DNA of 64,000 nt, taken from NCBI GenBank assembly GCA_001179505.1, contig CDMY01000300.1:62001-126000 (forward strand), given 5' to 3'. The notes beneath the pieces were generated by a model. That model had not been told where the DNA came from. It worked only from the letters and a program-made list of their open reading frames with translations, and did no database searches. The position numbers and the translations under genes were made by a program. Of the stretch, positions 1 through 64,000 are shown piece by piece; position 1 is the stretch's first letter; each line of letters begins with the position of its first letter. Origin of the DNA: Vitrella brassicaformis CCMP3155. Taxonomy: Eukaryota > Protista > Chromerida.

Positions 1-2494
<2,494 letters not shown>

Positions 2495-3465
2495 GCAAAG
2501 CAGCCAAGCCAACACTCGCACTCGCACAAGACGCGTGTGCGTATAGTACACTCACATAGGGATGGATGGCTGCATTTGATTGCAATGAATGATGAATATG
2601 TATGTATGTGCATTGGATTGATTGGATGTGATGTCAGGCCCTCCCGCGAGCCGCTCACTCCCCTCACGCCACAGCCGCCGCATCTCTTCTAGCTTCCGCA
2701 CCGCACCGCACCGCACCCACCTCAGGTACATACCTGTGTGGGTAGGCGAGGCGGGTAGCTACACACATGTTGTCCACCCGTATGTATGTATTGCGTGTGT
2801 GTAAACTATATATACATTGCTACCTACCTTCGTGCCTCTCTTTCCCCCTCCCTCCCTCCCTATTGGTCTCCCTGCCATCCCTCCAGGATATGCACATCTG
2901 TATGTTCGCCTGTTGATGATGCGATTGAGATCGATGGATGGATGGATGCCTCGTTTTCTGTTTAATGAAGGAAGGAAGTTGATCCATTGAATTCACTACA
3001 AACAGAGAGACAGACAGGTCCTGTCCTGGGAACCGTTGGTTGGTTGTTGGTTGTTGGTTGGTTGGTTGGTTGCTTGGCTGGCTGGATGGGTGGGTGGGTG
3101 GGGGGTTGCTGCGCCTCTCTCGGCAGGCAAGCAGGCAAGCATTGATCTGTCTCTAACTAAGCGCTTGTCTGCGTGTCTGTCTGTCTGTCTCGCTTCTTGT
3201 CTTGTCTCTCCTTTCTCTGCTTGGCTGTTGGTTCAACGTGCCGTGCACCGCACCCTCTGATCTGGAATAGATGGACATACAGCCGCACGGACACACAGAC
3301 TGGCTGGTGCGCTGGGGAGGGGGGAGTCACTGCATGGAGACTGGCTGCCGGAGACATACACGTTGTGAAACTGGTGATGAAACAACTATTTTCACTGATG
3401 TCAACCATTTCGGCGCGCAAGCGGAAGTGTGAGCTAAGAAGCGTTCAAAAAGGAAGATCGTTCCA

Positions 3466-5911
3466 ATGAGACCATTTCTTCGAGTGAGTACAGGGGTAGC
3501 CAGGTGCGCGAATGATGTATCCAAGGTGTACCGCGGGCGTCCCAAAACGGTGCTCCGAGGCCTCGTGAGCGGTCATTATCCGCCATCTCAGGGGATTTGC
3601 AACACGTTCATCGAGTACTTTGGGAGGCAGCTGAAGCCTCGGCAGGTTGTGCTGGTGCTCAGAGAATGCCATGCGGTGGGGTTGTGTACTTGTGAGGCGA
3701 CACTGAGAGATCTGCTTCGACGATGCGTGGCGGACCTCAGTGGCGATGAGCTTGCGATGGCGGCCAATGCACTGAGCCGCGCCCGGGACACAGACCGGTA
3801 CATGAGTCTCGATCCGTACGACGACGACATTGACGAGCCAGCCGCCGTACAGCCGTCCAACCTCCCTGTGAGTGGCCTTCTCTCTGGGGTGGCAGCTGAC
3901 ATCATGGCAGCACTGCCTGGCATGTCGCCGTCGTCTGTTGCTCTCGTTGCTAATGCATTTGCAAGGCTGCAGCTGCGGTCGCCCGATGTGTTCCGCGCTA
4001 TCGCTGACCGGTGTACACAGGTGGGGAAGGGCAAGGGTGGGGAAGACCACGGCTTAGGACTATCCGACTTCAGCCTTGCGTCAGTGGCGATGATTGCTCA
4101 TGGCTTCGCCAAACTGCGCATCTACCACCACCGATTCTACAGGGCCTTGCTCAAGACGGTACTGGCCCGGAAGGGCGACGTGTGGAACCTCGGAGAGCTA
4201 GCACAATGGTACGCACCACGCACGCAGGGAGGCATGTATATGGGCGGTGAAGCAGCAGTGCACGGTGTGGCTGAGCGTCTTCACACTCGTACTTGGTCAT
4301 GACACTACATGCATCTGTTGTGCATTTAACTGTCGCCTATTGCCCATCCAGCGTATTCGCGTTTGCCCGGTGAGACCAGCGCAGCCGCGTAGCAGCCATG
4401 GTACACCCGCTGGATGTGTATGTCAGGTCTGTCCCCTTCTTGAAGTACTTGGAAGCGCCTGAGAAGGTCGCTTTCCACCCAGGGCTGGATGCTGTATTGA
4501 CGGGTGTTTGGCGGGGCCTAGCTTGCTACGGAAGCAGCCAACTCTTCGCCGACGATCCCAAGAGGCTGGGTGAGGGCGCTTCTCTTGTCATCCAGGCCAT
4601 CAGCGTCATCCAACAACGTGATTATGTACGTACGTACCGACGTTATTATGAAAGTACCGGTGCCATGCACTCACTGCAGATCGACACACATGCAGCTAGC
4701 CAGCCCTGGTGTATGGTATGCAGGACTGGGTAGTCTGGATCCTTCTTTGGTGGCTCACCGGCCCGTCATATGTTTGCCATTTGTCGAGGAATACCATCGT
4801 TACGATTATCGTAGCACTTGGGAAACTGGACTTCACCCCGACACTTTGGAGCGCGGCAGCGAAGTCAGCAGACCTCACACCCAGAAGAGGGGCACACTTT
4901 GGGGCGACTGGAGTCGACTCCCTGCTCGACAGGTACAAAGATAGTCATCTGAATGTACCAAGGAAAACAAAAAAGAGTATCTGGCGCCAACATTGTTGTC
5001 CTTCAATTCCTGCGCTATGTGTAGGGTCGCAGTCTTGTGGAGACGCAATGGCAAGAGCGTTTTTTCGCTGTCCCAGCTGACTCTACTATGGTATTCCTCA
5101 CTCTGTCTTCTACACACGCATCCTCACACTACGAAAGGAACCACTCGTTTCGGCGTGGTGATGAGTGTGGCCTTCTTTGATGACACCAAAGAATACCTAG
5201 ACAAAGGTAGCGACAAGGAGAAACAACTTATACCCTATCGCGCTCTTACTGGCCTTAGCAGGGCGGACGATGACGCGGGATGAAGCGTCTGTCACGGACC
5301 GCCAGACCTATCGCAACCCCCTGACTAACACCAGCCTCACACTCCCTACGGCAGACGACCTCAGTCACCCCGTGCATAACGCCATGTATGCCACCCAGGT
5401 ACCTCAGCTCATCCATAATAAGAGACACCCCTTCAGTAAGTAAACGACCAAAACACACGTTCGCTTGTGTGTTTGTTTGTCTGCCCCGGTTTCCTCGCGT
5501 TTCAGGCAGAAATCGGGGTGCAAGCATGGTTTCTCCTCCCCTTGCCAAACGAGGGGCCTGGCATGCCTTTGAGCAAGCTCTGCCCGATCGGCTGTCTTGC
5601 AACAGCTATGAAAGTAAGGCAATCACCTCCTGTCTACCCCATCTTTGCGGGCCTCATGTCTCAACCGGTGCATTCAGGTGCATCACTGGTTGACCGACAG
5701 TGCCGGCAAGCCGGCGGGTCATGTGAGTGCTCCAGAAGCTGTCGTGAAGGAGAGCGTCTTTAGCCCTACAAGCTCATCCTTTCAAGCCGACGTCGCGAGT
5801 ATCGTGTCTGAGCTGCTAGCGAGACAGATCCGGCCGACACGTGCAAAACGTGTATCGCTGGAGGAGAGGGTCGGGGCTTTCTATGTTGATGTGGTGGTAC
5901 TGTCTTCATAG
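3466..5911 (+). CDS. Helical-repeat (HPR/FASTK-like) organellar RNA-binding protein ending in a RAP-like motif
   Basis: Long first ORF 3466-4302 with repeats ELAMAANALSR, SVALVANAFARLQLR and SVAMIAHGFAKLRIY; last exon SSFQADVASIVSELL...EERVGAFYVDVVVLSS*; internal exons approximate. Confidence 0.6.
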
Positions 5912-6205
5912 CAAGCTACAGTGGTAACATCGCACCGTGGTCTCTAGTAAAACAACTCGCATGTGTGGCTCACATCAACAACTAGCAACAAACCAAGTCC
6001 TGGCCAACAAGCAACACGGCAGCGAATGTCGCCCTGGAAGTGATGATACGACTCTATCCATCACCGAGCTCCCTCCCCTGCCACCATGGACTCTCATTCG
6101 CACACACGATGTGCACCTCTTTCTCCCACCGACACGCTATCACCCACGGCGGACTGACTGAGTGACTGACTGACTGCTGGCCAGTCAGAAGGGCGGTTCG
6201 CTACA

Positions 6206-8031
6206 TCACCGAACTGTAACAGCAAGGGGATGGAGACAAGACAACACTCCGCGACCCAAGCGATATTGTTGTACCGCTTACTCTCTAGACAAAGCTCCGT
6301 TTTGCAAAAAGCCAGCAGCTCTTCCTGTACAACCCAATGCACGAACGGACACATGCGTGCTGTGTCTTGTCTGTTTCCCATGGGCTCTGCGTTCTTCTAA
6401 CCTGCATCCGGTTGACCTCTGCGTGTGTCAGGCTACGATCAAGTGCCCGATACGTCAATCTGGGGAGAGCAGAGCACAGCAAACAACGTTGAGCGTCAAT
6501 GATTGCCTTTACACCAGTCAGCTACCTGAAACACAGGCTCTCCCTTCCATCTTTGCGAAACCTATCAACCAGCTGCACATTTTCGATGCAGTCATCACCA
6601 ACCTCGCGGCACATCTACCACACATACCAATCCGGAGCAGAAAGACATCACTGGCAGTAGAGTCGTCAGTCAAAGCCTTCTTGCCTGGTGAAAGTCTGTC
6701 TCAGAGAAGCCAGCGGGCTTCCACAAGCTCACGTCCTTGTATACAGGTGGATAACGACTGAATGGACGAAATGGCCTTATCTGATAAGCAAGAAAGGGAT
6801 CGGCGATCACCCCATCTCTTGCCCGTTTACCTCTCCAGAAGAGAACTGCTTCCAGAAGCGCTCGTCATCGCTCCAAAAGACTCTGATGTCGTCAACCTAC
6901 CATGCATCCAGACACAGATGAGCTGTGGCGCAGCCATGCGAACTAACAGGCCAGCTTACCCCAAACAGGATCATTGCTAGCCTTTCGAGACCAAGGCCAA
7001 AGGCCCATCCAATGTGCTCCTGTCGCCCTGTTCATCACAACCAGACAGACAACGCGATCATGCAAGCAGCGCAGATACTATTCCTTGCAGGCATCCAGCG
7101 TGCGTCAGTGAATGCACCCTGCTGACCGCAATTCTTGAGAATCTCTTGCTTGATGACTCCGCAGCCCAGAACCTCCACCCATTTGCCGTTGAAGAACACC
7201 TCGAGCTCGAGCGATGGGTCGGTGAAGGGAAAGGTGGCCGTGTCGTCCCACCGACGCTGGCATTCGCGGCCAAACAGATGGTCAACAAGGCCCTCCAGGC
7301 ACCACTTCAGGTGTGAAAGAACCTTGTCGCTCGCCCTCACTCCATCCAGAACAGATAGCTCTGCTGGCTCAAAGGTGCGAATGCCATCACATTGATGGAA
7401 GACCGGATAGTGAAGCGAGTCAACTCGATCCTGGGTCAGGCAAAGAAGGAGCAGACCAATCAGCAGTGTGCGTGCGTGCGTGAGTGGGTCCAGACTTCAT
7501 TTAGTGACACCTTTCGATAGACATCGGCACTCCAGATGAGAGCCGATCGTCCTTTCTCAAGGAATTCGGCTTGATGTGCTGTCGCTTGGGTCCTAAGGAC
7601 GTGCTGGTTTCCCACAAAGTACGTGTCTGTAGACAGACAGACACACACGACATGACCTCCGCAGCACAGCACCGTCCGGGCTCCACCCAGCTCTTGCCTG
7701 TGGGAAGTCGACTCACATGGTCCTCTGGGATAAGCAAGGAGTCGAAGTTCTCCTCAACAGTCACGATCGGAGTGCGGTCGTGGAGGGTCAAGTACTCGAA
7801 CCTCTCATTGCGGAAGTGGTCTTCGATTTTCCGCCTCAGTATACCAAGTGGATGAGTCGGGCACGTGTACAGCCCCCGGCCGATCTTCGACCACACCTTG
7901 ACAAAGGAACACACACGCACATCAACCACCTGGTGGCGGGTGGTATTCGGATCAATTACGTGATTCGGAATGTGCCTCGGCCGATGCGGTAGTGACAGCT
8001 GGCTTCGGAGCACACGGCTGAGGTGGGACAT
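6206..8031 (-). CDS. FARS2: Organellar (mitochondrial-type, monomeric) phenylalanyl-tRNA synthetase with C-terminal FDX-ACB domain
   Basis: [134 protein letters not shown]|EELL...LEIR*; Arg/Ser-rich N-terminus resembles a presequence. Confidence 0.92.
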
Positions 8032-8372
8032 GCACCTCTCGGGGCCTCGAAGCTGTGGTTACACAGGACAGCGCCGAAGGGCGCATTTAAAGCAGGGTTG
8101 TCCCTATTGACGAGCGGAAGGGTGACGCTACAAAAATCTGCGAAACAAGAAATCACCAGAGAGCCACTGCTGGCCACTGCTGTTTCGCAGATGGCCCGGA
8201 GAAGACGACGAAGACAGGACAAACAGACAGGGAAGAAAGGCGCAGGAAAGCAGAGCAGATCTTCGGGGGGGGCAAGAAGGCAGAGCAGGTTGACTTCAAG
8301 CGAGCTTAGACGGCTTTCACACAAATAATACGAAATTATAGTCCATACGCGGGCGATTGCGTGGCCGACAGC

Positions 8373-11300
8373 ATGGAGGAGGAAATCAAAACCGACGTGA
8401 TTATTGTTGGAGCCGGTGAGCTGCTCACATTGCAGACAAAACAATGCTTGCCTGGTCTGAGTCTTCAACTGCAGGCCCGACAGGTCTCGTTCTTGCAATT
8501 GAGCTTGTAAGTCTATCCCCCGACTCTTCCACTGCAGGCTCGACAGGCCTGGGTCTAGGGAACGCAAATAACTCCTGGGTGTCTTCTTTCTACCGCAGGC
8601 ACGAAGAGGGGTGGACTTCATCGTATTCGACAAACTGCCCGACAGGACTAGAGAGTCACGGGCTCTCGGTACGGTATGCGTCACAACAGTCCGGTCAGGT
8701 GAACCGCACATGAACGAGCACATGCGTTTTACATCGCAGGAGTCATGCCAAGGACACTGGAAATCTACGAGGACCTCGGCATCGTCAAGCAGGCACTGAG
8801 CAATGGCGTGGAGATGTTGGGAGAAAGGCTGTTCGTGGACGGGACCGTCGCAGTGGATTGGAATTTCAGCGAGGAACGACACAACGAACAAAATAGGAAA
8901 CGTCTTAGTCACCGATTACATTGTGCACTGCAGGTCGATTCCTTCTACTGCAAGCCGCTTCTCCTCCATGTAAGTCAATACAGCCGACATGATAACGTGT
9001 GCTTAATGTGATGTGACGCTTGGTGTGGTATGTGGTGTGGTGTGTCCGGTCAGCAAGTAAGTGGGTGTGCTGCCGTCTTGACAATGCTGCTTTTTTGCTA
9101 CAGCTAATCGACATCTTTTTCCTGTCCACTGTGTTCAGGGTACCTAGTATTCACTGCCCTTCGTTCCTCTCACTGTTTTCTGTATCTCTGACGTACAGGT
9201 GTCACAGAGAAGGTACATACACATACAATCTCTCGTGGTCCGTCGTCACCTTTTTCCTGCTGTGCAGTTGCTCTGCGAGAAGCTCGCAGCCATTCTAGGA
9301 CCTGACAGAATGAACTATGCGTTGCAGCGGCCAGTAGAAGTAACTTCTCTCAAGGTGAAAGTTTTGGAAAATAGATCACGTTTCGCGCTCAGTTGTTCAT
9401 TTTCCTTTGTTGTGCCACAGGTGGGCCACACATTCGCCGAGGGAGTTCACGTGTGTGCCTGCTCGCTCTCCGATCCTGAGGAGAGCAATGCAAATGCTGA
9501 GGGACAACACAGCGAGGACACCGGCAGCGTCGACAACGTCACCCCAAGGACTAGTGAAGCCGAGACGACGTCGTCAATGACGTACGGGTGGACAACATCA
9601 GGAGACACGGGGCAGCAAGGACCGAGAACTCATAGGATTCGAGGAAAGCAGTTCAATGTGCACGCCCGCTACGTTGTCGGAGTGAGCCCTTAACACTCTC
9701 CATTGCACGGCTAAACCCATTGCACGGCTCTTCAAGACAATTTATGTTTTCTGTGTTCTGAACCTCTTTTCAGTGCGATGGAGTATATTGAGTCATTCGC
9801 TCCGACAAATGTTAGCAGGAGTCATTTTCTTGTTGCATTGTAGGCAAGGAGCTTCGTTCGGAAGAGTCTTGGAATTCCATTTGAGGGCTTCACAATACCA
9901 TCAGAATTCATCGTCGCTGACGTTGTGATGACCTGGGGCGTGCCACCAGACCGGAACAAATTTAATCTCCTGACAGGTCAACGTTGAACATGAAAGATTC
10001 ATTTCCGATACTGGTGCGATGGAAAGGTTACTGTCCTTTTCTGGCGTTTCGGCTCAGCTCCCAACCGGATGGTCGAATGGTAAGCAACGGCTTGGCTTTT
10101 GGTGCTTGTCAACAAGTTACTTTCTCTCATTGCGCATTTTGCTGAGTTGTCAGCTGTCCGTTGCCGTCTGGTCCCAGCCTCCTCGAACCACCACCAAGGC
10201 TCCCCGATGGTGGAGCAACACACAGGCGTCAAGGTGGCGGAGCAGCGAGACAATATGGAAGTAGCTCGTCGAACCGATGGAGGTAACAAAGCAGGACGGA
10301 AAGTGTTCTTTTCGCGGCTGCTTGGTGGTTGGTTTGCTTGCAAATCTTTACTTACGTTTTACTCTCAGGCTGACGACGATCAGGCGAATTGCAGAAGACC
10401 GTCCAGAGGCGATGCTTGAATGCCGCGAAGCGAGGTTTGGAGAAAGAACCTGGCATAGCAAAAGGCTGAAATTCTCTCCAATCTCCCATTTCTACAGGCC
10501 ACCACCGAGCAAAAAAGAGCTACAAGCCATGACAGGTATCTAAGCGAACACGTGCCCAGTACAGAAAAGTTCATGTTGCTTTACTTCAGCGAAGCTTGTC
10601 GCTGGCACGATCATCGACCACGTCATATGGAGCTCGAGTTTTTCCATCAAGTAAGAGAATGCCCTTGCACATCTACCTCAACTGACCCTTTCTCCTTGTC
10701 AACAGCTGTAGGTCTGCAGCGTTCATGAAAAGAGGTCTGCGGGGGCGTGATACAAAGAGGATTGCAGCTTGTTCGCACCTATTGCTCTCTCCTTCCGATC
10801 AGGAAATGCATTCCTTGCGGGCGATGCTGCACAGTAAGAGAGAAAGAAGCGCAGAAGGAAGAACTGTCATAAGCTGCCTATTTACTTTATACCTGTTATT
10901 TAAGCATCTTCCCTCCGCTTTTCCATCAAGGTATTTCTTGAGTCGTTGTAAGTGGGTTTCATCTCTCGCGTTCTCCGCGTGTCGTCTTTTTTATCAGGTC
11001 ACAACACTGGCATCGGCGACGCCTACAATCTTGGTATACGGATAGATAGAAAAAAAAGCAAAACCAGAGGCCCATCAGGGCGAAGACGTTTTTACCGCTG
11101 TCCGCCGCAGGATGGAAGCTGGCTCACGTTCTGCAAGACGGCGCGAACCGTGAGTTTCCATACACAACGGATCACACCGCAGAGTTATGCGTTTCTCCCA
11201 GCTGCATTGTTGGAATCCTACGAACAAGAAAGAAAGCCCGTCGGCGACGCTGTTGTTCGGTATGTTATTCATAGAATATTGCGTTGACTGAACCACTTCG

Positions 11301-12700
11301 TTCAGCTACTGTCTTGTGTGCGCACAGGTTCACAAGCTTCGGTAAGTTGACGACGGCAGCGTGTTCGTTAAGTGTGCAGCGTTGTCAACTGTTTACCATT
11401 TTGATTGATTTTACAGGGTACCAGGAGGTAAAAATGGGCCGTGACTATTGAGAGAACCTTCATTCCACGCAATGTATCTCATGGGCTATGACCACGGCTT
11501 TTTAGATCATCGAGGCAAAGGGCTACATCGCCTGGAGTATGAAGAATATTCTTCCTCTGGTACGTCCAAAATTCGAACGCAAGATCTATTGCTGCAGTTT
11601 CTTGTTGTGCAGTTTTTCAACAACAAGGCGTTCAACTCGGCCCTGACAAATCGCATCTCTCAATGTCACATCAAGTACCCGGTCGACTCAGGCGCTGTCG
11701 GAAAGGTCTTCGTCAGTGACTCCGCTTTGCCTGGAGAGCGAGCACCAGGTAATTCGTAATAATATCATTTGCAAGCCCGCGACTGGACAACACTCGCGTG
11801 GGTGACATGTGTGTACGTACATCTTTGCAGATGCAACAGTTGCCATAATTTCATCTGAACCCTCGACCGTCGTAATCGCACCGCTGCCATCCATCCACTT
11901 GAGCCAATGCAAAGCCTCCGCTGTCTCTCGCAGGGGAATTTTATTCGCCTTCATGAAGTGTACGTTGGTTCAGGTAGGTCACTCACGTCTGGCAAACATT
12001 TGAGCTTCTTTCTTTGTGATCTTCTTGTCTTTCTTAAAGGCCACGTTTTGCTTTTCGTTCTTCGGATTCCACTTTCGAGCGAAGGGCCCAGTGGAAGCAG
12101 CTGGTTCAATCTTTGCTCCTCTCAATCACAAGTGACGGAGCCATGTAGCAACTGTCTTCGACTGTCTTCCCACACGGAGTGCTCTTTCTTCAGACCGCAG
12201 AGCGCAACATAATAGGAAAAGAACTTGAGCAAATCGTCGAATTCGCCTCCCGAGTGAGGAGCCGCATCGAGAAGACTAAGGTCGTTCTCTTATTCACAGT
12301 TGGCTTAGCCAGCATTGTACCTCCGTAAGGGATGCAAAGCCATTCGGTCACTCAACTATTGGATCGCTCAACGTTGTTCTCCGTTTGACAGTAACGCGCA
12401 GTTTTCCGGCCTGTCCTTCTTGATCGCGAACTTCAAGGAACGGATGTCGAAGAACTTCCCGAATCAAGCACCAGAGGAGACATGTGTTGCGTGGGATGTC
12501 GAAGGGGAGGTCACCCGAAGGTATCGCCTCCATCTTCACCCTTTCACGAAGCACAAATGTGCAGCTTTCTTCTTGATCCGGGATGATAAGGTTGGTGCAA
12601 GCACGCAACGTTTGTTATTAGCCTCTAGCTCATCCGCATATCTTTGTCCGTTTGTGCTTTTGTTGTGTTCTCAAGCACATACGGAACCACGGCTGTAAGC
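8373..12700 (+). CDS. FAD-dependent monooxygenase (FAD_binding_3, PHBH/TfdB-like) with C-terminal hydroxylase domain; many short exons; 3' end approximate
   Basis: MEEEIKTDVIIVGAG|PTGLVLAIEL|ARRGVDFIVFDK, RESRALG, PRTLEIYEDLG, VRKSLGIPFEG, GNAFLAGDAAH, GHNTGIGDAYNLG|WKLAHVL, LLESYEQERKPVG, PGERAP|D. Confidence 0.88.
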
Positions 12701-12749
12701 AAAGAAAGGTGAAGGGATGGTCGCGTGAATACTGTGACTGTTCCGGTTG

Positions 12750-15700
12750 ATAGACTGTGGCGACACCTATGCTGAAGCGACCTGCATCGACTCGTTGTCT
12801 CTTTACCATCCGTAGCACATTCCGGTGGCGGCCGGCGTGCAGTGGGAGCGGCCAGAGTTCACTGAAGATTTAGTTGTGCTTCGGGCTGTAATTTGTAATT
12901 CAGTAGTGGTAAGGGTGTGGCAAAATAGCTTCTATTGAGCCAAGTACAGAAAGCTATTCTGAGTTCGTTTCCACCAGTGACTCAGATACATGTCCAGTAC
13001 ACTCAAAAACTGTCACGCAGTCTTGACGGTTATAGCTATGCAAGTGTCTCACTGGAGGCGGATGTCGCCTCCGTCGCCCTTATCAGTCTGTTCTCCGATC
13101 GTAGGGGTTGGACTGTGTTGCCCATATCCCTCGTTCTACGCTTTTAGCGTGATGAAATGCCTGATACACAAACGGTATACGGGCGTAGAGGGTAAGAATT
13201 CACTTCTCCCAGGCTTACCTCAAAGCCTTCACTCCGCACGTAAAAAGTATTGGCGAGTGTTGGAACAATCTCTCCAGAAACACGATCGACAGCTCCTCCA
13301 CTCTCTGATTGGAGGGACTTGATCTTCACCAAATCCAATGTCGTCCATGCTGTTGGCTCCGGCAATGCAGGCAAAAGCCCAGCTCGCTGTCAAACCCTTC
13401 CTATGCACTCATATATTCAAATGCTGCGCTTCCTGTCTACCTGGTAAAGCAATGCCACATATCCAGCACCCGGCAGCCGCGTATATGACCGAAACTCTCC
13501 GGGATTCGCCGGTTTCTCAGTAGCAGGGGATTCCAGCCGACGTCTCTGTCGAATGAGCCTCTGAAGCTTCTGCCAAATCGACTTGGCGTCATTGGATTTG
13601 CCGGGTCTTGTGCTCGCTGGTGGCTCACTCTTGTTGCCGCCCAACACATCAGTTTCCAACTCCTCCAGGGCCTCATGGTGCATGCTGATGAGCTCCTGAG
13701 GGGCAGAAGAGGTGACACATTGGTTCCCTCGGTTTCTTTCTTCTTCTGTTCTGACCAGAATGCGGACGACGCGCCTGGAGAAGTCAGCGTTTGTCGGTCG
13801 CCTTTCCTGCGGCGTCTGTCCTCGGTCCTCAGCCTGTTCTGCCACACGCGAGACGAACGCACCCGGCGCCAGCTGCGCCCCAACGGCAATGGGTAGAGTT
13901 GACTTTGCCGCCTCCAGGAGGTTGAAGCGCGAGCGGGAGGTGGGGTCCCCATCTGTGCTCGTGGTCCTGGTTGTCGCGGTGTGCAGCGAAGCAGTTCCCG
14001 CCGACGCCATCTCACCAGATACTGCGTCCTCAGCAAGATGGGTGTTATGCTCGAACTCTAACGCGTCCACCAACATGCCAAAAAGAGATTGCAGCGTTGA
14101 CCTTCGGGCCTGGGACAAGAGACACACAGCACCAAAGCGTCTACCGTTTCTACACTCGTGTTGTTTCAATCCTATTTACTTGTATAGCGTATGAACGCCT
14201 TAAATGCCTCTCCAAGGAGTCAAACTCTCGTTCGACTTTCTCAGATGTACGGCAGAGACCGGCCTTGACGTTCATGTACTTGGAATAACAGCAGAAGGAT
14301 CGTCTCAAATCGCTGTCACGTTGGTGTGCAAACAAATATAAGACGAGCTGTCGTAGAGCGAACAAGGCAGCGAACTTTCAAACCTTACGCTTTCAGCTGG
14401 TTGAAGGCGTTGCGGAGCTTCTCGCGGTGACCGTCGGATGCATTTAGGCGCCTTACTGTGAGTTCCGCGACGTGCAAAACACCACTACGAACTGTATCGG
14501 CTCCGCGCGTCTAGCAACCAACCACCTTACTTGCAACTTCATTGTAGTCTACCTGTAGATATATGCAACAAGACAGCCAGAAACTGTATCGACTATATAG
14601 CTGTCTAAAGGTTCAGATACCAATGCGAGGCGGTCTGCGTATTTAGTCATCTGATTGCAGTCAAGAAACGGCGTCAAACCCCGAGATGCTGATGCCCTTC
14701 CTTACTTTCATTCGGCCCCAAGAATCGATCTCTGTCACGTACGCTTGTCCGTGGTCTTTCATTATAACCGCCGCACGATCGAACGGACCTGCTCAGTACA
14801 ACAAGCACAGATGCGGGTCCCTGACGCTTTGACGGGGCTTTGGCTTCTGACACTTGTTCCAGAACCGCCGAAACATTGTGACGAGCGCTGCGTACACAAG
14901 AAAAAGCTGGTCTCCGCTCGTTCCCGTTACTCTTGGTTGCTAACCTTCATAGAAGTGCAGCGTGTTGAAGTTTAGAGATGTAAGCAGAATATCTCCATCC
15001 TGCAAGCTGCACTCGATCTAAGTCAACACCACGAGAGGCAGGAGTCAGACTTCGAGGTGGTGGCCTTTGAGTCGTCCTTTCTTCTTCTTTCTTCTTTTCT
15101 TGTTTTACGAGGTAATCGGTGGTGAAACCTGGAGAATAAGACATAGCCATCGCCTAGGAAGAAGAAATAGAGAGGCAGCAGTCTTGGTGTTTTACCATAG
15201 CGTTTGCCATAAAACGGGACATCTCCTGCATATCAGATCCATCACGCGAGCATCCTTCGTACGACCGGAACGTTTACCAGCCTGTTGAGCGGTTTCTTTC
15301 TGCATCAGCGCACATTAGCACCAAACAGAAGATGTAGCCAATGGCCAATGATTATGAATGCTTGATGGAATTGAGGCCTCATTACCGTGAATGCCACTCG
15401 ATTTTTCCATTTCCGATGCACCAGCGCGAGTCGGCGCAGCTCCCAGAAACCCTGCATGCACGAAAGCAAGACATGACGCAATCATCGTCATGGGTACTTG
15501 ATCCTACCACTACGAAAGGAACGGATATGCAAAAGGACCCGATGTACACTGAATTCAGAGAGGGTGAAGCGACAATCACGTATTGCGCAGATGGCACTTC
15601 TGGAAGATCTGATCATCAGCACTTACTCAAGTTGTCTCTCCTGAGCTCAGCTGAGTTCAAGAAGAAGCCAGCCCAACCCCTTCGGATGAACAATTCTTTA

Positions 15701-15900
15701 CCCGCGCTCTGAAAGGATCAGCAAGTGTCTGAATGCTAACTCCTCTGTGTGCTGTTTTGGTGCTCCTTGCCATCGTCTCGGAAGGGGAGGCGCCAAATCC
15801 TTGCTCGTCTGCCTTCCTTTTTCGCTAGCTCGCATTTCTGGCCAGGAACATGATTATGGCCAAGACAGACCGCTGATATGAATGATACGCTTTCCCCAGC
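12750..15900 (-). CDS. Hypothetical multi-exon protein; boundaries uncertain
   Basis: 250-aa ORF 13417-14169 plus many minus-strand GTAA donors between 13200 and 15700 and exon-like reads such as GFWELRRLALVHRKWKNRVAFT and LVLYLFAHQRDSDLRRSF; no domain recognised. Confidence 0.4.
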
Positions 15901-16088
15901 TGGCAGGTGATGGAAGACATGGACGACACCCAACGCCCGGGACGAACAACTGTCTTGCGCCGAGCGACACTCAATGCGTCAATTTTTTACACTCACATGT
16001 CGGTCAGGTAAGACCGGCACAGTCATGTAGACGTCACAAGCAAGAACCACACTGCACATGTGTGCTCGTTTCCTTCCCGGCTCGCCAC

Positions 16089-16773
16089 TCATCGAGCGCC
16101 CTTTGCCCCTTTGCCCCCCTTGGGAACGGATCCTTTCTGCGCAGCAGCTTTTGCACCCGCAAACTTGGTCTTCGCCTCCTGTCTCTTCTGCTGCCGGGCT
16201 TTGGCCTCCTTGAGTGCCACCTCCTGTGCCGCCTGTGAGGCAATGTCCAGAACATTCAAGTCAGGTCACACAGGCCAAAGGGTGCTCTTGTAGTGTGGCA
16301 ATTGTGGCGTTTGTCTTAGTGGACGAACGAACCCGGCGTTCAACTGGCTTTGCCGCTCTCTTGCGCTTGATGTCCTCCAGTGTGAGGCCGACGATGGCCT
16401 TCTGCACCTTGGCTGTGCGTCGTGTCTTCCTTCTCGTGACCTCCTCAACCTTGCCCTTCTTGTTCATGCGTCGCCATGCCTGGGTCCACGTGAGCTTCAC
16501 AGGCTTGATACGCTGGTGGTGGAGCGAGTCGGTCTTGGAGTTGATGAACAGGTAGTTCTTGCCGTCACGAGCAATGAAACGCTGACCACGACCTGGGTAC
16601 ACACGGTACTCACTGCGAGGGAGGGAGATGACGACACACGAACAACAGACACACATCAGGGGCAGAGAGTCAAGCGAATCTCCCGTACCCGCCTACTCCC
16701 ACCCCATCCCAGAGATCAGACCACTGAGGCTTGTGCCTTACCTGTACGAGCACGACTCTGTCTTGATCACCAT
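16089..16773 (-). CDS. RPL24: 60S ribosomal protein L24 (3 exons)
   Basis: MVIKTESCSY|SEYRVYPGRGQRFIARDGKNYLFINSK...IKPVKLTWTQAWRRMNKKG...KAIVGLTLEDIK and a Lys/Ala-rich tail ending KGAR*. Confidence 0.97.
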
Positions 16774-16981
16774 CCCGGCGAGGGCTCACACACGAAGAGC
16801 AGATCTTCCTCAATTGGCTTCCCGGCAATCTTCCCTCACACAGGAAGGCTCCCCTCGAGTCCGAGCTGAGTGAAGCTCCCCTGGAGCAGTTTCACGGAAT
16901 CCTAGGGTTGCGAGCTAAGAAGTGAAGATCTGTCCGCCTCCGACAAACGGCACCACAGAACACCCACCCCCGTCGTAAACC
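16774..16981. promoter_or_regulatory. Putative bidirectional promoter RPL24 / ATP synthase alpha
   Basis: 208 bp between divergent ATGs; contains GCGAGCTAAG at 16910-16919. Confidence 0.55.
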
Positions 16982-21190
<4,209 letters not shown>

Positions 21191-21625
21191 GGCTTTTCCC
21201 GAGCGGGGGAAACAAACAAAGAGGCAGGGACGGCACTTAGTCTTGTGTTTCTGTTTGTCTGGGGAGTGCGGTGTGAGCATCGCCACATTCTACGCATTCT
21301 ACGCGGGATGGACGGACGGACGAAACGAGTGGTTTACACGCACGGTCAGGCAGGCATTTGCCGATGAGCAAATGCATCTAGCTATCTGTCCATTGATCTA
21401 TGGGAACGCTGTTTGACTCGTCCAGACTATTTATCATTTCTTCGTGTCATCCATCGCTTCTCTACGAGTGACGACGGGCAGGGGCATGTCATGGCTGACT
21501 ATTCGACATTGCTCACACGTCTGTACACCCTCCTGGGCAGGACGGTCCGGGCTCCTCCTGTCCACCTGACCTGATCGAAGCAAGATACAGAAAGAAAGCG
21601 GACAGGTTGTGGGTGTGCGTGTCAG

Positions 21626-22055
21626 TCATTCATTCACAATGGATGGATGGATGGATAGATGGAGGGACGGGCGGCGTGACCTCACCCGGAGGGTGACAAG
21701 GGATGGAGGGCACTGCGTAGCGGATGCATCGGGCGGCCGAAGCTGCAGCAACATCTCACGTGGGTATACGCACATAACACTGCACGTGCGGCCTGCAACA
21801 CAGTGTCCAACCACCCAAGGAGCAGCACAGCGAACGCACATCAGCATCGCGGGCCGTCTATCCAATCCACACCTACTTGGGTTGGAGCGTTTCCTGTGAA
21901 CACAGACGTAGTGATAGATGCCGGCCAGCAACACCACGATGAAGACCCTGAGGGATAACCTGAGCACCAGATCTTTGATGATCCACTCATGTTTCATCAC
22001 ATTTTTACCTCAACACGTCCAGAGAGATGGTCATCGAGCGGAGAGAAATCTCCAT
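21626..22055 (-). CDS. Possible small single-pass membrane protein divergent from CFAP100
   Basis: Putative splice MEISLRSMTISLDVLR|LSLRVFIVVLLAGIYHYVCVHRKRSNP with GT-AG sites; no homology recognised; 3' end uncertain. Confidence 0.25.
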
Positions 22056-22134
22056 GAGAGCTCCACCAACAGATCCAAGCATCGGCCAGGTTTCATATCC
22101 CGCCCCCAAGGCCCCCCAGTCTCTCTCACCTATA

Positions 22135-23092
22135 ATGGCAGAGGAGCAGAATCCGTTCACGCTGCCTGCGGATGAGGAGATATTTCTGCTTCGGGAGGTA
22201 GAGCGTCGGCAGCACCATGAGGAACGAGAAAAGCAGAAATCCCTGCACGTGTGGGAGAAGGGCACCAGCTGCAGCCGGATGCGCAATATCCGCCACGTCA
22301 AGGATGACGAGAAACCCACCGCACCGCCAGCTGCTGGGGCTGCTGCGCAGCAAGATTCACTCGCGCTCTCGGGCGCCAAGAGGGGCAGGGAGGGCGGCCC
22401 CCCACAACCCAAGTCGGCAGCAGCTCAAAAGTTCCTCCCAATGGTGCCCACGGGCGCCAGCTTCCCACGAGAGATGCGCAGAGAGAAAGAGGACCTTCGC
22501 AGCTTCATCGGTAATACTCACATACACACACACATACATACATACATGCATACATACGTACATACAGACATACATCAGGAGGAAGGGAGGGACACAAGCA
22601 GACAGGACAGCATCCACACCCTCTCAACGTGAGATAGTTTTCTGTATTGTGCTTTATGTGTGCTGCACGGGTCCCTTGGCTGGTTGGTTGGTTGGTTGGT
22701 TGGTTGGATTCGTTGGCTGATTGGCTGCTTGGCTGGTGCTGATGCATCCATCAGCCAAGAAGCGGGAGATGTTTTTGGTGCAGATGTCGTTGGACATCAA
22801 GAAGGCCGAGATCCTCAAGCTGCACGAAAAGGCAGCCATGAAGGAGGAGGCACTCAAGAAATCGCAGCAAATGCTCGAGGAAGACGTGACCAGGTATCTA
22901 CATACATATACATCCATGCGGCAGGCACCACGGACGCTCGCAGCCCTGGACTCATGGGGTGTGTGTGTTGGGGTGTATGTGGTGTGCAGGTTTGACGCGT
23001 TCTTGCACGCCAACGACGCCAAGGCGCATAAAGCAATGAAGGTGTGTCAGTCAGTGAATTAGTGAGTAAGTGTGGCAGCCTCCTCCCCGCCA

Positions 23093-23123
<31 letters not shown>

Positions 23124-25378
23124 ATGGGATCAACACTTGGGGAGTGAGTAGCCAGCGATTTCATGTGTCGCTGCGGAATTTTCTGTTGTTGCGGTGAAGC
23201 AAGCCGAGTCTCTGATGAAGATAAAACAGGAGAAGGTGCAGAGGATAAAACAGCTCAAAGGACAAATATCGGTCGGTGCCTGCAGCGGCCGCATAGCATA
23301 CACACTATATTTTGTTGCGTGGGTGCCCTTTATGTACGTATGCGTATGGATGGCTGGCTGGATGGATGGATACACACATGCAGGCGATTCAGTCAGAGAT
23401 ATCAAAGCAGCGTGAGCAGAAGGAGGAGTGCATCAAGTTCAAGCACTTCCTTGATAGACTCACGCCGCAGGAGTGGGTCGACGAACAAATATGCGTCAAA
23501 CAAGACAGAAAGGCCAAGAGAAAACAGGTCAGTCACTTTGTTCATCGGCTGTTCCGTCTTGTGCGCGACCCAATGTCTCGTTGGTTGGTTCATTGAAGTG
23601 TGTGTGTGTGTGTGTGCGACGCCCAACAAACAGCGTTGGATCCAGATGCGTTTGGAAGAAATCAATCGAGCCCTGGCTAAGGACGTCGAGGACATCGAAA
23701 GGTCACACTGACAGACAGATAGACACGATTGGATGGATGGATGGATAAATGGATAATTGGACGCCCGCCGAGAAGTCGTATGGTTGTGCGCCTCTCTCTC
23801 TGTGTGTGTGTGTGTGTGATACGACAGGGATGCTGAGAGGGAGTGGCAGCAGGAGGAGAAGAAGAGGAAAGGCAAGGCACTCGAGGACGGTGAGTGAGGA
23901 AACAAACGAGCCATACAACAAACGGATCCATTAGATTACAGCCAGCCAGCCATCTTCAACCATGCATACATCCATCCATGTACGTACGTATGTATCGATC
24001 GATCAGCCAGGCGTGAAATCGAGGACCGTGCTGACCGCCGACGCAAGGCGAGTCGGCGCAAATACCCCACGGCGGCTGAGCTGGACAAGGAGTATGAGGA
24101 TGTCAGCAGTGGGGACGAGCTCCCGCTCTACTTCAAGGAACCCAAACAGCTCCTTGACATATTCACAGTAAGTACCCACACACAGACACAAACCCAATCC
24201 ATACACAAGCGGGAGACTTACCCGTCAGGGTCCACACACACATTCTCCGTCGGTTGGCTAACCGGCTTGCCGGCCCCCTGGCTGCCATGGTTGTATGTAT
24301 TGTGTGCAGGCGCTTGAGGAACAGAATTTGTTTCTGATCCAGAATGCCCAGGAGACCGAGCAGGCCCTGGAGGAAGTGGACCAGAAGTTCGCTCAGACGC
24401 GAAAGATCATGGGCGGAAAGGCAGAAACACTCAGGGCCAACATTGTTGAACTTGGTCAGTCACTCAGTCAGTCATGTCTCCACGTACATTCGATGGATGG
24501 ATGGATGGATGGATGGACGGTGTGTCGTGTGGCGTGTTTGTGTGTTTGGCTGCAGAGAAGCAGGTGAATGAGGAGCGTCGTCACTGTGATGAGCTCAAGG
24601 AGACCCTGCGGCAAAAGTCGGGCAGCAAAGAACAAGATGCAGTCCTCAAGGAACTCGCAGCCAAGGTACACAGGCAGGTAGAGGCAGCCAGCCAGCCAGC
24701 CCGGCTGGCTTCACAGAAGCACGAGCCGGATGAGACACCGGAATGATTTGTGTATGTGTCTGTGGCTGGATGTGTGTAGGTGTCTGAGGTGTATTTGGCG
24801 TGTGGGTTTGACATCGATCACGATCCCGACCCGCTCAAGATGCTCGAGGCCATCGAGGCCAAACTGGAGGAACTACTTGCACAACTTGACGAGTGTGAGG
24901 GTGAGCAACCGTCGCTCTGTGTCTCCCTCCCTGGCAAGCCACGCCTCTCTCCCTCTTGTTTCTGTCTCCGTGTGTCGCGTGCGCGTGTGTGTGTGTGGGC
25001 GTGTGTGTGTGCATCTATATAGGTGTGAATGCTGAGTTGGTGCGTAGTCTTGAGAGGGAGAAGGAGAAGGAGCGCCGCGAGGCGGTGCGTCAGCACAAGA
25101 TCGAGATGCAGCACAAGAAGAACGAGGAGCGGCTCAGGGCCAGCCTCAAGCGTTCACAGGAGCCAATCAAGAAGAAGAAGGGCAAACCAGTCATGTTCAG
25201 ATCCCCACCCGAGCGACGAGACAACCTACGGGTCACCAGCGTCGACACAGAGGTCCCTTCACGCACTCGACTCGATCGACAGACACCTCACTCTCCCAGC
25301 TCACATATTCATCTGTCTGATTCCTTTCGTGTGCAGGCGCTTGAGAGGGAACGCGAGTATGCCCTGTTCTTCACCTGA
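22135..25378 (+). CDS. CFAP100: Cilia- and flagella-associated protein 100 (CCDC37/38 family, DUF4200)
   Basis: NPFTLPADEEIFLLRE, SFI|AKKREMFLVQMSLDIKKAEI, QMLEEDVTR|FDAFL, KHFLDRLTP, ELPLYFKEPKQLLDIF, LEEQNLFLIQNAQETEQALEE, GKPVMFRSPP, EYALFFT*. Confidence 0.9.
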
Positions 25379-25671
25379 ACGGTGCGTGTACATACAGAGA
25401 TGCATACGGATACGTACATGCATGCGCGGATATGCAATGGACATACGTGCCAATGAATACACGTGTCTCTTTCACGCGGCCGATCGCCTCAGTCGACAGT
25501 TTGTGGCGATCACCATGATGATAGAAATTCCCATGCCATATGACACGTCGCTTCACAGTCGCTCGTCGAGAGTCGCGATTGCGAGCTCAGCCCGGGAATT
25601 CGCAAAGGCGAGCGGAAAGTTCTCCACACAGACAGAAACCAAACGTGGGTGACGGTGCTTGGACTACAAGG

Positions 25672-26628
25672 ATGAGCGAGCAGCAGCAGCAGGAACAGCA
25701 GCAACAGCAGGTGGGTGAGATGGAGGGTCACTCGGCGTGAGGGTCTCGTCTGAACTGGTTGGGGTGCCTGCCTTGTGTGTTTCCCCTGTGTTGTGGTGTG
25801 GTCCACCTGACAGGTTCTGTGTGCCAACGGGTGTGGGTTCTTCGGTTCGGCGTCGACGAGGAATCTATGCAGCAAGTGTTGGAGGCAAGTGGTCCAGGAA
25901 GAGAAGGCCGAGGGAGCCAGTAGGCCCTCAGAGAAGCTCCAGGGCCTCGACAAGGCCCTCACCGCTGACAAGACTGCCCCTCCCAACGATAGCAGTTCCA
26001 CTGGCAACGGTGCGGCGTCATCAGCGGCCTCGGATGTCGCTGGCGCGTCCACCAAGCCTGAGGAGGTCAAGACGGCCGCCGAGGGCGATGCCGACAAACC
26101 CGACAGGCCCGTACAGGTACCTGCCAACGCACATAACCTACAGGCGGCTGACACTGCCGATACATGTGCACAACACTGCTGTTCGCTTGTGTGGTGCACC
26201 CATCCCTCAGGTGAACAAGAACCGCTGCTGGAAGTGTCGGGCTAAGATCGGCTTGTTGGGTGAGACGCACACACGTCGCACAGGCAATGTGTGCACGGTT
26301 TGATGCACAGAGATCCCTCGCTCACCGACGTGAGGGCGGTTGGGTGGGTCGTTCTCACCGGGTTCGTGTGTGATGTGCCCACCTACCAGGTTTCGAGTGT
26401 CGATGCGGGTACTTTTTCTGCGGGACACATCGCTACGCAGACATGCATGAGTGTGACTTTGACTGGAAGGTGAGCCCAACCACACACATCGCACCACACC
26501 ACACTCTCATTCGGCGTCACGCACCCTGGGGGGCTCTGGCTATGTACGCATGTGTCCAGAACTTCGAGCGTCAGAACCTGGCTAAACTCAATCCGGAGGT
26601 CGCGCCGTCGAAGCTGGAGCGGATCTAG
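25672..26628 (+). CDS. A20/AN1 zinc-finger stress-associated protein
   Basis: A20 finger FCANGCGFFGSASTRNLCSKC; AN1 finger NRCWKCRAKIGLLG|FECRCGYFFCGTHRYADMHECDFDWK; ends NPEVAPSKLERI*. Confidence 0.93.
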
Positions 26629-26929
26629 ATAAGCAACGGTCGGACGTGGGAGTGGATGGATGGTTGAAGGAGTTGGATGTGAGGGGAGCAAGGGACACAG
26701 TGCCTGCCTCTCCTCCCTGTCAGCCAGCTCGTCTGATCGATCCTATGCCTGTTTGTACTTAGATATGTATGTATGTAAACGTGACCGACAGACACGGACG
26801 GACCCACCCACATGTTTTTCTCGCTGTCTTATTACTACTACCCTTTACCCCTCCCCCCGCTTGTCTTGTTCTTTCCTGCTTCCTCCTTCCTCCCTCTCTC
26901 GTCGGTCGGTCTGTCTGTCTGTCTGTCTC

Positions 26930-29305
26930 AAGGCACTGTAAATGATAAGAAAAGGCAGAGGGACGGGAGGACGGCAGGCGGGCAGGGTGGCTTCTTGTTT
27001 GAATCGTGCTGGCTGGCTGGTCGATGAATCGAGTGGGTGGGTGGCTGGCTGGCAGGCAGGCTGGGTGTCTCTGTTCTACGAACCGAACCGGCCAAAAGGG
27101 GACAGACACGTCGCGATGGGTCATCTGCAATGGAATGCGGTCCAATGTTACTCATCGGAAGGATACGTGCACAGTCTCATGACAGACACACCAAGTCAAA
27201 GCAATCCCCATTCTCACTTATGAGTCATGACAATTAATTCATCACTCCCGTTGACCCAACTGAGCAACACAACCACACCATCCAGTGCACAACCATGCAG
27301 CCTGCGACAGACGGTGACAGTGTGTGGATGTGTGTGTACCGTCTAATTCTTCAAAGACGTGGACAGGGCGATCATCAAAGGCGACGGCTGTGAATGTGTG
27401 TGTACCGTCTGTTTCTTCAGAGACGTGGACAGGGCGATCATCAAAGGCGACGGCTTCTTCCCGGATGTTGATGCTGCTGAGCCAAAGAAATGAACGACAG
27501 ACAGACAAGGAAGGTGTTTAGGTCTTGTGAGTGAAGGGCTCCTCCCATCCCGCCCCCGTTTCTCACCCGTTGGCTTTAATGCCGCATGTCGAATGGCCAG
27601 CGCCAGTGGGGAGAGCCTCTTCTGGGGCCGGATGACGGCACCTGAGGAAGGAAGAGAGGAACGAACAAATGGAGGAAGGAAAAGGCAGATGGCAATGGAT
27701 GGGATGAATGCAGCAACGCGTCCGAGACTGACCCAAACACACCAGATAGTACCTAACAAATGGAACCAAAATGACACATTTGCCGCTCTCTCTCTCTCCC
27801 TCTCTCCCTCCCTCTGTGTGTGTGTGTCCGCCCGTGCGATCGGAAAGGTACATACATGACAACGCCGGCTGCCCAAATGTCCGATTTCACGGAAAAGTTC
27901 TCGACGAACTCGTGGCACTCAGGGGCCTGCACGCATAGAGAGGAGGGAGAGACATCAGGGGGGCGACAGGTGGATTGGTGTCCTCTTAATGTATGCATGC
28001 ATGTGTCAGTCATGTGGTTGGACAAGTTACAATGTACATTTTTGACCCCGGCATAAAGCGGCGGTCGTCTGGTTGGGTGATGAAATGGCAGAAGTCCAGG
28101 TCCACCATCTTGAGCACTTTATGGCGTCGGTCGCTGAAGACGAAGGTCTCCAGCTGGATTGCGCGGTGGATTGCCTGTTTGCGCGAGTAAGTGAACAAAC
28201 AGGCAGACAGGCACATGTGCAGGTGTGTACAAAAGTGCAGTTATCATGGCTGACCCCTTTGTCATGAAGGTGTTGAAGTGCAAGAAGGAGTTGCCGCATG
28301 AAGGCCTTGATCTCGTCCTCCGATAAGCCCCCTGATAAGTGAGCACCCGAGGATTTGAGGTATTCTCTTAGGTTCGGGCCAGACAGCTTCTCAGACACTG
28401 CAGCCAGCCAGCCAGCCAGCCAGCAGGAATGAATGAGCAAAACGACCAGCCAGGGATGAATGAGCGAAAGATATCTTCTGCACGTTGGTCAAGAGTGATT
28501 GACGACTTACCAACGTAGATATGTTCCTTGTCTTGGCATATGTCCAGAGGATTGGCCACGTTATGGTGTGGCTGCTTCATGAGGTGGCACTGGACCTGTT
28601 TGTAGTATTGAGGGCTGACACGAAGGCTGACAAATGATAAATATATACGCACAGGAATGACAGACACCAATTGTATACGGATAGGAGAAAGAGAGCACTC
28701 AGATCTCTTACTGAAGCGCCTCCTTCTCGATCTCCTTGAGGGAGCACTCTTGGTTGGTTTCAGCAACGGTGGCGTCGTATGTGGCGGAGTATCTGCAGCG
28801 ATGAAGATGACCGACAAAGAGATGGATTCATTCATCATTGGCCATCCATTACCCGTCTGAATGTCCTGCCTCCCTCTTGTCCGTACCTGTTTCCGCCGGT
28901 CTTATCCCCGCGAGAGTACTCAGCTTTGATGTCATTGATGTGGCGCCACACCGTCCGAGGCGTTTTCTCGTGCATGGCCTTGGCCAGACCCTCTCCCTCT
29001 CCCCCACCACCTCGACCATGACAATGTCCTTGCGCATGCGGTGGATGTCTGTGGTTGCTCTCGGTGGTGGTGGTGCTGCTGCTGGTCTTCCGCTCTCGGT
29101 GGTGCTTGGTGCCTACTGGCGCCCTCAGAGAGGTGAATTCGGGTTGCGTAGTCGAAGGGGGAAGCGGGGGGTGAAGACGAGGGCTTGGGGAAGCGGCGCT
29201 GTGTACTGACTGGGGAGGTGGCTCGTGTGTGGTCGGGCCTTCGTCGTTGGGGCTGAGCAGAAAGCTCAGGGCGGCCGAGTCGCTGGGGTGGGGGGAATCA
29301 TCCAT
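26930..29305 (-). CDS. CAMK-like pseudokinase; 3' end uncertain
   Basis: Low-complexity N-terminus, then CSLKEIEK, MKQPHHNVANPLDI, EKLSGPNLREYL, FMRQLLLALQHLHDKG|AIHRAIQLETFVF, MVDLDFC, GSKMYI|APE, SVKSDIWAAGVVM|YYLVCLG and DPSRRV. Confidence 0.8.
27328..27455. repeat. 66-bp tandem duplication (2 copies) inside the pseudokinase gene
   Basis: ATGTGTGTGTACCGTCT...ACGTGGACAGGGCGATCATCAAAGGCGACGGCT occurs at 27328 and 27394 with few mismatches. Confidence 0.95.
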
Positions 29306-29467
29306 GCCCGCTCACCGGCGACCACGTGTTCAGCACGTACGATGGTGACGAGGGGCAGATCCGTCAGATCCGGTTACGCATGTTTCAAGCTCGCATGCCG
29401 AGGGAAGATCGTGGCGTGAGTGAGGAGTTGAGATCTTACATGGGAGGAGGCCCTTTGGCTGTGCAGC

Positions 29468-31766
29468 ATGAGTATGTCCGGAGAAGTGGCGTCCATTCTC
29501 TCTCGATGGGGACTCGCCCGCAACGCAACACTCAGGGAAGTCACCGCCGTCTACAAACAGAGAGGTACACACACGCGCACACAATGACAGATCATCACGA
29601 TTCAGCCACTATGGCGTTTGCTTGTCCATGACCTGTTTGGTGTGTTGGCGTGGCGTTCCATTTCAGTCAAGGTTCTGCATCCTGACGTCAACAAGGCCGC
29701 AGACGCCCATGCTGCAGTAAGTAGGGGAGACAAACACATCCGGATCTACACTCACCAGCCAGCCACCAGATACTAGTCATCGCTGACCTGTCTGTCGTGT
29801 GTGTGCTGGATGGTCACAGTTTGTGCGTCTGAAGAGCGAGTACGAGACGCTCGAGGAGGCTCTGAGCCGCAATGGAGGTGCTGGTGCTGGCAGTGGTAGC
29901 TGGCCAGGGGGTGCTAGCGGGCAGGAGTCGTCTTCTTCTTCTCAGTGGCCACCCCACCACCCGCCGCGTGGCGACTGGTACCGCAGCTACACGGCTCACT
30001 CTCAGCCGTACCAGCCGTACACGGCCTACAAGGGGTACGGCGAGCGGCAGACGTATGACGAGAGCATGGGGGGGTGGCGCCAGACATACCAGGGCGACGC
30101 CGACGCCAGACAGAGGGAGGAACGCAACGAGCAATGGAGGGCACTGCTCCCGGGACTACTCAATGTACGCACTCACACAACACACACCCACACACTGGCA
30201 TGCAGGTTGGCTGGCTGGCTGGATGATGGCCCATGTGATCGTATCGATATCTCTCTGTCTGTCTGTCTGTCTGTCTGTGGATCGGCCGACGGGATGCTGG
30301 CTGGCTCTCTCCCTCCCCCAGCTGACGGTGGTGTTGGGTGGGTCGTTCGCTGTCTACATGTTGCTCCAGAAGTTCCATCGGCGGGAGCAGGAGCTCTATG
30401 ACCGCGATGTGGCATACGCCCCCTACGGCAGCCAGCAGCGGCCCATCCACCAAGCCGATCTGCAGGCATACGGCCAGTTCCACCCCAACCAGGATGACCC
30501 CAGGATGCGGATGCCACACCGGCAGCAGCCCATCGCCACACGGGTGCGGGGTGCAGAGGCGCTGTCCGACCAAGACACTGGTGTGGGTGGTGGGCCTGCT
30601 GCCGCTGCCATGTCTGCGCCGACTTTGTCCAAGAGCGAGCCAGCATTGGCCATGGTGCATCAGCTGTCGGATGCTGAGGAGGCCGTGCTAAGGGGCGAGG
30701 CGCGGGATGACGACAGCGACGTGCACACCGAAGATGAGGCAGAGGTGCATGAGGGACCAGGGCCACCCAAGAAACCAAAACCACACGCCAAAAGGGGTAC
30801 GTACGGTACGCACGGCCGAACGGACGGTTGAAGGGTGGGTGGGATGCGCACGCGACACTCGGCTGCTTCTGTAATTGTGTGGCCCATGTTGGGTGTGTGT
30901 GTGTGCGTGTGTGTGTGTGTGTGGCCAGAGTCTCCCCTGTTCGAGAAGGGCGTCAAGACGGCTCACATTTTGGCTCACAGAGGTGACGTATCGCGACTCT
31001 ACAGCCTGATGAAGGCTTCCAAGTATCCCCACCAGCAGTTGGTGCTCATAGACAGGTAGGTCAGTCCACACAATACATACATACATACATACGTCTGTGT
31101 GCGAGGCAAAGGAATGCGTGTTGGATGGTTGGTTGTGTTGTGTCCGTCTCTGATCAGGAGGGGCCGCACCCCGATGCACTTCGCTGCATTGGCCGGTAAG
31201 CAGTGCACTGCAGTGCAGTGCACGGCCAGCCAGCCTGCACGCCACACGAACGGATCCCTCCCTCCACCCGGTTCTGTGTGTCGTGTCGTTTTGTACTTCT
31301 GTGCGTGTGTACACGTACGCCCACAGGTCAAGAGGAGTGTGTAAAGGTGAGCGACACGCGGCCTGTGGATGCACCTGGGTGGGGGCTGCATTCCTTCCTT
31401 CGCTCCGCCCTCCCTTGTGTGCCTCTCTTTGTGCACTGCAGTTCCTGTACAACTGTGGGGCGGACATCAACGCCGTAGACCACGATGGCAAAACTCCCGC
31501 AGACCTCGCAGACGACAAGGGTACACCACACACACACACACACACACAATCTCACGCAGCCGCCGCCCGCCAATCGACTTAACGGATGGATGGATGAGAG
31601 CATCTGTGTCTGTGTCTGTGTGTGTGCGCGTGTGTACATACATCCTGTATGGTCAGGCCACGCAGTATTGGCCAAGAAGATGCGTTCCCAGACAGACGCC
31701 AGGCAGGCGCAGGAGGCAGCTGCTGCACCCAAGACAACACACAAGCAGCAATTGGAGAAGGAGTGA
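29468..31766 (+). CDS. DnaJ-domain protein with a central transmembrane helix and C-terminal ankyrin repeats; start approximate
   Basis: WGLARNATLREVTAVYKQR|VKVLHPDVNK...|FVRLKSEYETL (J domain with HPD); LTVVLGGSFAVYMLL (TM); RGRTPMHFAALAG and FLYNCGADINAVDHDGKTPADLA (ankyrin). Confidence 0.82.
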
Positions 31767-32409
31767 GTCAGCGAATGGTTCAATGTGTCCAAGTGCCCAG
31801 GCAGGCAGGCAGGCAGGCAGTGAACAGCCGAGGGGGACGTGCCAGCTTTGTTGTGGGAGTCTCTCTGCTGCCCGTCATCCGTCCATCCATCCGCTCGTGT
31901 ATGTATTGTATGGATATGTGTCATACATGTATGCCAGCCATGCACGCAACGAACAAACGTGTGTAGTGTAGGCAAACGAGTTAGTCAGTCAGTCGTGCAT
32001 GGCATGGCATGGCATGGCATGGACCTCTGTCTGTCTGTATGTATCAACGCATGGATGGATGGATGGATATGACAACTCATATGAGTATCAACGGGCACTG
32101 TTGTCGTCAACTGTAGCTGTCTCTCGCAAGTCATCGGTACTTTGCGGTTAACACCTGACCGACCCACGCCGACATGACCCAGCCGACCACGCCACAACAC
32201 AACACACCGCGTCCAGCCAGTGACTGAGCTAGCTAGCTGTCTGCAGTGAGTGCATTGAGGCGCTGTGATCTGTCAGCGATGGACAGAAAGGGGGCTGATG
32301 CGCCACGAGGGACGCCCGGCGACGATGACTGCACCAGCTGGTCGATGGCATCCAAACGCACTTGCCTGATACCAACAAGACACACACACGTGTGGTGGCC
32401 TGCCTGCCG

Positions 32410-34697
32410 TCCTCACTTTGCCTGCAAGGCCCTCGCTGACAGAGTGGGTTGCTTACAGGGTGCTCTTCTCCTCTGATCTTTTCTTGACCGACCCCATGTG
32501 AGCAATTCGTCTCGATGCCGCCGCAGATATCTGGAGCGGCATTGCCTGCAGTGTGTAAGGCGCCGACACACACACACATATACGTACATGCACACGCAAT
32601 CATATGTCCTTCCAGAGTGCTGTGGGTGTCCTACCCTGCTGCCGAAGCACCTCATGGACTCCTGCATCTCCTTGTTGTGCTTGAACGCCCACCGAGACAA
32701 CTCATTTCTAAGCACACACACACACACACACAGACCGAGATGCACGAGTGAGAGACACGTGTCTCACTGTAGGAACGGGGAGGGGCTGGCGTGAGTGGCC
32801 AATGGATCAAATCAATCAGTTATTTGAATGGCGGACTGACCTGCATTCCCAGTAGAGGTCAACGATCTCCATTTTGCAGGCCAGCCTCCTCTTGACGACC
32901 TCCAGGTCATTCCCAATCAGAGAAGGCTCCGAGTCCATCGCCAACAAATCCGATGGCGTCTCCCCAGCCAAATGGCCCATACCCCCCGGCAGCGGCATGC
33001 CATAGGGGAACGGAGGGGCAGCAGGGCGGGACACCACCCCTCTCCTGCCAATCGCCCCCCTCTCCCTCCCACTCCCCCGACTCAGCAAACTACTGAGCAC
33101 AGCACCGGTGCCCCGATCCTTGGGCGGCGGGCGGGCCTTCCGCCCCCTCTCACCTCGTGTGCGATGAGGGGGCTGTGTGGATGGAGGGTGGGGGATCGGG
33201 GGGAGGCCGTCGGGCACACTCGACGCATTCGGTGCGCCCTTGGTGGTGCCCCTTGCTGCCCTCAAGTCGACGGATGAACGCACCCGCCGGCTGTCGGCCG
33301 TCGCCCTGGCCTCGCTACGGGTGGCTGCTGCCGTATGGCCAGCTGCCGCCGATGTGGCCATTCTGGGTGCCCTTGTCTTCTTCTCTGGCTGCTTCTGAGA
33401 AGCGGCCGGAAGGCTGCCTGCGGCAGTCGCATCACGACTCAGTGGCGCACCCCCTCTCCGCAGCGCTGGCAACACGACGGGGGGGCGGGGCGGCTGATCA
33501 GACTTCTTCTCGTCGTTGATGCTCTGTGTCTCGTGGTGAGAGTCTTGTCCGTCCATGTGCGGTGCCGTGAGGTCGAATCTGGATGAAGATGTTTTGACGT
33601 TGGGCCGGTTGGATGGCCTCCGCTGATGCAGAGTGGACCTGTGGATGGCCGCCTGGAAGCCACCCATCCGCCGCCGCGCCTCCAATGGGATGTCCCCCAC
33701 GTCGTCCTCCTCGATATCAGCACCACCCGTATGGACAGCAGCAGCTGTCATCATCTTGTCTCCATCGACATCCTCGACATCCTCCGGCACAAGTTGTGAG
33801 AAGGCCTCGGGAGCAGCAGCTGCCACGGGCGGCAGAGACACCGCTGAATCACCCACGGACGCAGCTGCTCGCATCATCGGTGAGGCCTCTGTTGCGCGGC
33901 TATCAGCCACGGCCGGTGTGATGTCCGCCGTTCGCCCATCGTCTATCTCTTGCAAGCGGCCATCAGCGGCCGCAAGTTCCTGCCTCTGTGACTCATAGGG
34001 CATTTCCTCCTCTTGCTTCCTTGGAGCTGTGATGAAGGTGCTGTCGGTCTCCAGGCCGCTCTGGCTGCCAATGTGCGGAGGGGATGGGGGGAGTAGCGGC
34101 TCGTCCTTCTGTCTCGCCCCTGCCACAGCACTATCCTCTTCATGAGTCTCACAGGCTGCCATTGACGCTTTTGCTGCCGACATCCTGGGCTCGACACCGG
34201 AGAGGGAAGGTGGCTCTGCAGGGCCCTCAGCGGGTGTGGACGTCTGGACAGGCGAGGGTCCGCCCTCCAGGTGGTCGTCCATCAACTGCCTGCCTCTGTC
34301 TTGCAGTGGCAGTGTTTTTTGCTGCTTGGGCGGCGCAGGTTTGACCTGGAATGGCGTCGGGGCTGATGAGTCTGTCCTGGTCACTGCAAACCGCTTGACC
34401 TTGTCGGATGCCCGAGGAGGGGCCGGCAGGGCGGCCTTGGCGGGGTAGTCTCCTCCCACACTGAGGGCCTGCAGGTGGGCTCTATGGTGGTGGGCGATGA
34501 AGTCGTCAAAGGCATCCCCACCTGACGAAAGCAACACACACACAAAGCCGCGGGCGGCAGAAGGATGAGGTGTGTGCGGACGGAATCGCGTTTTCTGTTA
34601 GCTGCGTGCCCAGTTCGTGTATGTTGGTGAGGGGGTCGATGCGGGTCCGCATGGACTGCAGCAGCCCATCGGACGGCTGAAAGGGGCGAAACGTCAT
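32410..34697 (-). CDS. Hypothetical protein with a long disordered central exon; ends approximate
   Basis: 575-aa ORF 32816-34543, largely low complexity; flanking exon-like segments MTFRPFQPSDGLLQSMRTRIDPLTN and KRRLACKMEIVDLYWEC|NELSRWAFKHNKEMQESMRCFG. Confidence 0.6.
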
Positions 34698-34785
34698 CGG
34701 AGGCCCCCCTCTTGCGTTTTGTCTCCCCTGGAGCTAAGCTCGCATTCTTCAAAGAACGTGAATCTTGTGACGAGAGGTTGTACAG
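34698..34785. promoter_or_regulatory. Putative bidirectional promoter hypothetical gene / amino-acid transporter
   Basis: About 88 bp between the inferred divergent ATGs; contains CTAAGCTCGC at 34734-34743. Confidence 0.4.
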
Positions 34786-36824
34786 ATGGACTCAATCACA
34801 GCGGCGGCCAACATGGCCAAGTGTGCCAAGGAGAAGAATGAATGCATGAATGAGTGCGCGAGATCTGTTTGTTCTCTCCGTGTGTGATGTGCAGCACCAT
34901 CATCGGGAGTGGCATTCTTGGCCTTAGTGCATGTGCAGACGCGGGGGGTGTGCTTCTCTATTCGGTGTTCTTGGTGGCAGCGTGTCTTTCCACAATCACC
35001 GGTAACAAACCTATGGCGGCATCCTCAATGCCCCCGTCCATCTGTCTGTCTGTCTGTCTGTGTTGTCTTTGCTTGGTGTGGACGACGTCTGGACAGGTGT
35101 GCTGTTTCTTGTTGGCGCGTCAGAGATGTCGTCATCGGCCAAGTCCTATGAGTCCCTCGCATCGACCGCCATGGGGCCGACAGGCGTCTTAATTACCACT
35201 GCAGCCGTCCTGGTGCAGTGCCTGGGAGCAATGACCAGGTACCAGTACGGGTGTGATCAACCAACCAGCCCTCACACACTGATGAATGCCTTCAAGTGTT
35301 ACGTCCGTGCTTGTGTGTCTGGTGTCTTTCTTCAGCTACCTGATGATACTGTGTGATGTGGGCCCGCAGATAATCGGCACAGTGTCCCCCGTCCGCATCG
35401 AGTCCTCTGTCCTCCTCTGTGTGTTTATCATCTTGCTGTGGTTCCTCTGCTGTCTGAGGGATCTTCGCAGCCTCCGCGGGGTCAGTCTGTTCGCTGTGGG
35501 TGTCTACATGGCCTTCTCTATCACAACGGTCATCTATGCCATAGGCGGCTTCACTGAGCAGGTCGACGACAAGCCGCCGGTGGAGTGGGTCAAGTTCTCC
35601 CCCGACGTGATAGTGCGGTTCCCCACCTGCCTCTTCGCCTTCAACTGCGCGACGGTGGTGCTGCCCATCTACTCACAGCTGCGGGAGCCCTCCATCAAGA
35701 CCATGCGGACAGTGGCCGGGCTGGCCTATGGGTTTGTCTTTGTCGTGTATTTCTGCTCCTCCATCGCCGGCTACATGACCTTCCGCGGACAAGTCAAGTC
35801 GAACCTGCTGGACAACTACAGCCAAGACAGCCAATGGCTGAACGTCATGCGGCTGCTCATGACAGTAAGACGACAGACACCGAAGACATGATGGGCAGGG
35901 CAGGGCAGGCAGCGACGCGCTTGAATGACTCGACCGCCAGCCGTCACGAATATATGTGCTGATTCTGTCATGTTGTGTCTGTTGGTCAGGTGGTAAGAAA
36001 AATGAGAGACACTGAAAGTGTTTCCTGCCTGCCTGGACGCCTGCACACCTGCACGCCCGTCGGGCGGATGTGTGGACGTAGGCCACGATATTCAGCTACC
36101 CATTCTCGTGCGTGGGTAAGTAAGCACTTCAGGCACACGTACGCACATCAGTGGATGATTAGATTGCGTGGGTAGATGTAATGAATGTACTGTTCACTCA
36201 TCTCATCCCTCTGTATGTATGTATGTTTACTCATCTCATCCCTCTGTATGTATGTATGGGTATTGGGTGTCTGTCTGCAGGTGCCCGCCAAGCGTTGGCG
36301 TACGTGTTGTTTCGGCCCGACAAGCCCGGCCCCCTGCCCTTCCATCAGCACGTGGGGCTGAGCACATTCATTGTCCTCTTCACTGCGACATGTGCAATGA
36401 AGATTCCCGACCTCAAGTAAGACAGACACACAGACAGACAGCCGCAGGCATATTGTGTGTGTGTGTCAGGTATGCATTTGGCATCACGGGTAGCACCGCC
36501 ACCGTGCTGGTGGCCTACCTCCTGCCGTCCCTCTTCCACCTCATCATGACTTACAGAGATACACTGCCCGCTGCCAAGAACACACGGTGAGTATCCACCC
36601 AGCGAGCAGAGAGAGGACCACATGTGCGCTGATCCTGGCGCCTGGCTGGGTGCGTGGCTGTTTGCAGCAGCTACGGGTCTGTGACGCTGCAGAAAGAGAC
36701 AAGGGCAGGAGCATTTCTCGGCCGCGACATCGGCAATGTGTTGATGATAGGCGTGTCCTGTGTGGTTATGGCAGTGGCCTTGACCACCAACATCACTGTT
36801 CTCATGCAGGGACGCGACAGCTGA
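34786..36824 (+). CDS. Amino-acid transporter (Aa_trans, SLC38/AAAP family)
   Basis: STIIGSGILGL, KSYESLASTAMG, LGAMT|SYLMILCD, LRDLRSLRGVSL, FPTCLFAFNCATVVLPIYSQL, GYMTFRGQVKSNLLDNY, FGITGSTATVLVAYLLPSLF; many hydrophobic helices. Confidence 0.92.
36196..36258. repeat. 33-bp-period intronic tandem duplication
   Basis: ACTCATCTCATCCCTCTGTATGTATGTATG occurs at 36196 and 36229. Confidence 0.9.
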
Positions 36825-37087
36825 CTGACTGACAGACAGACAGGTGTACTGAGCTGAGTGTGTCGACAGTGGTCGACGTTCTGCCTGCGACTGACTGCAG
36901 TAAGAGTGCAGTTTTTTTCGCTCATGCAGCTAGCTGGGTGAGGTTGGTGATGGATGCGATTATGATGCATATGTGATGCGAGTGAACTCTCTTAAGAGCC
37001 AGCTGGTTCATATGTACATCTACAGTACACTTTGATGGGGATGCAATTAATGCACCTCACGAATGATCACAGCTCGCAAACAACAAA

Positions 37088-40000
37088 GTGGCGAAGGGTT
37101 CGCTCCAGTTCCCGATGTTGCACGGCACGCGGCTCAAGAAGACCGCAGACCACACACAGCAGCCTCACGACCCACAGCGAGAAAAGTGCCCAAACCCATC
37201 GTCCCTCCAGTGCAATGTGAGGCTACTCACGGATGCGATAGAGGCGGTGCTTCGGAGCCGACTGGTCAACGCCCTCTGGCGCCTGAGGGACTATGCCCAA
37301 ATCCTCCGCCTCTCTGCACTGGCCAATGCCTTCCAGCCATCCACACAGCAGCCGCACCTGCCATCCCAGCCCGGCCCGCCCGCTGTCATGGGAAGGGGCC
37401 AGTGGTGGGCCACCATGCTCCTCATATTCCGACGCAAGCAGCTCGAGAGGATGGAACGGGCCTTGTCCAAGCCACTGTTGGGCGGGGCCCTCCGGGCCTG
37501 GCGGAGTGCCACGTTGCTGGGGGATTCTGGGGCGGTGGAGTCGGCCAGTGCAAAGAGGAGGGCTGCCAGGCGACTGACACGCTCACTTCATGGTAGGGGG
37601 GAGGAGCAAGGGAGAAAGGAACCACACACCATTCGCTTTCCGCCTGGTTGACTCACTGCAGCTGCTTATGTTCGGCGAGTCGTGTACGGGGTTCTGCGCC
37701 TCAAAGGCGACTACCAGACACTATTGGTGATCGCTACAGCCAGCCAGCATACAGACAGACAGAGACCATCCATCCATTAGTGAATCACTAACTCACTCCA
37801 TGGCATGGGTCTTTCTTGTCGTCTGTGTATGTGTGTTTGTCCCTCCCTCCCCCCCTTAGCTGTGTGAGGGGGACCTGGAGGGCTCCTGCATCAGACGCGA
37901 GATACAGGTGCAGACAGACAGACACATACATACATCATGTGCCCCGGCAGGCACACACACACACACATACACACATATTCTCCATCCATCCAGAGAGGGA
38001 GCCCCTCCCTATCTCTCCTCTCCTTGTGTGTGGCATGTGTGTGCAGCTGGAGCGTTTCTGCGCCCGTTGGCGTCGTGAGTTGGTGCGGTATGTCTTCAAG
38101 GAGTGGAGGAACGCTGTCACCAGAGACCTCATGGCACAACACATCAGGTGGGCGAGGTGACAAGCCAGGCAGACAGACATGCAAACACAATGGGACAACA
38201 GGTCTGAGCTGTTCGTCACGTTTCGTGTGTGTACGTGTTCGTGTGTGCAGTGAGGGCAGTGCGCGTCAGCTGGCCACCCTGGTGAGGGGTGCGGCGATGC
38301 GTCGCTTGGACGCGGCATTCGCCAAGCTGAGGACCAATCGTCGTGCAGTGCACCCTGCCCTCGACCGCGCCATCCGCTGGTGCAAGGAGAGGGGAGTGCC
38401 CCCCCTGCCCCTCTCTTCTCACCAGCCGCCCTTTGCAGCCTCCCCCATCCCACCCTCTGGTCCGTCGGCCACCCTCACCGGGCGTCCCATCCCGGCGCTG
38501 CTGGTGAGGGGCCGCCAAGCCGCCGCATCGGCCGACGCAGCATTTGTAGAGCGGATAGTGCGGACGCGGCGGGAGGTGGAGGAGGCCATCGCACTCACAC
38601 GGGTCTTCTTCTCGGCACTCACACACAACAGAGGGTTCCTCAAACAACTCATCAGCCACACACACGCACGACAACAACAGGATACCCGAGATGCTCAACC
38701 TCCAACCCAGCCGAGTGCCGCTGGCCGTGTGTCGGGGGCTGAACCACTGTCGTCTCATTACCCGCCGGTGATGGCGGCTGTCCGTCGGGGCGGCGTGGGG
38801 ATGGGGGGCATTCTCAGCCCCACTCGCACACGGCAGGCCGCAGCCATTGCAATGTCACGGCAGCAGGCGGCATCGCCTGCTGACGGTGGTGGTGTCGTCA
38901 AGGCATCGTATACGGACAAGTTGTGGCGGTGGGTGCTGCTGCGTCGCATTGTGGAGCGGAAGATGAGGGACGACATGGCGCGGGGCTGGGCCGCCTGGAA
39001 GAGGATGCACGGCCCACACACACCCACACCTGTAAGTAAGAGGGCTGGCTGGCGGAACCAGTAGAAGTGCTCAATTTCGTGTGTCCTTGTTCGTTTTGTG
39101 GCTGGGCTGGCTGTGTGTACTGCAGGTGGGTCTAGCAGGTATTGATGAGGTGTCTAGCTTGCAGCTACAGACGAGCGCCAGGCAGACCAATGAGATGCTC
39201 ATGGCACTCGTATTCGCCACATGGCACACTGCAGCAACACACAAGAGGTCCGTAGGTCCGCGGACCCGACACACGTGCACACACCCACAGATGATGATGC
39301 ACATACAAACAGGGGACGTAGACTGACTGTACGTGTATCTTCTCCCTGCCTCCCTGCCTGCGTGTGGATGTGTGGTGTGCAGGGAGCGGCGTCGTTTGTC
39401 TGCTTCCCGTCTGGCGTCCTCTCTGCGGGCCGTCCACCAGTCGCCCCTGCGGCTGACATTCGCCACACTCAGGTCCAGCGCGATGGCATCATCCGCTGGC
39501 GGTGGCAGCCGAGACGACAAACGCCACGCCGCCAACCGCATCCTCCGATGGGCCGCCAGGCGCCAGGCCAGACTGCTCAAGGGTGCGCTTATGGCGATGA
39601 GTGGCACGGTGGCCATCCCGCCGCAGCAGCAGGCAGCGGCAGCACTCGCCAGGGCCGTGTGCCGTGTGCAGCTGGTGAGGGTGAGTAGGGCGATGGAAAA
39701 GTGGAAGGGCCATGTGTTGGTGCGGCGGAGCATCCACATGGTGCCCTCCCTGTGGACGAGGGACCGGGCCACAGGGGCGGCGGTCGACATACGGCCACTC
39801 ACCGCAGGCACCGATGTCCTCATCAAGTACAACTCGCGAGACGGCAAGAGAGTTAGGCGGGTCTTCCAGGTATCTATCATCGACACGCACATACACCACA
39901 CCCGATAGCGGCTGTGCTGTGTGAATTAATGTCCCTCTCTCCCTCTCTCCATCCCTCTGTCTCTGGTATGTTAGGTGTTGCGCGATGGTTGGCTGTGTTG

Positions 40001-40702
40001 GAGTGACAGGACTGCCAGGGAGCCCACGAGCGCCTCGAGGCACCGCATCGACCTGGCGCAGTGTGTGACGGTCCTCCACACATTCACAATGAGGGCCCAG
40101 CGGCTGCCCACCGACCCCTCATCACTCTGCTTCGTCGTGGTGGCCGCCAACCGCACACTCGACCTCTGCGCACAAAACGAGCAGCAGCTCGTGACCTGGG
40201 TCACTGGTAAGCAAACAGAAAAGAACCTGCATGGCTGCCTTCCCCGCCTATATAATGGATGCATATGATTGTTTGTATGTCCGTCGTCTTAGGTCTTCAA
40301 TCGCTGATCCATTACTTTTCCCGTCTGCTCAAGGTGCCGTCGGTCGATGTCCGCGGCAAGGCATCCCGCGCATCCACCACCCCACGCGCCAGCTCCCCCT
40401 CCCCCCGGCCCCCCGGGCTGCCCCCCCTGCCGCCACGCATCGCGCCACCACCCAAGCGAGCCGTCCCCGTCCATCTGCCCCGCGGCACCCTGCTGTATCG
40501 TAAGGTCCGTCGGCAGCTGCATGACAGGGCGACGGCGGATGGCAAGACCATGCGGCAGATGTGGCGGGAGGCCATCGCAGCGGCCGCATCGATGCAGCAG
40601 CAGCAGCAGAGGCGCAGTGGCACACAAAGGGCTGGAGGGAGCAAGACAGTGCAGCAGGGCAAAAGGGAGGGGGTCAAGCCGAGGACGCCCAGGAAGAAAT
40701 GA
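37088..40702 (+). CDS. Protein with Sfi1-like amphipathic Trp repeats and a C-terminal PLC/Num1-type PH domain; start uncertain
   Basis: Repeats such as LLGGALRAWR, LVRYVFKEWR, DMARGWAAWKR, MALVFATWH and VSRAMEKWK; PH-like LIKYNSRDGKRVRRVFQ|VLRDGWLCW...IDLAQC...LCFVVVAANRTLDLCAQNEQQLVTWVTG. Confidence 0.65.
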
Positions 40703-40908
40703 GTGAATGAATGACACACATGCATTGATTGCATGCGTACCCTCCCCACACATGTATGTGACGGAGATAGACAAACAGACGTATGTAGCTGACGCTGACA
40801 TACACGACATGTATGTATGCCGGATGGACCCTACTCGCATGGATGGACCCCATTGCATGGTATGGCCATTGCAGTGTGTCTTGTAAATGTCTGGTCGCGG
40901 AGGTCAGG

Positions 40909-42095
40909 ATGATGACGAGTGTGGATATGGATTTGCCGTTGTATCTGCAGCTGGCATATCTGTCGCGGGACGGGCGGGAGGAGGAAGCCGTCGAGTGAGG
41001 CAGGCACACCACACCGCACATACATAGATCTGGCTGGGCTGCACTCTATCTGCAGCCAGGCTGAGAGGAGGGATAGATGCAGGCATCGATGGATGGCGGA
41101 TGCGCTGCTCTTCATGTAGATCTGTTGTGCTGTGTGCGTGTGTGGTCATCAGGCTGCTCCGTTCGGCGCCTGACGGCGATGCTGTGCTGCCCTTTGACTT
41201 ATTTGACACCAAACAATCGGCACTGCACTTCGGTCAGACACCACAGGGCATCCACACGTGTGCACACAGCCACGTGGCCCAATCATCTGCTGACTGAACG
41301 TGTTGTGTGTGCAGGTTTGTTGCATCAGCAGGAGGCACTGGTGTATAGTTTGTTCCGCGCCTTGCTGGTCCACGGCCTGACGCCCTCCCTGGCGGCGAGT
41401 GTGGTGCACCATGCACTCAGCTGCCTCAACCTGAAAGCTGTCGGCATCTTCCAGGAGGCCACAAACATACACTCACTCGCACTAAGAGTAGGTAACCCAT
41501 GCCATCCATCCGCACATCAAGCACGCTGCTCCCGTGTGTGTGTGTGCTGCATCCTCCCTCCCTCGCTCCCTCCCTGCCTGATGTATGTGTCCACAGCCGT
41601 CGTTTGACCACGAGCCGACGATGATGTGTGTGTTCGCGGCGGAGACCGACGATGACAACCCCAACGGACCCACTGCTGTCATGGAATACGTACGCAATCA
41701 ACCAACGCATGGCATGGCATGCACACAGCCACAAGCAGGATGGATGGTGTTCTGCTTGGGGTGTGCTCTCGTTGTGGTGTCATGTGTGCAGCTGTGGCTG
41801 GCCGGTGCGTCACTGGAAGAGAAAGACCGAATGGTATGTATGGTCAGCCACCCTCCTGTCTGTCTGTCTGTCTGTCCGGCCACGTGTGTCCTTCGCTATT
41901 GGGTGGTTGGTTGTATGTATGTGTTGGTCACACAGGGCCGTACGCCGTTGATGGTTGCGGCAATGAGGGGCAACGTGCGTCAGGTGCAGTGGGCCATCGC
42001 CAGAGGCGCATACATGGGCGCCAGAGACTTCCTCGGTCAGTCAGGCCATGCATCACGTGACATGACGTGACGTACGGGATGTGGCCCCTTGAAGT
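40909..42095 (+). CDS. Ankyrin-repeat protein, truncated by assembly gap
   Basis: Exons LWLAGASLEEKDR and GRTPLMVAAMRGNVRQVQWAIARGAYMGARDFLG; no stop seen before the gap. Confidence 0.65.
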
Positions 42096-42396
42096 NNNNN
42101 NNNNNNNNNNNNNNNNNNNNNNNNNNNNNNNNNNNNNNNNNNNNNNNNNNNNNNNNNNNNNNNNNNNNNNNNNNNNNNNNNNNNNNNNNNNNNNNNNNNN
42201 NNNNNNNNNNNNNNNNNNNNNNNNNNNNNNNNNNNNNNNNNNNNNNNNNNNNNNNNNNNNNNNNNNNNNNNNNNNNNNNNNNNNNNNNNNNNNNNNNNNN
42301 NNNNNNNNNNNNNNNNNNNNNNNNNNNNNNNNNNNNNNNNNNNNNNNNNNNNNNNNNNNNNNNNNNNNNNNNNNNNNNNNNNNNNNNNNNNNNNNC
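42096..42396. other. Assembly gap (301 N)
   Basis: Run of N bases. Confidence 1.
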
Positions 42397-45300
42397 TCAA
42401 GTGCCTCGACTTCCGCACCACCGCAGACAATCGTCTGCCCATTTACAGCAAGCGCAGCGTGCTGCTGGAGGCGATTGAGAGGCACCCTGTGGTCATCGTG
42501 ACAGCACAGACGGGGTCCGGCAAGAGCACGCAGATCATTCAGTACGTGTCCGAGAGCGCAGAGAGATTTGGGCTGACCCCGGGCACCAAGATGGTCGTTT
42601 GCACACAGCCAAGGTCAGTACCAGCGCAGCGCGGCATCGCGGCACAAGAACGCCTTGTCAGTGTGTATGTGCCTGTGCCTGGGTGTCTGTCTGTCTGTAT
42701 GCGTGTATGCAGGAAGATAGCTGCCTCAATGTTGGCCAAGCGAGTAGGGGATGAGTACGGCAGTCCGCAATCCATCACAGTGCCCAAGTTCCCTGGATGC
42801 AGAGTGACATCGGGTCGCCCACCCATTGCCCACTTCACCACCGATTCATCTCTCGTCAACTACTGCCTGGCAAACAAGAACCTCGACGACTATGGAGTCG
42901 TGATCATTGATGAGGTATGCACACATGCGGTCCGTCACCCACAACGAAAAGAAAGAGGCGGTAACCGTGTGGGTCACATCTGCTTTGTATGTGTCCATGT
43001 GTATTCAGGCCCACGAGCGCAGCCTCAGCACAGACCTTCTCATCGGCCTTGTGAAGCTGGCCATGGAACAGCGGCCCGACCTTCGTGTCGTCATCACGTC
43101 GGCAACCCTGGACACCGCCAAAGTCGCAAGTTTCTTCGCGAAACCCGGCCAGTCCGATCCGCCGATCATAGAGATATCCGGTCGCACCTACCCCATCACA
43201 GTGCGATACCTGACTTCCGCATCCGTCGTCAAGCCGCCAGCCGTCTTGGCCGACCCCAGCGGCGAACCAACGATCGAGCACTACAGCCCAGTGGACAACT
43301 ACCGTGAGGTGGCCCGCTCGGCGCTCAAGGAGCTCGTGGTGCGGCTGGAGACGGAGCAGCAAGAGGGGGACGACGACGCGTCGGGACACGTGCTGCTCTT
43401 CGTGCCTGAGCGAGCTGATGTCGACAGCATCGTCAGAGATCTGAAAAACGATCTCCAAGGTCGACGGACCCTGGAGATATTCGGGGTGCATGGGGGCAGC
43501 AAGGAGGAGGCCAACGAACTGCTAATGAGCAAGACGCCGGGCGTGCGCAAGATTGTAGTCGCTGTAAGACACTTTCAGGAAGCAGCAGAGTGTCCAATGT
43601 GCATTCAGCCATGGGTCTGCTCTTGCCTCAGACAAACATCGCCGAGACATCCTTGACGATAGCCAACACGCGCCACGTGATCGACACGGGCCTGAAGAAG
43701 GGCGTGGAATTCGATGCTCGACGGTCGATGCAGGTCAAAAGGAGCACATGAGCAAACGAATGTATTATCCAAAAGCATCCATCCCCCTTTGTCCCTTCAG
43801 ATCCTCAAGCTCTCTTTCATCACTCAGAGTTCGGCCATCCAACGCGCGGGGCGCTCTGGCCGGACTGCACCAGGCACCGTGTACCGCCTCTACTTGCCAG
43901 AAGTGTACCAGGCTATGTGCCTCTCAGACGAGCCCGGTACGTGCACGGACACATTACCGCATTCATGTCTTACACTACTTATCCCTCTGCCTTGACCTTA
44001 TCTCTCAGAGGTGAAGCGGTCTCATTTGGGTCTGCTGCTCATGAAGCTGAAGCTCAAAGGTGTGTCGTCCTGCCTCTCATTCCCTTTCCTGGACCCCCCT
44101 GACCAGAAGAGCCTCGAGGCGGCAGCCGAGAGCCTCTACTATGCCGGCTGCCTGATGGCCAAAGACCCTGACGCACCCCTGACGCCCGTCGGCCAGCAAG
44201 TCGCCCAGATGGACACCTTTGACCCCCTCCATTCTCGAGCCCTCCTCAAGGCCAGGGAGCTCCAAGCAGGGGCTGCGGCGCCCAACCTGCCTTACGGCAT
44301 CTTGATCAGCCTGACGACACTGAGCAATGCCTACAAGATCTTCCCCAAGTCCGATAAGGATCGACTCAAGGCGTATCGTGACGAGTGCGGTCTGCACCAC
44401 GGAGGGGACTTTCAGCTGCTGATGCATCTCTACCTGGAGTGGTACAGTCGCCACTCCACTGCTGACCGGCCATCACCGCAGCCGCTCGAGCGCGTACAAG
44501 GCAATCGTTGGGCCTGCAGATGCGAGTGGTGCCAGAAGACTGGCGTGCAGTTCTGGGCGATGCGCCAGATCTACACTGAGCTGGAGGAGAAGCTGGAGGG
44601 GTGCGTGCGGGCTGGACAAGCCGTCGAGGCGTCTGCTGCTGGCCTCACGCCATCAGACCCTGAGGAGCAGGCACGGCTGGCGGACCAACTGGCTGTTGCA
44701 GTGTCGTCGGCCTTCGCCCCCAATCTGTGTGTGCGACGAGGTCGGTGGGACTTCCAGATTGTACGACTCAAGACGAAGGCATTTCTGGAGCGGACGTCGA
44801 GCGTGGAGGCGGCGGATTTGCAGTGGTGTGTCTTCACTGAGACGTTCGGCACACCGACAGGGAAGATCCTGATCAGGAACATCATGCCTATCACGCGGGA
44901 CGTGATCACGCGGGCGGCACCCACGTTCGCCAATCAGGTGGGAGCGACAGGCAAGAACAGATTCATGGCTACATTTACGGTTCCTTCATGTATGCACGCA
45001 GATTGACATGGCTGACATTGAGAGGCAGACCACTGTCGAGAAGGCGATTGGCCCGATCGCATCGCTGGGACTGGAGACACCTTCTCTTCGAGCATTCAAT
45101 GAGGTGACGACAATAAAACGACAATAAGACAAACAGCAGGATTTCCGATTGTTGCTGTCCTTCATGTCCATCCACCAGATGGATGACGTGTATGTGGATT
45201 TCAACGACAAGGCGGGGCTGGTCACCATCATCACAACCAGAGAGCAGGTCTCGCTGATCGAGGACAGCATCTTGGACAACGAGCGGCGGCTGAGGGAGAC

Positions 45301-47707
45301 AGCAGGCCGCGAGACGCATCACCACACATATGCTCCCGGCACTCGGGTCGTCATTGGCTCTGGAGGTGACGTCAAGCGCGTGTTGCTGCCATACGAGTCC
45401 AACGTGTTGAAGGTCTCGCTCACGGGGCCGACCAATAGAGACCACCTCACGGCGCTGCGCCAGCAGGTGGAGACGTATCTCACCCAACAAGCGCAGGTGA
45501 CTCAGTTCCGCGTCCAAGTGCGTCAGTCGTGCATACTCGTGTTATTCGACACTTGCGCCGCCCTCGACATGTATGCGAGCCATCTGCTTGCCTTCCTGCA
45601 ACAAAACAGCCTGGGCGGCCGTGTAGAGATTGTGGTGCCTCAGGGGTCGAGCTCAGTCCAGGAAAGTGACGTCGTTATCACGGCGACGGGCCAGGGGGTT
45701 GGAGGGGTGGGTGCGGGGGAGCCTGTCGTGGCCAGTATGCGCCAACTGTCAGACTTTGTTCGGTGCCAGGATACGCACTTAGTTCAGGTACGTGCACACA
45801 CGACGAACAAAAACACCGACGCGCAGCCACTGCTTTGTCCTGCGTTTGTGCACCAACAGGTCAAGTTTTACACCACGGGCGATCCGACCCCTGAAGATCA
45901 TCGGGCATTTCATGACGCCTTCAAGCGACGCACAGACCTCGGTGACGTCATGCACGGGAGCTATCATTTCAGATCGGATGCCGGCTTCCGCAAACCAAAT
46001 GGACACGTGAGAAAGACACCGAGGCTGATGCATCGTGACGACCAATGGCCATGGATGTGTGTGATCGCAGGGGTACTTGTACTGCAGCAACCAGGCTGCT
46101 GCCCAGGATTTGACGCGTCTCAATCAGCAGAAGGGCGTCATCGGCACGGGACCCGTATTCCTCAAGTACCTCCCGTCCACCACTATGCTGATTCTGCGGT
46201 CCCTCGTGGAGAAGTCAGCGGTGCTCGAGGCCATCAAGCAGCTTGACAGACACCCCAGCATGCCCAGCATGATGCTCAGAGTGCAACGGCACCCGAAAAT
46301 GTGCGTGACGTCAGCCACATACACCGGACACACAGATGAAGACGAACGGCTGTTGTGTGTCCCTTCAGGCTGGGTGTGACGAAGATTCTGATGAGAGGTT
46401 CAGAGGCGGATCGTCAGCTCGCCCGCGACAACATCTTGAGCATCTTTGTCGGAGCCGCCCTCGAGATGACAGCTGCGCGAGGCGGGTTTGAGGCCCTGCA
46501 GTGCATGACCGACAAGGGCTGGGTCGAGAAACACCTGACACCTATCGAGAAGCGATGGGGCGTTAACATCTCTCTGGACTTCCGCAACAGCGTCATCCGT
46601 ATCATCGGCAAGGAACCCGAGAAAACTCATGCATACAGACAGGTAGGTAAACAGGAGTGAGTACAACACGTGGGCTTACACAGAAATGATGTATGTGTAC
46701 CCCCTTCCCGCTTAGCTGGAGGCTCTTGTCGATGGTCTTGCCCTGGAGAAGCTGTCGATTGGCAACCGACGAGTGCGAGGTGCCCTACTCCGCCCACGCA
46801 CTGTGCAGTCGCGTCCCTCTTCCCGGCAGACGGGGCGACAATCTGCTGCCGAGCCCAACATCCCGCATTTGGAGGACTTGCAGCAGCAGCACGGCGTCCA
46901 GATCGTCTTCCTGCCTGCTCGCTGGGCGGAGGGGGGGGAGGCGCGCTTTCGCATCTTTGGCGAGGAGGCCAAGGTGCGAGCCGTCAAGGATCTGCTGGTG
47001 AGGATGGACCAAGAAGCTGCCGATGACCGAGCGGCGGTGAGCACATCGTAACGATAGAGGGAGGGAAGGATGAGTGCCGTGTATCAGTCAGGAGTTGTGG
47101 TTTGCCTTGCTTGTCAGGCGCCGAGCCTTCTTTCGCGTCGTCAGGGGACACGCGTGCCTTTGCCTGAGTGCCCGATTTGTCTGTGTGAGGTCGAAGAGAA
47201 GGAAGCGGGACTGCGCCTCTTCTGTGGACACACATATCACCAGGAATGCCTTGCCAATCAGGTGAACGAGCGTTCTCCGTGCCGTCCGTTCGCCATGTTG
47301 CCTGGAGGCACTGCCTGTCTGTCTGTCTGAGTTGGTCAGATTCAGCAGGCCAAAGAGGGCCAGCTGCCGGTCGTGTGCCACCATGACGGCTGCGGCAAGC
47401 CCATCAGTCTGCCAGAGATCCGCCGAGCGCTCAAAGGCGACAGAGAGCAGATCGAGAGCTTCTTCAAGGCCGCGTCGCAGCACTACATCAACACCAACAG
47501 CAACACGCGCTTCGGCGTGTGCCTGACGACTGATTGTCCGCAGATCTACAGCCTCGAGGACAAAGACACCAAACCCATATTCCGGTGCAATGTCTGCAAG
47601 AGCATCCTCTGCAAGAAATGCGGGACACCCCATGACGAGACGTATGCAAACCAGCCACACACACATACGCACACACAAATGTCGATCCACTGGCGATGCA
47701 TCCCCCC

Positions 47708-47742
<35 letters not shown>

Positions 47743-48083
47743 TAGGTTGACGTGCCAGGAGTTCAAGGTCGATCCCACAGGTGTGTCGAAGTACCTTGCG
47801 ACCGTCCAGAGTGGCGGCAGGCTGTGCCCCAAGTGTGGGACGGGCATCGAGCGGTCTGAGGGATGCAAATACGTCAGGTGTGTGGTGGATAGACGAGGAG
47901 GGAGGCAAGGAGGGAGGCAAGTGGGCGGCAAGGGGCAGCCAGGGCAGATCTCTGTGTGTGTGTGTGTGTGTGTGCAGATGCCGCTGTGGCACGGAGCTGT
48001 GCATTTTGTGCGGCCATGTGTGCCGAACGAGTCATGAGGAGCATTCGTGCAGAGAGAGTGGATTCGCCTTCCTAAACAGATAG
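42397..48083 (+). CDS. DEAH-box RNA helicase fused to KH/RRM-like regions and a C-terminal RING-IBR-RING (RBR) E3 ligase, DEAH11/12-like; 5' end lost in the gap
   Basis: RLPIYSKR, QTGSGKSTQ, CTQPR|KIAA, IIDE|AHER, TSAT, ISGRTYPI, LLFVP, VHGG, A|TNIAETSLTI, QRAGRSGRTAPG, HA2-like LTPVGQQVAQM; RING1 CPICLCE...CGHTYHQEC; IBR CLTTDC...CNVCKSILCKKCGTPH; RING2 CPKCGTGIERSEGC. Confidence 0.93.
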
Positions 48084-48571
48084 GGTAAACAGATGGACAG
48101 ACGCATCAGAAGATTTTCCTGCTGAGTAGACAGATTTTTGTGCTGGTTTTTTTTTTCCGTCTACATACGTACGTACATATGTACATGTATGTATGTGTGC
48201 ATGTGTTGTAATCCACACACTAGTTCTGTGTCGCGTGTTATATGCCTTCACGAGTTTGTGTCGTCTTGGATGGCTTCGAACGGATTGATTGCAATAAGGC
48301 GATGCTAGCTAGCAGTCTCTCATAAGTTGGTCGGGCCAACAGGACCGTCCAGACCGTCATTTATGCTATGCAAGCCAGTCGTATTCGGATGAACGTGAGC
48401 AAGCATTCTCAGATGCACTTTGTTTCCTCTGTGAGGTTCAGTCACCATACACAAAGAACTGCACTGTACTGTACAGGAAGGAAGGAGGCCCAGGGACAAA
48501 ATCGCTGCTCCATGCCATGCCATGCAACCAACAGTAAAACATCCACTTGCATCAAAAACTACTTGACGCAT

Positions 48572-50448
48572 TCACTTCGTCTTCACCCACGCCTTCAGCA
48601 CGCCTTCGATCTTATCTGCAACACACACACACACACCGCACACGAACTTGCGCTCCGGTCAGCGAGGCTCCCTACACCGTGTTTGCGTACCGAGCGCCAG
48701 CTGGATGTCTTCGCTGCTGATGTGATAATACGTGACTGCGCGGATCACATCACCGTGGATGGGCATCACTTTGACGGACACCCCCGTGCCGTTGTCCACC
48801 CCATTCGTCGCCTCAGGCCCTTTGCCGTACTCAATCGGTTGAGCGACGCGGCCGTCAGTCAGCTCATGTGCGTCGCTGGTGCTCAGCAGAAGCTCACACA
48901 GCTTTGCAGCAGATATCTGGGTTGTCCTGAGACAACGGACAGAAAACACGCTGACCTTGCTGTTCATGTGTTGTGTCTCTGATGCATCCGTCCATCTTGC
49001 CTGAACATGACAATATTCGTCTCCACCGCCCCCTCGACCGACACGCCGTAAGAGGACATCCTGGACAAACCGTCCGCCAGCATTTTTGCATTGGCGTGGT
49101 CCTCGTGCAGCCGTGCGGGCATCTTCGTGAGTGAAATGAGACCAGGGGCAGCCAGCACCTACAGAAGGAAGACTCGCACAGTCAACGAAGCACGACAGAG
49201 CAGTAGTGTCAGCGTTGCTATCTATCCCTGCTCACCCCAGCCTGTCGCATGCCGCCCCCGAGCGCCTTCCGCAGCCTTTTACATCGCTGGATGAAGTCCT
49301 TGCTGCCAACAACCACCGCTCCCGTCGGGCTGCCCAGCCCCTTGCTCATACATGCGCTCACACTATCAGCATGCTTGCAGAGATCGGCGACCGACACCCC
49401 AAGCTGCACACACAAGCGGCACATTCGCCGCAAACGGCTGGGATTAGACCCTGTGTGCCTACCGCCACTGCGGCATTCATGATCCGTGCGCCATCGACGT
49501 GGACCTTCAATCTGACCACAGCCACAGACACACAACACACACTCAGCGTGTGGTCATCTGCCTCGCTCACTGTGTCTGTCTTCGGAAGCCTACCTACCCA
49601 TGTTTCTTGGCGATTTGATGCACTTGTTGCATGTAGGCCACTGTAAGGACGCGGCCGCCACACTTGTTGTGGGTGTTTTCCAGACAGATCTATCAGACAG
49701 ACACAGACAATCCGCCGTATATACAGCCAGCCACCGGCGTGTCTGCCAAAGGTAGATTGGGAGGTATGTGAGTAAAGCCCACCAGTCGTGTTATCGGGTA
49801 GTGCAGATTGTCCGTCCTGATGCCCGCCTGCAGACAGACCACACCAAGGAGCCATCCACAGCCGTCCCTACAGGCAGGTGCTGCTGCAGATGTCATGTGT
49901 GTGTGTCCACACCTCTAGCGCGTCGAGGCAGAGTGTGCCGTCAGGGAGGTTGGGCACTGTCCGCGGGTGCACACCCAGAAGTGACGAGATGTTGCCTTGC
50001 TCGTATACTGCTATCAATCAATGATCGACCCGCACACACACAGACAGACGGACAGGCATTGGTGTCGCCTGATTGTGTGTTAATTTCACGTGCGTGCCGA
50101 CCGTGTATGTGGCACAAGTTGCCCAGCAGCACCTCCTCGCCTCTCCCAGTGCAGTGCGCGCCCACACAAACCAAATTCCCCTGCACACGTACGGCAACAG
50201 ATACAGACAGCGAAAAGAGCCAGAGTCGGGATACTGACAGCGATACCCCAGCCTAGCCTTACCATGCAGCCAGACGGCACGAACAACGAGTCCTCCTTCC
50301 CGAACAGTGCAGCCGCTGTTGCTTGCAAATGATGAACCGTCGGATCCTCGTCCCAGACATCGTCACCGACGACTGCCGAGTACATGGCCTCTCGCATCTC
50401 CTGCGTCGGCTGTGTGAAGGTGTCGGACCGCAGATCTATCACCTTCAT
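48572..50448 (-). CDS. LTA1: Low-specificity L-threonine aldolase
   Basis: [69 protein letters not shown] (PLP lysine), [33 protein letters not shown]; ends KAWVKTK*. Confidence 0.95.
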
Positions 50449-50785
50449 CGTCAGCCACTCCTTTCCACAACAGATGGGTGGCTTTCACGGTTTGTCCGAA
50501 ACATGCACAGTCAAAACAAAATGGCATGGATCACACGGCAAAAGGCCTGTCCGACTGCTCATCCCCAGGGCTCGTCCACCCCGCAAGTATTCGCAGCAAG
50601 TGCGCATGTGCCCCTGTGTCCCACTCAAGTCTGTTGAGAGGCAGCAGGCACCAAGCAAGGCAATAAAAAAGATGCTGCGATGTGCGACACAGTCGAGTAG
50701 CGTAGCACAAGAAAAGACAAGGCGAGAGACAAAGCAAGAGGAAGCAAGAAACCGCACTGTGTGATGATATGGCAACAGCAACGGG

Positions 50786-52953
50786 TCACCAGGAGTACCC
50801 CAGCTCCTCTTTCCGCTTCAGGTACATCGCAAACCTGACCGATGGATGGACCCAACATACACACAATCAGCGGTGTAGATATTCCAGCGTCAGGCAATGT
50901 CCAGTTGATTTCATCAGTCTTCTTAAGATACCTGGCTTGAGCATACGCGAGGAAATCAAAGGACATGTCGGACGGCTGTGGGTCGTCCATGAGACACTCG
51001 CCCGCCCTCCCGTCTTCAAGAGCAACAGGACTGCACGATGTATCCCCAAACAGACAGAAGGCCCTCCCCACCCCCCACAGGCCCCACAACAGATTCGACG
51101 CTAAGCAAAATCCCTCCACCTGACACAACAGACACACATATACACAGATACTGGCACATGCAGTGCGAGTGCCATTCACCTGTTGAAGGAAGGGGTCGAT
51201 CATGCTGATGTCCTCGGGCAGGATTGGGCTGCCGAGCAGCTCAGACAGGTAGACGCTGGCGAAGAGGCGGCGCCGCTTGATGCATGGGTATGCCTCAGTG
51301 GTGACACTAAAGCAGGGCGGCTGTGTGACGCAGTAGTCAATTGTCGCCTCGGTGAATATGTTGGCAATGTCGAAGGCAGCATAGTTGTAATCCGAATACT
51401 CGAAATCAATCAAGCGGATGCCCTCGCTCGTCTGCACCAAGGAAGCGGCATATATGGGAAAGCTAAGGCGCCTGTGTGTGTCTGCCCATGCTGTGTATCG
51501 ACTCACCTTCATGATGTTGTTCTCTTGGCAGTCGTTGTGGCAGAAGACAATCGCGCGGGCGGCCAGCATGGCCCTCTCGGTGAGTGAGCTGGCCTCTGGC
51601 GGCTCGTCTGCCTGCTGGATGACGTCTGAGTTGAGAAATGACTCCACCTCTGACGCTATCTGAGGCAGATTCAGGGCCTGACGAAGCACAACGACAAGGA
51701 GCACTTCCACGTTTGGGACGGCGGCACCAGCTTCGAATGTCGCTTACCGCCAGTTGTTGCTGCTGGGCTTCAGAGGGGAAGCTGGCCTCCAGACTCAGCT
51801 GCAGACACAAAATGGGAAGGAACACACAAACATGCACTGCACTCGCCATTGCCTTCTCATTCGTGTGCTATGTATGTCGCCCCACCTTCATCCACTGTCT
51901 GAGCTTGACCGGCAGACACGGCCGCCTCACAATGCCGCACACATCACTGGCACCAAGAGCCAGACGATGCAGGCGGGCAATCTGATACACAAGGCACAAG
52001 AAGCAGCGCCTTATGGGTCGTCAGCGTGATGTCATGTCTGCAGTGTTACTTACTTGTGTGGCGACGCCCGCCAGCTCAGGTGGACACTGGAGTTCCTGTA
52101 CGAGTAGAGGTCTGCCCCACACCCACTCCTCTATCCGACCACCCTGCAGGACACACCAACCACACCGACACAATACAGCCAACAAGCCCTCCAGCCATCC
52201 CATCCCATCATTCTCTGTCTTGTCTGTCCCCTCCCCACCTGGAAGTTGGCGATCATTTTGGGCGCCATGTTCCTCTGCCCGAGTGCCCGGAACACGTCCA
52301 GCTCGAAGCGCGAGTCATAGAACTTGGAGTTGTCCCCATAGACGCGGAACAGCACTTGCTGATGCACCAGTGGGCTGGATGCATCTCTCGGCACACTAGG
52401 GCTGGTGGTGGTGCCGGTGACGGCCGAAAAAGACTCGGACGACTTGCACCGTCTGCAGGATGGCTTTGGTGTCCCGACGGCCACGCGGAAGAGCTGGTTG
52501 GTCAGGCCGGCCTCTATCTGCTCTATCTCTATGTGGTGAGGCGCGATGGCCTCCTGACAAACAAGACAGACAACAAAACACGAACAAATTGAACACGAAA
52601 CGGTAGAGACCAGCCCGTCAGCGTCTGCATCTTTGTGTGTCGATTGTGCTCACCCATCCCGGGACGTTGAGGATGCATATGACGCGTATGGTGGAGGGCT
52701 TCGATAGCATCCTGATCCGCCTCCTCGTGCGGGGCGATATGTCATCGTCTGGCAGGCTGTGGTGTGGAGAATGATGCTGCTGGTCTTCTCCGATGAGGCT
52801 GATGACGAGCTCCTCTTCGACAGACAGCCCTTGGCCCGCCTCCTCCGCCTCAGTGGTGACAGACGAAGCGTCAAAGGGGAGCGGCTGAAGGAAGAGCTTC
52901 CTGCGGCTGGTGTCAGCTGCTTCAGCCTCATGGGACGACAGAAACGTGTCCAT
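50786..52953 (-). CDS. Choline/ethanolamine kinase
   Basis: IEAGLTNQLFRV, VLFRVYG, GGRIEEW, Brenner motif VFCHNDCQENNI, IRLIDFEYSDYNYAAFDIAN, ASNLLWGLWG, FDFLAYAQAR; ends ELGYSW*. Confidence 0.95.
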
Positions 52954-53151
52954 GGTGGAGGGAGAGGAAGAGGCCCCTTTTCCCCTTCTTCCAGGGAACT
53001 AAGCTCGCAGTGAGAGGCTAGGGCGCTACTTAAAACGCGCGATCGGCCTGCGGATCTCTCCCTTTCCCTCCCCTCCTCTGCCGTGGCTACATTCGTCTCG
53101 CAGCGGGTGATTTTGTTGTTGATCTTGCGTCAAATTGAAAGCAGTCTCACA
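52954..53151. promoter_or_regulatory. Putative bidirectional promoter choline kinase / Nudix-RWD-ART gene
   Basis: 198 bp between divergent ATGs; contains CTAAGCTCGC at 52999-53008. Confidence 0.5.
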
Positions 53152-56076
53152 ATGGCAGTGAGTCTCTCGAGCGGTGAGCTCATTGACATTGTGGATCATG
53201 ACAATAGCGTCATCAGCACCGCCACGAGAAGGGAGATGAGATGTGACAATCTTCTGCACAGGTCATTTCATGAGAGACCGAACAGACTCTGCCTGCCGTC
53301 TTCCCGTCGTGTGCCGTCCTCCCTTGCTGCTGCAGGTCGACTGCGTGTGTTGTGTTGGATACGACGCTGAAGAGCCTCTTCATCCACAAGCGGACGAGCG
53401 TAAAAGACTATTTTCCCTCTCACTTTGACGTGAGCTTTGGCGGTGTGGTTGCTGCCGGGGAGTCGTATGAAGACAATGTCGTCCGAGAGATCAAGTAGGG
53501 ATGAGGCTTTCACGGATCAAGGTGGAACACAGTGAGTAGGTGACACTCGCAGGGACTGTGTTTCTCTGTCTATCTGCCTGTCTGTGTCCTTTGTGTCTGT
53601 CGTGTCTGAGTAGGGAGGAGGCCGGCATTGAAGGCGCCAAGCTGCACCAGCTGACGACAGTCTATCACGAGGACGACAGGGCGAGGGTGTTCACTTGTAT
53701 CTTCCTCACCGTCTTTGCCGGCGACGTGACCGACCTCATTGCCCAGCCTGAGGAGGTCGAGTACATCGAGAAGGTGGCTGTCGAGGAGGTGCAGAGGCGG
53801 ATCGACAGCGGCGTCCCCTTTACTGGCGATGCGAAACGAGTGTTCGCAACCGTTCGCCAGTTCCTACAGAGCGCTGAAGCAATCGAGGTGCTCGAGGGAC
53901 TGGCTGAAGCAGACGTCGGTAATCCTGTTGTCGATGAGCTAGACGACTGGGAGGACGGGCTGACAGCCGCCATAGAGCAGGTGGAGCGCATCGTCACACC
54001 CTGTAATGAAGAGCTGGAGAGCACCAGGGCGGAGGAGATCTTGGCTCTCAAGGACATCTATGGTGACGATTTTGTGGCGCTGTCGAATGACTTGATCTTC
54101 ATCAAACTGCGGCCGCTGGCCCTCACACACGAGCACGGCGACGAGCACGGCGTGATAGCGTCGCTGATGATTCTGCTGACGTCCAAGTACCCCTTCCGCT
54201 GTCCAGTATTCGAAATCGACTCCGACAAGCTCACTCTCGCGCAGGCCGATTCGCTGTGGGGGCTGCTCGAGAGGGAGGCAGGGCGGCTGATTGGAGGCGT
54301 CATGCTGCACGAGCTGGTGTCTGTCGCCACTCACTTCATCAGCGAGGTGATTGAGGAGGAGAGGCGAAGGGCAGAGGAAGCTGACCGCAAACAAAAGCAA
54401 GAGGCGGACGAAGCGGTACGTATGTACGCAAAGGACAAACGGACGGACGGACGGAGAAAAGGAATGTGCGTTGTCCAGATCATCCACTATGATCACTCAC
54501 TGCTCATGTGTGTGCGGTGCGTCTTGGCGCTGCAGGCTGTCTTCGAGGGCAGCGGTCACGAGCACATCAACCTGTCTCCTGCCCACGCCACTCTTCCGTC
54601 AGCTCCATCGATCTTCAAGTACTCACCTCAGCGGTATGTGTGCCTGTCTACCGTGCTCAAGCAGCTCCCACCACACCAAAAGGTGGTTCATGTGGAGACC
54701 ATACTCAGAGATGACCACGCCAGACGGGTAGATAGGGTAGACAGAGAAATGAAATGAAGGCCGGGCCGCACAGCTGTGTGTGTGTTTGGTTCCTGTCCGC
54801 CTGCATTGTCCTCTGTGTGTATGAATAATGAATGAGTGCAGTTTGAACGTGAGCAACAACGGCTTGAGGAGAAGTTTAGTGGCCAGCCGGTGGGGCACTG
54901 GACGTACCACCCCACAAAGGTATATTGTGCCTTCCATGGTACGAGCTACGGGCGGGTCAGGAGCATCGTCAGGAGGGGCTTGCTGGTGCCAGGTCGGTAT
55001 GCTCACTCGTGTGTGCGACGATTAAGGACACCAACCTGCGGCCAAACGACACGTGCGTCCTGTGCTGTGGTCCGCTTGTGCAGGCAGCGCCAATGACGTG
55101 ACCCACAAGACCGACGAAGGCTTTTACGGGCGTGGTGCGCATCCACCTGTGGGGCGGGGGCATTTGTCTCACTCACTCACCTGTTGGCGGTGAATCCTAT
55201 CATGCTTTTGTACGTGTGTGGTCTGCCCAGGTATATATCTGTCGCCGAGCGCCTCGGTGTCGTTCGGCTACTGCGGTGCTGAGGGCCGTCTGTTAGTGTG
55301 TGCGGTGCTGCTTGGGCGTCCATACCGGTGTCACCACACGATTCTGGGAGGCACCAAGGTAGAGGGTTTTGACACCCACATGTCAGCCAATGAACAAGAA
55401 TGGATCTTCTTCACTCCCGATACAGTAAGGCAGGCAGGAAGGCAGTCAGTCGGTCAGTGAGTGGGTCTCTATGTATGCTGGTGTGAGTTCAGGTGCTGCC
55501 GGTGTATGTCATTCGTGTGTGTGACGGTATGGACCGAGCCGTCCCATCCTATGCGCCCAAGCCGCCCCCACTGGCTGCCCTCCTCAATGATGGCATCACA
55601 GGGGTAGACTCGCTGCCCACCAAGGGAAAAGGTACGTGCAATGCGTGACCACCAACTCACTCCTAGCACAATGACACCTGTCTAGTGGTTCCCGTTACAG
55701 ATCCTGGCGCACGCAAGACGGCCCAAGAGCGGCTCCTGGCTCGAGCCAGGAAGGTACGAATGTCAGCTGAGCTGCAGGGGGGTCTCTCCTTCATGTTTCT
55801 GTTTTGTGTGTGTGTGTGTGTTTGACATCCAGTTCCTGCCGTACGGTTACGGGCCAGGTGGAGAGAAAATGATTGTTGAGGCAGCGGGGGAGATCGATGA
55901 CGATGAGTACATATCGATGAACATGCAATTGAGAAAAGGCCCCACTCACCGTGTCGTGTGTTGTCTCTATCAGGGAAGATTATTGGCCCGACCGAGAAAT
56001 GAATGGCCCTCACCTTGGTGATGAGTTTCAGGCTGCACGTGAGCAGTCTGGTGGAGCGGGGAGCTCAGGGGAGTAA
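53152..56076 (+). CDS. Nudix hydrolase (YfcD-like) + RWD + PARP-like ADP-ribosyltransferase fusion protein
   Basis: ELIDIVDHDNSVISTATRREMRCDNLLHR|STACVV...HKRTSVKDYFPSHFDVSFGGVVAAGESYEDNVVREIK|EEAGI (full Nudix box); RWD EEILALKDIYGDD...TSKYPFRCP...LIGGVMLHELV; ART AFHGTS, FYGRG|IYLSP, LLVCAVLLG, NEQEWIF, VLPVYVI; tail FLPYGYGP...DDDE|EDYW...DEFQAAR...*. Confidence 0.85.
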
Positions 56077-56646
56077 TTGCTATGCGTCAGCTGGGGTGTG
56101 GTGGTCGGTGGGGAGTCTGCTGTACTGCGAGATATATACAACTTGGTGTGCCCTGCCTGACCTGAGCACTTCTTGTTAATGCATTCAATGCATGATGAAT
56201 GTGTCGGTGTGCCTCGGGATGCACATGTCCACCGAACGTGCACCGACACGACACACACAGCATGCATGATGGATGCAACCAACACACCTCTCTCCTAGCT
56301 TAGCTTAGCTTAGTGTACCATTATTTACACCACACCCTCCAGCCAGACAGGCAGACCCGCACCCACCCGCCCTCACTCACCCACCCCACAGATATAAAGC
56401 CAGCCCCCTCAATTGATGCACAAACAAACAGACGTCATGTCATTCAAACGCATCACCAATTGCAGAGAGTACGCACGCATGAACGAACGAACGAGTCATG
56501 GCCAGTCGGTATGGAGCAGCCACCCGTCCATTCATCCATACATGCGCAGCGCCACTTACGACACGTGCATCTACAAAAAAGGCATGTAAAACGACGGAGA
56601 CCTGTCTATGCCCTCCCTCCCTCCCTCCCTCCCCGCCCGGCGATAC

Positions 56647-59612
56647 TCAGCAGCCACTGACCGTCGCGGCAACCTTGAGGTTCACCTCGGCGACGACTTG
56701 GTTGCACTTGGGACACAGTCGACGGTCCGACGCGCCAGACCAGCCTGCCCTCAGCTCCTGCACCACACACACGACAAGACAGGCAAGGTGGACGGTGGAT
56801 GGATGGATGGATGGAGGGCATGGCATACGCACACGTGCAGTGCAGTGCATGCTCTCGTGCACTTGCCTTGAAGCATGGAGTGAAGCAGCAGGTGTGTTTG
56901 CAAGGCATCAAGGTCACCGTTGGGTGTGCGTGCAGGCAGATGCAGCACACAGTCGACCCACTAACATCACCATCCCCGCCACCGGCACCAATCCCACCGC
57001 CGCCCCCACTGCCCTGTGTCTGCCCCACAGGTTGCTTCTTGTCCTCCTGCTGCTTGTTGGCCGTGTCAAATAACTGCCAGGCGGTCTCCAGCTCCCGCAA
57101 GATGTCGCCGCCGACCTCGACGCCATCATGTGATGAGGCCCGGTGCGTCTTGTTCCGAGGCGACCCAGCCTTGGACGCATCATTGGCAGTGGGTGGGGGA
57201 GGCGGCGGGTGATTGGGCTTCGGGGGAAGGGTGATGTCGGGCTGCTCCTCCTCCTTCGGCAAAATAGTACCCTGTGTGGCAGGGATGATAGGTGTGGGGC
57301 TGATGGGCCCGGGGGAAGCCGATGGCGCCGCTGCCTGTCGCTGCTCCTGTCCCTGGTCCTGCGCAGGCGCCTCATGGTTCGTGGCCGTCCCAACGTGCCC
57401 CCGAAATGTGGCGATGTCCTGGCGTCCACCTCCCCCTCCACCACCAGCACCAGCAGCCTTTTTCTTCCGTCGCGATGTCATGGCCACCCACTCCCCTCCC
57501 TCACCATCGGCATCCTCCACATCCACCGACGCCTGGACCTCTTCAATGCGGGCGGGCGGTGAGAGCTCCCGCTCCTCCTTGTCCGGCGCATCCTGCTCCT
57601 CGGGTGGCATCTGGGCGGCGTCCTCTTCATCGTGCTCAGGCACAGATGTGGGCGGGGTGGGGGGCGGGGGCGCGAGGGGAAGAACGGGTGTGCCTCTAGT
57701 CCCCTTGGACGACTTCTTCTTGCCAGCCGCCTTCTTGTCTGTCTTCTTGGGCTTCTCTCTCTTATTGACTGGCTGCTGCTTGGGAGGGGGAAGGGTGGGC
57801 TGCGGCTCATCCTTTGCCCTGGCCGCATTGGCGTCTGCACTGCTGCTATCAGGATTCCCACAGTGACCCACTGCATTGAGCTCTGCCAGCAATTCCGCTC
57901 CTTGCAGAGGCCTCGACGCGTCGCGAATAGACATGCTCCCCACGCTATTACTCGATGAAGACGCGATGGCGGGCGCCCGTCGGCTCTTGCGAGCAGCACC
58001 AGAAGAAGAGGACTCAAGTTCCACATTGCCGCAAGACGCCATGGCCGAGGCCGCGAAGGCATGAGCCCTGTCCTTGTGTGGCACCATCGCTCTGTAGATG
58101 CGCAGGAACGACTGCCTGAGCCCTGCCATGTGACCTCTCTTTGGGCACAGCACCGCACACCGACTTGAATCTGACGCCGGCAGGTAGAAGCGAAGGCAGA
58201 AAGCCCCCAAGCCCAGGCAAACACAAGTGACGGAAGGCCCCAGAAGCTGGAGGCCGTCCTCGACATGACTCCCCTGGATGCCGACCGTACTGAGAACAAG
58301 GTCCACAGCAGCGGCGAGCAACAGGAGGATGGGATCCACAAGGCTGAAAACAAAGTTGGCGCATTGGATGACCAGCAAGAGCGGTGACAGGGCCAGCCAC
58401 GCCATGCTGCTGAGGAAGGTGAAGACGTGCGTGGCGCAGAAGACCCACAGTAGCGACGGAACCGCCCAAACAAGTGATAGGACAAAAGCCACTGCAGTGC
58501 GGCACTCATAATAGCCGAGGACGTGCTGACTGTTGCTCAACACAAAAAGGAAGGCCCAAAAGCGCATCTTGACCAGCCAGCCCGTGTGCCACGAGAAAAG
58601 CAGTGCAGGGTGCCTGCTCAAGTACACCGTCGCAACGTCGCTGATGAGCCGATATGCTGCATGGATCAACTGCAGTCAGGCAGGCGACACACAACACAAG
58701 CCACATATCACATGGAAAGCAGAGTGAGTGGAGTGGATGGATCCACAGCAAGGTGTGTGAACCGTCTTTTATCGTCCCTTTCCCCAGCCAGCCTCCCTCT
58801 TGTCCTTGCTGTCCTTCCCCCTCACCCACCAGTCTGTGGCGGTTGACCCATCCGTGCACCCAGGAGAGGACGGCTGCCATCGCTTGGTCGATGCTGCACA
58901 TCATCGTGTCGTCGCCTTGTTGCCGCTTGTCCAGCAGGATCTCCTCGATGTGATCCTCCTTCTCGCTGTACTTGCGGCGACAAGACGTGCAGCAGCACAA
59001 CTCGCTTGACAAATCGCTCCATGGAAAGGCGGGATAGTTCCTGCACATTCAGCAGCCAGCCGGATCCATATCAGTGGCGCGCGGCGTGCGATACGCTGGT
59101 CTGTATGAAGGAGCTTACCCGAAAAACCACACCTGTCTGAGCCACGCACAAAACACCACCTCGCATAGGAAGCTAACACAGACACAGACACAGAGAGCAG
59201 GCGTGTGTGAGGAGCACTGCTGTGCACTGTGGTGTGGTCTTCTCACGTGATGGTTTGTAGGATAAAGGCAGTCCAGCCGTCTGACATGCCATTGTCCTCC
59301 GGTTCGTGGCCACAGGGGACCAGGTGGCACACGATGATGTCCACAACAAATCGGACACTACACATGGACACGACTACAGTACTTCCCTGAACAAAGACAG
59401 ACACACAGATTTCGTCCGCCGCCTTTCCGCCTTCTGCTGGGCTGAACCTCGCTGCACTTGACATCGCGGAGCTCACCGGTGATGATCTGATGAGAGGCTG
59501 TCAAAACCGCGGTACAGCGGAGGCGTCGCTCTGCGCGCTCAGTGGTGGCGTGAAACGGATCATGTGACACTGCGGTTTGGCGCAGCACACGGCTCCCGCG
59601 CGAGTCAGGCAC
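56647..59612 (-). CDS. Multi-pass membrane protein with a C-terminal C3HC4 RING finger (putative membrane E3 ligase); start uncertain
   Basis: 687-aa ORF 56606-58669 with hydrophobic segments, a long low-complexity linker and CCICLHAHPTVTLMPCKHTCCFTPCFK|ELRAG...LCPKCNQ. Confidence 0.75.
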
Positions 59613-59720
59613 ACTCTAAATGGCAGTCCATGGTTTTTCTAGACAAACCCATTCGACTTTGCAATACAAGGGATGCATTCGACTTTGCAATGACACGTCG
59701 AAAACACGTCAACGAAAATT

Positions 59721-61160
59721 CTACACGCGCTTTCTCTCACTCAGAGCTCTCGCAATCAGCCTGGCTTTCCGTCGTGTTGCAGGGAAATAGCCTCGATAGC
59801 TAGTCTCATAGCCGAGTCGAAATACCCCCTTGGCCTCTGTCATGTCGGATGTGACGAGAGACTCCAGGCCAGCAGTGAACCCCGTGCAGAAAACCACCAC
59901 CTCAAACGAATACGTCGTCTCATTGTCGAAGCACACTCCATCAGAGGTGAAGCGCGACAACTCCCTGTGAGGCAGCACGCCAATGTCGCGCCGGTAAATG
60001 GCCCGCATTATTCCTCGATCCAATACGGGAATGCGGCCTGCACATGAATGAATGACACACACGAACAACCACACTGCGTGAAGTGGCACATCAACGTAGG
60101 CACGTGAAGGTGCATTGATGTGCTATCGCCTTGCCTGACAGCATTGCCGTGTATGGCCCTTCTGGCGCCTTGGCTAGTCCATATCGACTCATCCTGCCGA
60201 AGAACAGGAATGTGATCATGTTGCCAAGTGCATCGGATACGCAAGCTGCATAGAGAAAGCAGATCACCAATCAGTTGTGTGCACAGCGCATACCTACGTG
60301 ATTCCTGTCCGCGTACTTGGAACGAAATCAGCAATCACCGACAGCAGGCTTGCGGGGAGACCAAATGGCTTGCGGGGCACAACAACAACAGGAGACCGCA
60401 CAAACATCGACACGTCGGCCCCATTCTTGCAGCACTCGAGTGCAACGTCCATGGCAGAGTTGCCTGAGGACACACACACATACACACGCACACACATGCC
60501 TCAAGCTTCGGCCAGATGATTGGACGGTGTCTTGCGCCATCCAGCTGACCAAAGCCAATAACTAAAACCTTCCTGAACACAGCAGCACGAAAAGAACCAC
60601 TCACTCATTTGACACACACGACTCATCTTCTCTTGCCGCTCTCCCACTCACCTGTGCGCGAAGCTCCGTCCAGTTGTGAAGTCGCTGCTGTGCAGGATGC
60701 TTCCAGTGAACGCTTCTTGGCCAGGGAACGTCGGTGTGTTCGGCACTCTGTCTGGTCCCGCTGCTAGAACGACGTGCCTCACGTGATAGGTGGTCGACGA
60801 TGTGTGGACGCACCAGACAGATAAGGGCGATGGCGTGATCGACAAGACAGTCTCATTGAAGCGCATCTGGGGCCTGAGTCCCATGATCTCGGCGTATGAC
60901 TCATAGTAATTCACAACCGCATCGCGTGATGGAAACACTTCTTCGCAGCATGGGAAGCCCAGGAAGGGCAACGAAGAGGTCCACTTGTCTGTGTTCAGGC
61001 GCAGGCACTCGTATCTCTCCTTCCAGCTGCTCCCGATCCGGTCAGAGCGTTCAATAAGGACGAACGAAAGGCCTCTCTTGGACAGATGGGCTGCTATCGC
61101 CAGTCCACTAAAGCCTGCCCCAACAATCACCGTGTCATATGCGGCATGGGCGGCGTCCAT
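59721..61160 (-). CDS. Flavin-containing monooxygenase (class B, YUCCA/CzcO-like)
   Basis: VIVGAGFSGL, WKERYECLRLNT, FTGSILHSSDF (FMO motif), KVLVIGFG|NSAMDVA, GRIPVLDRG, VVFCTGF. Confidence 0.9.
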
Positions 61161-61282
61161 TCGAGCGCAGATCCGCGTCGCACGCGTTCGTTTCACCCCG
61201 ATGCTCTAGCCCCAAAGTTTCCCCGGTCTATCTGCTGACTATCTGTTAGCTATCTTGCGTCGTAGAGTCCCAGTACCTCGGC

Positions 61283-62529
61283 ATGTTTGGCTTTTCGCAG
61301 TCTTCCGGCGCTGCGGCTGCCGCCCGCGCTGATGTCGGCCGTCCTGCTCACCTGGTGCCGTGGATAGAGAAGGTGAGCACAGGAGAAGACCATCTCCTTA
61401 TGCCCGCCTGGTTCATGCCATGGTGTATTTATCTTCTCTTTGTGTTGTTTCCTTCCAGTACCGTCCGAAGACGATGGATGACGTAGCGCACCAGGAGGAG
61501 GTGGTTCGTGCGCTCAAGTCGGCCATCCACAGCGCCAACATGCCGCATCTGCTCTTCTACGGTCCGCCGGGGACGGGCAAGACGAGCAGCATCCACGCCA
61601 TCGCCCACCAGCTGTACGGGCCCATCTACAAGTCGCGGGTCCTGGAGCTCAATGCGTCGGACGAGCGGGGCATCGGGATGATCCGTGAGCGCGTCAAGAA
61701 GTTCGCCCAGGTGCAGGTGCGGTACCACCCCACCGAGGCCAAGGAGTACCCCTGCCCGCCCTACAAGATCATCATCCTCGACGAGGCCGACCAGCTCACC
61801 AGCGAGGCCCAGGCCGCCCTCCGCCGCACCATGGAGAACTACACAAGGGTGACGCGCTTCTGCCTCATCTGCAACTACATCAGCCGCATCATCGAGCCGC
61901 TCGGCAGCCGGTGCGCCAAGTTCCGGTTCCAGCCCATTGGCGACGACAGCCACCGCAAGCGCCTCGAGCACATCGCCGCCGCCGAGGGCGTCAAGATCGG
62001 TGAGGCCGGCATGACCACCCTGCTGCTGCTGGCCGAGGGCGACCTGCGTCGGTCCATCACCCTCATGCAGTCGGCCTACAACCTGCACGGCCCGGATCAC
62101 CACATCGCCCCGTCCGACCTCCTCGAGGTGGCGGGGTGCGTCAAGCCGGCCGTCATCACGGCCTTCCTGCACACCTGCAAGACGGCCAGCAGCTTCGACG
62201 ACGTCCAGAAGGTCATCGAGCAGGACCTGGTGGCCGGCGGATACACATGCTCCCAGATCATCCCACAGATCACCGCACGCCTCGTGGGCAAGAAGGTGTC
62301 CGAGGGCAACGACATGACCGACGACCAGGACCAGGGCAGCGGCGGCGGCATGCAGCTGAGCACCGAGCTGACAGACCTGCAGAAGGCCAAGATCGCCACC
62401 AGGTGCGGCGAAGTCGACTCACAACTCATGGACGGGGCCGACGAGTACCTGCAGCTGCTGAAGCTGGGCGCCGACCTCATGAACATCCTCAAGCAGGGCG
62501 GCAACAACACTCGCCCACACCACAACTGA
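61283..62529 (+). CDS. RFC4: Replication factor C small subunit (human RFC4 / yeast Rfc2 type); single intron 61373-61458
   Basis: PWIEK|YRPKTMDDVAHQEEVV, PHLLFYGPPGTGKTS, LELNASDERGI, PCPPYKIIILDEAD, ALRRTME, CNYISRIIEPLGSRC, GDLRRSITLMQ, GADEYLQLL. Confidence 0.96.
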
Positions 62530-63600
62530 CGAAGGGCAGACAGGCAGGGAGGGAGGGAGGGAGGGAGGGAGGCGTGGCTAGCTGTCATGCATGTAGCGAA
62601 CGACCGGACCGATAGGACAGATGGCCGGATGGATGGATGACGGGGTGGAATCGGTGTGTGTACAGAGAGTGATATCTAGCGTCTGATGTAGCCCTGATGT
62701 AGTGTAGCAGCGGTGGACAGACAGACAGCCGCGGGGGATGGATGGCTAGACAATGGATGCTTAGTGCGGGTGCCAGTGGAGTGGATGGAGAGAGAGAGAG
62801 ATAGCTCATCGTATATGCGATGGGTTTTGCATGATGGAGTTCAATCATACAGGTCTGTCTCCAATTGCCATGTCCTCATCATGCAATCGGCAAAATATCA
62901 TTGGTCTTCCGTCGTCAGCTAACACCGACGGGCCGCGCAGCGCAAAGGGGAAAAACGAGCGCGGCACACTCAGCCAGGCAGCTGTGTCTGATGAATTGAA
63001 TTACCCGTCCGTCGGCCATGCCATGCAAGCATTAAGGCAGCAGCACCCAGGCACACCATAATGGAAGGAAGGAAGACTATGATACACAAGACGCATCACG
63101 TAAGTGGCGGGCAGCGTCCATGCAGTCGGTGGCCGCATCGCCCCTGCTGTGTCTTGACACGGCAATGAATGCATATGCACACACATGAGACATGAACACC
63201 GGACCGGGCCCCTCTATGTCAGCCTCAGCTACCCACCCATCCATCCATCCATGGTGTGGTCCCTTGATAAAACGCAGACCCATACCACATAAGGTGATCG
63301 TGCATGATGCACCACGTACATAAATAGCCATGGTGCGATTATGAATCCATCCATCGGTCAATCCATCCATCCATCCATCAGTCAGCCACGAGTGAGCCCA
63401 TCGTCATTCTTTGACGATGCGGTTTCCATGCAGCGCACAGGAGAGACACAATGCAGTGCGATGGATAGATAGAAACATCGGCAGGGAGTTCCTTCATTCA
63501 CACGTCGCACAAAGCAGCGAGGAGACAGCTCATCGCACAAAGCACTTCATCGCCAAAACTTTACATATCCCCCCGCCCCTCCTCCCCTCGCGCCATTCGA

Positions 63601-64000
63601 TCAGCTCGTCAGGTGGGCCTCTGGCGGCGGCTGTGTGCCGTTGATAGCGCGCAGCTTGTGGATGTAGCGCATCGCCGATTCCATGAAGTAGTCCATAGTC
63701 TCGGCATTGGTCGACACTTTGTTCTTGCTGGCGAAGTAGGTGAAGAAGAAGAATTCAAAGAATGCGAGCAGCACCAGCAGCACGAGGTTGTCCCGCAGGA
63801 TGCTCCGCCAGTTGATGTCGGCGAGTTTGGTGGTGGAGGGCGAGATGAGGGGCACCAGCAGCACCCAGGCCACGCCCGTCATGATGACACCCACATTGAA
63901 CCAGATGGCGTCGAAGACCAGCTTGGCGTTGGCGTGTCGACGCCGCGTCCGCTCCTCCAGCGCCTTGAGCCGCTTCTCCTCCAGATACTTGTCGACGTAC
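63601..64000 (-). CDS. Two-TM membrane protein, 5' truncated by window edge; resembles a giant-virus-type family
   Basis: Uninterrupted frame YVDKYLEEKRLKALEE...ANAKLVFDAIWFNVGVIMTGVAWVLLV...INWRSILRDNLVLLVLLAFFEFFFFTYFASKNK...*; high GC3. Confidence 0.7.
   Translation of the reverse strand, partial: YVDKYLEEKRLKALEERTRRRHANAKLVFDAIWFNVGVIMTGVAWVLLVPLISPSTTKLADINWRSILRDNLVLLVLLAFFEFFFFTYFASKNKVSTNAETMDYFMESAMRYIHKLRAINGTQPPPEAHLTS

Follow-up and report, generated by a model that had tools for sequence, protein, structure and literature searches.

Enzymes that both attach and remove ADP-ribose from within one chain are already known, PARP14 being a writer and an eraser at once (PMC10499325, PMC10470015), and a single-chain writer/eraser PARP is therefore not new. 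PARP-type transferases have also been found together with the RWD domain. Human PARP6 and PARP8, in which the RWD is split (PMC10450202), and their RWD-bearing homologue in Reticulomyxa filosa (PMC4245714) combine this E2-related domain with a mono-ADP-ribosyltransferase-type PARP domain and carry no DNA-binding modules (PMC10450202, PMC4245714). Members of PARP clade 6 lack the Glu of the catalytic triad (PMC2964712). On the Nudix side, the closest described proteins are YfcD of E. coli (2FKB) and DR_0079 of D. radiodurans (1Q27/2O5F). DR_0079 is a pyrimidine nucleotide diphosphatase that prefers cytidine nucleotides, and the function of YfcD is listed as undetermined (PMC5389931). Some single-domain Nudix enzymes degrade protein-conjugated ADP-ribose, but purified E. 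coli YfcD hydrolyzed neither the mono- nor the poly-ADP-ribose of MARylated or PARylated PARP1, which its authors explained by a domain-swapped dimer that buries the terminal ribose (PMC4680915).

The gene analyzed here lies within a window of 64,000 nucleotides (the whole stretch of DNA that was analyzed, from the alga Vitrella brassicaformis CCMP3155) and encodes a Nudix domain, an RWD domain, and a PARP-type ADP-ribosyltransferase (ART) domain. Like PARP14 and the other macro-PARPs, the Vitrella protein holds a transferase and an ADP-ribose-processing type of hydrolase domain on one polypeptide. However, PARP14 uses a macrodomain as its hydrolase, which takes off the ADP-ribose as a whole, whereas the second enzyme of Vitrella is a Nudix pyrophosphatase of a type that failed on protein-linked ADP-ribose. 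In PARP6/8 a long insertion interrupts the RWD and a C4 zinc finger stands before it, while the RWD of Vitrella is contiguous. No Nudix domain has been reported in PARP clade 6. The pairing of RWD and PARP was already known (PARP6/8, Reticulomyxa), and the Nudix domain is what Vitrella adds to it.

Gene structure and transcription

53152-56076, + strand: whole coding sequence, 11 exons, 675 aa, stop TAA at 56076
53152-53261, 53336-53494, 53614-54415, 54536-54727, 54842-54992, 55084-55134, 55231-55424, 55493-55631, 55701-55753, 55833-55906, 55974-56076, + strand: exons
53262-53335, 53495-53613, 54416-54535, 54728-54841, 54993-55083, 55135-55230, 55425-55492, 55632-55700, 55754-55832, 55907-55973, + strand: introns
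53048-56400, + strand: transcribed region covered by spliced contigs, with 5' ends at 53048-53109 and a 3' UTR that extends past 56400
53262-53298, + strand: first 37 nt of intron 1, a fragment of a repeat dispersed in the genome, outside the protein

An earlier note, made from the sequence alone, had proposed that GT-AG splicing joins the three domains in one frame and had called for transcripts covering the gene from 53152 to 56076. Both points held up. All ten introns have GT..AG borders, the reading frame stays open across them (675 codons), and one spliced contig from each of the runs X1, X7, and X8 (2209, 2610, and 2589 nt; three studies) spans the whole gene, starting at 53048 to 53109 and ending at 56153 or beyond 56400 (at ca. 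56615 in X7 and X8, judged by record length). Nine contig joints are listed, each in agreement with a predicted intron. The tenth intron (55754-55832) is hidden behind a repeat mask, and the record lengths are compatible with it, the 129 nt between 55629 and 55974 being 2 more than exons 9 and 10 taken together. These end-to-end contigs place Nudix, RWD, and ART on one mRNA. An N-terminal extension upstream was ruled out, since the ATG at 53152 is the only one from 53040 to the coding sequence. Rfam searches of 52900-56400 and of four copies of the intron-1 repeat gave nothing credible.

Assembled contigs are no proof of single molecules spanning the gene, and read-through or the assembly itself might have fused adjacent genes. 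Such an artefact is extremely unlikely, given that the identical spliced form was found in three assemblies from three studies, that the frame is held over ten introns, and that the Nudix-RWD junction contains no stop, intergenic sequence, or second start site. This junction lies inside exon 3, so that splicing is unable to part the two domains. No transmembrane segment was found in the 675-aa protein and no hydrophobic segment lies outside the Nudix core, which also rules out a PARP16-like tail anchor. The gene is real, expressed, and encodes a soluble protein of 675 aa.

The Nudix domain

53164-53845, + strand: complete YfcD/DR_0079-type Nudix domain (aa 5-177, exons 1-3), N-terminal beta region included
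53442-53629, + strand: Nudix box GVVAAGESYEDNVVREIKEEAGI (aa 73-95), split by intron 53495-53613

The Nudix box, already described in the earlier note as complete and split by an intron, matches GX5EX7REUXEEXGU exactly in a regex search, including the REx2EE metal ligands. Exon 2 alone matched Pfam PF00293 with 20.3 bits (E 5.7e-4), and the YfcD profile NF011922 was matched collinearly by exon 1 (profile positions 8-38, 28.4 bits), exon 2 (43-89, 34.3 bits), and exon 3 (92-162, 22.4 bits). The sum of ca. 85 bits, obtained by exon-wise scoring and not from a contiguous protein, is below the equivalog cut-off of 152. The resemblance to YfcD that the earlier note had pointed out for the N-terminus corresponds to 34.5% identity over 177 aa with the E. 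coli protein, the one bacterial sequence used in this comparison, and the PDB matches of the domain were 1q27 (DR_0079) and 2fkb (YfcD). Similarity to both proteins is full length, with the canonical box and the N-terminal beta region in common. The latter, the basis of the domain-swapped dimer of YfcD, corresponds to profile positions 8-38. By these sequence criteria the domain is a member of the YfcD-like subfamily and not a YfcD equivalog. Dunn and coworkers reportedly described, in 1999, a conserved proline ca. 16 residues past the Nudix box of (NudF-type) ADP-ribose pyrophosphatases. In the Vitrella protein, the stretch from aa 96 to 134, downstream of the box, is free of proline.

While YfcD and DR_0079 are stand-alone bacterial proteins, the Vitrella domain is fused and its nearest relatives are eukaryotic. 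The best of them is a stand-alone protein of the apicomplexan Cardiosporidium (P0002, 42.5% identity), whose gene has unrelated neighbors and intron positions different from those of the Vitrella gene, a difference that says nothing about orthology either way. An origin from a bacterial-type Nudix gene, as suggested earlier, is thus acceptable as a family label, but a recent capture from bacteria is not indicated by these eukaryotic relatives. Only one YfcD-type locus, the fusion gene, was found in the V. brassicaformis genome.

The RWD domain and its linkers

53846-54025, + strand: helical linker before the RWD, equal to the N-terminal extension of stand-alone RWD-PARP proteins (alignment with those of Cyanophora, P0006, and Cantina, P0001)
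54026-54331, + strand: contiguous RWD domain (Pfam PF05773)
54185-54211, + strand: YPxxxP motif of the RWD, KYPFRCPVF
54332-54643, + strand: linker after the RWD, charged and coiled (EEERRRAEEADRKQKQEADEA), followed by a stretch of low conservation; intron 3 lies within it

An RWD domain, a fold of the alpha-beta4-alpha type, had been expected at ca. 54020-54350, in the same exon as the end of the Nudix domain, and was located there by Pfam (48.8 bits, E 8.9e-13, cut-off 22.8 bits), AlphaFold2 (AF2; pLDDT 89.4), and Foldseek. The best structural match of the model was the RWD of GCN2 (7e2m, E 7.7e-8, TMt 0.74), and RWDD1 was also matched (2ebm, E 4.6e-6). Residues Y282-P283...P287 are invariant in a 22-row alignment, and the linker before the domain was modeled with helices at model residues 2-23 and 27-48. 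The likeness of the RWD to GCN2 and RWDD1 suggests that the protein may be tied to ubiquitin or to translation surveillance.

The ADP-ribosyltransferase domain and C-terminal tail

54644-55522, + strand: PARP-type ADP-ribosyltransferase domain (ca. aa 394-563, exons 4-8)
54935-54937, + strand: His453 of the H-Y-E triad, AFHGT
55236-55238, + strand: Tyr491 of the triad, GRGIYLS, just past intron 6
55398-55400, + strand: Glu545 of the triad, NEQEWIFF
55701-55906, + strand: C-terminal tail, ERLLARARK-FLPYGYGP-...-acidic run, common to the Cyanophora protein (26-28 bits)

All three triad residues claimed from the first reading were located (H453, Y491, and E545), together with the nicotinamide-site Ser and Tyr (S497 and Y502). 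As judged by alignment, every alignable residue of the NAD+ site (H-G-T, GxGIY, S, Y, E) is retained. Exons 5 and 7 singly gave collinear matches to Pfam PF00644 of 12.3 and 12.4 bits (cut-off 26.7), and the fusion locus was not among the 16 matches of a six-frame scan of the genome with this profile, while the proteins of Cantina and Cyanophora reached 54.1 bits (1.9e-14) and 32.2 bits (9.5e-8), respectively. The ART of Vitrella matched that of Cyanophora with 84 bits. When a family profile that included Vitrella exons 5 and 7 was compared with the PDB, the top matches were PARP4 (2.1e-8) and ZAP (3e-7), followed by PARP1, TNKS1, and PARP10 (ca. 1e-4); PARP16 did not appear in the top 60. Aligned with PARP4, the family profile has its H, GxGIY, and "efvvf" columns over the matching motifs, with "efvvf" falling on EFVVY. 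Clear PARP matches came from the family profile only, as the ART of Cyanophora or Cantina alone gave weak ones and exon 7 singly only chance matches to tryptophan hydroxylase. For the Cyanophora ART (P0006:262-470, 4-row alignment), AF2 gave a model with a pLDDT of 38.3, which was unusable. A MAFFT alignment that took in every short exon fragment put exons 4 and 8 in the wrong place and was discarded. In a list of language-model neighbors, an ARTD15_N cluster came no higher than rank 14.

An ART-only paralogue on the Vitrella contig C428 also has H-Y-E, indicating that the ART is a movable module. Unlike in clade 6, the triad Glu is kept in the Vitrella protein, in this paralogue, and in the Cyanophora protein. 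The zinc-finger motif of clade 6, CX2CX9-19CX4C (PMC4245714), was absent from the Vitrella protein in a regex search (11 Cys, no CX2C pair).

Relatives and uniqueness of the architecture

The closest RWD-ART relatives have the same parts in the same order. The protein of Cyanophora paradoxa (EukProt EP00741_P019127, 571 aa) consists of a helical extension, RWD, linker, and PARP-type ART, is collinear with Vitrella aa 199-650 (151 bits), and shares the H-Y-E triad and the ARARKxLPYGxGP tail. That of Cantina marsupialis (EP01029_P025082, 600 aa) is likewise collinear but carries N at the position of the catalytic E. Both proteins lack a Nudix domain, their N-termini starting ca. 30 to 60 residues before the RWD. 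In the V. brassicaformis genome, the fusion gene is the only locus with RWD and PARP.

The earlier note knew of no description of the full Nudix-RWD-PARP architecture, and we likewise found none in the literature or in protein searches, the fusion being seen in one species only. When 1.84 billion representatives were searched exhaustively, no further protein spanned the junction between Nudix and RWD, and an ESM Atlas feature search with exon 3 (best score 0.78) contained no Nudix+RWD cluster. Exon 7 had no relatives in metagenome contigs, nor had protein P0011 in genome contigs. Word-index protein searches with the 405-aa ORF at 53540-54754 and with the Cyanophora and Cantina proteins returned nothing or the query itself, which is weak evidence, as the index is coarse and the libraries lack the Vitrella protein. 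We read the gene, from these comparisons, as a probable lineage-specific head-to-tail fusion of two complete proteins. The parts joined are the lineage's single YfcD/DR_0079-type Nudix and a member of a small protist RWD-ART family with a conserved LPYGxGP tail.

Proposed function and alternative readings

The reading that we favor, with a probability of roughly 55%, is that the ART would ADP-ribosylate targets recruited by the RWD while the Nudix domain would clear a free nucleoside-diphosphate compound nearby, probably not the protein mark. Intact motifs suggest that both enzymatic domains are catalytic. The ART would take NAD+ to modify its targets, which the GCN2/RWDD1-like RWD would bring in by docking on a partner, e.g., an E2 or ribosome-bound GCN1. 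A free compound close to the ART would be the most likely substrate of the Nudix domain, either ADP-ribose released as NAD+ is turned over or an NDP or NTP, pyrimidine or otherwise, and ADP-ribosylation would become coupled to the local clearance of nucleotide or ADP-ribose. Clearance of ADP-ribose in particular is a guess, and the absence of the proline that ADP-ribose pyrophosphatases carry after the box counts against it. That the domains are coupled at all is inferred, since the fusion alone is no proof and conservation is silent, no fused orthologue having been found.

The earlier note had gone further and suggested a possible self-contained ADP-ribose writer and eraser. In such a protein, Nudix would cleave the pyrophosphate of the ADP-ribose that the ART has just placed on protein or RNA, a cleavage of which NUDT16 and RppH are capable, and the mark would be removed or converted into phosphoribose within one polypeptide. 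The intact catalytic motifs of both domains in one chain, the single-domain Nudix enzymes that do degrade protein-conjugated ADP-ribose (PMC4680915), and the precedent of PARP14 speak for it. However, the inactivity of E. coli YfcD on MARylated and PARylated PARP1 (PMC4680915) counts against erasure of a protein mark, all the more as the dimer-forming N-terminal region is present in Vitrella, and so does the preference for cytidine nucleotides of DR_0079 (PMC5389931), which scores best among the solved relatives. We consider this reading improbable, and its eraser half is not supported. A more specific version, in which the RWD would dock on GCN1/stalled ribosomes or an E2 and the ADP-ribose placed on a target protein or RNA would at once become a phosphoribosyl stub, so that Nudix acts on the product of its own ART, appears to us a long shot.

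It is unlikely, if less so, that the two genes merged without functional coupling, leaving a housekeeping Nudix to ride on a signaling ART and work independently. The restriction of the fusion to one species and the stand-alone apicomplexan Nudix homologue with its unrelated neighbors fit such a history, but the only YfcD-type gene of the genome is locked into the fusion through a shared exon with all its motifs kept. The NUDT9-homology domain that gates TRPM2 is a precedent for Nudix as an ADP-ribose-binding regulatory module, and the N-terminal position of the Vitrella domain, directly before the helical extension that leads into the RWD, would suit a sensor whose binding of ADP-ribose or another nucleotide gates the ART allosterically. 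Nevertheless, a canonical box with its metal ligands favors catalysis over pure binding and makes a sensor very unlikely.

Significance

The gene puts a pyrophosphatase on the list of accessory domains known in fusion with PARP-type transferases. Should the chain "write and convert," it would make a modification that ordinary erasers miss, and it would be the first PARP-family enzyme in which an RWD and a pyrophosphatase accompany an H-Y-E ART. The comparison also delimits a small family of RWD-ART proteins with members in Vitrella, Cyanophora, and Cantina. The first two of these keep the catalytic Glu, unlike PARP6/8 of animals (PMC2964712), and this retention bears on whether the link between RWD and PARP is older than the loss of that Glu. 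For the YfcD-type enzymes, the fusion offers a testable hint that the substrate may be something tied to the turnover of NAD+ or ADP-ribose, in an organism close to the apicomplexan parasites.

Gene model and transcript

Vitrella brassicaformis is a photosynthetic chromerid related to Apicomplexa. In the assembly of strain CCMP3155 (72,700,666 bases in 1064 contigs; PMC4501334), three-frame translation of window positions 52800-56400 gave a gene model with 11 exons, ten GT..AG introns, and 675 open codons. As the earlier note had proposed, the Nudix box is split by the intron at 53495-53613 and the RWD domain follows in the exon where the Nudix domain ends, with the boundary inside exon 3. The ADP-ribosyltransferase (ART) motifs that it listed were likewise found in place: AFHGT at 54935, FYGRGIY, interrupted after FYGRG by intron 6, and NEQEW. 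The gene and its neighbors are as follows.

52618-52953, minus strand: divergent ORF, starting ~200 nt upstream of the ATG at 53152
53152-56076, plus strand: Nudix-RWD-ART gene, ATG to TAA
56606-58669, minus strand: convergent ORF of 687 aa, its C-terminus bearing a RING-like Cys/His cluster

Eight sequencing runs contain the stretch, three of them with 0.57 of its sampled words. When four runs were compared with the window, single contigs of 2209, 2610, and 2589 nt were recovered from X1, X7, and X8 (RNA runs from three studies), with nine of the ten modeled introns removed and GT..AG ends. The tenth intron lay under the repeat mask in this comparison and is taken to be spliced as modeled, since the record has 129 letters from 55629 to 55974, which is 2 more than the summed length of exons 9 and 10. 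Because the Nudix-RWD boundary falls within exon 3, the three domains share one spliced mRNA and frame. Contigs start at 53048-53109, and no second ATG occurs upstream of 53152 within the 5' stretch that they cover. The short distance to the divergent ORF implies a shared promoter region. At the other side, the end of the convergent ORF (~56606) is also the endpoint of the 3' UTR contigs, and a short TAGCT-type microsatellite (tagcttagcttagcttag) lies within the 3' UTR at 56291-56310.

A YfcD-type Nudix domain

Exons 1 to 3 matched the NCBIfam YfcD model NF011922 in profile order (profile 8-38, 28.4 bits; 43-89, 34.3 bits; and 92-162, 22.4 bits), although the sum of these singly scored exons is far below the equivalog cut-off of 152. 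Among solved structures, exon 2 matched DR_0079 (1q27, E 7.8e-5) and YfcD (2fkb, E 2.3e-3). The spliced domain has 34.5% identity to E. coli YfcD (from NC_000913) over 177 residues, and motif search found a fully canonical Nudix box. It is 42.5% identical to a stand-alone 204-aa protein of the apicomplexan Cardiosporidium cionae, named "nucleoside diphosphate hydrolase," with which it shares a distinctive EEV-YIEKV...QRRIDSG stretch; that gene is unfused, between an aminotransferase gene and an S1-domain gene. No other YfcD-like locus was found in the Vitrella genome.

The RWD-ART portion

The RWD domain was clear by Pfam (48.8 bits, E 8.9e-13). An AF2 model of the region (window 53927-54415), built from a 22-row alignment of matches, reached a pLDDT of 89.4, and its top Foldseek match was the human GCN2 RWD (7e2m, E 7.7e-8, TMt 0.74), followed by RWDD1, RNF25, and the yeast GCN2 GI domain. 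Apart from RWD-PARP proteins, the nearest sequence relatives combine RWD with DFRP_C (RWDD1/Gir2 type) or with a kinase (GCN2 type). RWDs of the GCN2 and RWDD1/Gir2 types bind GCN1 on ribosomes, which may serve as a lead to a docking partner of the Vitrella RWD, not as a finding.

The best RWD matches of exon 3 were proteins of Cantina marsupialis (P0001, 600 aa) and Cyanophora paradoxa (P0006, 571 aa), both with a Pfam PARP domain alongside (1.9e-14 and 9.5e-8, respectively). From aa 199 to ~650 the Vitrella protein is collinear with the whole of the Cyanophora protein (151 bits, 84 of them from the ART portion), including a C-terminal ARARKxLPYGxGP-acidic tail. Language-model features of the Cyanophora ART pointed to PARP clusters (score 0.96). 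The ART domain of the window is divergent, as PF00644 scores its exons at only ~12 bits apiece and a six-frame genome scan with the PARP profile did not pick up the locus; its assignment therefore rests on the family profile and transitive homology. That profile, including window exons 5 and 7, matched the solved catalytic domains of PARP4 (2.1e-8) and ZAP (3e-7), and those of PARP1, PARP12, tankyrase-1, and PARP10 at ~1e-4, with the columns H, GxGIY, and efvvf aligning over the PARP4 motifs. Motif search showed that H453, Y491, S497, Y502, and E545 are retained.

In PARP6 and PARP8 a C4 zinc finger precedes an RWD that is split (PMC10450202), an RWD is appended to a PARP6/8 homologue of Reticulomyxa (PMC4245714), and members of PARP clade 6 lack the triad glutamate (PMC2964712). 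In contrast, the Vitrella RWD is contiguous, the glutamate is kept, and a pattern search of the spliced protein found no CX2CX9-19CX4C motif; PARP16 was also absent among the best solved-structure matches of the family profile. For these reasons we did not place the Vitrella ART in clade 6. No transmembrane segment was found in the 675 aa.

Other PARP-like loci and the intron 1 repeat

The same six-frame scan found at least ten further PARP-like loci, none of which coincided with another RWD locus genome-wide.

Contigs C262, C336, C465, C409, C415, C466, C117, C378, C428, and C494: further PARP-profile loci
G000:C428:~71600-72950 (L006:5674-6952), minus strand: ART-only paralogue, 57.6% identity over the Y-to-E exon

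The C428 locus is a close paralogue that likewise has the H-Y-E triad (AFHGTS, GRGIYLSP, EREWVLF). Its N-terminus is short, and neither an RWD nor a Nudix domain occurs up to the divergent gene of an RRM protein.

A 37-nt repeat piece (window 53262-53298), whose first two bases are the GT of intron 1, matches a dispersed repeat except for a single additional A at 53281. This repeat has at least 87 near-identical copies, distributed over both genome strands. Four copies were sampled (L001 to L004); their conserved block spans 100-330 nt, reaches to varying distances on the 5' side, and shares its 3' end, resembling 5'-truncated LINE/SINE tails. The repeat is transcribed, RNA-run contigs with it being 5-10 times deeper than the Nudix-RWD-ART gene, and had no match in Rfam.

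Novelty and interpretation

No description of a Nudix-RWD-PARP or Nudix-PARP architecture was found in the literature searched. An exhaustive phmmer search of 1.84 billion representatives with exon 3 gave 26 matches, none covering both Nudix and RWD (five proteins, three of them from EukProt, matched the Nudix half), and language-model feature and word-index protein searches also gave no protein across the junction. As the libraries lack Vitrella's own protein and their Chromera coverage is unconfirmed, absence of the fusion elsewhere is not proven. Pairwise precedents exist, namely RWD with PARP and, as in PARP14, a transferase joined to a hydrolase.

The gene is a head-to-tail fusion of two complete proteins, a YfcD-type Nudix protein and an RWD-ART protein. 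Such a fusion could act as a writer and eraser of ADP-ribose, but purified EcYfcD left protein-conjugated mono- or poly-ADP-ribose undegraded (PMC4680915), and the best-studied Nudix relatives argue against trimming of the protein-bound form; DR_0079 is classed as a pyrimidine nucleotide diphosphatase, whereas YfcD is listed with no determined function (PMC5389931). Alternatively, the Nudix and RWD-ART parts may be fused without being coupled, or the Nudix part may be a sensor domain. The best-studied Nudix relatives favor a free nucleotide or an ADP-ribose-type compound as the candidate Nudix substrate. Since both catalytic sites are apparently intact, the protein is predicted to combine an active Nudix pyrophosphatase with an active ADP-ribosyltransferase that would be targeted via its RWD domain.
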